From Heptranchias perlo (Eukaryota): a stretch of 64,000 bases of DNA. The position numbers were made by a program, and so were the translations under genes. The notes under the pieces are model-generated. The model was not told the DNA's origin, did no database searches, and saw nothing but the letters and a program-made list of their open reading frames with translations. Positions 1 through 64,000 of the stretch are shown here, in pieces. The stretch is from positions 55,180,001 to 55,244,000 of the forward strand of contig NC_090341.1 in NCBI RefSeq assembly GCF_035084215.1, written 5' to 3'. Each line of letters opens with the position of its first letter. The first letter of the stretch is position 1.

Positions 1-119
1 GTAGCTCCTCATCAGAAACTGCTGAACAGAATTGTCATGTCATTCTCAATTTTAACAGTTTCTTCTTGAATTTCCTTCATTTCATTTCCATATGTTCTGC
101 TCAAGCCATCTGCTGCATT

Positions 120-500
120 CTGAAGTAGGATTGATGAAATCTTACACAATCAAATGTAATGGGAAGCTGCTCTTTCTGCATTGTTCTGCTGTGTCACACT
201 AAGGGCTTTTGATAAATATACAAATGGTGCTTCTTCTCTTACAAATACAGTACTCCTTTTAGTACACCTGATGCTACTTCACCTGACAGGTTAATTGATA
301 TCAAAATATTTGAGTATGAGTGTCTTTTTTTGCATTTTTCAGATCATTAAAACTTTTTGCCTCCCACTTGTCTTCCTGGTGCCTTTTTATTTCCTTCTGT
401 ACCAGCCGCCTCATTGATTCTTTTACATTTGAGAGACTATACAGAAAGTTACCTTGGTGTGTAGTCATTCTAGTTCCTTCTATGATACTGCAGATATTAA
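120..500 (-). mobile_element. Highly degenerate Ty3/Gypsy pol fragment (RT connection / RNase H)
   Basis: Manual minus-strand translation across frameshifts gives GNFLYSLSNVKESMRRLVQKE...AKSFNDLKN...LKYFDIN*PV...EEAPFVYLSKALSVTQQNNAEREQLPITFDCVRFHQ. This matches the Gypsy pattern FIPNLS..PLR.L / LKYFD..P / PVAYASKAL...QQNYAQIEKELLAIVFG..RFHQY. Confidence 0.65.
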
Positions 501-509
501 GGGCAGAAT

Positions 510-790
510 AAGAACATGTAAAGGACCAGAAAAGACCCTATTGTCCCACTGAGCCATTCCCAAGTTTAGAAAGTATCATACAATCACTCAATTCCTCATA
601 CCTCTCCATTATATCCTTTACAAATCCTTTGCAAATATGAATCCGATTCCATCTTCAATTTGCCAACATAATTCATCTCCACAGGAAATCCACTCCATAA
701 ATTCAGCACCCTCTAAGTAAAATAATTTTATCTAAACTCTCTGTTTACCTTTCCTCATCTGAAATCAAGTCTTTGCCCACTTACGGCTTT
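510..790 (-). mobile_element. Old CR1 LINE 3' fragment
   Basis: Diverged resemblance to the reverse-complement CR1 3' ends elsewhere in the window (taagaaca tail; ccactccataaattcagcaccctc..taaaataatttt block). Confidence 0.5.
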
Positions 791-823
791 AACTATTTTC
801 AGTTCTGGTTAATAGAGTTGTCT

Positions 824-900
824 GAAATTTCTCTGCGCTATTTTAGTGGAGGCATTGAGCCATTGAAATAAATGGGGTTAATAGCGGAGAAAGAAATTTC
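824..900. repeat. Short palindromic MITE-like hairpin
   Basis: Outer arms gaaatttctctgcgctatt / aatagcggagaaagaaatttc enclose a central ccattgaaataaatggg palindrome. Confidence 0.5.
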
Positions 901-2635
901 TAACAAATACATTAAGCATTCATATGCTCAATCCCACAGCATTAATTTCAGGACCAACGAGTTTACCCTGGCTGAGGCGACATTTAGGTAGAAATCACAT
1001 GCCATCTGACCTCAGCCTCTTCTGCTATTGGAGCAGCACAAATCTGATTAGGAGATGTGCAGCTTATCACCATTTAAAACAGAACCATTTTGTTCTACTT
1101 GTCCTTATTTGCATAGCTTAGCACCTCTTCCCTCAAGTTAGTTTGGTACCAGGTTAAACATAACTTTTTCAGCCCAAATAAAAAGGGAGGAGGAAAATAT
1201 TTTCTTTAGTAACTATATTTTGCTCTAATTATCGGATCACCAGTACAATTTAGCTATGGTGTCTAGGGGGGGTTGCCGTTTGCTTTTCTTGGTAGTTGCC
1301 TTTCCCCTCTTCTGTTCCTTTAATTTCTTTATTTTCCCCTTGATCTCTTAGAATAATTTTTGAATATTTACACCAAAATGGCTATTGTCGGGTTTTAGAT
1401 AGATGCTGCTACATGAGGTGGTCGTGAGAACAGTGGTCTTCTGTGCCACTGCATGACACCACCTCATAACACAACATTGCATTATGTCTGCAAGGAGGTG
1501 GAGCCGGCTTTCAGTCCATAACTCACTGTTCCTGTCTCTGGATGTGCCAGCCCTATGTTGTATGATAGTTGCAGGTGTCCTTGCAGCAGATAGCACAGTG
1601 ATGCATTTGCCTCTCCTCCAGAAACTGAGAAGACCGCTCCCAACAGTTAGTGCCAGGTAGGTGCGCCAGGGTCTGCAAAAATGGTTGGTGGCATCTTGGC
1701 AGGTGCAGCCAAGATCAATCTGGCATGCCTTATTTCATGCAGTGCTATTAAAAACATGACATTTTGTGACTAGGGTGCTGCTGAGGAAGCATCCAACATT
1801 GCAGTTAAGCGGTGCCATTGGGTCTGCTGTTCCAGCTTCCTTTGAGAAGAGGAGCCTGTACCCGAGTAATTGTCCGCCAAAATGAGGTGCTGATCAACGT
1901 CTGCAGACACAGGTACCGACAGGTGGGCGCACAGCAACTCTTGTGCAGCCTGGCCTGACTCATCCGTCCAAAGGACCACCTCCTTTGGTGCCAGTAATGG
2001 TGCTGGAGCAAAAAGTAATTTACAACACCTGGCACAAAGACTCATGAGAAATAAGTTTCAGCGGGGAAAAAAATGCAAAATTGTTTGGAAATGGCTAAAA
2101 TATACTTACATTTAATATTACTATGTCCTTTCTATGACCTCCAGTATAATTACCGTCACCTAGCAATCACAGACGCCCACGTCACATGAGCACGATTACC
2201 GTTGGACATCCTGCACACCAGAATATCAGAAGCTGGCATTCAAGACAGACATAAACCCCCAACAACCCCCGCCCCCCCACACTCACCCCAAAATTAATAA
2301 TTAAATGAAGTACTCAACTGTCTGAGGCAGTCGCTTCTACCACCACTGATTTCACCCAACAAAGGGTTGAAACTGGATGAAGTACCAACAAGGCAGGGCT
2401 TAAGCCCATTTTCTGATACCAGTCACCTGATTTATGCAGCATAGGAAAATCCAGTCGACCATCTCTTTCTGGAGGGCATGGGGAAAATGCGATTCATTTG
2501 TATACAAAATCGAAAACGCATTTATAAAGAGCACGTTTACAACTTTTTTATAATACTGAAAATCTTCCACCCTTTTGACCTCTCAGACTTTACGGTGCTA
2601 TGGTGTTAATTGTTCTATTGGTTGCTATTGTATCT

Positions 2636-4830
2636 CAGCATTAGTGGTTATGTTACTGGACTAGTAATCTGGAGTCATAAGTTCAAATCCCACCACGGCA
2701 GCTAGGGAATTTAAATTCAATTAATTAAAATAAAATCTGGAAAAAAAAACATCAGTAATGGTGGCCATGAAACTACCGGATTGTTGTAAAAACCCATCTG
2801 GTTCACTAATGTCCTTACCCAGTCTGGCCTATATGTGCCTCCAGACCCACAGCAATGTGGTTGATTCTTAATTGCCCTCTGAAATGGCCTAGCAAGCCAC
2901 TCAGTTGTACAATCTCACTACAAAAAGTCATAAGAATAAAACCGGACGGACCACCCGGCATCGGACCACTCGGCACCGGACACGACAAAGGAAAACCAAG
3001 CCCAGTCGACCCTGCAAAGTCCTCCTCACGAACATCTGGGGACTTGTGCCAAATTTGGGAGAGCTGTCCCACACACTAGTCAAGCAACAGCCTGACATAG
3101 CCATACTCACAGAATTATACCTTTCAGCCAATGTCCCAGACTCTTCCATCACCATCCCTGGGTATGTCCTGTCCCACCGGCAGGACAGACCCACCAGAGG
3201 TGACAGTACACTGATATACAGTTGGAGGGAGTGGCCCTGGGAGTCCTCAATCTCATGGCATCAGGTCAAACATGGGCAAGGAAACCTCCTGCTGATTACC
3301 ACCAACCACCCTCCCTCAGCTGATGAATCAGTCCTCCTCCATGTTGAGCACCACGTGGAGGAAGCACTGAGGGTAACAAGGGCACAGAATGTATTCTGTG
3401 TGGGGGACTTCAATGTCCATCAACAAGAGTGGCTCAGTAACACCGCGACTGACCAAGCTGGCCGAGTCCTGAAGGACATGGCTGCCAGACTGGGCCAACA
3501 GCAGGTGGTGAGCGAACCAACACGAGGGAAAAACCTACTTGACCTCATCCTCACCAATCTACCTGTCGCAGATGCATCTCTCCATGGCAGTATTAGTAGG
3601 AGTGACCACCGCACAGTCCTTGTGGAGATGAAATCCCGTCTTCACACTGAGGATACCATCCAACGTGTTGTGTGGCACTACCACCGTGCTAAATGGGATA
3701 GATTCAGAACAGATCTAGCAGCTCAAAACTGGGCATCCATGAGGCGCTGTGGGCCATCAGCAGCAGCAGAATTGTATTCCAGCACAATCTGTAACCTCAT
3801 GGCCCGGCATATTCCTCACTCTACTATTACCAACAAGCCAGGGGATCAACCCTGGTTCAATGAGGAGTGTAGAAGAGCATACCAGGAGCAGCACCAGGCA
3901 TACCTAAAAATGAGGTGCCAACCTGGTGAAGCTACATGCATGCTAAACAGTGGAAGCAACATGCTATAGACAGAGCTAAGTGATTCCACAACCAATGAAT
4001 CAGATCAAAGCTCTGCAGTCCTGCCACAACCAGTCGTGAATGGTGGTGGACAATTAAACTAATGGAAGGAGGAGGCTCTGCAAACATCCCCATCCTCAAT
4101 GATGGCAGAGTCCAGCACATGAGTGCAAAAGGCAAAGTTGAAGCATTGGCAACCATCTTCAGCCAGAAGTGCTGAGTGGATGATCCATCTCGGTCTCCTC
4201 CAGATATCCCCACCATCACAGAAGCCAGTCTTCAGCCAATTCGATTCACTCCACGTGATTTCAAGAAACGGCTGAGTGCACTGGATACAGCAAAGGCTAT
4301 GGGCCCCGACAACATCCCGACTGTAGTGCTGAAGACTTGTGCTCCAGAACTAGCCGCTCCTCTAGCCACACTGTTCCAGTACAGCTACAACACTGACATC
4401 TACCCGACAATGTGGAAAATTGCCCAGGTATGTCCTGTCCACAAAAAGCAGGACAAATCCAATCCAGCCAATTACTGCCCCATTGGTCTACTCTCAATCA
4501 TCAGCAAACTCGCCAAGGCTTCTTCGACAGCACCTCCCAAACCCGCGACCTCTACCACCTAGGACAAGGGCAGCAGGTGCATGGGAACAACACCACCTGC
4601 ATGTTCCCCTCCAAGTCATACACCACCCCAATTGGAAATATATTGCCGTTCCTTCATCGTCGCTGGGTCAAAATTCTGGAACTCCCTACCTAACAGCACT
4701 GTGGGAGAACTTTCACCACACGGACTGCAGCGGTTCAAGGCGGCGGCTCACCACCACCTTCTCAAGGGCAATCAGGGATGGGCAATAAATGCCAGCCTTG
4801 CCAGCAATGCCCACATCCTATGAATGAATT
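2636..4830 (+). mobile_element. CR1-group non-LTR retrotransposon with tRNA-derived 5' head, APE endonuclease and internally deleted RT
   Basis: A-box-like tagtgg (2642) and B-box gttcaaatcc (2681-2690). ORF 2905-3969 has APE motifs (DIAILTE, IPGY, GDFN, LDLILTN, SDH). RT N-terminus in 4176-4510 (KAMGPDNIP, WKIAQVCPVHKK, NYCPIGLLSIISK). The 3' end gatgggcaataaatg...cccacatcc.atgaatgaa is shared with the copy at 8385-9580. Stops and frameshifts are present. Confidence 0.9.
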
Positions 4831-5235
4831 TTTAAAAATTGATGACTTATTCTTATTTTTGCTATGTGATTACTCTAAAATCTTCCACAGTTTTAAAAAA
4901 TCTCAGCACAAAGCAACCTTTTGGCAATTCGATTTCATTACACTGGTTTTCCATTTTCTATCCACTAGGATGATGGATTAATATTAATTCCTGTTTTGTT
5001 TCAACCGAAGGTGCAAAGTCCTTTCAGGTGGAGCTACCTGCCGTGAACACACAGCCTACACTAATGTTGCCTGGGTCACAGTTATGACTATCTATAGTTT
5101 ATAGGTCTTTCATGTACTATGCTACATACCACCCTCAAAATGGCTTCTGCCACTGCATGCTGGGAAATTGGCTATGAAATTGGTCAAACTGTCGATTAGT
5201 AACTGAGGGAAACAATGGTCCAAGTTTTAAAAAAT

Positions 5236-7965
5236 ATTTTTCAAGATATACTTTATTTCATAAAATTTAAAGATGCACACAATTCAATATAAAAATCACA
5301 ATTCCAAGCAATATAGTTCAAAATACAGCACAAATCGCATACAATACGATCCCATTATTACAATTCAAAACACAGTACATATCTTATAAGACATGCTGTA
5401 CAAGGTGAAATGGCCTTACAAAGTGGCCTTTCCCCATACAGCCTTTGTGTAGGCCGCACCTCACTTCAGAGCGTCCCGCAGCACATACTCCTGGAACTTG
5501 GAGTGTGCCAGTTTACAACACTCGGTCGTGGACAGTTCCTTCAGCTGGAAGACCAGCAGGTTTCGGGCAGACCAAAGCGCCTCCTTCACAGAGTTGATGG
5601 TCTTCCAGTGGCAGTTAATATCTGTTGCGGTGTGCGACCTGGGGAATAGCCCATAGAGCACAGAGTCTTGTGTTACCGAGCAGTTGGGGATAAACTGGGA
5701 CAGATACCAACGCATCTCTCTCCACACCCTCTGCGTGAAGGGGCAGTCGGACGACGGTCTCCTCCCTGCTGCAGCCTTGAGGGCAGCTCGTGGTGGCACT
5801 GAGATTCCATGCGTTTTGGAAGGACCGCACTGGAAGGGCCCTTCTCACCACCATCCAAGCTACATCCTGGTGCCTGTTGGTCAGTTCCAACGACGAGATG
5901 TTCTGCCAAACGGCTTCGGCCGTCTAGTCGAGGAACTGCCCACTCTGATCCACCCTCTCCTTTCCCTGCAGGACCCCAGAACATTCCGTGCCGACCACTG
6001 TCGGACAGCCTATGGTCGAAAGGGATCCTCTTCAGGAACTTCTTCACCTGGGACCGGTGGTGGGGTACAGTCCAGCCATCAGGATCAGGGCAGTGTTGGG
6101 GACGCTTTTCCCCCTTTGTCTGAGGGCTTGTACATATTGTCCCTGCGGACGCGTTCTACCTTGGACCGCCAGACAAAGTGGAAGATGGCACGGGTGACTA
6201 TGACGGCGGAGCGGTGGGGAATGGGCAACACTGCGAGCACCTCATACCTTATCACCAAGTTTCTGCCGGCCATGGAGTGAGAGGGCCTCCCACATACCAA
6301 GCTTCTGTCTGGCCTTGGCGACCCATTCCTCCCAGTTCTTGGTGCAGGCCTGATCCAGATCCCCGGCATCTTCAGGTAGTCGGGCCGGATGATGAAGGGG
6401 ACATAGATTGGGTGTCCCATCTGCCATGGCCTCGCTCTTAATGCAATTCACTCTGGCCCCCGAGGCCAGCTCAAACTGGTTGCAGATGCCCATCAATCTG
6501 TGGACCGAATGCTAATCGGAGAAAAAGATGGTGACGTCACCCATGTACAGGGAGGCTTTAACCTGAGAGCCTCCACTGCCTGGGATCATCACCCCCGATA
6601 CCTGTGTCCTTCCTGTTGGACGAGGCAAACGGCTCGATACAACACACAAACAAGACCGCAAAGAGAGGACATCCCTGCCTGACTCCAGATCTGATCGGAA
6701 AGCACTCTGACTCCCACCTGTTGATTAGGACTGCACTACGGATGTCTGCATAGAGCAGCAAAGTCCAATTGCGGATTTCCTCCCCAAACCCCATTTTAGA
6801 GAGCACGTCCATCATGTACATGTGAGATATGCTGTTGAAGGCCTTCTCCTGGTCCAGGCTGATGAGGCAGGAGTTCACCCCCCTGTCCTGCACATAGGTG
6901 AACGTATCCCTGAGCAGCGCGAGTTTATCAGAGATCTTCCTGCCGGGTGCAGTACAGGTCTGATCAGGGTGGATCACCAGTTCCAGAGCAGATTTGAGCC
7001 TGTTGGCCTTAGACAGAATCTTGTAGTTGACATTTAGCAAGGAAATGGGTTACCAATTTCTGATTTCTTCCCTCTTCCGCTTGCAGATGAGGATAATGAT
7101 GCCTTTCCTCATGGATTCTGACATGCTGCCTGCCAGAAGCATACCCCCGTACACTTCCGGCAGGTCCGGGCCTATCCAGTCCCACAGAGCCGAGTACAAT
7201 TCAACTGGTAAGCCATCACTTCCGGGAGTTCATCTCTTCTCGAAGGACTGAACAGCCTTTGTCAGCTCATCCAAAGTCAGCAGTCGATCCATGCTGTCCC
7301 GCTCGCTGTCCTCTAAGACCTCCATGATAGAGGACAGGAAGGACTGGGAGACTGTGCTGTCTGTGGGCTTCGCGTCATACAATCCGGCATAAAAGGACTT
7401 GCTGATCCTCAGTAACGTCTTTGCGATCTGCAAAGACGTCACCAAGCCGTCTTCCTCCTTCAGGCTACTGATCATAGAGGCCTCTCCATGCAACTTCTGG
7501 AAGAAGCGCGAGCATTTCTCGTCTTGCTCCATGGAGCAGACTCTGAACTGGAAGATGATCTTTCGAGGCCTTGGAGGTGAAGACCGATACTTGCTGGCCC
7601 TTCACCTCTCGAGTTCCTCCTCAAAATCAACCCCCATCAACTGCAGCTGGAGCAGATCCTGCATGCTTTTCTGGAGCTGGGACAATTCCCTCTGTCTCTC
7701 ACTTTCTCGCCCTCTGAACACCTTTAAGGACGAAGAAAGTCTTGATGTTGGCCTTGATCGCTTCCCACCAGTGCACCGCGGAGTCAAAGAGGGGTTTCAT
7801 GGTCCTCCAACCTGTGCAATCCCTCCTTAGTTCCTCAATGTTCTCCGGGGTCAACAGTCTCGCGTTCAGCTTCCATATTCCCCTGCCCGCCTTCTGGTCC
7901 TCCTTTGGTTGACAGTTAGCCAGTAGGAGGCAGTGGTCAGAGAAGAACACCGGCTGGACGTCGAC
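5236..7965 (-). mobile_element. Tx1-like (L1 clade) LINE, 5'-truncated and frameshifted
   Basis: Minus-strand peptides FSDHCLL..RGIWKLN, EQDEKCSRFF, LNVNYKILSK, HPDQTC..PGRKISD, SLDQEKAFN, SGVRQGCPL, ASGARVN and C-terminal AWMVVRRALPV / CPFTQRVW. AATAAA and an A-rich tail lie near 5236-5257. Confidence 0.85.
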
Positions 7966-8384
7966 CCAAGTGCTAGAAACCCAGCATGCATCACCAGGCA
8001 ATTAATCAACATCACATTCTATACAGGATGACCTTAGCTTAGACAGCCATCCTCAACCTCCAAGTGGCCTTTGACAGTCCTTTGTTTAATGTGTTAATGC
8101 AGCTGCTTTCCATAATACAGGTAATAGCACAGCCTCAATGTCAAAGGATGTATTTCGAGTTTGGATATTTCTGATATTCTATTTACAATTTTGACCGAGC
8201 CACAAACAGACACAGAAGCAACACGCAAACTTCTCAAAAACATATGCCTATGTAATTCTGAATACGACCATGACAGGTAGGGTTCAAGGTGCTACTAAGC
8301 CATCAAAAAGAACCTACTGTTTGAAACATCTGCAAAGAAAAGCCATTTAAAGGAATTCATCAGCCTAACTTGTATTTAACATTT

Positions 8385-9580
8385 TTTTTATTCATTCATG
8401 GGATGTGGGCGTCGCTGGCGAGGCCAGCATTGATTGCCCATCCCTAATTGCCCTTGAGAAGGTGGTGGTGAGCCGCCTTCTTGAACAGCTGCAGTCCGTG
8501 TGATGAAGGTTCTCCCATAGGAAGGGAGTTCCAGGATTGTGACCCAGCGACGATGAAGGAACGGCGATATATTTCCAAGTCGGGATGGTGTGTGACTTGG
8601 AGGGGAACGTGCAGGTGGTGTTGTTCCCATGTACCTGCTGCCTTTGTCCTTCTAGGTGGTAGAGGTCGCGGGTTTGGGAGGTGCTGTCGAAGAAGCCTTG
8701 GTGAGTTGCTGCAGTGCATCCTGTGGATGGTACACACTGCAGCCACAGTGCGCCGGTGGTGAAGGAAGTGAATGTTTAGGGTGGTGGATGGGGTGCCAAT
8801 CAAGCGGGCTGCTTTGTCCTGGATGGTGTCGAGCTTCTTGAGTATTGTTGGAGCTGCACTCATCCAGGCAAGTGGAGAGTATTCCATCACACTCCTGGCT
8901 TGTGCCATGTAGATGGCGGAAAGGCTTTGAGGAGTCAGGAGGTGAGTCACTCGCCACAGAATACCCAGTCTCTGACCTGCCCTTGTAGCCACAGTATTTA
9001 TATGGCTGGTCCAGTTAAGTTTCTGGTCAATGGTGACCCCCAGGATGTTGATGGTGGGGGATTCGGCGATGGTAATGCCGTTGAATGTCAAGGGGAGGTG
9101 GTTAGTCTCTCTTTTGTTGGAGATGGTCATTGCCTGGCACTTGTCTGGCGCGAATGTTACTTGCCACTTATGAACCCAAGCCTGGATGTTGTCCAGGTCT
9201 TGCTGCATGCGGGCTCGGACTGCTTCATTATTTGAGGGGTGGCGAATGGAACTGAACAATGTGCAATCATCAGCGAACATCCCCATTTCTGACCTTATGA
9301 TGGAGGGAAGGTCATTGTTGAAGCAGCTGAAGATGGTTGGGCCGTGGACACTGCCCTGAGGAACTCCTGCAGCAATGTCCTGGGGCTGAGATGATTGGCC
9401 TCCAACAACCACTACCATCTTCCTTTGTGCTAGGTATGACTCCAGCCACTGGAGAGTTTTCCCCGATTCCCATTGACTTCAATTTTACTAGGGCTCCTTG
9501 GTGCCACACTCGGTCAAATGCTGCAGTTACTCTCACCTCACCTCTGGAATTCAGCTCTTTTGTCCATGTTTGGACCATGA
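8385..9580 (-). mobile_element. 5'-truncated CR1-group LINE (same family as 2636-4830), RT and 3' end
   Basis: ORF 8444-9418 has GVPQGSVHGP, FADDC, LNWTSHI and MEYSPLAW. AFDRVWHQG lies upstream. The 3' tail is near-identical to 4510-4830, with poly(A) at ~8382-8389. Confidence 0.92.
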
Positions 9581-9918
9581 ACTATTTTAAACCTTCACGG
9601 GCTATTTCAAACCAATTGTGTTATTCAAGCTGACCAATACTCAATGGGGGTTATATTGAATAATCCCCAAAATGAGTGCTGGGATGGTGGTGCGTGATTA
9701 ACCAGTCATAGCGATGCAGGAAGCACGTAATATTCAATGATTGCAGTATGTCGCCAGTGTTACCTGCACTGTTGATTGGCTGCATGCACCAGCAGGGGGC
9801 CCCGAGATTGGGAGTGGCTAGCACTACTTAAAGGCAGCCTGCTCCTCTTAAAGAGGAAGTGCATTGTGGCTGCAGGAAGTCCTTTGGGAAGTAACTCTGT
9901 GGTGGGAGATATTGAAGA

Positions 9919-11870
9919 ATGGCTGCGCCTGGGAGAGAGCGTGCACCAAATTTCTCGGACAGTGCACTAGAGGCGGACAGATGAAGGGCCATCCTATATC
10001 CGCAGGGGGACAGGAGGCCCTCCAGACATATGCTGAAGAGGCAGTGGGAGGCTGTAGTGGACGAGGTAAATGCCAGGAGCATCGCACCACACCACACACA
10101 TGGATGCAATGCAGGAAGAAGTTCAAGGATTTGACTCGAATAGTCAAGGTCAGTACGTTCAACTGTCACGTGGCATATCCTACCAACCGCACCACTAGTC
10201 TCATCCACTGTTCCACGCACGACACCCCCCCCGTCATCCACTACCAACAAACTCTTTCAATCAGTTCGCAACCCTGCGAATCAGATGCTGCATCTCACCC
10301 TCATATGTTACCACTCTTGAAAGCCACACACCCACAACTCAGATCACACACACTGGCAGCTATTCAACCATGACAGTCACATTACCCAAATATCTTGCAG
10401 GACAATCACTGACACACTTCCCTCTTTCTTGCAGAAGAAGATGGCACATAACAGTAGGCAGCAGGAATGAACTGGGTGAGGACAGGCACGCCTACACGTC
10501 CTCACCCGCATGGAGGGGACAGTGCTGTCCATCAGTGGTCGGATAGTCACTGCGGCTGTGGCCACTGGCGGTGCTGGAGGTATCGATGATTAGGCCTCTC
10601 CATGCAGCTTCTGGAAGAAGCGCAAGCATTTCTCATTCTGCTCCACGGAGCGGACTCTGAACCGTGACTCTGCAAACCTAATCCTCCTACTTGCTTCCCA
10701 CTTCTCCCTCAGCCCACAATCTTTTCTGACTCACATGCTGCAGATGCTGTAAGCGCACACGTCTTACTTTCTCCTCTCCCCGCACCACAACTCAACCCTT
10801 GTCCCTTGGTCATTTCAGATACCCAAGAACTGGAACCGACACAGTCAGAGGAGGCAGAGGAAGACAATAATGATGATGCGGACACACCATTACTCGATCT
10901 TACACTCGCAGCCACAAGCTCAGTTACCGACACTGTGCGTACTTTATAGGCTAGGATAGAGGAGGGATCTGCACATGGTGAGACACCAGGCACGTGCGCA
11001 GGAGACGGGGCGGGGGTGGAAACAGATACCGCAGGTGCCCGCTTGCCGGAGGGAGAGGTCTCGCACTAGTTCTGCTGCAGAGGAATCAGATGATGACTTC
11101 GATGGGCCAGCTACAGAAGACGGCTGATGGGCGTACACCACCAAATGCTTGGTGCACCAGAAAGTCTGCCAGAAAGCCTGTGCACAATGTCAAGCGGTAT
11201 GGAGGAGTCCAGCTCCAACTTGGCACAGGGTTTTGCGCCGAGCCTGGAACCCATCCTTTCCTACATGGAACAAGTGGTCACCTCCATCAGCACACCTGTG
11301 GAACCCACCATGATACAGTGTCTGATGACTGATATCACAGCTTCCATTGCACCACAAACAGCTGCCATCCAAGGTCTGACTGCTGCAATTGGAGCTCAGA
11401 ATTCTGCCTTGGAAGCGCAGACTGCTGCTATCGTGGGTCTGGGGACCACTGTAGAATGGGGCTTCCAGGGAGTCACAGCAGTCCAGCAGTCTGTTCTCCA
11501 GCAGATCACCAGGATTGCTGAGGTGCCACCCCGTGAGAATGGCAGTGGCACCATGGAAGATGGACCCACTGTCCTCTCTCAGGATGATAGCATTCCTGCT
11601 CCCACCCCTGCCACTCCGCCAGTGCCTTTGCTGTTGCCTGTCAGCCAACCAGCCCAGACTGCTGCAGCCCATGCTGCGATGGTGCAGTCTGAAGCTGGGC
11701 CCTTCGGCCCAGAGCTGCTTGAGGTCGTCCTCCAAGGCCATCTGCACTCTCCTCCATCGAAGGCCAGAAGCCTCCCACCACCCATGCTCCAGCCTCTAGG
11801 GATGCACCTCATAAGAGCACTAGGAAAGGTAAAGGCACACGAATGACAGGCACCAAGGGAATGCACAAGG
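9919..11870 (+). pseudogene. Harbinger Myb/SANT DNA-binding protein pseudogene, 3 exons (~9919-10148, 10435-~10591, 10819-~11870)
   Basis: MAAPGRERAPNFSDSALE...RTTPHTWMQCRKKFKDLTRIVK|gtcagt. Acceptor tctttcttgcag|KKMAHNSRQQE*TG*G; acceptor catttcag|. Coiled-coil-like ORF 11127-11846. Contains stops and frameshifts. Confidence 0.75.
10592..10662 (-). mobile_element. 71-bp internal Tx1-LINE fragment inserted in the decayed Harbinger
   Basis: About 64/71 identical to 7478-7548 by manual alignment. Confidence 0.85.
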
Positions 11871-12084
11871 GTGAATAGTATCAGTTTGTTTGAATTATTT
11901 CATGTGCAAATCTATAAATGTGGTTATGAATTTGCATTTGGTGTTGGTTTTCATTTCTGCGATGAGCTGAGGGAGGAAGCAAAGTGTAATCATAAGGAGG
12001 ACAATTTGATGGTCATGTGGGAGAGGAAAGGTAAGGAGTATGGGACTGTTGGTGAATGGGGAGATGTCGTTGAGGTTACTAGTA

Positions 12085-13141
12085 TCACTCATTAACCATC
12101 TGATCACGCAGAGCCCTGGAAGACAGGGCCTGTATCTTGTTGCCGCCGCCACTTCCTCCCCCTCCACTTCCTGCCGGATAGGCAGTGGCAAGGGCTGTTC
12201 CCTCATAATGGCGAGGTTGTGCAGCACGCAACGACAAATCTTGATACCCGCTCAGCTGAGTACTGCAGGGCTCCTCCAGAGTGGTCCAGGCAGCAGAAGC
12301 CAACGGTGTACTCAATGATGTTCCGTGTGGCAGCATGGCTTTCACAGTAAGTCTGCTGTGCATGTTTGCATGCGTTCCAGACCGGAGTTAGGAGCCACTT
12401 CATGAGAGGATAACCCTTGTTGTCCAGCAGCCAGCCTTTGACTTGCCGTGCTGATTGAAATACAGGTGGCACATTGGGCTGCCGCAAAATGAAGGAATCA
12501 TGACTGCTGCCATGGTAGTGACCTGCATGATGTGCTGCACATGGCCGCACACTAGCTGCGCATTGAGGGAGCGGAATCCCTTTCAGTTTATGAATATGGC
12601 TGAGTTCTGATGTGGAGCATGCATGGCAATATGTGGTGCAGTCAATGGCACCCTGCACCATGGGGAAGCCTGCAATGCGAGCAAACCCTCATGCATGCTT
12701 ATGCTGCTTGCCTCTGGCAAGAGTGAATGAGATGAATCTATATCGGAGTGCATACGGAGCCTCAGTGCCCTCCCTTATGCAGCATTGCACTGCAAACAGC
12801 AAGATGTTGCTTCTATCTCTGGCTCCTTTCAGGCTGCCGCTGGAGCCGTAAAAATTAAGCGCCACAGTTACCTTGGCAGCCAAAGGCAATGCTGTCCTTG
12901 CCCTGCTCTGAGGCTGCGGCTAAAGCAGTTGACAAATTTCAGTCGACAAATTTCAGTCACAACCTCTTTAGTGAACCGCAGCTGTCTGATACACTGGTCA
13001 TCGCTGAAGTTGAGGTAAGATAATTGGTTCCTGAAGGCCCTCTTTCGATATGGCATCCTGCTGAGTGCCCTGCACCGCCGTCACCTCTGCCACCTCCTTC
13101 TCCTCTTCTGGCAGCTTGTCCTACTCTGCGTGCTCCCATTC
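12085..13141 (-). pseudogene. Harbinger DDE transposase pseudogene
   Basis: Frameshifted fragments in the correct order: YRKRAFR..YLNFSDDQCIRQLRFTK, PLAAKVTVALNFYGS, VQGAIDCT, GSSHDSFILRQ, GWLLDNKGYPLMKWLLTP, HAATRNIIE, LHNLA. Confidence 0.88.
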
Positions 13142-13784
13142 ATGTTCAATTCTCAGAGGAAGCCCTAGCAGGCCACCCATGCCTGGAAGCAGCTTTGATT
13201 GGCACACTATTTTAAATGCCACTAACAGTACTGCAAGACCAGCCAAACCACTCTATAGAATATTGCAACTTTCTCCAAGTATAGGAAACTTCCAAAAACA
13301 CCTACAATTGTACCAGCAGCCAGATTAACTAATCCAGCAACTAACCTGTAACTCCAGCATGATCCCTTTGGTGGGGGGTCCTTCATGCCATTTAAGTCCT
13401 GTTCAGCTATGCAAGGTTAAGACACTGCATTGGCTGGAGCGTGGAGTTCCAAAATACCGCCGGCTGCTTCAAATCAGTTTTGCACACTGATTCACGTCAT
13501 AATCTCCCTACTCTACATGCTGCTGCCGTTCGTTAGATGCGCGTGTGCAACCACCTTTACCAAGATGGCGACCTACGCACTTCACGTCGGAAGTGTGCGC
13601 GCATCTCGGATGCCATTTTCGGGGCTTAGGAGTCCACGTAGCGCCTACAATACGGGCGCTGCATGGCCCAATTTCACCTCCGATTTATTTTATACTACTA
13701 TAAAAGACGCTAAATAACCCATTTAGTATTTCAGTCTGGTGCAAAAGTGTGTCTGACATTAATCATTCCTCGGAAGTATCATGT

Positions 13785-13870
13785 TTTGTCTGATAATGCT
13801 CCTGTGAAGCGCCATGGGACGTTTTATTACGTTAAAGGCACTATATAAATGCAAGTTGTTGTTGCTGTTG
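13785..13870 (+). repeat. L2/SINE 3' tail fragment
   Basis: cctgtgaagcgccatgggacgttttattacgttaaaggcactatataaatgcaagttgttgttg is a typical L2-type tail and recurs elsewhere in the window. Confidence 0.65.
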
Positions 13871-14149
13871 GGATGGGTACGTAGGATATAGTACATAGGA
13901 TTCTTCCTGAGACAACAAACAGGTCTATTGCTTGCCCAGGGCACGCTATCCCAGATTACTTTGCGCACTAGCTCACACTTAAGAGCACAGGGAATGAGAA
14001 TGCTTGCCTATGGTAACTGATTTGTGTGTTAGGTGTAACAAAAGCATCTAACAAGAGCGTGATTCATAATTATACCTGCCATCAGTGTGCCCACAGAAGG
14101 CTAACCTCACCGACCTCCTTCCCATCCCACTCAGCCCACCCACCACAGC

Positions 14150-14755
14150 CCCCTTGGACTGCCAGCAGAATCAATAACCACTGCCCCTCTCTGCATTTCC
14201 TTCAGAATGACTGCTCATTGAAATATATAAGATTCTTAGAGGGCTTGACAGGGTAGATGCTGAGAAGATGTTTCCCTAGGCTGGACAGTCTAGAACTAGG
14301 GGACATAGTCTCAGGATAAGGGGTCGGACGTTTAGGTCTGAGATGAGGAGGAATTTCTTCACTCAGAGGGTTGTGAATCTTTGAAATTCTCTACCCCAGA
14401 GGACTGTGGATGCTCAGTCATTGAGTATATTCAAGACTGAGATCGATAGATTTATGGACTCAAAGGGAATCAAGGGATATTGGGATCGGGCAGGAAAGTG
14501 GAGTTGAGGTTGACGATCAGCCATGATCTTAATGAATGGCGGCGCAGGCTCGAGGGGCCAACTCCTGCTCCTATTTCTTATGTTTCTTATTCACGCACAA
14601 GGCCCTTGCCACCCACCTTATTGTGGAAGATAGTATTGACATTGTGGCTTTGAGCGAAACTTGGATCATGGGTGACGACACTTTGCCCCTTACCGAAACC
14701 TCCCCGCCCATCTATTCATTCCACCACCTGCCGCTGCCTTTGTCTGGCGACTATA
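14150..14755 (+). mobile_element. L2 LINE endonuclease fragment interrupted by a CR1 insertion
   Basis: LHFLQNDCSL (to ~14220) rejoins THKALATHLIVEDSIDIVALSETW (from ~14592), matching the L2 APE N-terminus. Confidence 0.6.
14222..14590 (+). mobile_element. CR1 LINE 3' fragment
   Basis: YKILRGLDRVDAE..RTRGHSLRIRG..RRNFFTQRVVNL coding pattern and a tcttatgtttcttat tail. Confidence 0.9.
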
Positions 14756-14756
14756 T

Positions 14757-15306
14757 CATAGAATCATAGATAGAATCATAGAAGTTTACAACATGGAAAC
14801 AGGCCCTTCGGCCCAACATGTCCATGTCGCCCAGTTTATACCACTAAGCTAGTCCCAATTGCCTGCACTTGGCCCATATCCCTCTATACCCATCTTACCC
14901 ATGTAACTGTCCAAATGCTTTTTAAAAGACAAATTTGTAACCGCCTCTACTACTGCCTCTGGCAGCTCGTTCCAGACACTCACCACCCTTTGAGTGAAAA
15001 AATTGCCCCTCTGGACCCTTTTGTATCTCTCCCCTCTCACCTTAAATCTATGCCCCCTCGTTATAGACTCCCCTACCTTTGGGAAAAGATTTTGACTATC
15101 TATCTTATCTATGCCCCTCATTATTTTATAGACTTCTATAAGATCACCCCTAAACCTCCTACTCTCCAGGGAAAAAAGTCTCAGTCTATCCAACCTCTCC
15201 CTATAAGTCAAACCATCAAGTCCCGGTAGCATCCTAGTAAATCTTTTCTGCACTCTTCCTAGTTTAATAATATCCTTTCTATAATAGGGTGACCAGAACT
15301 GTACAC
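14757..15306 (-). mobile_element. CR1 LINE 3' fragment
   Basis: ORF 14849-15355 has VQFWSPYYRKDIIKLGRVQKRFTRMLPG...NFFTQRVVSVWNELP. (ATTCTATG)-type tail. Confidence 0.92.
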
Positions 15307-16297
15307 TGTTCTGTACCAGAATTTCTTCACCATCATTTTTTCTCTCATCCTTCATCTTTGCCTTTTAACATCTGCCCATCTTTTCCCCTCACCATCAATC
15401 TGCATCCTTCAATCTCATATCAGGCGTTCTTCCCAATTTCACACCCAGGTCTCACATGTCCCGACCTGTTTCAGTGGTAACGTTTATCAATACTGATCAT
15501 AGGACACAGGGATACAACAAAAATTTCCCAATCCCTCAGTTCTTCACAGATCAACATTGACTTCAGGTGGGGGAGGCCATGTGAAGTGCTATTAACTTTG
15601 ATGATGGCCACAACAAAGAAACAGAAAACTTTCGTCAAGCAGACAGTGCACAGTCCCATCCAGTGTTCCAGGGATACACTCGTTATAACGCACTGAATTA
15701 TGGACAATTCCAAAAATAAATAACAATTAGAAGCACGTGACAAGGCATTACAATACTGTAATGTTTTATACAATTCAATTGGTTTAAGACAACAATCTTT
15801 AACAATCAAATAAATATAATCAGATCAGCCAATGTCCTTTCTATGGATTAGAAAGTCATTTATTTACCAGTAATCTGCTCCTAAAAATATCCCTCCCCAA
15901 GGTGCCATAAAGCTTCAGGACTGTTGTCATATGTCAGATATATTATTATTTCCTTTGCATCAGGGCACTCTCACTACACAATTGAACTCAGTAAACCAAC
16001 ACTAATAAGAGAATAGAATTTCCTTTTAAATGCCATGGCAATTTGCCATTTATAACAAATAGCTGTCAGCAAGATGTGGTTGTACATTGTGATAGGGCTG
16101 TCCTCCAGAATTATAGAAAAAGCAACTTGTTATAATGAAGGGCAGATTATTGAGCATGTTTTCTCTAGTAGCAATTTGCACTTATATCAGATACCATCGA
16201 ACATCCAAGATCATCATCATGGGTGACACAACATGATGTACAATGTCTTAAGGCATTGGCTGTGGGTCTCAAATATGCCATCAGTGAAGGTGCTGAG

Positions 16298-17309
16298 CAT
16301 AGAACTATAGAAAAGATACCGCACAGAAGGGGGTCATTCAACCCATCGTGTCCGTGCCAGCTCGAAGAACAACCAGGTGCCCATTCTAATCCCACCTTCC
16401 AGCACCCGGTCCGTAGCCCTGCAGCTTACAGCAATTTAGGTGCAGGTCCAGGTACTTTTTTTTAAAAAAAGAGTTGAGGGTCCCTGCCTCTACCACCAAT
16501 TCAGGCAGCGAATTCCATACACCCACCACCCTCTGGTAAAAAAGTTTCTCCTCATGTCCCCTCTAACCTTCCGCCAATCAGCTTAAATCTATGTCCTCTA
16601 GTTCTTGAACTCTCCACTTGTGGAATCAGGTACTTCCTGTCTACTCTATCTGGGCCCCTCATAATTTTGTACACCTCAATAAAGTCACCCTTCAGCCTCC
16701 TCCGCTCCAAGGAAAACCACCCCAGCCTATCCAATCTCTCCTCGTAGCTGCAATTTTCAAGCCCTGGCAACATTCTTGTAAATCATCTCTGCACTCTCTC
16801 CAGAGCAATTACGTCCTTCCTGTAATGTGGTGACCAGAACTGCACACAATACTCCAGCTGTGGCCTAACCAGCGTTTTATACAGTTCCATCATTACATCC
16901 CTGCTTTTGTATTCTATACCTCGGCTAATAACGGAGAGCATTCCGTATGCCTTCTTCGCAACCTTATCTACCTGTACTGCCACCTTCAGGGACCTGTGCA
17001 AATGCACTCCAAGGTCTCTCACTTCCTCTACCCCTCTCAATATATTCCCGTTTACTGTTTGCCCTCCCTAAGTACATTACCTCACACTTCTCCGGGTTGA
17101 ACTCCATTTGCCACTTATCCGCCCACTCCACCAACCCATTGATATCTTCTTGGAGTCTACAGCTATCCTCTTCACTATCAACTACTTGGCCAATTTTTGT
17201 GTCGTCTGCAAATTTACCAATCATGCCCCCTACATTCAAATCCAAATCATTAATATATACCACAAACAGCAAGGGACCCAACACTGAGCCCTGTGGCACA
17301 CCACAGGAA
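16298..17309 (-). mobile_element. CR1 LINE, 5'-truncated
   Basis: PQGSVLGPLLF, KFADDTK, YKTLVRPQLEYCVQFWSP. Confidence 0.92.
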
Positions 17310-18042
17310 ACAGAAGCAGAGAGGCACTTTCTCTATACAGATACAAGGGAGAAGCCAAGTCTCTTGCTTACACTCAGCAGTTCAAATACCATAATGGAAG
17401 GGGATTGGAAACATGTCATCAGCAGATGTGCTAAGCAGGGAGCCACTTTGTCCATAGGGGTGGTGAGGGGAGCCAGATCTCTTTGGCCATATTAGGGGAC
17501 GACTATTAAGACACAAAAGAAATTGCTGCTTAAATGAAATTAAATACACCATAACTGTAGTGCAAGATTTTGGTGTGTTTTTATCTTGATTTTTAATCAT
17601 AGTTTTAATGACTATTCATAGTGGCAGAGGTGGTTAGGTCATTGCATCGTCATTTTTCTGTCGACAAGAACCTTGAGCAGGGCAAGGATGTTCCTACAGA
17701 ACACACTTCACTGCTGTGCCTGGAGTGAAGACAGCTCATTTACAGTATGCAGTGCCACCAGGCTGGTTGCTAAACCCAGCCAACACATGAACAGAGTGAC
17801 ATTAATATTTATGACATCTTAATAATCACATGATAAATATTCAACATACATAAGATTAACTTCAGTCTTATGCATTATCATTCTGTTCACAGAAGATTAC
17901 TGCAGCTAATAATCAATTCAGTCACCTGCACAGAAAACATTACATCCAACCAGGTAAATCAAACAGATGACATCCTGAACTGTAAGATCCCATAAATTGT
18001 TCATTCCAAACCATTTTTCAAAATACTTATGTAAAAAAAATT

Positions 18043-19990
18043 AGAATCACAGAAAGGTTACAGCACGAAAGGAGGCCGTTCGGCCCATCGAGTCCGCGCC
18101 AGCTCTATGCAAGAGCAATCCAGCTAGTCCCACTGCCCCACCCTTTCCCCATAGCCTTGCAAATTTTTGCCTTTCAAGTACTTTTCCAGTTCCCTTTTGA
18201 AGGCCATGATTGAATCTGCCTCCACCAACCCCTCGGGCAGTGCATTCCAGATCCTAACCACTCACTGTGTAAAAAAGTTTTTCCCTCATGTCACCTTTGG
18301 TTCTTTTGTTAATCACCATAAATCCATGTCCTCTGGTTCTTGACCCTTCCGCCAATGGGAATAGTTTCTCTCTATCTGTCTAGACCCTTCATGATTTTGA
18401 ATACCTCTATCAAATCTCCTCACAACCATCTCTGTTCCAAGGAGAATAACCCCAGCTTCTCTGGTCTATCCATGTAACTAAAGTCCCTCATCCCTGGAAT
18501 CATTCTAGTAAATCTCTTCTGCACCGTCTCTAAGGCCTTCACATCTTTCCTAAAGTGCGGTGCCCAGAACTGGACACAATACTCCAGTTGTGGCCGAACC
18601 AGTGTTTTATAAAGGTTCAAGACTTCCTTACTTTTGTACTCTATGCCTCTATTTATAAAGCCAAGGGTCCCTTATGCGTTTTTAACCGCTTTCTCTACCT
18701 GCCCTGCCACCTTTAACGATTTGTGCACATATACCCCCAGATCTCTCTGTTCCTGTTCCCCTTTTAGAGTTGCGCCGTCTAGTTTATATTGCCTCTCCTC
18801 ATTCTTCCTACCGAAATGTATCACTTCGCATTTTTCTGCGTTAAATTTCATCTGCCACTTGTCCGCCCATTCCACCAGCATGTCTATATCCTCTTGAAGT
18901 TTATCACTATCCTCCTCATTGCTTACTACCCTTCCAAGTTTTGTGTCATTTGCAAATTTTGAAATTATGCCCTGTACACCCAAGTCCAAGTCATTAATAT
19001 ATATCAAGGAAAGCAGTGGTCCCAGCACTGACCACTGTACACCTCCCTCCAGTCCAAAAAACAACCGTTCACCACTACTCTGTTTCCTGTCACTTAGCCA
19101 ATTCTGTATCCAAGTTGCTACTGCCCCCTTTATTCCATGGGCTGCAGTCTTGATGATAAGCCTACCATGCAACACTTTATCAAACGCCTTTTGAAAGTCC
19201 ATACACACCACATCACCTGCATTGCCCTAATCTTCCCTCTCTGTTACCTCATCAGAAAACTCTATCAGGTTAGTTAAACATGATTTGCCTTTAACAAATC
19301 CATGCCGGCTTTCCCCAATCAATCCATACTCATCCAAGTGACTGTTAATTCTGTCCCGGATTATCGTTTCTAAAAATTTCCCCACCACTGAGGTTAAATT
19401 GTCTGGGTTTATCCTTACACCCTTTTCTGAACAGGGGTGTAATATTTGCAATTCTGCAGTCCTCTGGCATCACCATGTATATACGGATGTTTGGAAGATT
19501 ATGGCCAGTACCTTCACAATTTCCACCCTTACTTCCCTCAGCAACCTAGGATGCATCCCATCCGGACCGGGTGACTCATCTACTTGAAGTACAGCCAGCC
19601 TTTCTAGTACCTCTTCTTGATCAATTTTTAGCCCATCCATCATCTCAACTATATCTTCCTTTACTGGAACTCTGGCAGTATCTTCTTCCTTGGTAATGAC
19701 AGATGCAAAGTACTCATTTAGTACCTCGCCATCCCCTCTGCCTCCATGAGTAGATCTCCTTTTTGGTCCCTAATCAGCCCCACCCCACCTCTTACTACCC
19801 ATTTACATGCCTGTAGAAGACTTTTGAATTCCCTTTTATGTTGGCCGCCAGTCTATTCTCATACTCTCTTTGCCCCTCTTATTTCCTTTTTCACTTCCCC
19901 TCTGAACTTTCTATATTCTGCCTGGTTGTCACTTGTGTTAGCAACCTGACATCTGCCAAAGCCCCTTTTTCCCGCTTCATCCAGGAAGCT
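18043..19990 (-). mobile_element. CR1 LINE, 5'-truncated
   Basis: HGFVKGKSCLTNLIEF, DFQKAFDKV, KFANDTK, LVRPQLEYCVQFWAP. Confidence 0.92.
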
Positions 19991-20951
19991 CTGGCTTTAG
20001 TTGCTTTATTTTCCTTTATTTAATTTAATTTCCTTTGTTTAGGAATTCGAATGTTGGATTTATAATACTTTTAAAATGGTCATTTAATAAGATTTTAAAG
20101 TTTAAGTAATTTACTTTGGCAAAAGTGGCTTTATTATGGTACTGTATTTCAAAAAGAACAAAACAAGCTCACCTAATGGAAGTAGAATGGGATCCTCCTC
20201 ACAAGGGCTCTTTAAATGAAACTTTCACAAAATAATTCATAAATCATAATGCAACCTGCATGATATTGAAATACCACTGAGGTGTGGCACTGGAGTGCCA
20301 TGTAATATCTCATCGTGCATACACTGAGGATGGGCCTAAATGACTGGCAAACATTGCCCCCTTCAGCAAGCATGTGTACAAGTTTCAACTTCTCAGCAGT
20401 TTGAATACGTATGGCTTGGTTAATGACACAATAGGCACTACAGCTGAAATCTCACTAGCAATGAATAAAATGTAATTATTTACGATATTAATATATACAA
20501 TTTAGGAACAGTATAATCACCTTAAATGTCTGCAATGACTGACCATTGATCAAAGCCTGTTTTAAAAGCAAATTATTCCAGTAAAATGGAAATGCATAAA
20601 TGGGAATTTCTCCCCTTTACACAGCATAGATTTAAACTCTCCTAGTATTTGTAAAATCCATTTTTGTTTGGATCAAAAGGGAATCTTTTGTTTCTTTTCT
20701 TTTGTAAAAAGAATTGTGCTTACCACGGCAAGAGGTGTCAGTGCTGGGAAATGGAATGCTTTTACTTTTTTGCCCCCACTTTTTAAAATCGAGCACTCCC
20801 AAGGCAAATAATAATATGGTTAGGCAACGGGATATCTCTCTCTATCCTTCGCAAAGAAGCTATACCTGAATTTCTAATAGGCGGCCCTAGTGGGCGAGGC
20901 TACTCCCTGGTAACTTGCAGTCAGCTAACGACCCTCATCACATTTTACAAA

Positions 20952-21062
20952 ATAAGGATAGGGCGGGGCAGTGGAACTAGCTGGATTACTCTTGCATGGA
21001 GCCGGCGCGGACCCGATGGGCTGAATGGCCTCCTTCCATACTGTAACCTTTCTCTATGATTC
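20952..21062 (+). mobile_element. CR1 3' UTR tail
   Basis: ggatagggcggggcagtggaactagctgga...tggcctccttcc..tctatgatt, as at 61700-61810. Confidence 0.8.
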
Positions 21063-21531
21063 ATCTTGCTAATGTGCCCTCATGGAAACCATTATTTTTC
21101 ACCTCCACTCCCTCCACAGCTGCTGTGGTTTGTACATTACAAGGACTAGCCCCAGTCCCTCACAGCAGTTTCATTCACTTTAATGATATCTGGCGCTTTG
21201 GACCAGCCTGTGGGCCAATCTGGACTGTCCAACTGCAGAAAAATCCACTGTCACTGTTCACCAAAAGGACTTGGACATAAACTATGATAAGAAGTGTTTT
21301 TTTTAAGCAAAAGCTGGTCTAAAAGGGTTCATTCCCCAAGACAGCCTCATGCTGAGCTGTGATTCTGTATGCAGACAAATAGTAATTATAATAAAAGATG
21401 GAAATTGTTTTTTTTCCAGAGACCAATCCATAGGCAATACATTAGCAATGTCTGATCATTCAGGAAGAAATCTAGCACCTTGATGTTGACAGGGAGAGAC
21501 GCTTTTAAAAAGATCAGAGGACAGACACACA

Positions 21532-21720
21532 GGCCTCGATTTTAACCGCCACCCCCCCCCCCCTCCACCGCGGGTGGGTTAAAATATCAGGATTGGGCAA
21601 CCCGACCCTATTTCTGCCCTTTTAAATTTTGAAATGCAGGAATCAGGCCATGGACCAGGCTCCCACTAAAGGCTGGCAGGTGCCTAATTAACATACCAAA
21701 GTCTCGGCCTGATGACATTA
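21532..21720. mobile_element. Harbinger-type terminal remnant / MITE end
   Basis: ggcctcgattttaa resembles the TIR gggcccgatttta. An internal hairpin attttaacc...ggttaaaat follows. The other end was not found. Confidence 0.35.
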
Positions 21721-22499
21721 TTGACGCCGCAACTTCGTCTTGCCTAGTGTTAACTCACAGTCTGCCTTCGGAGAGGTCGAAGGCGTGCACGTGCATGCAA
21801 TGCAGAGGTACAGTCCAGAACACAAGGGAGTTTCATTGTCACATTCCTGGGTCCTACGACCATACTAGTGACTTTGTAAGAGGTAGGTTTGAGGAAGTAA
21901 CTGACACCACTGGACCCCAGTAGCTAACTGCAGCAGACCCGAATTCATAATACCCTCTCACCAGCTGAATAGATGCAATTTCTCTTTAAAAAGGGGGTAC
22001 TGGAGCAAAAGAGACACTCCCGCTTCAAAAAGTGCCAGGGGAGAAAAAAAGAAATCCTTCCACCCACGTCAGAAATTGTGCGCAGTACTGTGCAATATAA
22101 GTAATTCTGTGTTGCTTGTTGGGAACAGTACTGGGTAAACTGGACTGGCACTACATTATTCATACACATGTACAGTACATTGATACAGAGCAGAGTCCCA
22201 CTTAGGCTCTTCAAGCCTGCCACCTCGCTACACAAGTATTTCATGCAACTTCAGGCTTTATTTTCTTGTCGTAGCAAGTGCTCATAGCTCACCCCAAAAT
22301 AGATTTCAAATAAAATCTCTCAACTCTGTCACCATCTGTCACATGGAAAAAGTGTACTTCTTTTTGATCTCCCATATTCTTTTAGTCGCACTGTTTATAC
22401 ATTTCACTCCCTGCACATGGCACTCTCACAAGCTGATGCCTGGCTCTCACCTTTCTGCCAATGCCCCTCTATATTTAAAGCTCAGCCCCTGGGGTGAAT

Positions 22500-22846
22500 C
22501 ACCAAGAATTTTACTTTCCTCCTGTCAGGATTGCACTGGAGTCTCCAGGAATTAAAGACTAATCTCCAAGACTCTGCTGCGAGCAACCCTGGAGAAAAAT
22601 CATAGGAGCAATAAAAATTATGGTTTATTTTTTAATTTTCTTTGAACACTTTTGTTTACTAATTATGAAAATACTGGAGATGGGTAAAAGACTATTTGAC
22701 TGACCGCCAAGAATCATCCAATCAGGTAAAGAAGAGTCTATTCGCTTTCCAGTCAGCGTGGAAGGCAGTGCGTTGCGAGTATGGAACGTGGGGGTGGGAA
22801 GTAATGTGATGGAACTTCCAGGAACAGGTCCAGAGTTGACAACCCT
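22500..22846 (+). mobile_element. Non-autonomous DNA transposon-like repeat (AGGGTTG[C/T]CAAC-type end)
   Basis: Ends in agagttgacaaccct. A related inverted copy at ~45940-46285 shares the ccaggaattaaagactaatc, catagg and ggagatggg blocks. Confidence 0.55.
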
Positions 22847-22889
22847 ACTCCCCCATCCCCCTTTTCCCAATCCTCACTGTGTTGAAAGC

Positions 22890-23030
22890 AAGATATTGTC
22901 AGACAGCTTCCTACACACATTCTTTCCACAGATCTCAGAACTGTGGAACTCCTTGCCTGTCTCGGTCTTCTCTTCCTACAATCTTCAGGCTATTAAAGTC
23001 CAAACTTGGTATCACCTAATCAGATTTCTA
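22890..23030 (+). mobile_element. Old LINE ORF2 C-terminal fragment
   Basis: SFLHTFFPQISELWNSLPVSVFSSYNLQAIK matches the FFP...WNSLP motif. Confidence 0.6.
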
Positions 23031-23659
23031 ATCTTTTCTATTCTTTTCAACCTTGATATTGCCCTGTGTTATGAGCCCTTCATCTAGGTTTTTTTAATGA
23101 AACAAAAATGTCGGGCACACACTCCTGTGCTATCACAGCTTTCTGGAGCATCAATGATCACTCACAGTAACTGCAAAAAAGCAGATCTTCAGTGCTGCCA
23201 CACCCAGATCTCACTGCTCTCATAGCTATCATAGTCTCTCCCCTGAACATCGACAAGTGAAAGCACAACAGCTGATATACTATGCACATGCCACAATGTT
23301 GTCTTTACTCCACATCATTTGATTTTGTCTGCGAACTATACTGCCCTTTGCAGACGAGGTAGGCAGCACTCAGTCGCTAATGACAGTCCGAATTCATCGA
23401 GCTGCACCCAGCAGGTGTCTTCACATATAACAGCCATAGCCCATAATGGGAGATCATACTGTTATGGGCAAGCTCTATCTTATCGACATACCACTGAAAA
23501 TATCACCACAACACCCATTCAGCCAATCTTTACCTAGCACCAGCACATTCAACCATTTGGCAATCTCTGCTACACACTCCCAGCAACACTTATTTACAGC
23601 CACACAATGGATTTAGTGAAAGCGCCAAACTGTTATTTATTTCAGTTCTTTGATATACC

Positions 23660-24024
23660 ATTATTATTAGTAATATTCTCATCAGGAGAAAAATCAGTTC
23701 TTGAATGTCTTATCGCCCTCCCACACAGAATTCACACTTAAATTAATTCATAATCAGAGGCTTTAGGTGTTAGTTCTACAAAAGAACACTACTCCAGATT
23801 AAGTATAAAGAAAAGAAACCTATATTCATGATCTATTCCTACTCATTAAATTATCCTCTTGAAAGTTCAACTGCTTATTATAGAGCCTGATATAATATAC
23901 AATGGGATGAGATCATTCTATCTGGAGTGCACCCAACAGGACACCGATATCCTGGGTTAAATTCCCATTTATAGATCTCAAAGACTTGAAATTTACATTT
24001 GCTTTTACTTCCTTGCCAGGCTGC
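23660..24024 (+). repeat. Unclassified ~370-bp dispersed repeat, copy 1 (homologous to ~41745-42139)
   Basis: Colinear shared blocks ATTAGTAATATTC, AATCA(G/A)TTCTT, CACACAGAATTC, AATCAGAGGCT, CTACTCATTAA..ATCCTCTTGAAAGTTCA, TCATTCTA, TAAATTCCCATTT and CAGGCTGC. Confidence 0.75.
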
Positions 24025-24234
24025 ATGTCATGATGGCTCTGACATCATATCTCATGGAACAGTATGGGTCTGCACTGAGTTTGATCAGAAGCGCAGGGTT
24101 TGTAATTCCTACACTGCACAGTCAATACAGTTTCTAGCAGCTGAATTAGCTGCGATACTAGGGTGTTGAGCTGAGCTAACATGTTTTAACACTGTCCAGC
24201 TTGTTGGCTTGAATAAAGTCCAATGTCAGGAGAG

Positions 24235-24510
24235 CAGAGAGATTAAATTTTCTCTGTGCGAATACCAGACTTCTTCGACTCTCTCCACAAACACTTCTTG
24301 CAGAGGATGGTAAATATGTGGAGCAGTCTATCCAGGAAGGCTGTGAAAGTAGAGGCTATTACAAATTTTAAGAGGGTGATGGATACATTTTTGATAAATA
24401 GGACTTCTGAGAAGTATCAGAGGTAAAATGGGGAAAGAAGCATCTGAACTGTAGGACCAGCCAATGGGTGGAGATCAGAATTTTTGATCTGGCATACTCT
24501 TATGTCCCTA
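24235..24510 (+). mobile_element. Old CR1 3' fragment
   Basis: HFLQRMVNMWSSLSRKAVKVEAITNFKRVMDTFL-like translation followed by a tcttatgt tail. Confidence 0.6.
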
Positions 24511-24650
24511 AGGAAATCTGGATCTTTTGGGGGATAGTTTAATTATGACCAGTGATGTATCATGGATAACCACAGTCGCCTGAAGCTTGATTGATTGTCT
24601 GAGGGAGTCACAGAGGAACTTCCCGGAGCTTTTCTGAAATTGGCCACAGA

Positions 24651-25079
24651 TGGATTTTGGGACTATTTTCATTTAATACCCAGCTGGATTTTGGGACTAT
24701 TTTCATGTAATACCCAGCTGGATTTTGGGACTATTTTCGTGTAATACCCAGCTGGATTTTGGGACTATTTTCATGTAATACCCAGCTGGATTTTGGGACT
24801 ATTTTCGTGTAATACCCAGCTCGATTTTGGGACTATTTTCATGTAATACCCAGCTGGATTTTGGGACTATTTTCATGTAATACCCAGCTGGATTTTGGGA
24901 CTATTTTCATGTAATACCCAGCTGGATTTTGGGACTATTTTCATGTAATACCCAGCTGGATTTTAGGACTATTTTCATGTAATACCCAGCTGGATTTTAG
25001 GACTATTTTCATGTAATACCCAGCTGGATTTTGGGACTATTTTCGTGTAATACCCAGCTGGATTTTGGGACTATTTTCA
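24651..25079. repeat. Minisatellite, 34-bp unit x ~12.6
   Basis: Unit TGGATTTTGGGACTATTTTCATGTAATACCCAGC repeated head-to-tail with only single-base variants and no spacers. Confidence 0.97.
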
Positions 25080-25789
25080 CCATGTGAAATAGTGTGCATT
25101 ATATATGAAACATTTAATGTTTGGTACTTGATACATATGAACTTCTCATTTTAATTCTTGTTCATGTGAAAAGTAAGTCCTGTGGAAAGTGAAATTATGA
25201 ACTGCAGTTAGAAGATAAATATTTATACTGTGGTAAATACTGTTACAACATCAGCAGACATTAGCTGTACCTCCCCGCAGTGAATAGCAAGTTATAGTGC
25301 TAGGGTAACTCATAACTGACAGATTTTTCTAATCCAGCAAGATAGTTAAATTAGCAGCCTCCGCAGGTCTTAACCTACATCAATTAACAGCCTCTGCGGA
25401 TCCCACACACTCACCTGACCTATTGAGCAGTTTCCCATCCTCACTCTGCCTTCTCATGACAGTGAAAAAGCTAGTTTACTTTTTCTTTGTTGAAGTAGAC
25501 AAGCTGATAAACCTTTAGGGTGTAACCCCAACACTGACTTACTGATAACAACTAACCCAAACAGCAGGACAAATGTAGGGGTACAACGTAAACCCTCTCA
25601 TGCTCAATAGCAAAGTAAAATTACGTGATTTAATGTGAATAATGCTGTTTTATGATTATGACAATTTAATTTTATGACTTAATTAGATATCTGATCTCAA
25701 CTTAAGCATTAAATCTCCTCGATCATTCACTACAGTCTTACTGAAGCCTCTTCTGGATAGGACATTTTATGTATCTCATTGCAAGCAAT

Positions 25790-26700
25790 ATTGGATTGGG
25801 TAGGCAATGAGTTAGACCACTACCTTTTGACCTGGATTTGATTCCAGCACAATATAGTGAGATAAAAGGCACCTCTTTCTGCTGGATATAAGGGTCCTAA
25901 GTGGAATGTTTGGGCAGTTTCAGGATGGGATGCCACAGACTAAAAGTTTGGCACTAAACTTACAGGCTCCGAAGATTCACGGGCCTCAATCTTGGCGCTT
26001 ACGCCAGGATCCTGCCTGCCGGTGCCTTCCAGTGCTGAACCTACCTTGGGGTCAGTGGGAGGTCACTTAACTTGCATGCAGCAGGCAGGCGCAGAAGCCA
26101 CATGGACGCATCACTGGCACCCGCCAGCCCCGGCAGCTGGAACATCCAGCTCCTGCCAGAACACTGAACGCCCCCATGTAAGGGGATCAAGTCAGATTGT
26201 AACAGATCTGGGGGGTCCAGGCCGCTTCCCTGACCTGGACCCTCTGGTGTGGCCCACGTGTCCATCTAGAGACTTGCACACCTCATTTCTGTCAGCATAC
26301 ATACTAGCCTCCAGTCCTAAGTTGGGCCCCAACTAAGCCAAGGAAGTAGGATCTCCCAGCATAGGGAGACTCCATCCTCTGCCCCCTGATGTCACTGGCC
26401 TTATAAGTGGCGGGCAGAGGTTCCACCCTTTACAAGCCCTCTTAGGATATTCGAGAATCAAGGAGGACACGGCCCAACCAGGTCCATGCTGTTTTCCAGT
26501 GAGTTCTGGTGGAATCCAGCGGAACCCCCCCCACCCCACCCCGAACAGAAATTCAGGGCCACAGTCTCTCACAAAAAGTCCAATTCCCACTGCACCAAGC
26601 AACAAAATGCCCATTCCAGTCATGTGTTGAGCTTAACCAAATGAAGGCGTTATGGTCAGAATTATAGCAAATGTAAAGCTGACAAGTACAGCTGTAACTC
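25790..26700 (+). mobile_element. LF-SINE-like tRNA-derived SINE interrupted by a MITE
   Basis: cctggatttgattccagc head, ctgctgg..taagggtcctaagtggaatg and ggcactaaact..cagtctc blocks. Related copies lie at 32335-32665 and 44620-44970. The family assignment is from recalled consensus only. Confidence 0.45.
25965..26560. mobile_element. Putative Harbinger-type MITE with 3-bp TSD (ACA)
   Basis: aca|ggctccgaagattc...gaaattcagggcc|aca. Ends are imperfect inverted repeats, the interior is GC-rich, and removal rejoins the SINE. Confidence 0.5.
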
Positions 26701-27014
26701 GTGAAATCACACTTGTCAATTGCAGAGTTCACTATTTCTCACAACAGCAACAGTAGATGACGAGGTGCTTCTCCCTGGCGGATGTATTTTTCAAGCTGAA
26801 AGGCATGACTGTAAACTTGCACAACCTTAACGACAAGGCAAATGTTGAGCACATGTGGTCAAATTGAGCAGCCCCTAGCTTCTCAAGGGTCTCTTTGGTT
26901 CCTCCTTGAATGTTTGCACTGCTCCTTTGCAGCCTAAGCATTTCTAATTGGTAGGCACATTCTTTGCTGCTTTCCTCCACAGTTCAGATGAGCGCATTCT
27001 AGCACTCAATTGCC

Positions 27015-27235
27015 ATCTTTAATTATTTGTTCTTAGTATGTAGGCGAAGCTGGCAAGGCTGTATTTATTGATGACCCCTAGTTGCCCCAAGAAGGCCTTC
27101 TCCTTGAATTGCTGCAGTCCTTTTACTGATGGTGCTCCCATAATGGTGTTAGATAGGGAATTCCAGGATGCTGACCAGGAACAATGAAGGCACGGCAACA
27201 TATGTCCAAGTCAGGATGGTGTGTGACTTGGAGAG
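27015..27235 (-). mobile_element. 3' fragment of the CR1-group LINE family at 8385-9580
   Basis: Clear similarity to 8390-8605 (gtcaggatggtgtgtgacttggag; gctgcagtcc). Confidence 0.8.
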
Positions 27236-28144
27236 GAGGTGAGCCCTGATAAATTGGAACAATTGATCAAAAACTAAGCTTACATTTGTCCACTGCCCCC
27301 GCCCCCTCACTCACCCTGGACATACTCCACTAGGGCAAATATAGTTGAATTCTATATGTTAACCACATTACTGATTGCTGCAACTGTTGATTGAAAAAAC
27401 GTGATAGGGTTAGTCCAGCAATCACAAGACTGGCTAATGAAAATCAGAACTTCAGTCACTGGTGATGAAAAATATACCTCTGAAACTGTTCATTCAGGTT
27501 AGGTAGACACAACATTGAGATATCACCATATTTCACTGATGCAGAATGGCTAATGACCTCCTCAAAAGGGATAGAGATCCTCTATCACATTACCAGGTAT
27601 CAACAATTTCAAAGTTTATTAAACTTCCAAAAGGTATTGTTTAATATATGGTGCTTTGTTTAGATTAAAAGGTATAGGACAAGAGAATTCAAGCCCACTC
27701 CTTACAGCGAGCGACATACAATTTGTTCCATTGTAGACTCTCACTGACTTATTTGTCATTAGGGTAAATGACTACGAAACAACTTGTACAACAATCTCAT
27801 ATCAGGACCCCTTAAAAAATTTAAATAATTATGATTAACTTTTTTTTGTTTTGTTCAGTCAATTTTTGCCTTAACTTTTTTTTAAAAAAGGAATTTTTGT
27901 GCTCATTAGAGGTGAGGGATCTTACAGCTGGGGAAAGGAATCCTTTCCATTTCAGACACCCAGAATCTGCTTGAATAGTAAGGGCCCGATTTTACCAGGG
28001 GTGCGGGTTGGCAGCGGGTGATCAGGCGGGCTCGAGGAAAACGCGCCGGCCAAATTGAGTGCGTTGCGCACGCGATCGCGGGATGATTGATGTAATTAGC
28101 CGGCAGTTACGGGTTCCGCGCTTCTCAGCTGCGTGCCGGCGGCC

Positions 28145-28190
28145 TGCGCATGCGCATTGACGTCTGAGCGATGGTTGCGCTCTATTTAAA
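28145..28190 (+). promoter_or_regulatory. Putative promoter of the Myb/SANT gene: NRF1 palindrome, CRE-like site and TATA-like box
   Basis: TGCGCATGCGCA (28145-28156), TGACGTCT (28158-28165) and TATTTAAA (28183-28190), about 50 bp upstream of the ATG at 28240, in CpG-rich sequence. Confidence 0.55.
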
Positions 28191-28239
28191 GGGGCAGTCC
28201 ACCAAAGCCCCTCCAGCCACAAACTACACTCCATCAAGG

Positions 28240-30110
28240 ATGGAGGAGCACAGGGGTAAGGCTGCTCCCCGTTTCACGGACCACGCCCTCCAGGTGCTGC
28301 TGGACGGGGTCCGCATGAGGAGGGAGACGCTGTTCCCCACGGATGGAAGGAGGTGCCCTGCCAGCGCCACCAAGAGGGCATGGGAGGAGGTGGCCGCAGA
28401 GGTCACAAGCAGGGGAAACACCACCCGCACTTGGATTCAGTGCCGCAAGAGATTCAATGACCTCACCAGGTCTGGAAAAGTGAGTACACTAACGCACTCT
28501 GCGTCACTCCGTCTTCCACATCACCTCAACCACCTCACAACCCCATCTCCACTGACAGCACTGCGCTCCCGCACCAATCCTCACAGCCACCCAACTATCA
28601 GCCTCACAGTGCCTGCACGTACCCACCGTCCCTGTCCCCACTCGACCACTACCACACACCCCAATGCCCATACAATGGGATGGCCATGTGGCACACGCAT
28701 CCTCCCATCCATCTGCCACACGCTCAACCCACTCACACCAATGCTTGAAGCGTCTCACATTGTAATCATCACTCAATAACGTTTTTGTGTTTTGCCCTCA
28801 CAGGAGAAGAGGGCCAGGAACGCACGCGATAGGGCATGCACCGGAGGGGGCCCGCCACACGAGGTGGCCCTGACAGACGCCGAGGTCGAGGCACTGGAGA
28901 TCAGCCGCACGCTGCATTGCCTGTCGATGGCGGATGGCGAGTCTGGTTCTGGCGAAACGGCCGGTAAGGGAAAGCTGGCACTCATCACTCATGATCGTGA
29001 ATGATCTTAGCATCACATGGCATATGCCGCACCGCCACATTTGGTCACATGCCTGATATTGCCCTCTGTTCTCTTGCAGGACCGTCTGCGATCGACGTCT
29101 CGGTTGAGAGCGATTCCTCAGAGGACATGCCCGTCTCGGAGGGTGCATCGTCACACATGAGCCTTGCATCCACCAGCGCAGATACACACACCTCGGTGGG
29201 TCCCCCCCCTCAGCTAGTTGGGATTGCACATGGTGAGTCACCGCGCACACGTGAGCATGAGCAGACCCTGGTGGCAGGGTCAGCCGCGGAGGGTCCGCGT
29301 CGGTGGGAGCACTCTTCTCCAGGCTTTGCTCAGCCGGACCCAGATGCTGAACCCAGGGGGCCACCTGTCAAAAGGAGAGTCGTCGAGGGGCACCAGAACA
29401 TTGCTGAGGTACTGGGAGAGGTGCCACACGCACTCTCCACAATCGCACGGAGGATGGAGGAGTCCAACTCCTGCATGAGGGGAATGGTGGCACAGGTGCA
29501 GGAGGGTATCGCCAAGATAGTGTCGCAAGGACGTGAAGGCATCTCTGAGATAGTGTCGCGGGTAGGTGTGGGAACGTCTGCGGTGGAGGACAGGCTAGCC
29601 TCCCTCGAGCGTCACGCACAGCTCACCAATGAGTCCATCCAGGCCCTCACAACGGCTGTTCGGATTCAGGGTGAACAACATTCTGCCGCCATCAACAGGT
29701 TGACAGATACATTGGAGGTGGCCTTGCAAGGTCTCACCCACGTCATCCAAACTGCCGTCCAGCAGGGTGGAAGGGGTGATGTGGGCCTTGGCCATGAGAG
29801 GGAAGATGGTGAACGGGGAAATGGAAGTGTGGACACTACTCAAGGCGCCCCCAAGTCTCACCCGTTGCCCCCCTCTCAACCAGTGCCCGCAATAGTCCAT
29901 CCTCTCCAGGTGGCTGAGTCTGCCCCTGCACAGGTGCAGGAGGAGCAGTCTGTGGAGGTGCCCTCACGGGCACCGAAACCCAGGGGGTGTCGGCCCAAAG
30001 CATCTACCCGGTCAGGGCACGAACAGGAGCAACCTGCCACCACCTCTGCTGGAGCCACAGGGGTAGCACCACGTAGGGGGTCCCGAAAACGAACGCCTAA
30101 AGTTCCGTGA
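28240..30110 (+). CDS. Harbinger Myb/SANT-like DNA-binding protein, spliced: 28240-28479, 28804-28963, 29080-30110 (~476 aa)
   Basis: Exon 1 encodes MEEHRGKAAPRFTDHALQVLLDGV...AWEEVAAEV...RTWIQCRKRFNDLTRSGK (Myb/SANT-like, NAIF1/MSANTD type). GT-AG junctions aaa|gtgagt, ccctcacag|gag, ccg|gtaagg and ctcttgcag|ga have phases 0 and 1 and keep the frame open. Basic C-terminus PRRGSRKR; AATAAA at 30183. Confidence 0.88.
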
Positions 30111-30410
30111 GCACACAGGGATTGCACCAGGGTGTTTGTCTATTTGGTTTTTTTTATTTCCACTCTTTGAATGTCACCACAAAATAAACTCACTTTTTCT
30201 CACCAATGCTGCCACCTCTTGTCCATAATTCTGCGGCTTGTGCAATATGTCCCTTCCGTGCGCCTCATCATGACGACGACCACCCCGTCCCACCCATTGG
30301 GCATAATGCAGTAGGTGCAGGTGTACAGGCACCACTCTTCTGTGGAGGGAGCCTGTATGGACCCTCGTCTGTGCACGTTATGACATGTGAACGCCTCACA
30401 CAGTGTGATG

Positions 30411-31640
30411 TTAGGAGAACCGTTGGCATATGAGTGCCTCCCTGGCCTGACGAGCACGCAGGTGAGCCGGTGTTCGGCGCATGGGTCGTTCCTCCTCCTC
30501 TCCCTCTTCCTCCTCCTCCACCTCCACCTCCTCCTCATTGTCGTCCTCAATGTGGGTGGCGGGTGTGCATGGGGCCTCCTCCAGCGGCACCCCTCTCTGT
30601 AGTGCCATGTTATGCAGGGCACAGCAGACAACTATAATTCGTCCCACTCTGAATGGCGTGTATTGGAGTGCTCCCCCGGAACGATCAAGGCACCTGAAGC
30701 GCATCTTGAGCAGCCCTATAGCCTGCTCAATTGTAGACCTGGTAGCAATGTGGCTGTCATTATACCGATGCTGTGGCTCGGTAATGGGGTTCCTCAGAGG
30801 TGTCATAAGCCACGTGTGCAGGGGATATCCCTTGTCGCCGAGGAGCCAGCCGTTGCCGGCGTTGGGTGCATGGAAGAGGGGCGGGACGGTGGACTCCCTG
30901 AGGACGAAGGCATCGTGGCAGCTGCCAGGGTATCTGGCGCACACGTGTAGGAATCTCTGGCCATGGTCACAAATGAGCTGGGCGTTCATGGAGTGATACC
31001 CTTTCCTGTTGATAAACAGCCCTGGCTCATGTGGAGGTGCCCGTATTGCTATGTGGGTGCAATCGATTACACCCTGCACCCGTGGGAAGCCAGCCACAGC
31101 ATGGAATCCAACCGCTCTCTCCGTCTGGCTGCGCTCATCCATGGCGAAGTTGATGTAGGTCGAGGCCCTGCGGAACAACCCATCGGTGACCTGCCTTATG
31201 CACTTGTGTGCAGACGACTGACAGACCCCGGTGATGTCCCCCGTGGCACCCTGGAAGGATCCGGAGGCGAAGAAGTTGAGGGCAGTGGTGACTTTGACGG
31301 CGACGGGTAAGAAGATGCTGCTTGGTCCATCCGGGAGCAGCTCGTCATTGAGGAGGCTGCAGATGTCGGCGACTACCTGGCGAGTGACTCTGAGCCTCCG
31401 TATGCACTGCTGCTCAGAGAGGTCCATGAAGCTGAGCCTCGGTCTGTAGACCCTGTGCGGAGGGTAGTGCCTCCTGCGACGCATCTCTCTCTGCGGATGC
31501 CCTCCATCCTGCTGTGCAGGTGGATGTGCCGCAGCACCGTGTTGTGGGGATGCACGTCTCTGAGGCGGACGGCGTGGACTGCGAGGCTGCTGAGGCTGGT
31601 CATGCTGTTCGTCCTCCGAGGATGTCAACGCAGCACCCAT
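30411..31640 (-). CDS. Harbinger DDE transposase (HARBI1-like, DDE_Tnp_4 type), 409 aa, intact
   Basis: Uninterrupted ORF with LPVAVKVTTALNFFASGSFQ (HTH), GVIDCTH, NRKGYHSMNAQLICD, PGSCHDAFVL, LLGDKGYP, TIEQAIGLLKMRFRCL and CCALHN, plus an acidic C-terminal tract. Confidence 0.95.
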   Translation of the reverse strand: MGAALTSSEDEQHDQPQQPRSPRRPPQRRASPQHGAAAHPPAQQDGGHPQREMRRRRHYPPHRVYRPRLSFMDLSEQQCIRRLRVTRQVVADICSLLNDELLPDGPSSIFLPVAVKVTTALNFFASGSFQGATGDITGVCQSSAHKCIRQVTDGLFRRASTYINFAMDERSQTERAVGFHAVAGFPRVQGVIDCTHIAIRAPPHEPGLFINRKGYHSMNAQLICDHGQRFLHVCARYPGSCHDAFVLRESTVPPLFHAPNAGNGWLLGDKGYPLHTWLMTPLRNPITEPQHRYNDSHIATRSTIEQAIGLLKMRFRCLDRSGGALQYTPFRVGRIIVVCCALHNMALQRGVPLEEAPCTPATHIEDDNEEEVEVEEEEEGEEEERPMRRTPAHLRARQAREALICQRFS

Positions 31641-32039
31641 CTGGCAGGTTTAGGTTTGCGGGGTTGTGCACGCTAGAAAAGTGTGTCCTCGCACAGGGGT
31701 TGGACTTCCACGCCGGTGAATCTTCTTGCTTGGAGGAGGGTGGTGGAGGGCAGGCGTTGCCCAATGTTACGGAGTGTCCTCCTGCGTTGGTGAAGGCTCT
31801 CCCCCCCACCTGTGGAATGCACCTTGGCAGCTGCCACAGGCTGCTGGCTGCAACACGTCCGTTGGGAGTGAGAGTGTTTCCCCCAGTATGGGAAACAGTC
31901 TCATTTCACCGTAAAATCCCACACCTGTTAAATAAACAGCTCAATCAGGTCATTTAATGACCTGAAATACCAAGATAAATACACTCAAGTGGAACCCCGC
32001 TGGCTTTAATTGCCTGCGGGATTCCCACCAACGGGGCCA

Positions 32040-32090
32040 ACGCACGCACCCCCGCACGTCAGCGCGCAACCCGGAAGTGGGCGGGATCGA
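32040..32090 (-). promoter_or_regulatory. CpG-rich right terminus with CRE-like, ETS and GC-box motifs (candidate transposase promoter)
   Basis: gcacgtca, CCGGAAGTG (32071-32079) and gggcggg, upstream of the minus-strand transposase. Confidence 0.4.
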
Positions 32091-32182
32091 GGCCCGATCT
32101 GGTCCCGCTCCTCGAAACTGGGATTTTAGAGGCCCCCCCGCCGAGAACGCACCCGGGACCGGGTGCTAAAATCGGGCCCTAA

Positions 32183-32330
32183 GAGTCTAAATGGGGTAGA
32201 GGAGCAAAGGGATCTGGGGGAAAGTGGAGTTGAGGTCGAAGATCAGCCATGATCTTATTGAATGGCGGAGCAGGCTCGAGGGGCCGGACGGCCTACTCCT
32301 GCTCCTATTTCTTATGTTCTTATGTTCTAT
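32183..32330 (+). mobile_element. CR1 fragment (target of the Harbinger insertion) with 3' tail
   Basis: gagtctaaatggggtagaggagcaaagggatctgggg continues the left flank ttgaatagtaa. A CR1 3' UTR with a tcttatgttcttatgttctat tail follows. Confidence 0.8.
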
Positions 32331-32334
32331 GAAT

Positions 32335-32665
32335 CATCATCAGGTACTCTCAGATCAGATACTGCACAGTTGGACGCAGAGGAGAGCTCCACTCTAGCCC
32401 AATGAGACTCAAATTCAGAAGAGAACTCCTCGGCATCAGGTAGGATATTTTCCCATTTCCTACACCGACCATCCTGTGACATTTCTGGGTGAGATTACCA
32501 ATTTGCTGCTGAACTCGGAGTGGTTTTGTGCACAGCAACTGGATTGAAATTGTACAAACGCATTTCACATTGGACCCTACAACCAGCAGCTAGAAGAGAT
32601 TTTCATCCCATCGGTCTGAGTTGGATTTGGATCCAGAGGTACAAGCACAGTGTCTGCAACAGCCA
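32335..32665 (-). mobile_element. LF-SINE-like SINE copy
   Basis: Reverse complement has the ccaaatccaactcagaccgatgggatgaaa..ctgctggttgtagggtccaatgtgaaatg blocks shared with 25830-25920. Confidence 0.5.
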
Positions 32666-33249
32666 TCCCGCCCCATTTTGAAAACATTTTTGTTTAACAG
32701 TGCATGCTGGTGACAGAATTAAAGAAACTGTCTTGAAAGGGTTACTGAATTTAACAGTGTGAGGGAACTAGATTAACACACAGTTGATGCACATCTAAAT
32801 GATGTTATGTTACATCAAACGCTACCTGAGTCTGGCTCACAAATCCTTCCAAATCAGTACCTCCTCATCATGTGATTGTCACTCATTATTTAAACAAAAA
32901 ATAGTTGGCCAAAGTTGACTCTAGTGAACAGAGACGAGAATGTCGTTCATAATTCATAAGTTATTGATAATTATTCTTTTTTGAGAAAGGCATTGCAATG
33001 ATAACTATTTCTAACTTTAATATCAGAATATTAAATTTTATCTGACATTCAAATGTAATTAAGCAGAAGCTGAAGATATTAATCTAATGTTCCAATCTGA
33101 ACAATTTGACTCCGATCACCTGCAATTCCATGATTCCAGCAGCACAGAAACCATGGTATTTCATTGGGTATTTAATCCTCAATTGTCTAGTTACCTAGAC
33201 CCTTCAATCCTATACTTAACCAGAACTCATCCAGCTTCTTGAAAATATA

Positions 33250-33870
33250 ATAACTGTGACACTGAATATAACTCAGTATCCCTACTTGTCAAAGCTCACA
33301 GAAACCATAATGAGCAAGAGCCTATCCCCCTGCCAATTTGGTTTCAAAGAAAATCTATCAACTTGTACCGCTCAACCTCACCAATCCAGAAGTGAAATAA
33401 CCCTCAATACCCAACACCAATATCAAGCAGTAATTATTAACATTTCTGGAACCTATGGATGGAGGATGACATCACAGCTACATTGAGAAATTGGCCACTT
33501 GTGGGAGACTGGAACCGGGTACACAACTTTCTCAAATAGAAGTACTAGGTCCTGATAAATGAGATATCCTCATCCACCTACAGAGGAGTTTCTCAGGAAA
33601 GAATGATTGGGGCAAACAAGTGGGAATCTTACAGAAAACTATGTCACAGTTGGCAAATTCAATGTTCTATAAAGGACTACGTCTGTCTAGTGATGGAATA
33701 TTGTCGCCCTATTTGGCAGACTGTAGAGAAAAGCTATTTCTTGTTCTTGGACTCTGTACAGAAAACCATGCAGATCTGTAGACTTGGTAAGGGCATCATG
33801 CCAGAAGATGCCTCCTGTACAACAATGAAGAACCATGACCAGGCTGTCACAAGATGATGACTGCAGCAAT
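33250..33870 (+). mobile_element. Ancient LINE RT remnant
   Basis: SPCQFGFKENLSTC (QFGFR..ST-like) and LVMEYCRPIWQ...LDSVQK fragments. Confidence 0.55.
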
Positions 33871-34234
33871 ACCACGAGGGGAGTTAGTGTTCAAGTCAGA
33901 TGCCTGTGCTTATATCAGAAACACCGCAATCCAAAAGTCTACATAGCTTGGTTGCACACCACATCATCTGCCTGTAGGAACACCTAAAAATCTGCCCCAA
34001 ACACAGTTAGTTATTACCTGTTGAGCTTCCCTTGCAGCGCATGCGTCAGGCTGTAGGAATTCTACTTCTTGGTGGTACCTTAGTACAAGTTCCCCAAATT
34101 TTCTCTTCCAGCAAACACCAGGGTCAATTTGAGACATCTATCAAAAATATCTACTACTCTGAGGAAAGAAATTCTATTGATCTCCAGCCTCATCTAAGGC
34201 CTACCAGATAGATTAGCATATCCAGCAATCAAAC

Positions 34235-34590
34235 ATAGTGCAGTACTGAGGGAGTGTTGCATTGTCAGAGGTGCCGTCTTTTCGATGACATTAAATACAA
34301 AGGCCTGTACTGGTGGATGTAAAAGATCCCTTGGTATTATTCGAAGAACAGGGTATTCGCCTGGTGTCTTGCCCAGCATTCGCCCCTCAACCAATACCAC
34401 CAAATCAGATGAACTGGTCATTTATTTCATTTTTGATTTGTGGGCCCTTGCGTTGTGAAAAATTAGCTGTTACAGTTCCCCCCAAAAGAACAGTGACTAC
34501 ACCTCAAAAGTAATTAATTGGCTGTTGAAGTGCTTTGGTATGTTGTATGGACAACAAAGATGCTACATCAAAGCAAGTTCATTCTTTGTT
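34235..34590 (+). mobile_element. Deu-type SINE (SacSINE1-like)
   Basis: gcagtactgagggagtgttgcattgtcagaggtgccgtctttt...gtggatgtaaaagatccc...cagtgactacacctcaaaagtaattaattggctg. Homologous to 52250-52670. Confidence 0.75.
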
Positions 34591-36744
34591 CTAAAATACC
34601 ACCTATTCGGAGTTAAAAACAGGGTATATCCATTGCGATCAATACGGATTGTAAAAAAGTTAGTTTGTTCCCATTTTCCACCATAAACTCCAGAATTTTT
34701 TCAGGTTAATTAATCAGTATCAACTGATTCTCAATAAAAAAAAGTTTCCGATTCCCCCTGGTCAATGCAAAGACCATCAGGTCCTACGATGCACGCACAT
34801 CGGATTAAAGATGCCATCGTACATGGTGCTTGATGCGTATACTGTACTTGACCCGCATCACCTGCATCATCCAATGTGCAAGACGTCACGAATGTGACAC
34901 ATGTATATGGGACCCAATTTTCAGCACCAAATTCTTTCAGTGGAGAACTTGAGGCGAGTTCAGACTTCAGAGTTATACAGCAGTGGGAGTTGAGTTTATC
35001 CTGGGTATGATTCTCACCCCTCCTCCACTGTACACTGAAAGTTTTTTAATTTTTATTCACTATTGCTGTCCATTTGGTCACTGTCCAATTCTGTTTATTT
35101 GCTGTTTTTTCCCTCTCCACTTCATGAGGTTAGCTGGAAATTTCTCTGTTATTTTGTACATAAAAAAAAACATTTTGCTTAAGTGCTGAAAAGGAAGCAG
35201 AAAAAAGGAATGGAGAACCTATAATGTGGAAAAGTTGTGCTTCAATTAAATAACTGAAGCATAAGGATAGGTTACATTGGGCTTGACTTCATGCAGAAAT
35301 AGATTAGTGGCTCTGGAAATACTTTCGTTCTTTCCCACAGAAGTGTCTGCCTTGAAGGTTTAAAAAAAATTATAGAACTGAAAAATTGAGCATCTGTTCC
35401 TTTTTCTTGCCCATGAATCTGTTGCACTAGCTCCTACCTGTTCTTCACTTCAAACGTGGTGCCTATGGCAGTGTTGTGTGCTGGCTGGGTGCATTGCCTG
35501 TGTTATAGGCCACTTCTAGAGCTGTTTTGGATTGTTGCTATGAAGCTTTAGCTCCATTTAAATAACTCTCAAAATTTGCTTAAACATTTTAAATAAAAAC
35601 AGGTTTTTAAAACTGATTTTGTTCGTTGAAGTCACCCAGATTTGTGGGCTCCAATCCCACTCCCTTTCCTCCCCCACCCCCGGAAAAAAACAAAAAAAAA
35701 TGTTCAAACTGACTTTAAATGATCCTCATCAATTATTGATCTACATTACTACACACCCAGGATGTTACCATACCCACAGCCATTTCTATCTGTGTGCACC
35801 TTGCTGTCTCCTGTATTTACTCACAAAATATGTTCACAATCTCTTGTATATATTCTACAAATATAGGTTATACAGACTGTCTTCACCAGTATGTACCCCC
35901 TGCTGATCCCTACATCCCTAAAGGACTGTAATCACTCATAATTTAGTATATTCATAATCACATATTATACAATAGGGATTTATACAAGAGGAGATTTGTA
36001 CAGTCTGTTTCCCTGAGTGGCGACCTTCCCAGCATGCATTTCCTGTGTAAAAGTATCAAAAGACTTCAGCTGTCTTGGTCCTGCACTCTGGATCTCTCTG
36101 TCGAAGCACCTCTGGCTTACTTCCTCTCTCCATAGCTTCAAAAGATGTCTCTTGAACTATGCTTTTGGTCACTTCATCCAACTCTTACTACTAATGCTCA
36201 GTGCCTGTGTTTTTATTCCTTTTGTTAATCACCTTGGTACATTTATTTCATGAATATGCTTTCTAAGTGCAAGTTTTTGTTGTAATTACTCACACTAACA
36301 AAACCTTCATGCCTCCTCCGTTGCACTAAGTTGCTTTCACTTCCTGCCCATTTTACTATACAGTCCAGAGTCAAGAATGTAAAAGTGTCTCTCAGATGTG
36401 GACACTGTACTGTTGGTCAAGCATTCATTCCTAGTTACTCACACACACTGCAATGGGATGCGATACAGGCCCGGTTGTTCAGACTGTTCGTAGGGTCATT
36501 ACAATATAAATTCATAGCTCAATAAAGAGCCTGAATTGCATTAATCTGACTTGTGGAACACTTTTTAATATAAAATGTGGATTTCCCAGATGGTCATATG
36601 AATTCAAAGAGTACCTTTCAGTGAATAAGCAGCAGGAAAATAAAACAACCAGCAATGAACGAGTAAGGTCCCTGAACATATACCAATCATGAATGGAAAT
36701 GTTGAGTAAATGGGTCACTATTAAACAAAGCAACAACAAGTTAG

Positions 36745-38285
36745 GATACGGGCAGCACAGTTTTGGACGAGCTCAAGTTTATGGAGGGTAGAAAATGGGA
36801 GGCCGGCCAGGAGAGCATTGGAATAGTCGAGCCTGGAGGTAACAAAGGTATGGATGAGGGTTTCAGCAGCAGATGAGCTGAGGCAGGGGCGGCGACGAGG
36901 ACGAGCGATGTAACGGAGGTGGAAGTAGGCGGTCTTGGTGATGGAGCGGATATGTGGTCAGAAGCTTATCTCAGGGTCAAATAGGCCACCGAGGTTGCGA
37001 ACGGTCTGGTTCAGCCTCAGACAGTGGCCTGGGAGAGGGATGGAGTCGGTGGCTAGGGAATGGAGTTTGTGGCAGGGATCAAAGACAATGGCTTCGCTCT
37101 TCCCAATAATTAGTTGGAGGAAATTTTTGCTTATCCAGTACTGGATGTTGGATAAGCAATATGACAAATCAGAGACAGTGGAGGGGTTGAGAGAGGTGGT
37201 TGTGAGGTAGAGCTGGGTGTCGTCAGCATACATGTGGAATCTGACGTCGTGTTTTCGGATGATGTCGTCGAGGGGGCAGCATGTAGATGAGAACTAGAAG
37301 GGGGGGGTCAAGGATAGATACTTGGGGGACTCCAGAGGTAACGGTGCGGGAGCAGGAAGAGAAGCCATTGCAGGTGATTCTCTGGCTACAACTGGATAGA
37401 TAAGAATGGAACCAGGCGAGCGCAGTCCCTCCCAGCTGGAAGGAGGCGAAGAGGTGTTGGAGGAGGATGGTGTGGTCAACCGTGTCAAAGGCTGCAGACA
37501 GGTCGAGAAGGATGAGGAGGGATAGTTTACCACGGTCACAGTCACACAGGATGTCATTTGTGACTTTGGTAAGGGCTGTTTCAGTACTGTGGCTGGGGCG
37601 GAAACCTGATTGGTGGGGTTCAAACATGGAGTTGCGGGAAAGATGGGCACGGATTTGGGAGGTGGCAACACGTTCAAGGACTTTGGAGAGGAAAGGGAGA
37701 TTGGAGATGGGGTGGTAGTTTGCAAGGACAGAGGGCTCAAGGTTGGATTTTTGGGGAGGGGTTGATGATGGCAGATTTGAAGGGGAGGGGACAGTACCTG
37801 AGGAGCGGGAAATGTTAACAATATCAGCTAACATGGGGACCAGGAAGGGAAGTTGGGTGGTCAGAGGTTTGGTGGGAATAGGGTCGAGGGAGCAGGAGGT
37901 AGGTCTCATGGTCAAAATGAGCTCGGAGAGAGCATGAGGGGAGATAGGAGAGAAACTAGATAAAGATGTGAGTTCAGGGCTAGGGCTGATCCATAGAGGA
38001 AGTTTGGCTTGGTGAGCTAGGGGAAGGGAGGGAAGCAGCAGAGGCAGCTGAACGGATGGTCTCAATCTTAATGACAAAGTCCATGAGCTCCTCGCACTTT
38101 TGTTGGAGGTGAGGGTGGAGGAGGCAGGGGAGTAGGGTTTAAGAAGATGGTTTGTAGTGGAGAAGAGAAGCCGGGGTTATCTTTGCATTCCAGGATGTTC
38201 CTGGAATAGTGAGCAGTTTTGGCAGAGGAGACCAGGACCCAATAGTGCTTTATGTGTTCCACCCAGATTTGGCGATGAATGGCTA
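36745..38285 (-). mobile_element. L2 LINE RT region
   Basis: PTSCSLDPIPTK, NYHPISNLPFLSKVLE, QSGFRPSHSTETAL, LLDLSAAFDTVDH, GVPQ, YADDTQLY. Confidence 0.93.
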
Positions 38286-41200
38286 ATCCCGTTGGTCCGC
38301 CATAAACGTTCAAGCAGACAGGATTACAGGACTTAGCAGCTTCAGAACCTTCTCTGATTACATACCAGAGCAATGTTGAGAGATCAGACTTGACAGAACC
38401 TCCCGTCAGGCAGCAATCTATATCTTGCTGCTCAACAGACCTGAGAATCTAAAAGGTAATCTAATGGTACTGGTCTTGGCCCATGAATACAAAGAGAATT
38501 TGGCATTACCCATTGGCCTTAATACTCTACACAAAGAAACTTCAGGATTGTCCAACAAAGAGTCACAATCTCTGTAAAACACTGGAGATTTGAGAGGATT
38601 CCGAGGGGGAGACGCTACCTGCTTTAGTATGACAGTAAATTGCAATTTTATAGGACTCATGGTAGTGGATTGTTTAATTCATCAGAAAATGACACCCTTT
38701 TCTACCCCCTCCCAGATATATATCTGAAAACAATTTCACAATGAGTGCCCTGCATTTAGATTAAAAATATATACATGTTCCCATCCCCAAACTAAACCCT
38801 GTGCATTAAACGGCAGTAGGAACAGCACAGAAATATCAGAGCTGACTTTTGCTCGAGGTCTTGTACCTCTAATACTCCAGTTAGACTGCTATATTTGCAC
38901 TGATGCAAATAGTTTTAGGCGCTTATTTCAAAAGCGATAGCGTAGCCCTACAATAGGGCCCCGATCAGACTCTGGGATGCACCAAAGCTAAGCAGTGTGA
39001 AATTTCTTGCAGACTTTTTGAGCTCTACACCATATGCGGTATAACTTGAGTCTGGTGTGAGGATGGGTTTAAAAAGTGCTCGGGTGGTCCATTGGATTTT
39101 CTGGGTACTTTATAAATTCATCATTGAGTCTAATGTTATGAGAAGGTGGACACTCCCACCCATGCTCTGCTAATAAAAACAGCCACAAAGAGAGCAGGGC
39201 TCTGCATGTACAGAATTATCTCCTACCAGGCAAAGCACGGTTTGCAGCCACAACATAACCAAGTGCTTCACACTTGTATAGCTACTAGCCTCAGACCAAT
39301 AGTGCAGTATAAATGCAGCCTTAGTAACACCGATGGTCCATTGAGTGTTAAGGTCCCTGAAAATTCTTCACAACACCTCTCCAAAGCAATGTACAAATCA
39401 TTGTGCATACCCCAACATCAGAAACAGTGTCTGAAAAGTACAACGGCAATCCTCCCATCCCTATATTTTATGGAATTCCTTGCGAACATAGATATAAGCA
39501 AGTTATTTTCCTGAGATCAACTAAGGTACGGATTTTCCATACTTACAAAAATAGCCACGGGGATTCCTTGAAGGCAGGTTTGTTGTACAACTGCTCATCG
39601 CAGGGAGCAAAAATCAAAATGGTAAAAGGGGAGAGAAGAGAAAAATAAAGAAGGAAACAGTGGGAAGAAATAAACAAGACACAGAAACCACTAGAAATGA
39701 AAACAGGAAGAAGCAAAGCAACCAAGAAAGAAGCTGTGTGAGAATAAACACGTTATAAATATTTTAGCACAACTGTTAAATAAACATCAATAGGCCCAAG
39801 TGATAAGATAGACAAGAAAATAGTTTCACTGCAATTACTAGGCATAGATCATTGCTTGGAAAAAATGAAATGGACCGAGTTGATGGCTTTATTTGCAATC
39901 CCCCATTATTAGATCTATCCATCCTGCATGCCTTGGGGCGGGGAGGAATTCACACTCATTGTGTTAAGAACACAACGTGGGACCGAAAAAGCAATAGTAC
40001 AAAATGTCATAGCCTTGTAGCAAAAGACATCTTATCAAACACATCGCACAGCCCTATAACTCTGAAGTACTGTATTATTTCTCTGTTTAAAAAAAACCGT
40101 GAGCCGACTTCATACTACTGGCCTAATAGCAACCCTCCAAAAAGAGGCCACTTGCTTTGAAGCATAATCACATGAAAAGTTTATAAGCCACAATAGATGC
40201 GAACTCGGAAGAAAACCTCATGACGGTAGCATACCCACGGTCTGAAGGGCTTTCAATAGCAGCACACCTTTTCAAATACGTCATAGGCGTCACACTTCCA
40301 AAGGGCAAACAAAGTGATTGTCTCAAATAAATATTTACAGTTAAGTTACCAAATATCCAATCAACTATTTCTGAACAAACAAAATACCAATGAGGAATGA
40401 GTAACCAGCAAAAAACAAGCAATCAAATCCTCATTTTTTTTCCAAAGCTATTATCATTCACAAATCGAACAAACCAAAACCAATCAAATCACCCAAATAA
40501 TTTAAATCACAACCATCTTATTTCTTCTCTCAGGTCAATGTATAAAGCTAGAAACAATGTTTAGAATATAACAAACATAAATGCATTAGACAGTTCTCAC
40601 GAAACAGATCCATAGAATTGATCATTTACGCTATAATTAACTGCAAAAAGTTTCTCCCACATACAACTGCCTTTCTAACTGGAGCCTAGAGCCTAAGTTA
40701 GAAATTTCACCTGGGCCCTGGGTGGTGGGGATTTGCAGATGCTGTGGACAAATTGCAGACAAGAGATTCTCACTCTATTCCTGTGGAACTAGAATACCTA
40801 AAATGTATTGAGAGAATTTGGCAGAAAATGTACAAATAACTGAGGGCCAAATTTTTGTCTTTTATGTAGTTTAAACAATAAATAAAATTCTGAGCCAATG
40901 TTGTTGTTAGGACAAGATTTTTTTGTGTCATTCAGGGGCCCGATTGCAGCAGAGACGGTGGGAAGGGTATTTGAAGGAGTGCTTTGATGCTGATCTTGGA
41001 TATTTTGACTGGAATCCGGCAGTCAAGCCTGGACCACGGCAAATGAACATCTGTTCAAGTGCTGGTTATTGATTATTGAATGAGAGTGTGAAAACAAATT
41101 ATGGCTTGTGCTACATCAACAATAGATTCAGCATTAACTATAAATCCACTGTGGAAAATAGGGAGAGAAAAAAAATCCCTAATAATCATATAAATAACTG

Positions 41201-41744
41201 AGGAGATGGATGGATTTAGTGTGAGGGGAGCAGAATAAACAAATTAAGTACTTGCACCTTAAGCAAGTACTACAAACCTATTTTGGGAGTTAGTGCAAAA
41301 AAGTAAATATTTTATAATGTAAAACAATGGGAATAAAGATTTTGGGAACGAAAAAAGTTACTTGCATCTTAAGCAAGTTTTGTACTGGGTCAGGTATTTC
41401 AGTATTTTTACATTTCAGTATCAAAGGTATATATTTTTGCCTCATCATATATTTTTTCAGTAAGTGTGCTGTATTGCAGTGATGATGAGCTGCAGCAGAA
41501 CCAGACTAAACATCTGAAACCACACTCCAGGTCCTGTACCATTTGTGGGCAACACCATGGGGAATCTACTGGTAACATAATACTTGCATTACCACGTTGA
41601 AACCAAAGAGTTACACAATGAAACTCAAAGATCATTATGTAGATACCTCTACCCCACACACTCACTGCACTGGTTTGTCCGTCGAGTAGTACATGTCAAA
41701 ACAACTCGTTTTGTGACATTACCTTCCTCCTTTGTCACAAGATT

Positions 41745-42139
41745 GCTATTAGTAATATTCCTATTGCGGGGGAAAGAATCAATTCTTCAGTGAACAACCT
41801 TCCTCCTACACACAGAATTCTGACAAATTACTGCAAAATCAGAGGCTGCTGTTAATTTTGCTCATTACTATCTTTTGGCAAAGAAACTACAGCAGATAAT
41901 GCATTTTAAAAAAAAATATTTGCATTTAACAATCTATCCCTACTCATTAATAATCCTCTTGAAAGTTCATGGAGGTTTTATGGATCCTGACATCTAGTAC
42001 AGAAAGATAAAGGTCATTCTAACTAGGGATGCTGTTGTGCGGGGTTAGATATTCACAAAGCCCACAGTAAATTCCCATTTATACATTAAATGACTCAATT
42101 TATTCTTACTTCGTCTCATATTTTCTACTTTCAGGCTGC
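41745..42139 (+). repeat. Unclassified dispersed repeat, copy 2 (homologous to ~23660-24024)
   Basis: Same colinear conserved blocks as copy 1. Confidence 0.75.
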
Positions 42140-44619
42140 CTGCCAGAAGAATCACTCCTCCTTCACCTCCTGCCAACAGGTTGTGCAATCTGAACTTCGA
42201 AATTTAGACACCTGCCTCTGCCTGAGCAAGGATAGAATTACAGCCATGGAAAGGTAAAGAAAAACATTAAGTACAAAATGAAATAAGAAAAGGGATTCAA
42301 AATGGAAGACAGGACGAAAAACAATTTAAAGAAAAAAGGTTCATGAAAAGTAAATGATTAAGAAAATGACCATGGTGTTTTGCACTGAAAAAATATTCTC
42401 TGGGGCATATCCGGAACAGTAAATTAACATAAGCTGCTTTTACATTCCTCAACCTGTGTCACACCCACGCTAGTGCTGCTGGGTTCCTGGTCGGTCTTGG
42501 CAAGTCCTGACAGTTTTACATTCGGCTTTCAGTCAGCTGCTTGAAACCCACACCTCTGGGAATCCAAGGCCATACACAGGTCTCGCACAGTGAAAAGGCA
42601 GCTACAGTGCACTTCCACCTCAGAGACCTGGGATCTAATCTAGCTGAAACTCTGCCAATTGCAAGGAATTTAATTGGCTTTAAGCGTTAGAGCTGGCACA
42701 TGAGCTGATGTGGTGTTAAGGTGCAATAATTTTGATGGCTAGTGTTTAGAGTTGGCTCGAACTTTTTCTCATGCTCCTAAAACTGCTCCCGAGAATAAAC
42801 TGATATGACACACGATACCTTGCCAACCAGCCGTTAACGAGTTTATTGCTTGCCCGTCAAGGAACTATTAGTGAGAAAACCATGAACTTGCTCATTTCCT
42901 TGATTCTCACCGCAAAAATTTCACACAATTCAACAACTGCTTGCATTTATATAGCATCTTTAACGTAGAAAAATGGCCTGAGGCACTTCACAGAAGCCTG
43001 ATGAAAAAAGCTGGTATAGAAGAGTGAACAGTCAGCAACTTACATTTATATATAGTGCTTCTCATGTATAGGAATGCTGCAGTGCGCTTTACAGGGCGGA
43101 GATGTGCACTCTGACCAGGAAATAAAGGGATCTCAGGGTGGGTGGAACTAGCTACACGGCCAAATAAATAGGTTTTTAAAGAATTTGAAAGACAGGTCAA
43201 TTTAGGAAGCGCAAGAAGCCATGGGGGACAGGGGTGCACAGGTCAGGTCTTGGACCGCAGAGTCCTGGATTAGCTGAAGTTTGTGAAGCATAGTCCATTT
43301 CAACGACTGGTAAACATATCTGTATTTTTTAGCCTATTGTAATATTTCTGAATTATTCTCATTACCTCGCTTTTGTGCTCTATTTCCAACAAGTTAGTGG
43401 ATAAATCCCAGTTAGCGATAGTCTTCTATGAAACTATTCAGGCAAATATGGCTGACACCTGCAAGTTCCTTGGGTAGGCATTTTTTTAGTTATGGAAGAT
43501 AAATGGCAGTCACAACAACATGTAATGATCCTCGTTGCTTACCTTTGTGACTAATTGCTGTAAGGAAACCAGCCTGTAAGAATCTGGTGGGCCCTACTTC
43601 CACCTTCTACTCCTGCTTCATGCAGGCGTTCTGGACATTTGGGGCAACAGAGGAGGGACTGACAGGAATTCCAATGGGTGACATCATCCCAATGGTCCCG
43701 CCTCCAGCCAGGGCATCAATGTCATAGGGAGCAGACACAGAATCCACCTGCCTGCCCCCAGGAAACCCTAGAGCTGCTCTAACAGGGTGGAGTCCAGGCA
43801 TCAATGTGTCCCACCCAGAATCGGTCTCTGCCCACCAGGTTTTCAGGGCCTCTGTTTATTCGTGTGGTGCCCTTCCAATCCATTGAGGCCATTTCACTAT
43901 TCACTCACGCCACCAACAAGCTGCAGGCCTTATCTGTGAATCAAACTTGCCACGAATACATGAATTTGTGCCTGCTAGGAGAGCCAGTGGGCAATTCAGC
44001 AGTATAATTGCAGCTACATTCTGGTTGGTGCTGAGTTGTAACTCGCTAAATCCCCAGGAAAGTGCGCTGAATAAACTTGTGCTTTTCTGCTATTACACAA
44101 AACAAAATCAACTCTCAATTATTGCAAGAGCAACAAATTAAACCCTTAAAAGTTCTAATTTAAGCAGTCACAACTTAATTGCTACTGGATACATGTCCAC
44201 GCACAAAGCTAGATATCTCACTGAGAGATGCCATAAGAACGGTTGGTATAGTAATGTAAAAGTGACGATTCTCCCAAGGTAGGAACGTAGACACAGTAAC
44301 TGGGCAGTGTGGAGGGATCTTAAACGTGTTACACTTGACCTAAGAATGATTAATGGCTCCAGTAATGGAAAGTTATACCCATTCACCAGAATTAACAAAC
44401 CTCATCTGAAATGAGTGAAAAATTTGGAAAAAAACAAAAATGACCACCAGCAATGGTATTTTAAAAAGCCATTTTCAGGAACTTCATAGTTCTGCAACAG
44501 TCTCATTGAACAGCTCATTCTAAAAATGACCCTCTGATGATCACCACCTGGAAATACTAAAATAACTGGTTGGTGGGAGCTTGAATATAAAATGCATATT
44601 ATATATATTCCCACTTTGC

Positions 44620-44970
44620 TACACAGAGACTGTATTAAGCACACCCGGTCACATATAGAATGGGTCAGATGCAGAGCAATAAGCCTTGATCCCAATATCA
44701 GAATGCAGTCTCCCACTACAGCAGGTGTGACTTTTCTCATTTCCCACACTACTCTTGTGATCTCAATGAATGCCACTGGCAATTAGTGCTGAATTATGGG
44801 CAGTTTACTGCTGTGGACTCACACATGTCAGGAAGTGCAATGACTAATTCATTTCACTTGGGACCCTTTCAGCAATGAGGGCTGAAATACTCCCTCAGGC
44901 TGGACTGAATTAGAACCTAAATCCTAGAGATGAAAAAACAGCATTGTAGCCCACCATACCACCAGTCTCC
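44620..44970 (-). mobile_element. LF-SINE-like SINE copy
   Basis: Reverse complement reads tttcatctctaggatttaggttctaattcagtccagcc...aagggtcccaagtgaaatgaa...agcactaattgcc. Confidence 0.5.
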
Positions 44971-45054
44971 TTAAACTCAGGAGCCTTACCAGTTAACAAA
45001 TGGAGTCAACACCCAACCCCATTCTGGTTTAGATCCCAACTCAAAGAAAAAAAG

Positions 45055-45145
45055 ACTTGCATTTATATAGCGCTTTTCAGGACGTCCCAAAGCGCTTTAC
45101 AGCCAATGAGGTTTTTTTTGAAGTGCCATCACTGTTGTAATGTAA
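45055..45145 (-). repeat. Deu-SINE 3' tail fragment
   Basis: gacttgcatttatatagcgc..cccaaagcgctttacagccaatga is the reverse complement of the SINE tail at 52570-52670. Confidence 0.7.
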
Positions 45146-45939
45146 CTCAGAGTTAAAAAGATTGCCGATCTCAGAAACTGTTTAGGAAGTACTTCTGGAA
45201 TCAGAGGCAGTTTTTCAGAGAAATAAATGTCACAAAAATATTCTCATGCTATCAGTATCTAGGAACTATTAAAAATAAAAGAGAATACTGCTGAGGATAT
45301 ATTTAAGTAGGGAATCCTGTATTTTTACATTTTAAAGAGATGGCTATGGTCAGCTCATCCCAGTTTCTGTTTGGTTAGAATTCTCAGTAGTGGACTCTGC
45401 AGGGAGACCTCCTACAGGCTGGAGCCTTGACCCCCAGGACTAATTAACAAACCTGTTTAAAAGACCAGCACTGTAATTTATTCCCTGCTGTCAGCACAAT
45501 GCGGGCAATTGGCTCTCCAGAATGAATCGAATGCCTGCAAGCAATGTGGCAGCTTCCCCCCCGCTCCTGGATGGAGAGCATTGAGTGTTACCGCTCGACA
45601 TATGCAGATGGCAAAAAGCAGAATGGGGTGACAAAAACACAGCACCTGCAGATTACAGAAAGCACTGCACCAGCTGCTCTCTGCTTTCAAAATGTCACCG
45701 GATGCCTTCGTTCCATACGCGACAGGATCGGGAAAAACACTTATGAAAGATTCTGATTGGCTGAGGCCTTTTCATAATTGCCACAAAACTAATTCCCATC
45801 GCCCCCCCCTCACTTTCAGGAAGTTGATGTTTCATTCAGTCATTGCAGTTGCAAAATCTCCCAGAGAAGGGAAGATAAGAGAGAAATAAAGACACTCACC
45901 CAGTCATTTTAAACTCCAAAAAGTATTTAGATTCTTGGT

Positions 45940-46285
45940 TGGATTCCAACTCTAGTTGGACCTATTCCTAGAGGTTTCATCACGTGACCTGCCGCCTCCA
46001 ACCACCCCACCCAATTAAGCAGCCTTTTTCCCATCTCCAATATTTTCAGAACTAAAACAAAAGTTTTCAAAGAAAATGAACACAATTTTTTTTAATGCCC
46101 CTATGATTCTTCTCCCAGTTGAGTGCAGCAGACTCCTGAAAATTAATCTTTAAATCTTTAATCAGGGCGGGCACTCCAGCACCCCCACTCATTGCACTTC
46201 CTTCTCGTCTGTCTATCAGGTCATATGAAGGTAAATCACCAGGCAAAGTTCCCTCTTCATCTGTAATAAGGTTGTCACCGGTCTG
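45940..46285 (-). mobile_element. Non-autonomous DNA transposon-like repeat (inverted relative of 22500-22846)
   Basis: ccaactctagttggacctattcctagagg...cccatctccaatatttt...cccctatgatt...gactcctgaaaattaatctttaa. Confidence 0.55.
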
Positions 46286-46901
46286 GTTTTGTACTCTACC
46301 ATCTAGTTTTTTCTGGGCTGTTAGAGAATTTCTAAAATGTAAACCAGATGCCAAAAGTCAGATTTGCGATACAGAAGTCAACCTTGCCTACTTCCTTCTC
46401 TGTCGATCACTGAGGTTATCAATTAATTTTCATCAGCAGCTAAGCAAATCTCAGAACGCCAGCCCTTCTCAATCACTTTGTCCGGTCTCGGACTTAACAA
46501 AAGGTAGCAACACGAGGCGTGAATAGAGTGGAGCTCCATCATATTCAATACGTCAGGGAGACAAAAAGCCATATACAGCCAAAGCTGGGCAGTGCTGTGG
46601 GAGCACTAGGGCTGTGTCAGTTTCAGTCTGTGTCAGAATGGTGGGGGAGGGAGAAACAAACTGAACTGTTGCAATTTAACAAACTTACATACTCCAAAGG
46701 TCACACTGCTCAGCCCCAGCAGATGACACTCGTGCAATCAGATTTCACTTGGGACACTTTATTTAAATATTCTGGACATATCTATTGATGACGTAAATTT
46801 TAAATCATTGCTGTTTTTGTTGCACTTAAGAGCTGCATGGAAATGGCAACATCCCATAAATACTCCCATGACAACCAATGTCCTCCATTGCATAATTTTA
46901 A

Positions 46902-48201
46902 GACCATAAGAGATAGGAGCAGGAGTAGGCCATTCGGCCCCTCGAGTCTGCTCCGCCATTCAATGAGATCATGGCTGATCTGATTTTTACCTCAACTCCA
47001 CTTTCCTGCCTTTTCCCCATATCCTTTGACTCTCTCGCTGATCAAAAATTTGTCTAACTCAGCCTTGAACGTATTCAATGACTCAGCCTCCACAGCTTTC
47101 TGGGGTTAATAATTCCAAAGATTGACGACCCTCTGGGAGAAGAAATTCCTCCTCATTTCCATCTTAAACGGGCGACCCCTTATTCTGAGACTATGCCCCC
47201 TAGTTTTAGATTCCCCCATGAGAGGTAACATCCTCTCAGCATCTACCCTATCGAGTCCCCTCAGGATCTTGTATGTTTCGATAAGGTCTCCTCTCATTCT
47301 TCTAAACTCCAGAGTATAGACCCAATCTGTTCAATCTTTCTTCATAAGACAACCCTTCCATACCCGGAATCAACCTAGTGAACCTTCTCTGAACTGCCTC
47401 CAATGCAAGTATGTCCTTCCTTAAATAAGGGCACCAGAACTGTACGCAGTACTCCAGGTTTGGTCTCACCAGCACCCCGTACAGTTGTAGCATAACTTCC
47501 CTGCTTTTATACTCCATCCCCCTAGAAATAAAGGCCAATATTCTGTTTGCCTTCCGGATTACCTGCTGCACCTGTACGTTGACTTTTTGTGTTTCATGTA
47601 CGAGGACACCCAGATCCCTCTGTACCGCAGCATTTTGTAGTACTTCTCCATTCAAATAATATTTTGCTTTTTTATTTTTCCCTCCCAAAGTGGATGACTT
47701 CACATTTTCCCACATTATATTCCATCTGCCAAATTTTTGCCCACTTAACCTGTCAATATACCTTTGCAGACAGTTTGTGTCCTCATCACAACTTGCTTTT
47801 CCACCTATCTTTGTATCATCAGCAAATTTGGCCACAAGACACTCTGTTCCTTCATCCAAGTCACTGATATATATTGTAAATAGTTGAGGCCCCAGCACTG
47901 ATCCCTGCGGTACCCCACTAGTTACAGATTGCCATTGTCCTGCTACTACTTCCTTAATAATGGATTCTAGCATTTTCCCAATGACAGATGTTAGGCTAAC
48001 TGGTCCATATTTACCTGCTTTCTGTCTCACTCCCTTCTTGAATAGGGGTGTTACGTTTGCGGTTTTCCAACCCGCTGGGATCTTTCTAGAATCTAGTGAA
48101 TTCTGGAAGATTACAACCAATGCGTCCACTATCTCTGTAGCCACTTCCTTAAAGACCCTCAGATGCAATCCATCAGGTCCAGGGGACTCGTCAGCCTTTA
48201 G
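46902..48201 (-). mobile_element. CR1 LINE with internal deletion
   Basis: SPGPDGLH, WKTANVTPLFKKG, then a jump to VTSGVPQGSVLGP, KFADDTK and LVRPNLEYCVQFW. CR1 3' UTR present. Confidence 0.92.
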
Positions 48202-49824
48202 ACTTGCATCTGTATCACATAAATCTACCAGCACAGCTGCTATTTTTCTATTGGCTTTGGATTTTTCCTAAAGAGCTTTCAGTGTTTTGTTTTAAATGCG
48301 GCTCTATTGAGAAAATGAATTGTTCACTTGCAAGCCAGAAATTATAAACAATATCCCTTTAAAGACTGCTTTCACTACACTGGTCAATTTCCTCATTAGT
48401 GTTAATTACAGTCACTGTATCCCTGCTGAACACAGGAGGAAAGCCATTTGCCCTGCCGGTGCTCACTCACTGCCATATGGGTTAGAGACACTTCAACAAC
48501 ATGCCAGCTCAGCTTAGTCAGTTAGTTGCCATATGGACACAGTCAAGATCTCCCAGTAAAATCACCAAAGGAGTGTTGCAGCAGGAATCCCACCCACGCA
48601 CCCGAATTACACTCCATGCTGTAGGCAGCTGCGTCAGTTAACTTTGTTTTCAGCAACTGCACAAGGTTGTACTACATTTTGCAGAAAAGACTGAATGCTC
48701 AAAAAGTAGGACGCACCTCTTTGACTTGTTTATTTTTCTTCCCTCTCCACCCTCTCATTTCTTGATATGATTGTTTTTAAAACATTATTACACTCTTTCC
48801 CTTTTGCTTCAGGGCCTTTGCTAATGCTGCTCTGTAATTAGGCTGCTGGGAGGGTCAGATTAGTCCACAAGTAACTCGGGCACTCATTTTCCTTCCCTTC
48901 TCAAGGAGTCTATTCCCTCAGGCAGCGTTATGGAGATCTGCAATTCATCACATCAGAAATCTTGGGCATGAACCCGCATCATTCTAACAAGTGGTACAGC
49001 ACTTTACAGCATGAATGTGCTACACTACCATCTTCAACTCAGACTTTAACTGAACAAATTCCTCGTGGAAGACAAAGCATCAAGACTTAATCAACGTTGT
49101 GAATCCTAAATCCCAAGGCAATACAGTCACAGAACGAGGCCAGATTAAGTATACAGCTGACGTACTTTTGGAACTGCTTTCTGCTTCAATCAATTGGATC
49201 TTACATTCAAAAACTAGAGTGGAAAGTCCATTTCAATTCCAGGCTGGACTAATTTACCCACAATCACAGTGAAGTGAAAAGTACACTTTTTTGCCCCTTT
49301 ACATTTTCTCCGTCTGTAGATTTCCTTGTAGCATGCCATTTCCAGCCAAGGGAACAAGATGACGACTTATATCCATCCCTCTACCCATAGCACTGATAGG
49401 TACATGAAGGTCCAGAGTGCCTTTTATGGGTAAAGTTCCAAGTCTGTGCTCAGCTAGCTTTAGGATTGAGACTAGGGTTTGGGTTGGGACTGCCAAAGCT
49501 CCACTCCCCACCCCTCAGTAGTTTACCTTGAATCTCTGTCTCCATTGTAAAAGCAGACAGTTTCCGAACTCAGACATAAAGCAAACAGGAGAGGAAACTG
49601 ACATGGAGGTATCAAGGCATGTAGTGAGGTAAAGGCATGGAGCAGGTGGCAGAGCAAAATAATAATGAGTCAACATCATTGTCCATTATTTCTCCCAACA
49701 AATTAAGTACAAGAATTCAAATGTTGTCGATTGTTACTGCACCATCAAGATGGCCACACATAGGTGATGCTATGAAGGACTGCAACTCAAACCTGAAACT
49801 GAATTCGAAACAAATGAAAATGAT

Positions 49825-50505
49825 GGAGAAGAAAAAAATTTGCTGGTCCATCGAGCCTATCCCATAGTCAAGCTGCATTTGAGCATCATGACCCCAATAC
49901 TCCCACCCACCAACATCCACGTAATTTCCCGAGAGAGGCAAAAAAAGATTTTTAAAAACCCTATGCCAATTTCAGGGAAAATAAATTTTGGGAAATTCCT
50001 GTTCAACCAATGAAGGTGATCAAAACGGGCTCCAGGAGACCATAGTGACCATAAGGCACATCATCTAACAGCTCACCTACCTTTCATAGGCAGTGCTATC
50101 AGCTTCAGCCAGGAACTCCTCCAGCTCCCTTTTGAACACTTGTACAGAATCCACACTCACTGGACGAGCCTCCAACTCATTCCAGAGGTCAATGATCCTA
50201 TCTGAAATGAAAATCCTCCTGACATCTAACCTGGTTTTATGCTTACCTAACTTATATGCATGTCCCCTGGTTCTCCCTAACCTATCTAATTCAAGCAGTC
50301 TATCCATACGGACACAGTCTAGTCCCTTCATTATTTTAAAAACCTCAAATCAAATCTCCCCGATCTACCCTTTTCTAAAGGAAAAAAGAGCCAGCTGTCT
50401 AAGCCTATGGCGATAACTAAGGGCTTATAAACCAGGGTTCATTCTAGTAGCCATCCTCTGAACCTTTTCCAGGGCCTCTATCTCCTAGTATGTGAGGGAG
50501 CCAAA
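49825..50505 (-). mobile_element. CR1 LINE 3' fragment (divergent subfamily)
   Basis: RTRGHAYKLGK...RRIFISDRIIDLWNEL...FKRELEEFL. Confidence 0.8.
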
Positions 50506-52249
50506 ATTCTTTGGGGAAAAAGTTGAAAACAGATAATTGGTCTCCATTCATTAGTAATTCAGTGGGAAAATGTTCAAAACAAGCCATGTTTATACTTTAC
50601 ATGTAGAGAAGTCATGAAAGAGCCATACAATACCAGAACCATCAGCTTTTACAGCATGTGCAACACACAGATACAAGAGTTCTCACTGAGCCATAAAGCA
50701 GCGTACTCGAGTGGACTGCAATGTACTGTAATATATCAAATGAAATAGTCGATGGATTTCTTTTTAAACTGTGGACTATTCTTAGGAGGGATCTGAAACA
50801 AAATGGAAGAACAGATTCTTCACTCTCTGGGAAGCTCACTTTCTTTAACAGAATCTGCAGCACCCTTGAGAATGTGGGCAAATACCCTGCAGAGATGTAC
50901 ATTAGGCTGACAGCAATATAATGTTTACTTCTAATTAGCTTAGGTCAATCCTACATAGCCAATCTGGCATATTAACTACTACACTCCAATTATTTGCAAC
51001 ACCAGGGATATGAATGCCTTAAAAAAATGTACCAAATTAATTCAATACCTTCCCAGATGCCACAGTTGTCAATTTACAATGCAGGAAGTTTTGGAAACTA
51101 AAGTTGGGAAGGTAAAAATTAGGGTTTGCTTTTCCTCAATGTGTTTCTTTTTGCCTACATACAGACACAATGAAGCAATGCAAGGGTTCTCGCACCTTCT
51201 CCCAAGCAACTTGGCTGAGCTCAGTGAAGCTTGTTCAAGCACTAGCACTAATTGAGCCTGACATTCAAACTCAGACATCCTAGCTTGCAGTCTTACGTTG
51301 TTGTGCTGCTAATTGGAAATTAATATAAACTGTCATGTTTTGGGATTTCCGGGCTATTGTTTCCACAGAAAGGATTTGGAAAAAAAGAATTAATTTTAAA
51401 TATTACATTTTTAAAGCAAAATGTATTCACACAAGTTTTTTTAAAATGTATTGAGACAATGGGTGGTTAAAATGCTAATAAGCTAATTTTTACATTGTTC
51501 TCCCATAGATTGTAAATAATAAGCAATTTGTTAGCCTGTCTCAGCAAAACTCCTCACACCAATTGTGTTGGGAAGTTTCACATCCATTTTGGCTGACAGA
51601 GGCAATCAGATCCAGCAAACGCACCAAAGTCAGTCAGGGTTTAAAAACAGAAAGCTGCAAGGGTAAACTTTGGCCAGGTTCAAAAGGATAATGCAGGAGG
51701 TTACTTTGTTTAAGACAAGTAAGACAACCCACTGATGTGAGGAAGCATAGCATACTAATCATTTTATATTGCCAAGATAAGTTTACTGATTGAAATAAGT
51801 GAATCTGATCATAACTATTGCAGTGTATATTCACTCGCTATGAAATAAATCAACTTAATGATCCATGCCTTGCCTTGTCTTACCAATTGTTTTCTCGGTC
51901 CGCCTTCAAAAAGATTGAAGAGCATGTGTGAAAGACATGAATATCCCGAATTTATTATTGTTAGACCCCTGGGTTACACCAACAGATAGTTAGATATTGG
52001 GCAGCATGGGTACACCCCTAAATGCAAGATGCTCAGACTGCTTACACGAGTGACTAGCACTGCTGTACCTGAGAGACTGCCTAAGGAAAGACCCTAAATG
52101 TGTAACAATGACATTAGGTGTAATATATACTCAGTACTCTATACATTATATTTGCCTACATAACTTCAAAAGCAATTGTGTGAAGTGCATTGGAATGTTT
52201 TAACATGGCTACATAAGTGGATGTAGTAGTATTATTAGTATTGACTGAA

Positions 52250-52670
52250 TAGTAGTTAGAAGGTCATGGGATCAAGCCCCACTCCAGAAACTTGAGCACA
52301 TGATGAAGGCTGACATCTCAGTGTAGTACTAAGGGAGTGCTGCACTGCCGGAGGTGTCATTTCTCAACTGATGTTAAAATGAGGCTGCATCCCCCTCTCA
52401 GGTGGACATAAAAGATTTCATGGAACTATTTGAAAAAGAGCAGGGGAGTTCTGCTGGTATACTGGCCAACATTTATTCCTCAACTAACATAAAATAATAC
52501 AGATTATCTGGTCATTTGTCTCACCACTGTTTGTGAGATCTTGTGTGTAAAATAGCATTTCTCTACATTACAACAGTGAGTACACTTCAGAAGTACTTCA
52601 TTGGCTGTGAAGTGCTTTGGGACATCTTGAATTCATGAAAGCGCTATATAAACATAAGTTCTTTCTTTCT
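52250..52670 (+). mobile_element. Deu-type SINE (SacSINE1-like), near full length
   Basis: B-box-like gggatcaagccc head, central gtagtactaagggagtgctgcactgccggaggtgtc domain, and L2-like tail aagcgctatataaa..ttctttcttt. Confidence 0.8.
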
Positions 52671-53044
52671 ATTATAATCTACTGTGCAATAAATCAAACA
52701 GAGGACATTATTAAATATAAAAGTTTTTCACTGGGTCAGTCTCATGGACCTGTTAGCATGACAATTCTAGAGTGCAGGCCTGGGCAATGGGAACAAACCT
52801 ATAAAAATAAGCAGCAAGGAATGAGCACAGAAATTGGTTTCAGCAAGTGCCACTATCTCTGCTACAGATGCAGAGCACTACTGCTGCTTCTATTTTCAAT
52901 TATTGTTGCAGGAAAATAATGTGAAACAGAGAATCTGTGTTCTTTTAACTTCTGATCAGTGCTCGACAAACTCAGGAAAAACTGCTGCAGAACTTGTATG
53001 GGTTCATATATATTTTATATTCCATGGGAGTCCCATGAGTGAAT

Positions 53045-53633
53045 CTCAAGAACACAGGAACAGAAGTAGGCCATTCAGCCCCTCGAACCTGTTCCGCCAT
53101 TCAATGAGATAGTTTCTGATCTGTATCCTAATTCCATTTACCAGCCTTAGCTCAATATCCCTTAATACTCTTGGATAGCAAAATCTATCGCTAAGAATTA
53201 AAATTATTAATTGAGCTAGCATCTACTGCTTTTTGTGGGAGAAAGTGCTTCACTTCTATCACCCTTTGCCTGAAGAAATGTTTCCTAACTTCTCTCCTGA
53301 ATGGCCTAATTCTGATTTTAAGGTTACGTCCGCATGTCCTAGACTCCCCCACCAGTGGGAAAAGTTTCTCTCCATCTACCCTATCAATTCCTTACAAAAT
53401 CCTGAAAATCTGAATCAAATCACACCTTAACCTTCTATATTCCAGGGAATACAAGCCTAGTTTATGTAATGGCTCCTCATAATTTAACTCTTGGAGCCCT
53501 GGTAACATTCTGGTGAATCTGTGCTGCACTCCTTCCAAGGCAAATATATCCTAAGGTGCGGTGCCCAGAACTGTACACAGCACTCCAGAAGTGATCTAAC
53601 CAGGGCTTTGTATAGCTGTAGCAAAACTTCCTC
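53045..53633 (-). mobile_element. CR1 LINE 3' fragment
   Basis: ggtgcccagaactgtacacagcactccag (LEC/YCVQFWAP reverse complement) and the CR1 3' UTR aggccattcagcccctcga. Confidence 0.85.
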
Positions 53634-53699
53634 CAGAAGACAACTTATATTTTTATAGTGCTGCTGATAGAGGTCAATGTCTTAGAGCATGTCACAAAA

Positions 53700-54170
53700 A
53701 AGTAGACAGCAAGCAGGGACAAAAACAGGAAAACCCAGGGTTAGGGAGAGGAAATGATGGCACAGTCCAAATTCCCACTTTTAGAAGCAAGAAGAGAGAT
53801 GGCAAATCAAAACGATTCTTCAAGAGCGTTTGAGAGAACAGGGGTAATAGTGGCTGAAGGAGTAGCAATCAATGGTGAAATGGAGAACAAGAAGTAGGCC
53901 AGTGCTGAGGAGCAATGGATGTGTGCAGGGGCTTATGGATGGAGGAGATCACGGGGTAGAGCAAGATAAAGGCATGAAGAGTTTTGAAAATGAGGACAAA
54001 GATCTTATAGTCAGTCCATTGGGTACAGGAAGCCAGTGGAGCTGGGCAAGAATGGATGTGATGGGGTTGCGGGTTCGGGTAGTAAAAGGTATGGCAGAGG
54101 TGTTCGGGACAAGCATAGTTTGAAGAGTGGAGGCAAGGAGAGCATGAGAAGTTCCTGCAAGGCAAGGGTG
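53700..54170 (-). mobile_element. Old L2 C-terminal fragment
   Basis: WTDYKIFVLIFKTLH resembles the L2 RIDFKILLLVFKSLH motif. Confidence 0.55.
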
Positions 54171-54594
54171 TATTTTAAAGGATCAATAAGACTAGACTAG
54201 TTGGTGATTCTAATAGGAATTTGCAAATTCAGATTTCCCTCTGTATATGTGCTTATTATTTAAAGTAGAAGCGGAGCAGCATTCTTACAGTGCCACAATC
54301 TTCAATGCTGAATAACTTGCAGTCTGATCTCAGTTCTCATGGGCTCACTGTCCCTAATGGGACAGGAGCCACCACGTGAAGCAGGAACTAACCTTTAGTA
54401 GTGAATGAAGCGATCCAGAATCAAATTCATTGATTTGCCTATTCATTTCTTTAGTGCGTACTCATGTTTGAGCCATATATAAATATGAATATTACTAATG
54501 CGTTGTAGAGCCATACTTTGAGATTGCCACTTGTGTTGCATCTCCATATATGGGACAGACAGTTAATTGCAGAGCTCACAAATGCAATGCGTCT

Positions 54595-54830
54595 GTATGT
54601 GTACAGATCTAGACTTTGCCGACAACATAGTGGCCTTGGCTGAAATTATGGACACCCTCACTGAAGCTCTACAAATTTTTGATCATGACGCATCTAGCCT
54701 TGGTCTTCAGGTCAGCTGGAACAAGACAGAAGTGCACGTTAGGGCGTCCTATCATTCCAGCTACCTTTATAATAGATGACGATCCATCCAAGACAGTGGA
54801 ATCAGTGACACAATTCAACTTACTTAGGTA
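54595..54830 (+). mobile_element. RTE-clade LINE RT fragment
   Basis: TDLDFADNIVALAE...ASSLGLQVSWNKTEV...VESVTQFNLLR matches DLDFADD / GL.VSW.KTK / VE.V..F.YLG. Confidence 0.7.
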
Positions 54831-55029
54831 GCATGAGTTCCTCCAACGGGGACTGTTGTCCTGACTGCTGAGTGCATTGCATTGTAAGCTACGCAATGAA
54901 CTCTCGATCCCTTTTTCCCCCAAATTACATATTAAAAATCCCCTCAGTTGCAATAAAAGTAACTAAAATTTAAAAAGGAACAGCGTGTCAGAGTGAACCG
55001 AAAAATGTTGCTTATATTCCAATTGCTCA

Positions 55030-57720
55030 CATAAGAACATAAAAAAAGAGTAGGTCATATGACCCCTCGAGCTTGTTCCGACATTCAATAAGATCATGGC
55101 TGATCTTCGACCTTAACTCCATTTCCCCGCCTGAGCCCTATATCCCTTGACTCCCATAGAGTCCAAAAATCTGTCGATCACAGCCTTGAATATACTCAAT
55201 GACTGAGCATCCACAGCCCTCTGGGGTAGAGAATTCCAAAGATTCACAACCCTGCATGTGAAGAAATTCCTCCTCATCTCAGTCTTAAATGGCCAACCCC
55301 TTATCCTGAGACTGTGCCCCCTAGTTCTAGACTCTCCAGCCAGGGAAAACAACCTCTCAGCATCTACTCTGTCAAGCCTTCTCGGAATCGTATATGTTTC
55401 AACGAGATCACCTCTCATTCTTCTATACTCCAGTGAGTATAGGACCATTCTACTCAAATTTCCTCATCGGACAACCTTTTCATCCCAGGAATCAATCTAG
55501 TGAACCTTCGTTGCACCATCTCTAAGGTAAGTACATCCTTCCTTAGGTAAGGAGACCAAGAAAACCTAAAGATGTTTTATAAATACATTAAGAGCAAGAA
55601 GATAACTAAGAAAAGTTAGAGACCAAAAAGATAACCTATGTGTGGAGGCAGAAGATGTGGGTATGGTTCTTAATGAATACTTTGCATCTGTTGTCACAAA
55701 AGAGAGGGACGATGCAGACTTTGTAGTTAAGGAGGAGTGTGAAATATTGCATGGGATAAACATGGTGAGAGGGGAAGTATTATGGGGATTAACATCTTTG
55801 AAGGTAGATAAATCGCCAGGCCCGGATGAAATGTATCCCAGGCTGTTAAAAGAAGCAAGGGAGGAAATAGCGGAGGCTCTGACCATCACTTTCCAATCCT
55901 CACCAGATACACGCGTGGTGCCGGAGGTTTGGAGGACTGCTAACGTTGCACCATTGTTTAAAAAGGGAGCGAGGGATAGACTGAGTACTTACAGGCCAGT
56001 CAGTCTAACCTCAGTGGTGGGCAAATTATTGGAATCAATTCTGAAGGACAGTATAAACCGTCACTTAGAAAAGCACGGATTAATCAAGGACAGTCAGCAT
56101 GGATTTGTTAAGTGAAGATCGTGTCTGACTAACTAGATTGAATTTTTTGAGGTGGTAACAAGGAAGGTCGATGAGGGTAGTGCATTTGATGTAGTCTACA
56201 TGGATTTTAGCAAGGCTTTGGACAAGGTACCACATGGCAGACTGGTCTAAAAAGTACAAGCCCATGGGATCCAAGGGAGAGTAGCAAGTTGGATCCAAAA
56301 TTGGCTCAGCGGCAGGAAGGAAAGGGTAATGGTTGACGGGTGTTTTTGTGACTGGTAGAATATGTCCAGTGGGGTTCCGCAGGGCTCAGTACTAGGTCCA
56401 TTGCTTTTTGTGATACATATTAATGATTTGGACTTAAATGTAGGGGACATGATTAAGAAGTTTTCAGATGATTCAAAAATAGGTCGTGTGGTTGATAGCA
56501 AGGAGGAAAGCTGTAGACAGCAGGAAGATAACAATGGACTGGTCAGGTGGGCAGAAAAGTGGCAAATGGAATTCAATCCGGAGAAGTGTGAGGTAATGCA
56601 TTTGGGGAGGACAAACAAGGCAAGGGAGTACTCAATAAATGGGAGGATACTGAAAGGTGTAGAGGAAGTGAGGGACCTTGGATTGCATGTCCACAGATCC
56701 CTGAAGGTAGCAGGACAGTTAGATAATGTGGTTAAGGCGGCATATGGAATACTTTCCTTTATTAGCCGAGGCATAGAATATAAAAGCAGGGAGGTTACGC
56801 TGGAACTGTATAAAACACTGGTTAGGCCACAGCTTGAGTACTGTATAGAGTTCTGGTCACACATTACAGGACGGATGTAATTGCACTAGAGAGGGTACAG
56901 AGGAGATTTACGAGGATGTTGCCAGGACTGGAGAATTTTAGCTTTGAGGAAAGATTGGATAGGCTGGGGTTGCTCTCTTTGGAACAGAGGAGGCTGAGGG
57001 GAGATTTGATTGAGGTGTACAAAATTATGAGGGGCCTAGATAGAGTGGATAGGAAGGACCTAGTTCCCTTAGCAGAGAGGTCAATAACCAGGGGGCATAG
57101 ATTAAAGTGAATGGTAGAAGGATTAGAGGGGAGCTGAGGAAAATGTTTTCACCCAGAGAGGGTGGTAGTGATCTGTAACTCACTGCCTGAAAGGGTGGTA
57201 GAGGCAGAAACCCTCAACTCATTTAAAAGGTACCTGGATGTGCAATGAAGAGCCGTGACCTATAAGGCTACGGACCAAGTGTTGGAAAATGGGATTAAGC
57301 TGGGTGGCTCATTTTCGGCCGGTGCAGACATGATGGGCCAAATGGCCTCCTTCTGTGCCATAAATTTTCTATGATTCTAACTGTACACAGTACTCCAGTC
57401 AGGGTCTCACCAAAGCCCTGTACAATTGCAGCAAGACTTCCTTACTGTTGTACTCAACCCCCCTTGCGATAAAGGCCAACATATCATTTGTGTTTCATGT
57501 ACAAGAACACCCAAATGTCTCTGAACGCCAACATTTAATAGTTTCTCACCATTTAAAAAATATACTGTTTTTCTATTCTTCCTACCAAAGTGAATAACCT
57601 CACATTTCCCCACATTATACGCCATCGTCCACCTTCTTGCCCTCTCACTTAACCTGTCTATATCCCTTTGCAGATTCCTTGTGACCTCCTTACAGCTTAC
57701 TTTCCCACCTAGCTTTGTCA
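55030..57720 (-). mobile_element. CR1 LINE split into 55030-55559 and 57379-57720 by a nested insertion
   Basis: ...ccttaggtaaggagaccaa (55559) rejoins aactgtacacagtactccag (57379), restoring the LEYCVQFWSP reverse complement. Confidence 0.88.
55560..57378 (+). mobile_element. Nested CR1 LINE, 5'-truncated
   Basis: LNEYFASV, KSPGPDEMYPR, YRPVSLTSVVGK, GVPQGSVLGP, FSDDSK; tctatgattcta tail. Confidence 0.93.
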
Positions 57721-58779
57721 ATCAATGTCGACTCTCACTCTAGAGTTTATTTGAATTGTTTACTCCTTCTCCCACTGTGATTTTCTAGATTTGACAGACA
57801 AATCTAAGCAATATTTTAAATACACAATTCTTGAACAATGAGTTGACAATCCTCCATTTCACAATCACTTTAAAGAGCTAAACTGTATTCAACTTAGATA
57901 ATGTTCGATCAGGAGCACAACTTCAAATAAAACAGAAAAAGGGACCGAGAATGGGAGAAGAGCCATGCATAACTTTTACGCACTTACATTTTTGTAACAC
58001 AATGACAGGTTTTGGCATGAATTATATTAGTGCATCAGGTGTTTGGCAGACAAGTGAAGAAAAGGTTTGCAAACACTCTTTAAAGGCAACACTGCCTCAT
58101 TTCACTAGCCCACATTTCCAGGGGATTCTCACAAAGGTCAAAGACCCTAACTGCAAGCTTAGTTCTCAGAAGCAGAACAAAATCCTGCAAGCCTCTTGCA
58201 AGAGCAGGCATCAGTAGAATGTGGATTTTGGAGCTTGATCATGTAGCTACCATAAATCCCGATAATTAAACACATTTCTGTTAGTGCTTCACAGTAATGA
58301 AAGCCAATTGGGCAGACTACAGGCGTGATGTACGATACAACAGACAATCTAACTGCAGGCTCTCCTGCTAAAACTGATAATTAGACAAACTTGCAGCACA
58401 GTACCCATTTCAGAGATCGGAAACTGGCTTTCCCAACCATCTGTCACAATCAACTGTGGGCTTTTTGTTCCCACTGAATATTTAAATTACTTCCGCCGCC
58501 ACTGGATTTACATGAAGGCACTTCATACAGCATGAGGTATATTTTTATATGTTGTTCTGGTGGGCAAGAAGGAAAGTGCCCTCGAGGTATCTTACAATCT
58601 TTTCTTCCTCATTTTGTCCCTTAATGGACCATATTATTTCTCCAGTGACAAGACTGCCAATGCTGTGACCCTCTTCATAACAATCAGCGCGGTACAGTAA
58701 ACAAGTGGCCATACTGCCTCTGGTGGCTTGGAGACTACCTCAAGAGATGACCTAGCATCCTGCATAATAAAGAGAGAAA

Positions 58780-58872
58780 AACTTTCATTTATATAGAGCC
58801 TTTCACGGCCTTAGGACATACCAAAACACTTTACAGCCAATGAAATACTTTTGAAGTGTCGTCACGGCTGTA
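58780..58872 (-). repeat. Deu-SINE 3' tail fragment
   Basis: catttatatagagcctttcacggccttaggacataccaaaacactttacagccaatgaa. Confidence 0.7.
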
Positions 58873-58879
58873 ATTGGGA

Positions 58880-61810
58880 GAGACAAATAGCACTAGAGTA
58901 AGAAATAGTAGGGTATTAGATGGGATCAGACTAAGAGAGAATACAAGAAGGTCTAAGATAGGTTTACAGTGCATGTATGTAAATGCACAAGCGTGTTAAA
59001 CAAGGTTGGTGAGCTATAGGCGCAATTAGCCACATGGGAATATGATGTTGTGGCGATAACGGAGACCTGGCTCAAAAAAGGGCAGGATTGGGTACTAAAT
59101 ATTCCTGGATACAAGGTGCTCAGGAAAGATAGGGAAGGAAAGAAAGGAGGGGGGTCGCGGCAGTATTGATTAAGGAGAATATTGCAGTACTGGAGAGAGC
59201 GGATGTCCTGGAGGGGCCAAGGACATAATCTATTTGGTTAGAGTTAAGAAACAATAGAGGTGCCATTACACTACTAGGGGTAGTCTGTAGGCCACCAACA
59301 GTGGGAAGGATAGAGAGGAGCAAATTTGCAGGGAAATTACAGAGATGTACAAGAACCATAGAGTAGTGATAATGGGGGACTTCAACTATCCTAATATAGA
59401 TTGGGATAGTAATAGTGTAAAGGGACAAAGAGGGGAGGAATTTCTGAAGTGTGTTCAGGAGAACTGTCTTGACCAGTACATTTCTGGCCCAATGAGGAAG
59501 GAGGCATTGCTGGATCTGGTTCTGGGAAATGAGGTGGGCCAAGCAGAGCAAGTGTCAGTGGGGGAGCATTCAGGGAACAATGATCACAGTATCATAAGGT
59601 TTAGATTAGCTATGGAAAAGGACAAGGACCACCCTAAAGTAAAAGTACTCAATTGGAGGTGGGCTAATTTCAGTGGGTTGAGAACGGATCTGGCTTGGGT
59701 AAATTGAAATCAAAAATTAGCAGGCAAAACTGTAATCGAACAATGGGCAGCCTTTAAAGAGGAGATGGTTCAGGTACAGTCTAGATACATTCCCACGAGG
59801 GAGAAAGGTAGGGCAACTAAAACCAGAGCTCCCCGGATGACAAAAGAGATAGAGAATAAGATGAAGCAGAAAAAAAATGGCATATGACAGATGTCAGTTT
59901 GACGATACAAGTGAGAACCAGGCTGAATATAGAAAGTTCAGAGGGGAGGCAAAATAGGAAATAAGAGGGGCCAAATGAGAATGAGAATACACTGGTGGCC
60001 AACATAAAAGGGAATCCAAAAGTCTTCTATAGGCATGTAAACAGTAAACAGATTGTTAGAGGAAGGGTGGGGCCGATTTGGGACCAAAAAGGAGATCTAC
60101 GCATGGAGGCAGAGGGCATGACTGAGGTACTAAATGAATACTTTGCATCTGTCTTTACCAAGGAAGAAGATGCTGCCAAAGTCACAGTAAGTGAAGAGGT
60201 AGTTGAGATACTGGATGGGCTAAAAATTGATAAAGAGGACGTAATAGAAAGGCTAGCTGTACTTAAATAGATAAGTCACCCGGACCGGATGGGATGCATC
60301 CTAGGTTGCTGATGGAAGATTGGAAATTGCGGAGATACTGGCCATAATCTTCCAATCATGCTTAGATAGGGGGTGTTGCCAGAGGACTGGAGAATTGCAA
60401 ATGTTATACCCTTTTTTGAACAAGCTAAACCCAGCAACTACAGGCCAGTCAGTTTAACCTTGGTGGTGGGAAAACCTTTAGAAATGATAACCCAGGACAA
60501 AATTAACAGTCACTTGGATAGGTGTGGATTAATTAAGGAAAACCAGCGTGGATTTGTTGAAGACAAATCGTGTTTAACCAACTTGATTGAGTTTTTTGAT
60601 GAGGTAACAGGGAAGGTTGATGAGGGCAATGCGGTTGATGTGGTGTATATGGACTTCCAAAAGGCAGTTGATAAAGTGCCGCATAATAGGCTTGTCATCA
60701 AAGTTGAAGCCCATGGAATAAAGGAGGCCGTGGCAGCATGGATATGAAATTGGCTAAGTAATAGGAAACAGGGTGTAGTGGTGAACGGTTGTTTTTCGGA
60801 CTGGAGCGAGGTATACAGTGGTGTTCCCCAGGGGTCGGAACTAGGACCAATGTTTTTTTCGATATATATTAATAACTTGGACCTGGATGTACAGGACACA
60901 ATTTCAAAATTTGCAAGCGACACAAAACTTGGAAGGGTAGTGATCAGTGAGGAGGATAGTGGTAGACTTCAAGGGGATGTAGACAGGCTGGTGGAATGGG
61001 TGGACACGTGGCAGATGAAAGTCAACGCAGAAAAGTGCGAAGTGATACATTTCAGTAGGAAGAACGAGGAGAGGCAATTTAAACTAAAGGGTACAATTCT
61101 AAAAGGGGTGCAGGAACAGAGAGATCTGGGGGTATATGTGCACAAATGTTGAAGGTGGCAGGGCAGGTTGAGAAAGTGGTTAAGAAAACATACGGGATCC
61201 AGGGCTTTATAAAGAGAGGCGAGAGTACAAAAGTATGAAAGTCATGATGAACCTTTATAAAACACTGGTTCTGCCACAACTGGAGAATTGAGTCCAGTTC
61301 TGGGCACCGCACTTTAGGAAGGATGTAAAGGCCTTAGGGAGGGTGCAGAAGAGATTGAGGGAATTCAGTTATAGTGATAGACTGCAGAAGCTGGGGTTGT
61401 TCTCCTTAGAGCAAAAGGTTGAGAGGAGATTTGATAGAGGTATTCAAAATCATTAGGGGTCTAGACAGAGTAGATAGAGAGAAACTGTTCCCATTGACGG
61501 AAGGGTCAAGAACCAGAAGACATAGATTTAAGGTGGTTGGCAAAAGAACCAAAGCCAACATGAGAAAAGAAAACTTTTATACTCCAAATGGTTGTGATCT
61601 CAAATGCACTGCCTGAGGGGGTGGTGGAGGCAGATTCAATCGTGGCTTTCAAAAGGGAATTGGATAAGTACTTGAAGGGAAAAAATTTGCAGGACTACGG
61701 GGATAGGGCGGGGTAGTGGGACTAGATGGATTGCTCTTGCAGAGAGCCGGCACGGACTTGACGGGCCAAATGGCCTCCTTCTGCGCTGTAACCATTCTAT
61801 GATTCTATGA
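58880..61810 (+). mobile_element. CR1 LINE, nearly complete ORF2 (APE + RT), degenerate
   Basis: VVAITETWL, NIPGYK, IMGDFNYPNIDW, LDLVLGN, NYRPVSLT, DFQKAVDKVPH, GVPQGS, FASDTK. 3' UTR with attctatgattctatg tail. Many stops. Confidence 0.93.
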
Positions 61811-62035
61811 AAGATGGCAGCCAATTTGCACACAGCAATGAAATAAATGACTAGATCATCCATTTTTTTAGGTATTGGTTGAGAGGTAAATATTGGCCAG
61901 GGCACCAGAAGAACTCCACTGCTCTTCTTTGAATAGTGCCGAGGGAACTTTTACGTGCACCTGAGGGGGCAGGCAGGGCCCCGGTTTAACATCACATTCA
62001 AAAGACAGCACCTCCGACAGTGCAGCACTCCAGTG
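61811..62035 (-). mobile_element. Deu-type SINE fragment
   Basis: Reverse complement of the central SINE domain (aaagacagcacctccgacagtgcagcactcc). Confidence 0.75.
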
Positions 62036-63204
62036 AGTGGGGAAATTTTAATCAGCCAGACACAGTACTCCAAGCTCCTGGAAATACTGAGTCATATCCA
62101 AAACAAAATGTGTACCTCATGTCGCATCGCTTGTGTGACTTCTCTCCCAGTGCCAAATGTACATTTCTACAAGGGCACACATATACCGCTTGTGGTCAGG
62201 TATCTAGCAACACACCTGAAGTCAACATTGTGGTGAAATTTCTTTATAAAAATGTTTGACTTTTCTTCCTCACTCTCCCATCTAGAAATTGAAGTGTAAT
62301 AACGGCAAAGAATTTCAACCAGAACAGTTGCAGGGTAGGATAGGATAGAAACAAGAGGCAATGCCATCCTATAACATTCACAACCCAGCACAGAATGCCA
62401 AAGTACTGTTCTTACTTAAAATGTTTGATCAAGAAGACAGTGAAATGCTTAACACTTCTCCTAGTAAGGCACAAATGCAGCAAATTGCTCCAGGTGTCAT
62501 CAGCCAATATTCCAATTCAAACAGGACCTTTCTTGGGAAGGAATTTAACTACCACACTTGCTACCCTGCCAGTCCCACCATTTTGCAGGCTGGCATTCTG
62601 GGCCGACTGTGACCGAGTCTCTACCCATCCACAGCTTGTCCCCATTGTCTGGGCAGCGGTGGAACAATGGCAGATGTGATGAGTCAGTTTTATAGTGGTG
62701 TTGTTTGGCTTTGAATTCTTGGAGACCCACGCCAGTGATCAGGCTTCCAGCATTTACACTGCTAAATCTGGCCCCCTTATCCTGGCAGCAGACTCAAGAG
62801 CACAAAAATAAAACATTGAAAACAGTATGCTCCTTCGAAAAAGCCTGCGTAATATTAGCTTAAGATACAAATGTATAACGTGTGCATGACAATGTGCTGC
62901 TAAGCCTGCCTTCTCTGTGTCACATGCAGTAAGTGACCATATAAAGCTCGCTGGATGAACAGAACTAAGGATCTCGTGGAAAATATGCAGCTACTATACT
63001 TCAGCTCACATACATGTCCAACTAACCCGCGCACACAGGAAGGCATCCAATCCATTTATTATTCCTTACAAAGCAATTACTAAAAAATTACAAAGCACTC
63101 AATTCCCTGCTTTTTTTCCCCAATTGTAGGACATATTTAAATAGAAGCCATAGGAGACACTCCAACATCAATTAGTGCTATATTGTACAGAAATTATAGG
63201 CAAA

Positions 63205-63228
63205 ACACACACACACACACACACACAC
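63205..63228. repeat. (AC)12 microsatellite
   Basis: Read directly from the sequence. Confidence 0.95.
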
Positions 63229-63639
63229 CAAATAGACTTTCAGCTCCTTATAGCTCTGAAATCAGTTGGTATACTATTAATACAAATCAGCATTAATGGC
63301 AACCATGGGTATTACAAACAGATACAATATACCATTCTCTGCACAGCTTTTCACAGGACTAGCCACAGGTGTGAATACTGATGTGTGCCAGGGCTTCCGC
63401 TACAGGTGTCTGTGCGTTTAGAAGGCTTAAAAGTAGCGATACCATGACTTACCAGTTACTTCAAAGCATCAGTATAGGCCATTTTCAAGGCTTTAGGCTT
63501 CAGTATCACTGTGGGCAATTGCAAAGCTTAAAATCATGAGGTTGGCACTGGCCAAATAGGGGGCATCAATTATGAGTCATGTTAAAAAAATGAGGAATTG
63601 CTCAACTTCTACTAAATGACTAGTTGAGATAGTGCCTAC

Positions 63640-63861
63640 CTTGATGTAGTTATCCAATACTGGGTACACCTTGTAAATTGCCAGAAGCAGTGAGAGGAAG
63701 GTCGTGAAAGGGAAAGTTGTCATAACAACATGTGTGACTTCTGGGAAGGAGAATATCTTGAAGCCGAACTTCTCAAAGAGTTTGACTAGTTCTTCAGAAG
63801 GTTTCTCATCGCCTTCACTCAAGATGGTGCCTGCTATATATCGCAGCTTCTCTTCTGGTAC
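63640..63861 (-). CDS. TEX264: TEX264 internal coding exon (GyrI-like domain), 222 bp / 74 aa, phase 0-0
   Basis: ttttgattccag|GTA...AAG|gtaggc encodes VPEEKLRYIAGTILSEGDEKPSEELVKLFEKFGFKIFSFPEVTHVVMTTFPFTTFLSLLLAIYKVYPVLDNYIK. It is colinear, with equal length, with the recalled human segment VPPDKCRCAVGSILSEGEESPSPELIDLYQKFGFKVFSFPAPSHVVTATFPYTTILSIWLATRRVHPALDTYIK. Confidence 0.92.
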
Positions 63862-64000
63862 CTGGAATCAAAAGGACTTCATGTTAACTCAGGTCTGCTG
63901 ACATACTAACACACACAAAATACCACTGAAACAAGAATTAATGTTACACCTCTGTATCGTTGCTACACAATTAAGGTTTAATTTCACTCTATCCTTAAAT

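What the first reader, a model, noticed from the sequence alone, without database searches (positions are those of the whole stretch)
27979..32182. Apparently intact, potentially active two-component Harbinger transposon in a vertebrate intron
Seen: perfect 13-bp TIRs, the canonical TAA TSD, an uninterrupted 409-aa transposase with all three catalytic-motif regions (GVIDCTH, LLGDKGY, IEQAIG), an intact partner gene, and abundant CpG despite a CpG-poor background. Known: Harbinger transposition needs both the DDE nuclease and the Myb/SANT protein, and the vertebrate system that was studied functionally (zebrafish Harbinger3_DR) had to be reconstructed. Inference: this is a recent insertion and may be a naturally active element, of interest as a cut-and-paste tool and as a relative of domesticated HARBI1/NAIF1.
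Basis: partly seen in the sequence, partly recalled or inferred. Interest (0 to 1): 0.8.

Follow-up and report, generated by a model that had tools for sequence, protein, structure and literature searches.

The report
Young intact Harbinger transposons in shark
This is an intact copy of a two-gene jumping DNA element that spread through a shark genome in a fairly recent burst and prefers a long palindromic landing site; many natural copies look undamaged and could be tested directly, but nothing here shows that it still jumps today.

Summary
Confirmed: a 4,198-bp autonomous Harbinger (13-bp GGG-starting TIRs, TAA duplication, 409-aa DDE transposase, predicted three-exon 476-aa Myb/SANT gene) lying in a ~261-kb intron of shark TEX264. 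It is one of roughly 240-320 copies. In a position-based sample, 80 of 96 fetched copies are full length, 50 form a very young tier, and 42 of those 50 keep both frames and DDE. The window copy belongs to the older tier (48 changes from the majority). Two corrections. TAA is not typical: TWA makes 6 of 112 duplications, CWG 4; specificity lies in a palindrome, (C)AGACAC-WWW-GTGTCT(G), and 15 of 112 insertions hit one site of an abundant repeat. Present activity is not shown: no identical pair among 81 young copies, and private changes fit one pulse (about a million generations at a published shark rate) rather than steady activity to the present. Verdict: a Harbinger3_DR/NuwaI-like family with a relaxed duplication, testable without reconstruction; moderate interest.

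The parts
27979..27981 (.). left target-site duplication TAA
   Evidence: single TAA in element-free paralogous sites
27982..27994 (+). left TIR, 13 bp, starts GGG
   Evidence: same 16 bases in 28 of 29 copies
28183..28190 (+). TATA-like box TATTTAAA ahead of the Myb gene (promoter role inferred)
   Evidence: kept in 12 of 12 aligned left ends, including distant relatives
28240..28479 (+). Myb/SANT gene exon 1 (trihelix DNA-binding domain)
   Evidence: Myb_DNA-bind_5 E 1.1e-10; dN/dS 0.16-0.26 against 4 sister copies
28804..28963 (+). Myb/SANT gene exon 2 (predicted; an acceptor 3 bases later also keeps the frame)
   Evidence: GT/AG kept in 29 of 29 copies and 4 of 4 sisters
29080..30110 (+). 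Myb/SANT gene exon 3 to stop; no Pfam match; basic C-terminal stretch
   Evidence: spliced frame open in 99 of 118 copies
30153..30188 (.). two convergent AATAAA signals (30153-30158 on -, 30183-30188 on +) between the genes; use inferred
30411..31640 (-). transposase ORF, 409 aa; D193, D269, E305
   Evidence: DDE_Tnp_4 E 2.1e-36; alignment A1
32167..32179 (-). right TIR, 13 bp
32180..32182 (.). right target-site duplication TAA
32183..32328 (+). rest of the abundant repeat fragment that the element split (its first ~12 bases lie at 27967-27978); LINE 3' end by recall
   Evidence: 1977 exact hits of the right flank; flank match; loose ends
63640..63861 (-). TEX264 coding exon (residues 88-161); the element lies in the following intron, transposase on the gene's strand
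   Evidence: 100% to P0121; exon places

Best explanation
An autonomous cut-and-paste DNA transposon of the Harbinger3_DR/NuwaI type, long resident in a shark lineage. It carries two convergent genes. Inferred from characterised Harbingers, not tested here: the Myb/SANT protein binds the element's ends and brings the DDE transposase into the nucleus and onto the ends; the transposase cuts the element out and inserts it with a 3-bp staggered cut. Shown here: the insertion leaves a 3-bp duplication whose letters are loosely A/T-rich, while the complex selects a 13-17-bp palindrome around it, (C)AGACAC-WWW-GTGTCT(G), so one matching site in an abundant repeat is hit again and again. The family spread in successive waves, the last a pulse that made about 60% of full-length copies; this window's copy is an intact survivor of an earlier wave in a TEX264 intron. 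Copies are under no constraint after insertion, but the lineage that transposed was selected to keep a working transposase. Whether any copy moves today is open.
For: Anatomy. Copy number: 34 of 37 matches cover nearly the whole element at 96-100%; 317 hits of a family-specific exon-1 30-mer, 238 of a 3' 31-mer. Independent insertions: different flanks, duplication in 112 of 118. Target: 6.44 of 10 arm matches in register against 0.97-2.84 at offsets of 1, 3, 5, 7, 10 and about 4.2 at offset 2, 77 sites; 8.4 bits over 97 sites, 15 repeat-site insertions left out; the repeat site stands empty 7402 times. Two tiers: 6-17 against 25-218 changes from the majority; both frames plus DDE in 42 of 50 young and 6 of 30 older copies. 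Selection: transposase core private N/S 119/72 against shared 6/15, P=0.004; dN/dS against 4 sister copies 0.23-0.41 (core) and 0.31-0.35 (Myb). Kinship: NuwaI features and Harbinger3_DR's place in that group; Harbinger3_DR target AAACACCWGGTCTTT.
Against: Myb selection within the family is not significant (P=0.086). Splicing and expression are not shown. No tree with Harbinger3_DR was built; kinship rests on features and a hand count of 51 of 81 identical residues. No subterminal binding motif stood out from shuffles. The duplication fits neither TWA nor CWG. Copies are mosaic (42 of 78 non-CpG site pairs show all four combinations), which blurs dating.
Confidence: 0.85

Rival explanations
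1. The family is still transposing in the shark's germline today.
For: 72 of 81 young copies keep both frames and DDE; 8 of 81 encode the same pair of proteins; two copies differ by one base; private divergence of young copies (0.06-0.09%) is below the 11 differences in 6,823 flank bases (0.16%) between the assembly and run X3, so many young insertions may still be polymorphic.
Against: No identical pair among 81 young copies. Private changes in the 50 position-sampled young copies have variance/mean 0.76-0.93, as for equal ages; ages spread evenly up to the present gave this in at most 0.05% of simulations. A low residual rate is not excluded, and only part of the family was sampled.
Confidence: 0.25
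2. A domesticated, host-serving HARBI1/NAIF1-like gene pair.
For: Databases name the shark homologues 'putative nuclease HARBI1'; both frames are open.
Against: Hundreds of dispersed copies with TIRs and duplications; private changes are mostly amino-acid-changing (180 N to 88 S in the transposase); only 12 of 37 older copies keep both frames and DDE; the best homologues are 64-77% identical, not orthologue-like.
Confidence: 0.02
3. A recent horizontal invader of this shark.
For: A very young, uniform tier; high G+C and CpG against the host background.
Against: The genome holds graded relatives at about 98%, 94%, 90% and 67-83% identity and a decayed Harbinger in this same window; the top protein hits are from sharks and rays; organism B holds pieces about 95% identical.
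Confidence: 0.06
4. Near-identity and mosaicism of the copies are assembly or polishing artefacts.
For: How the assembly was made is not known here; mosaic haplotypes could arise from mis-mapped polishing reads.
Against: Each copy has its own flanks and duplication; private changes show a natural spectrum in both tiers (transitions 64 of 127 and 422 of 732; CpG transitions 21 and 126); frame loss rises with divergence.
Confidence: 0.05

Closest known systems
Harbinger3_DR (zebrafish; NuwaI-2_DRer in Han et al., PMC4482050)
   Same: DDE_Tnp_4 plus Myb_DNA-bind_5 genes, 12-13-bp TIR, 4204-bp length in both (supplement row; typical young copy), long palindromic target with ACAC...GT arms; 51 of 81 residues identical by hand count over the C-terminal catalytic segment.
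   Different: Duplication mostly WWW (71 of 112), not CWG (4 of 112); arms AGACAC/GTGTCT against AAACAC/GTCTTT; Myb protein 476 against 221 aa; Harbinger3_DR was a reconstructed consensus, whereas 72 of 81 young copies here are open as they stand.
PIF/Harbinger group in the strict sense (TWA; Ping/Pong, PIF)
   Same: Two genes, short TIRs, 3-bp duplication, extended target preference.
   Different: TWA in only 6 of 112 sites.
Domesticated HARBI1 / NAIF1 / MSANTD genes (PMC9392472)
   Same: Derived from the same two protein types; shark database hits carry the HARBI1 name.
   Different: Those are host genes; this is a multi-copy element with ends, duplications and decaying older copies.
Harbinger elements noted in other fishes and sharks
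   Same: Harbinger/Tourist are the commonest DNA transposons in the grey reef shark annotation; expressed in teleosts; 9.1% of insertion polymorphisms in carp; 88 PIF/Harbinger and 11 NuwaI families already called potentially active on two intact ORFs.
   Different: In the passages seen, none describes a shark family copy by copy, its target or its age; PMC9179366 found none in elephant shark and asked for other cartilaginous fish to be examined.

Membership tests
PIF/Harbinger superfamily (broad sense) | DDE transposase of the Harbinger/IS5 type with D, D, E | tested here: met
   DDE_Tnp_4 E 2.1e-36; D193, D269, E305
PIF/Harbinger superfamily (broad sense) | second gene with a Myb/SANT domain | tested here: met
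   splicing predicted, splice sites conserved
PIF/Harbinger superfamily (broad sense) | short TIRs and a 3-bp target-site duplication | tested here: met
   13-bp TIR; 112 of 118; paralogous empty sites 14 of 15
PIF/Harbinger superfamily (broad sense) | extended palindromic target preference (9-15 bp, PMC2836001) | tested here: met
PIF/Harbinger superfamily (broad sense) | both proteins needed for transposition; Myb binds ends and transposase | not testable with these tools
   needs an assay; known for Harbinger3_DR from passages
PIF/Harbinger group in the strict sense (Han 2015) | TWA duplication | tested here: not met
   6 of 112
NuwaI group (holds Harbinger3_DR) | TIR 12-61 bp starting GGG; DDE_Tnp_4 plus Myb/SANT; about 4.4 kb; animals | tested here: met
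NuwaI group (holds Harbinger3_DR) | CWG duplication | tested here: not met
   4 of 112
NuwaI group (holds Harbinger3_DR) | transposase falls in the NuwaI clade | tested here: inconclusive
   hand comparison only, 51 of 81 residues with Harbinger-3_DR as printed; no tree
Domesticated HARBI1/NAIF1 | single conserved host locus without TIRs or duplication | tested here: not met
Currently active transposon | identical copies at different loci | tested here: not met
   0 identical pairs among 81 young copies; closest differ by 1 base; only part of the family sampled
Currently active transposon | presence/absence polymorphism, new insertions, expression | tested here: inconclusive
   only contigs, and one sample of the organism, were available

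The most novel reading that the evidence does not exclude
The youngest natural copies are transposition-competent as they stand and still mobile in wild sharks: a naturally working vertebrate Harbinger needing no reconstruction, whose specificity has moved out of the duplicated triplet into the palindromic arms, so that about one insertion in eight lands in one site of a host retroelement, and whose copies keep exchanging sequence (transposase 2-3% diverged from sister families, left end and Myb exon 2 13-16%).
Probability: 0.25. Interest if true: 0.72.

Novelty: new variant of a known kind. Interest (0 to 1): 0.45.

Why it matters
The vertebrate Harbinger studied in cells was a reconstruction, and how its two proteins pick a 15-bp target is unresolved (PMC2836001 passages; no relative with a solved structure found). 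This family offers natural, open copies, 112 mapped insertion sites that define a different target, and sister families with diverged ends and Myb genes but nearly the same transposase. That makes it possible to test which protein reads the target and which reads the ends, and whether a sequence-selective integration tool can be had without repair. It also shows a recent DNA-transposon burst in a lineage whose repeats are mostly LINEs, and warns that many shark 'HARBI1' gene models may be transposon copies.

Tried and rejected
Expression: no RNA holder listed. Run X6 (RNA is only a guess) gave contigs that cross both predicted introns unspliced and almost no cover of unique flanks, and no splice joint was among the 15 of 269 joints shown; not used for or against expression. 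Empty allele at this site: no joint skipping the element among the joints shown; an X3 contig runs 25 bases into the element without a break, short of the 31 needed to count as bridging, and X3 may be the assembly's own sample: a weak hint of homozygosity at most. Binding of transposase (residues 50-355) to a helical part of exon 3: no answer, score 0.00, no evidence either way. Subterminal motifs: best 5-mer GCGGG 11 times, reached in 17 of 300 shuffles; rejected as unproven. Solved structures: none significant. Damage to this copy: its changes G227 and H291 fall in variable columns of alignment A1; no evidence of inactivation. Linkage decay with distance among young copies: none (P=0.13), so simple crossing-over is not shown. 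Exon scans first found no host gene; a looser, masked scan did. Earlier scan notes: nothing. The primary Harbinger3_DR paper is not held. Literature searches without a description of this family: (0 papers); Repbase/Dfam and subscription journals were not searchable, so absence from print is not established.
Full report
Observation. The element spans 27982-32179 (4,198 bp) between two TAA triplets, with perfect 13-bp TIRs. The minus strand holds one 409-aa ORF matching DDE_Tnp_4 (E 2e-36) with D193, D269 and E305. The plus strand holds a gene whose three GT-AG exons give an open 476-aa frame with an N-terminal Myb/SANT domain. The splice model is a prediction; it is backed by intact splice sites in 29 of 29 copies and 4 of 4 sister-family copies, and by dN/dS 0.31-0.35 over the spliced frame. 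CpG observed/expected is 0.64 against 0.34 for the rest of the window.

Setting. The window is G000:C20:55180001-55244000 in a 3.25-Gb genome. An exon at 63640-63861 (-) is 100% identical to P0121, named TEX264 of Heptranchias perlo by its source, so the host is a shark, probably that species or a close relative. TEX264 coding exons map at C20:55.311, 55.2436, 54.982 and 54.916 Mb, which puts the element in an intron of about 261 kb, the transposase on the gene's strand. The element split a short fragment of an abundant repeat: 14 of 15 element-free copies match the left flank at 8-10 of 12 bases and carry a single TAA.

Family. A family-specific exon-1 30-mer occurs 317 times and a 3' 31-mer 238 times. 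Of the first 100 listed hits (contigs C1-C5) I fetched 96: 80 are full length, 7 have other lengths, 9 lack an end in the fetched stretch. With 14 further copies and 24 picked as closest to a young copy the set is 118. Distances from the majority base are bimodal, 6-17 and 25-218. In the position-based sample 50 of 80 are young; both frames plus DDE are kept in 42 of 50 young and 6 of 30 older copies. The window copy is in the older tier: 48 changes from the majority, nearest sampled copy 42 away, 9 private changes, terminal branch 0.0075; its protein changes fall in variable columns. The 26-bp left end occurs 1340 times; among the first 30 of these, 6 were this family, 1 a 94% and 3 a 90% sister, and most of the rest a ~2-kb non-autonomous relative.

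Selection. Changes private to one copy are mostly amino-acid-changing, those shared by four or more copies mostly silent: transposase core 119/72 against 6/15 (P=0.004), whole transposase P=0.015, Myb 215/114 against 21/20 (P=0.086, not significant). This is the pattern of a selfish element whose transposing lineage needs a working enzyme while inserted copies decay.

Target. 112 of 118 copies have a 3-bp duplication, but it is AAT/ATT 28, AAA/TTT 20, ATA/TAT 17 and a tail; TWA 6, CWG 4, WWW 71. The information is in the arms: symmetrised over 97 sites, A at -5 and T at +5 in 83%, C at -2 and G at +2 in 65%, 8.4 bits in all, consensus (C)AGACAC-WWW-GTGTCT(G). Matches to the ten arm bases average 6.44 in register, about 4.2 at offset 2 (the arms are dinucleotide-periodic) and 0.97-2.84 at the other offsets; the consensus was derived from these same sites. 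15 of 112 insertions sit at one site of a repeat, 12 in one orientation and 3 in the other, from both age tiers; that site stands empty 7402 times. It reads as part of a LINE reverse transcriptase frame (by-eye likeness to the RVT_1 frame at 47302-48267; inference). The window site matches 6 of 10.

Age and activity. Among 81 young copies none are identical; the closest pair differs by one base, the mean is 12.6 in 4,176. In the 50 position-sampled young copies private changes average 2.5-3.6 per 4,023 sites with variance/mean 0.93-0.76, as for copies of equal age; ages spread evenly to the present gave this in at most 0.05% of 20,000 simulations. At the epaulette shark rate of 7e-10 per site per generation (PMC10587355; another species) this is 0.9-1.3 million generations, 0.4-6.5 million over its interval. 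Against this, the young divergence is below the 0.16% difference between the assembly and run X3 in unique flanks (11 in 6,823), so many young insertions may be unfixed. Limits: the young tier is set by a cut-off, only part of the family was sampled, and mosaicism hides some private changes. Polymorphism and expression could not be tested.

Exchange between copies. 42 of 78 pairs of non-CpG variable sites in young copies show all four combinations. Against three 90% sisters, non-CpG divergence is 2.1-2.6% in the transposase but 13-15% at the left end and 14-16% in Myb exon 2. L174 joins the left 1.1 kb of the non-autonomous relative to this family's right part. Template switching in gap repair or gene conversion is the likely cause (inference); an assembly artefact is not excluded.

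Mechanism. Shown: anatomy, dispersal, duplication, target palindrome, two age tiers, selection on the transposase. Inferred from Harbinger3_DR and Ping/Pong (passages of PMC9392472, PMC2836001): Myb binds the ends and imports the transposase, both are needed, excision is often clean.

Comparison. The element works like Harbinger3_DR, which Han et al. file under NuwaI (GGG TIRs, DDE_Tnp_4 plus Myb_DNA-bind_5, CWG). It meets the NuwaI features except the defining CWG, and also fails TWA, so it is a member of the superfamily and a variant of the NuwaI type, not filed in either group. Intact two-ORF families are not rare in print (88 and 11), and Harbinger is known in sharks at annotation level, which caps the novelty.

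Papers seen. PMC9179366: passages and four supplement passages; PMC4482050: passages, section 7, supplement rows; PMC3016246, PMC10587355, PMC9392472, PMC2836001, PMC12498223, PMC3014272, PMC13583293 and bioRxiv 10.64898/2026.05.26.728016: passages only (the preprint's supplements were not seen). Sinzelle 2008 was not seen. The label 'LINE 3' end' for the split repeat is recalled.

Verdict. Observation confirmed, interpretation partly supported. A real, intact but not youngest copy of a shark Harbinger family that burst recently in evolutionary terms and has its own target rule. Interest 0.45.

Noticed in passing
window ~9850-13040: A second, decayed Harbinger with the same layout: Myb remnant at 9943-10139 (+), broken transposase at 13041-12221 (-), 40% identical to the intact one, DDE_Tnp_4 E 1e-6.
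   Followed up: partly
window 63640-63861 (-); G000:C20:54.92-55.31 Mb: TEX264 spans about 395 kb of coding exons, with one intron of about 261 kb.
   Followed up: yes
L169-L173: A ~2.05-kb non-autonomous family sharing the TIRs and target, 67-78% identical to the element and 91-98% to each other; it accounts for most of the 30 sampled left ends.
   Followed up: partly
L174 (G000:C1:49310160-49314000): Chimeric 3,469-bp element: non-autonomous left part, this family's right part at 94%, with a clean AAT duplication.
   Followed up: partly
L073, L088: Copies inserted inside Harbinger-like sequence; the flanks of L073 match the element's own 3' region near window 31915-31940 (by eye).
   Followed up: no
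L165-L168: Sister families differ far more at the left end and Myb exon 2 than in the introns or transposase, even without CpG sites; either module exchange or fast co-evolution of Myb and its binding end.
   Followed up: partly
runs X9, X10 on window 27982-32179: Organism B holds element pieces about 95% identical, including the left end, and two flank pieces at 97-99%; organism C holds pieces from about 90% to over 99% at low depth. Organisms are coded, so this was not interpreted further.
   Followed up: no
one search hits, alignment A1: Many shark proteins named 'putative nuclease HARBI1' are close to this transposase; several have K or another residue in place of the third catalytic E. 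The name probably covers both transposon copies and domesticated genes.
   Followed up: no
window 24650-25080: A tandem array of about 14 copies of a 30-bp unit (by eye).
   Followed up: no
window 2893-9478, 47302-48267 and elsewhere: Several LINE remnants with reverse transcriptase or endonuclease matches.
   Followed up: no
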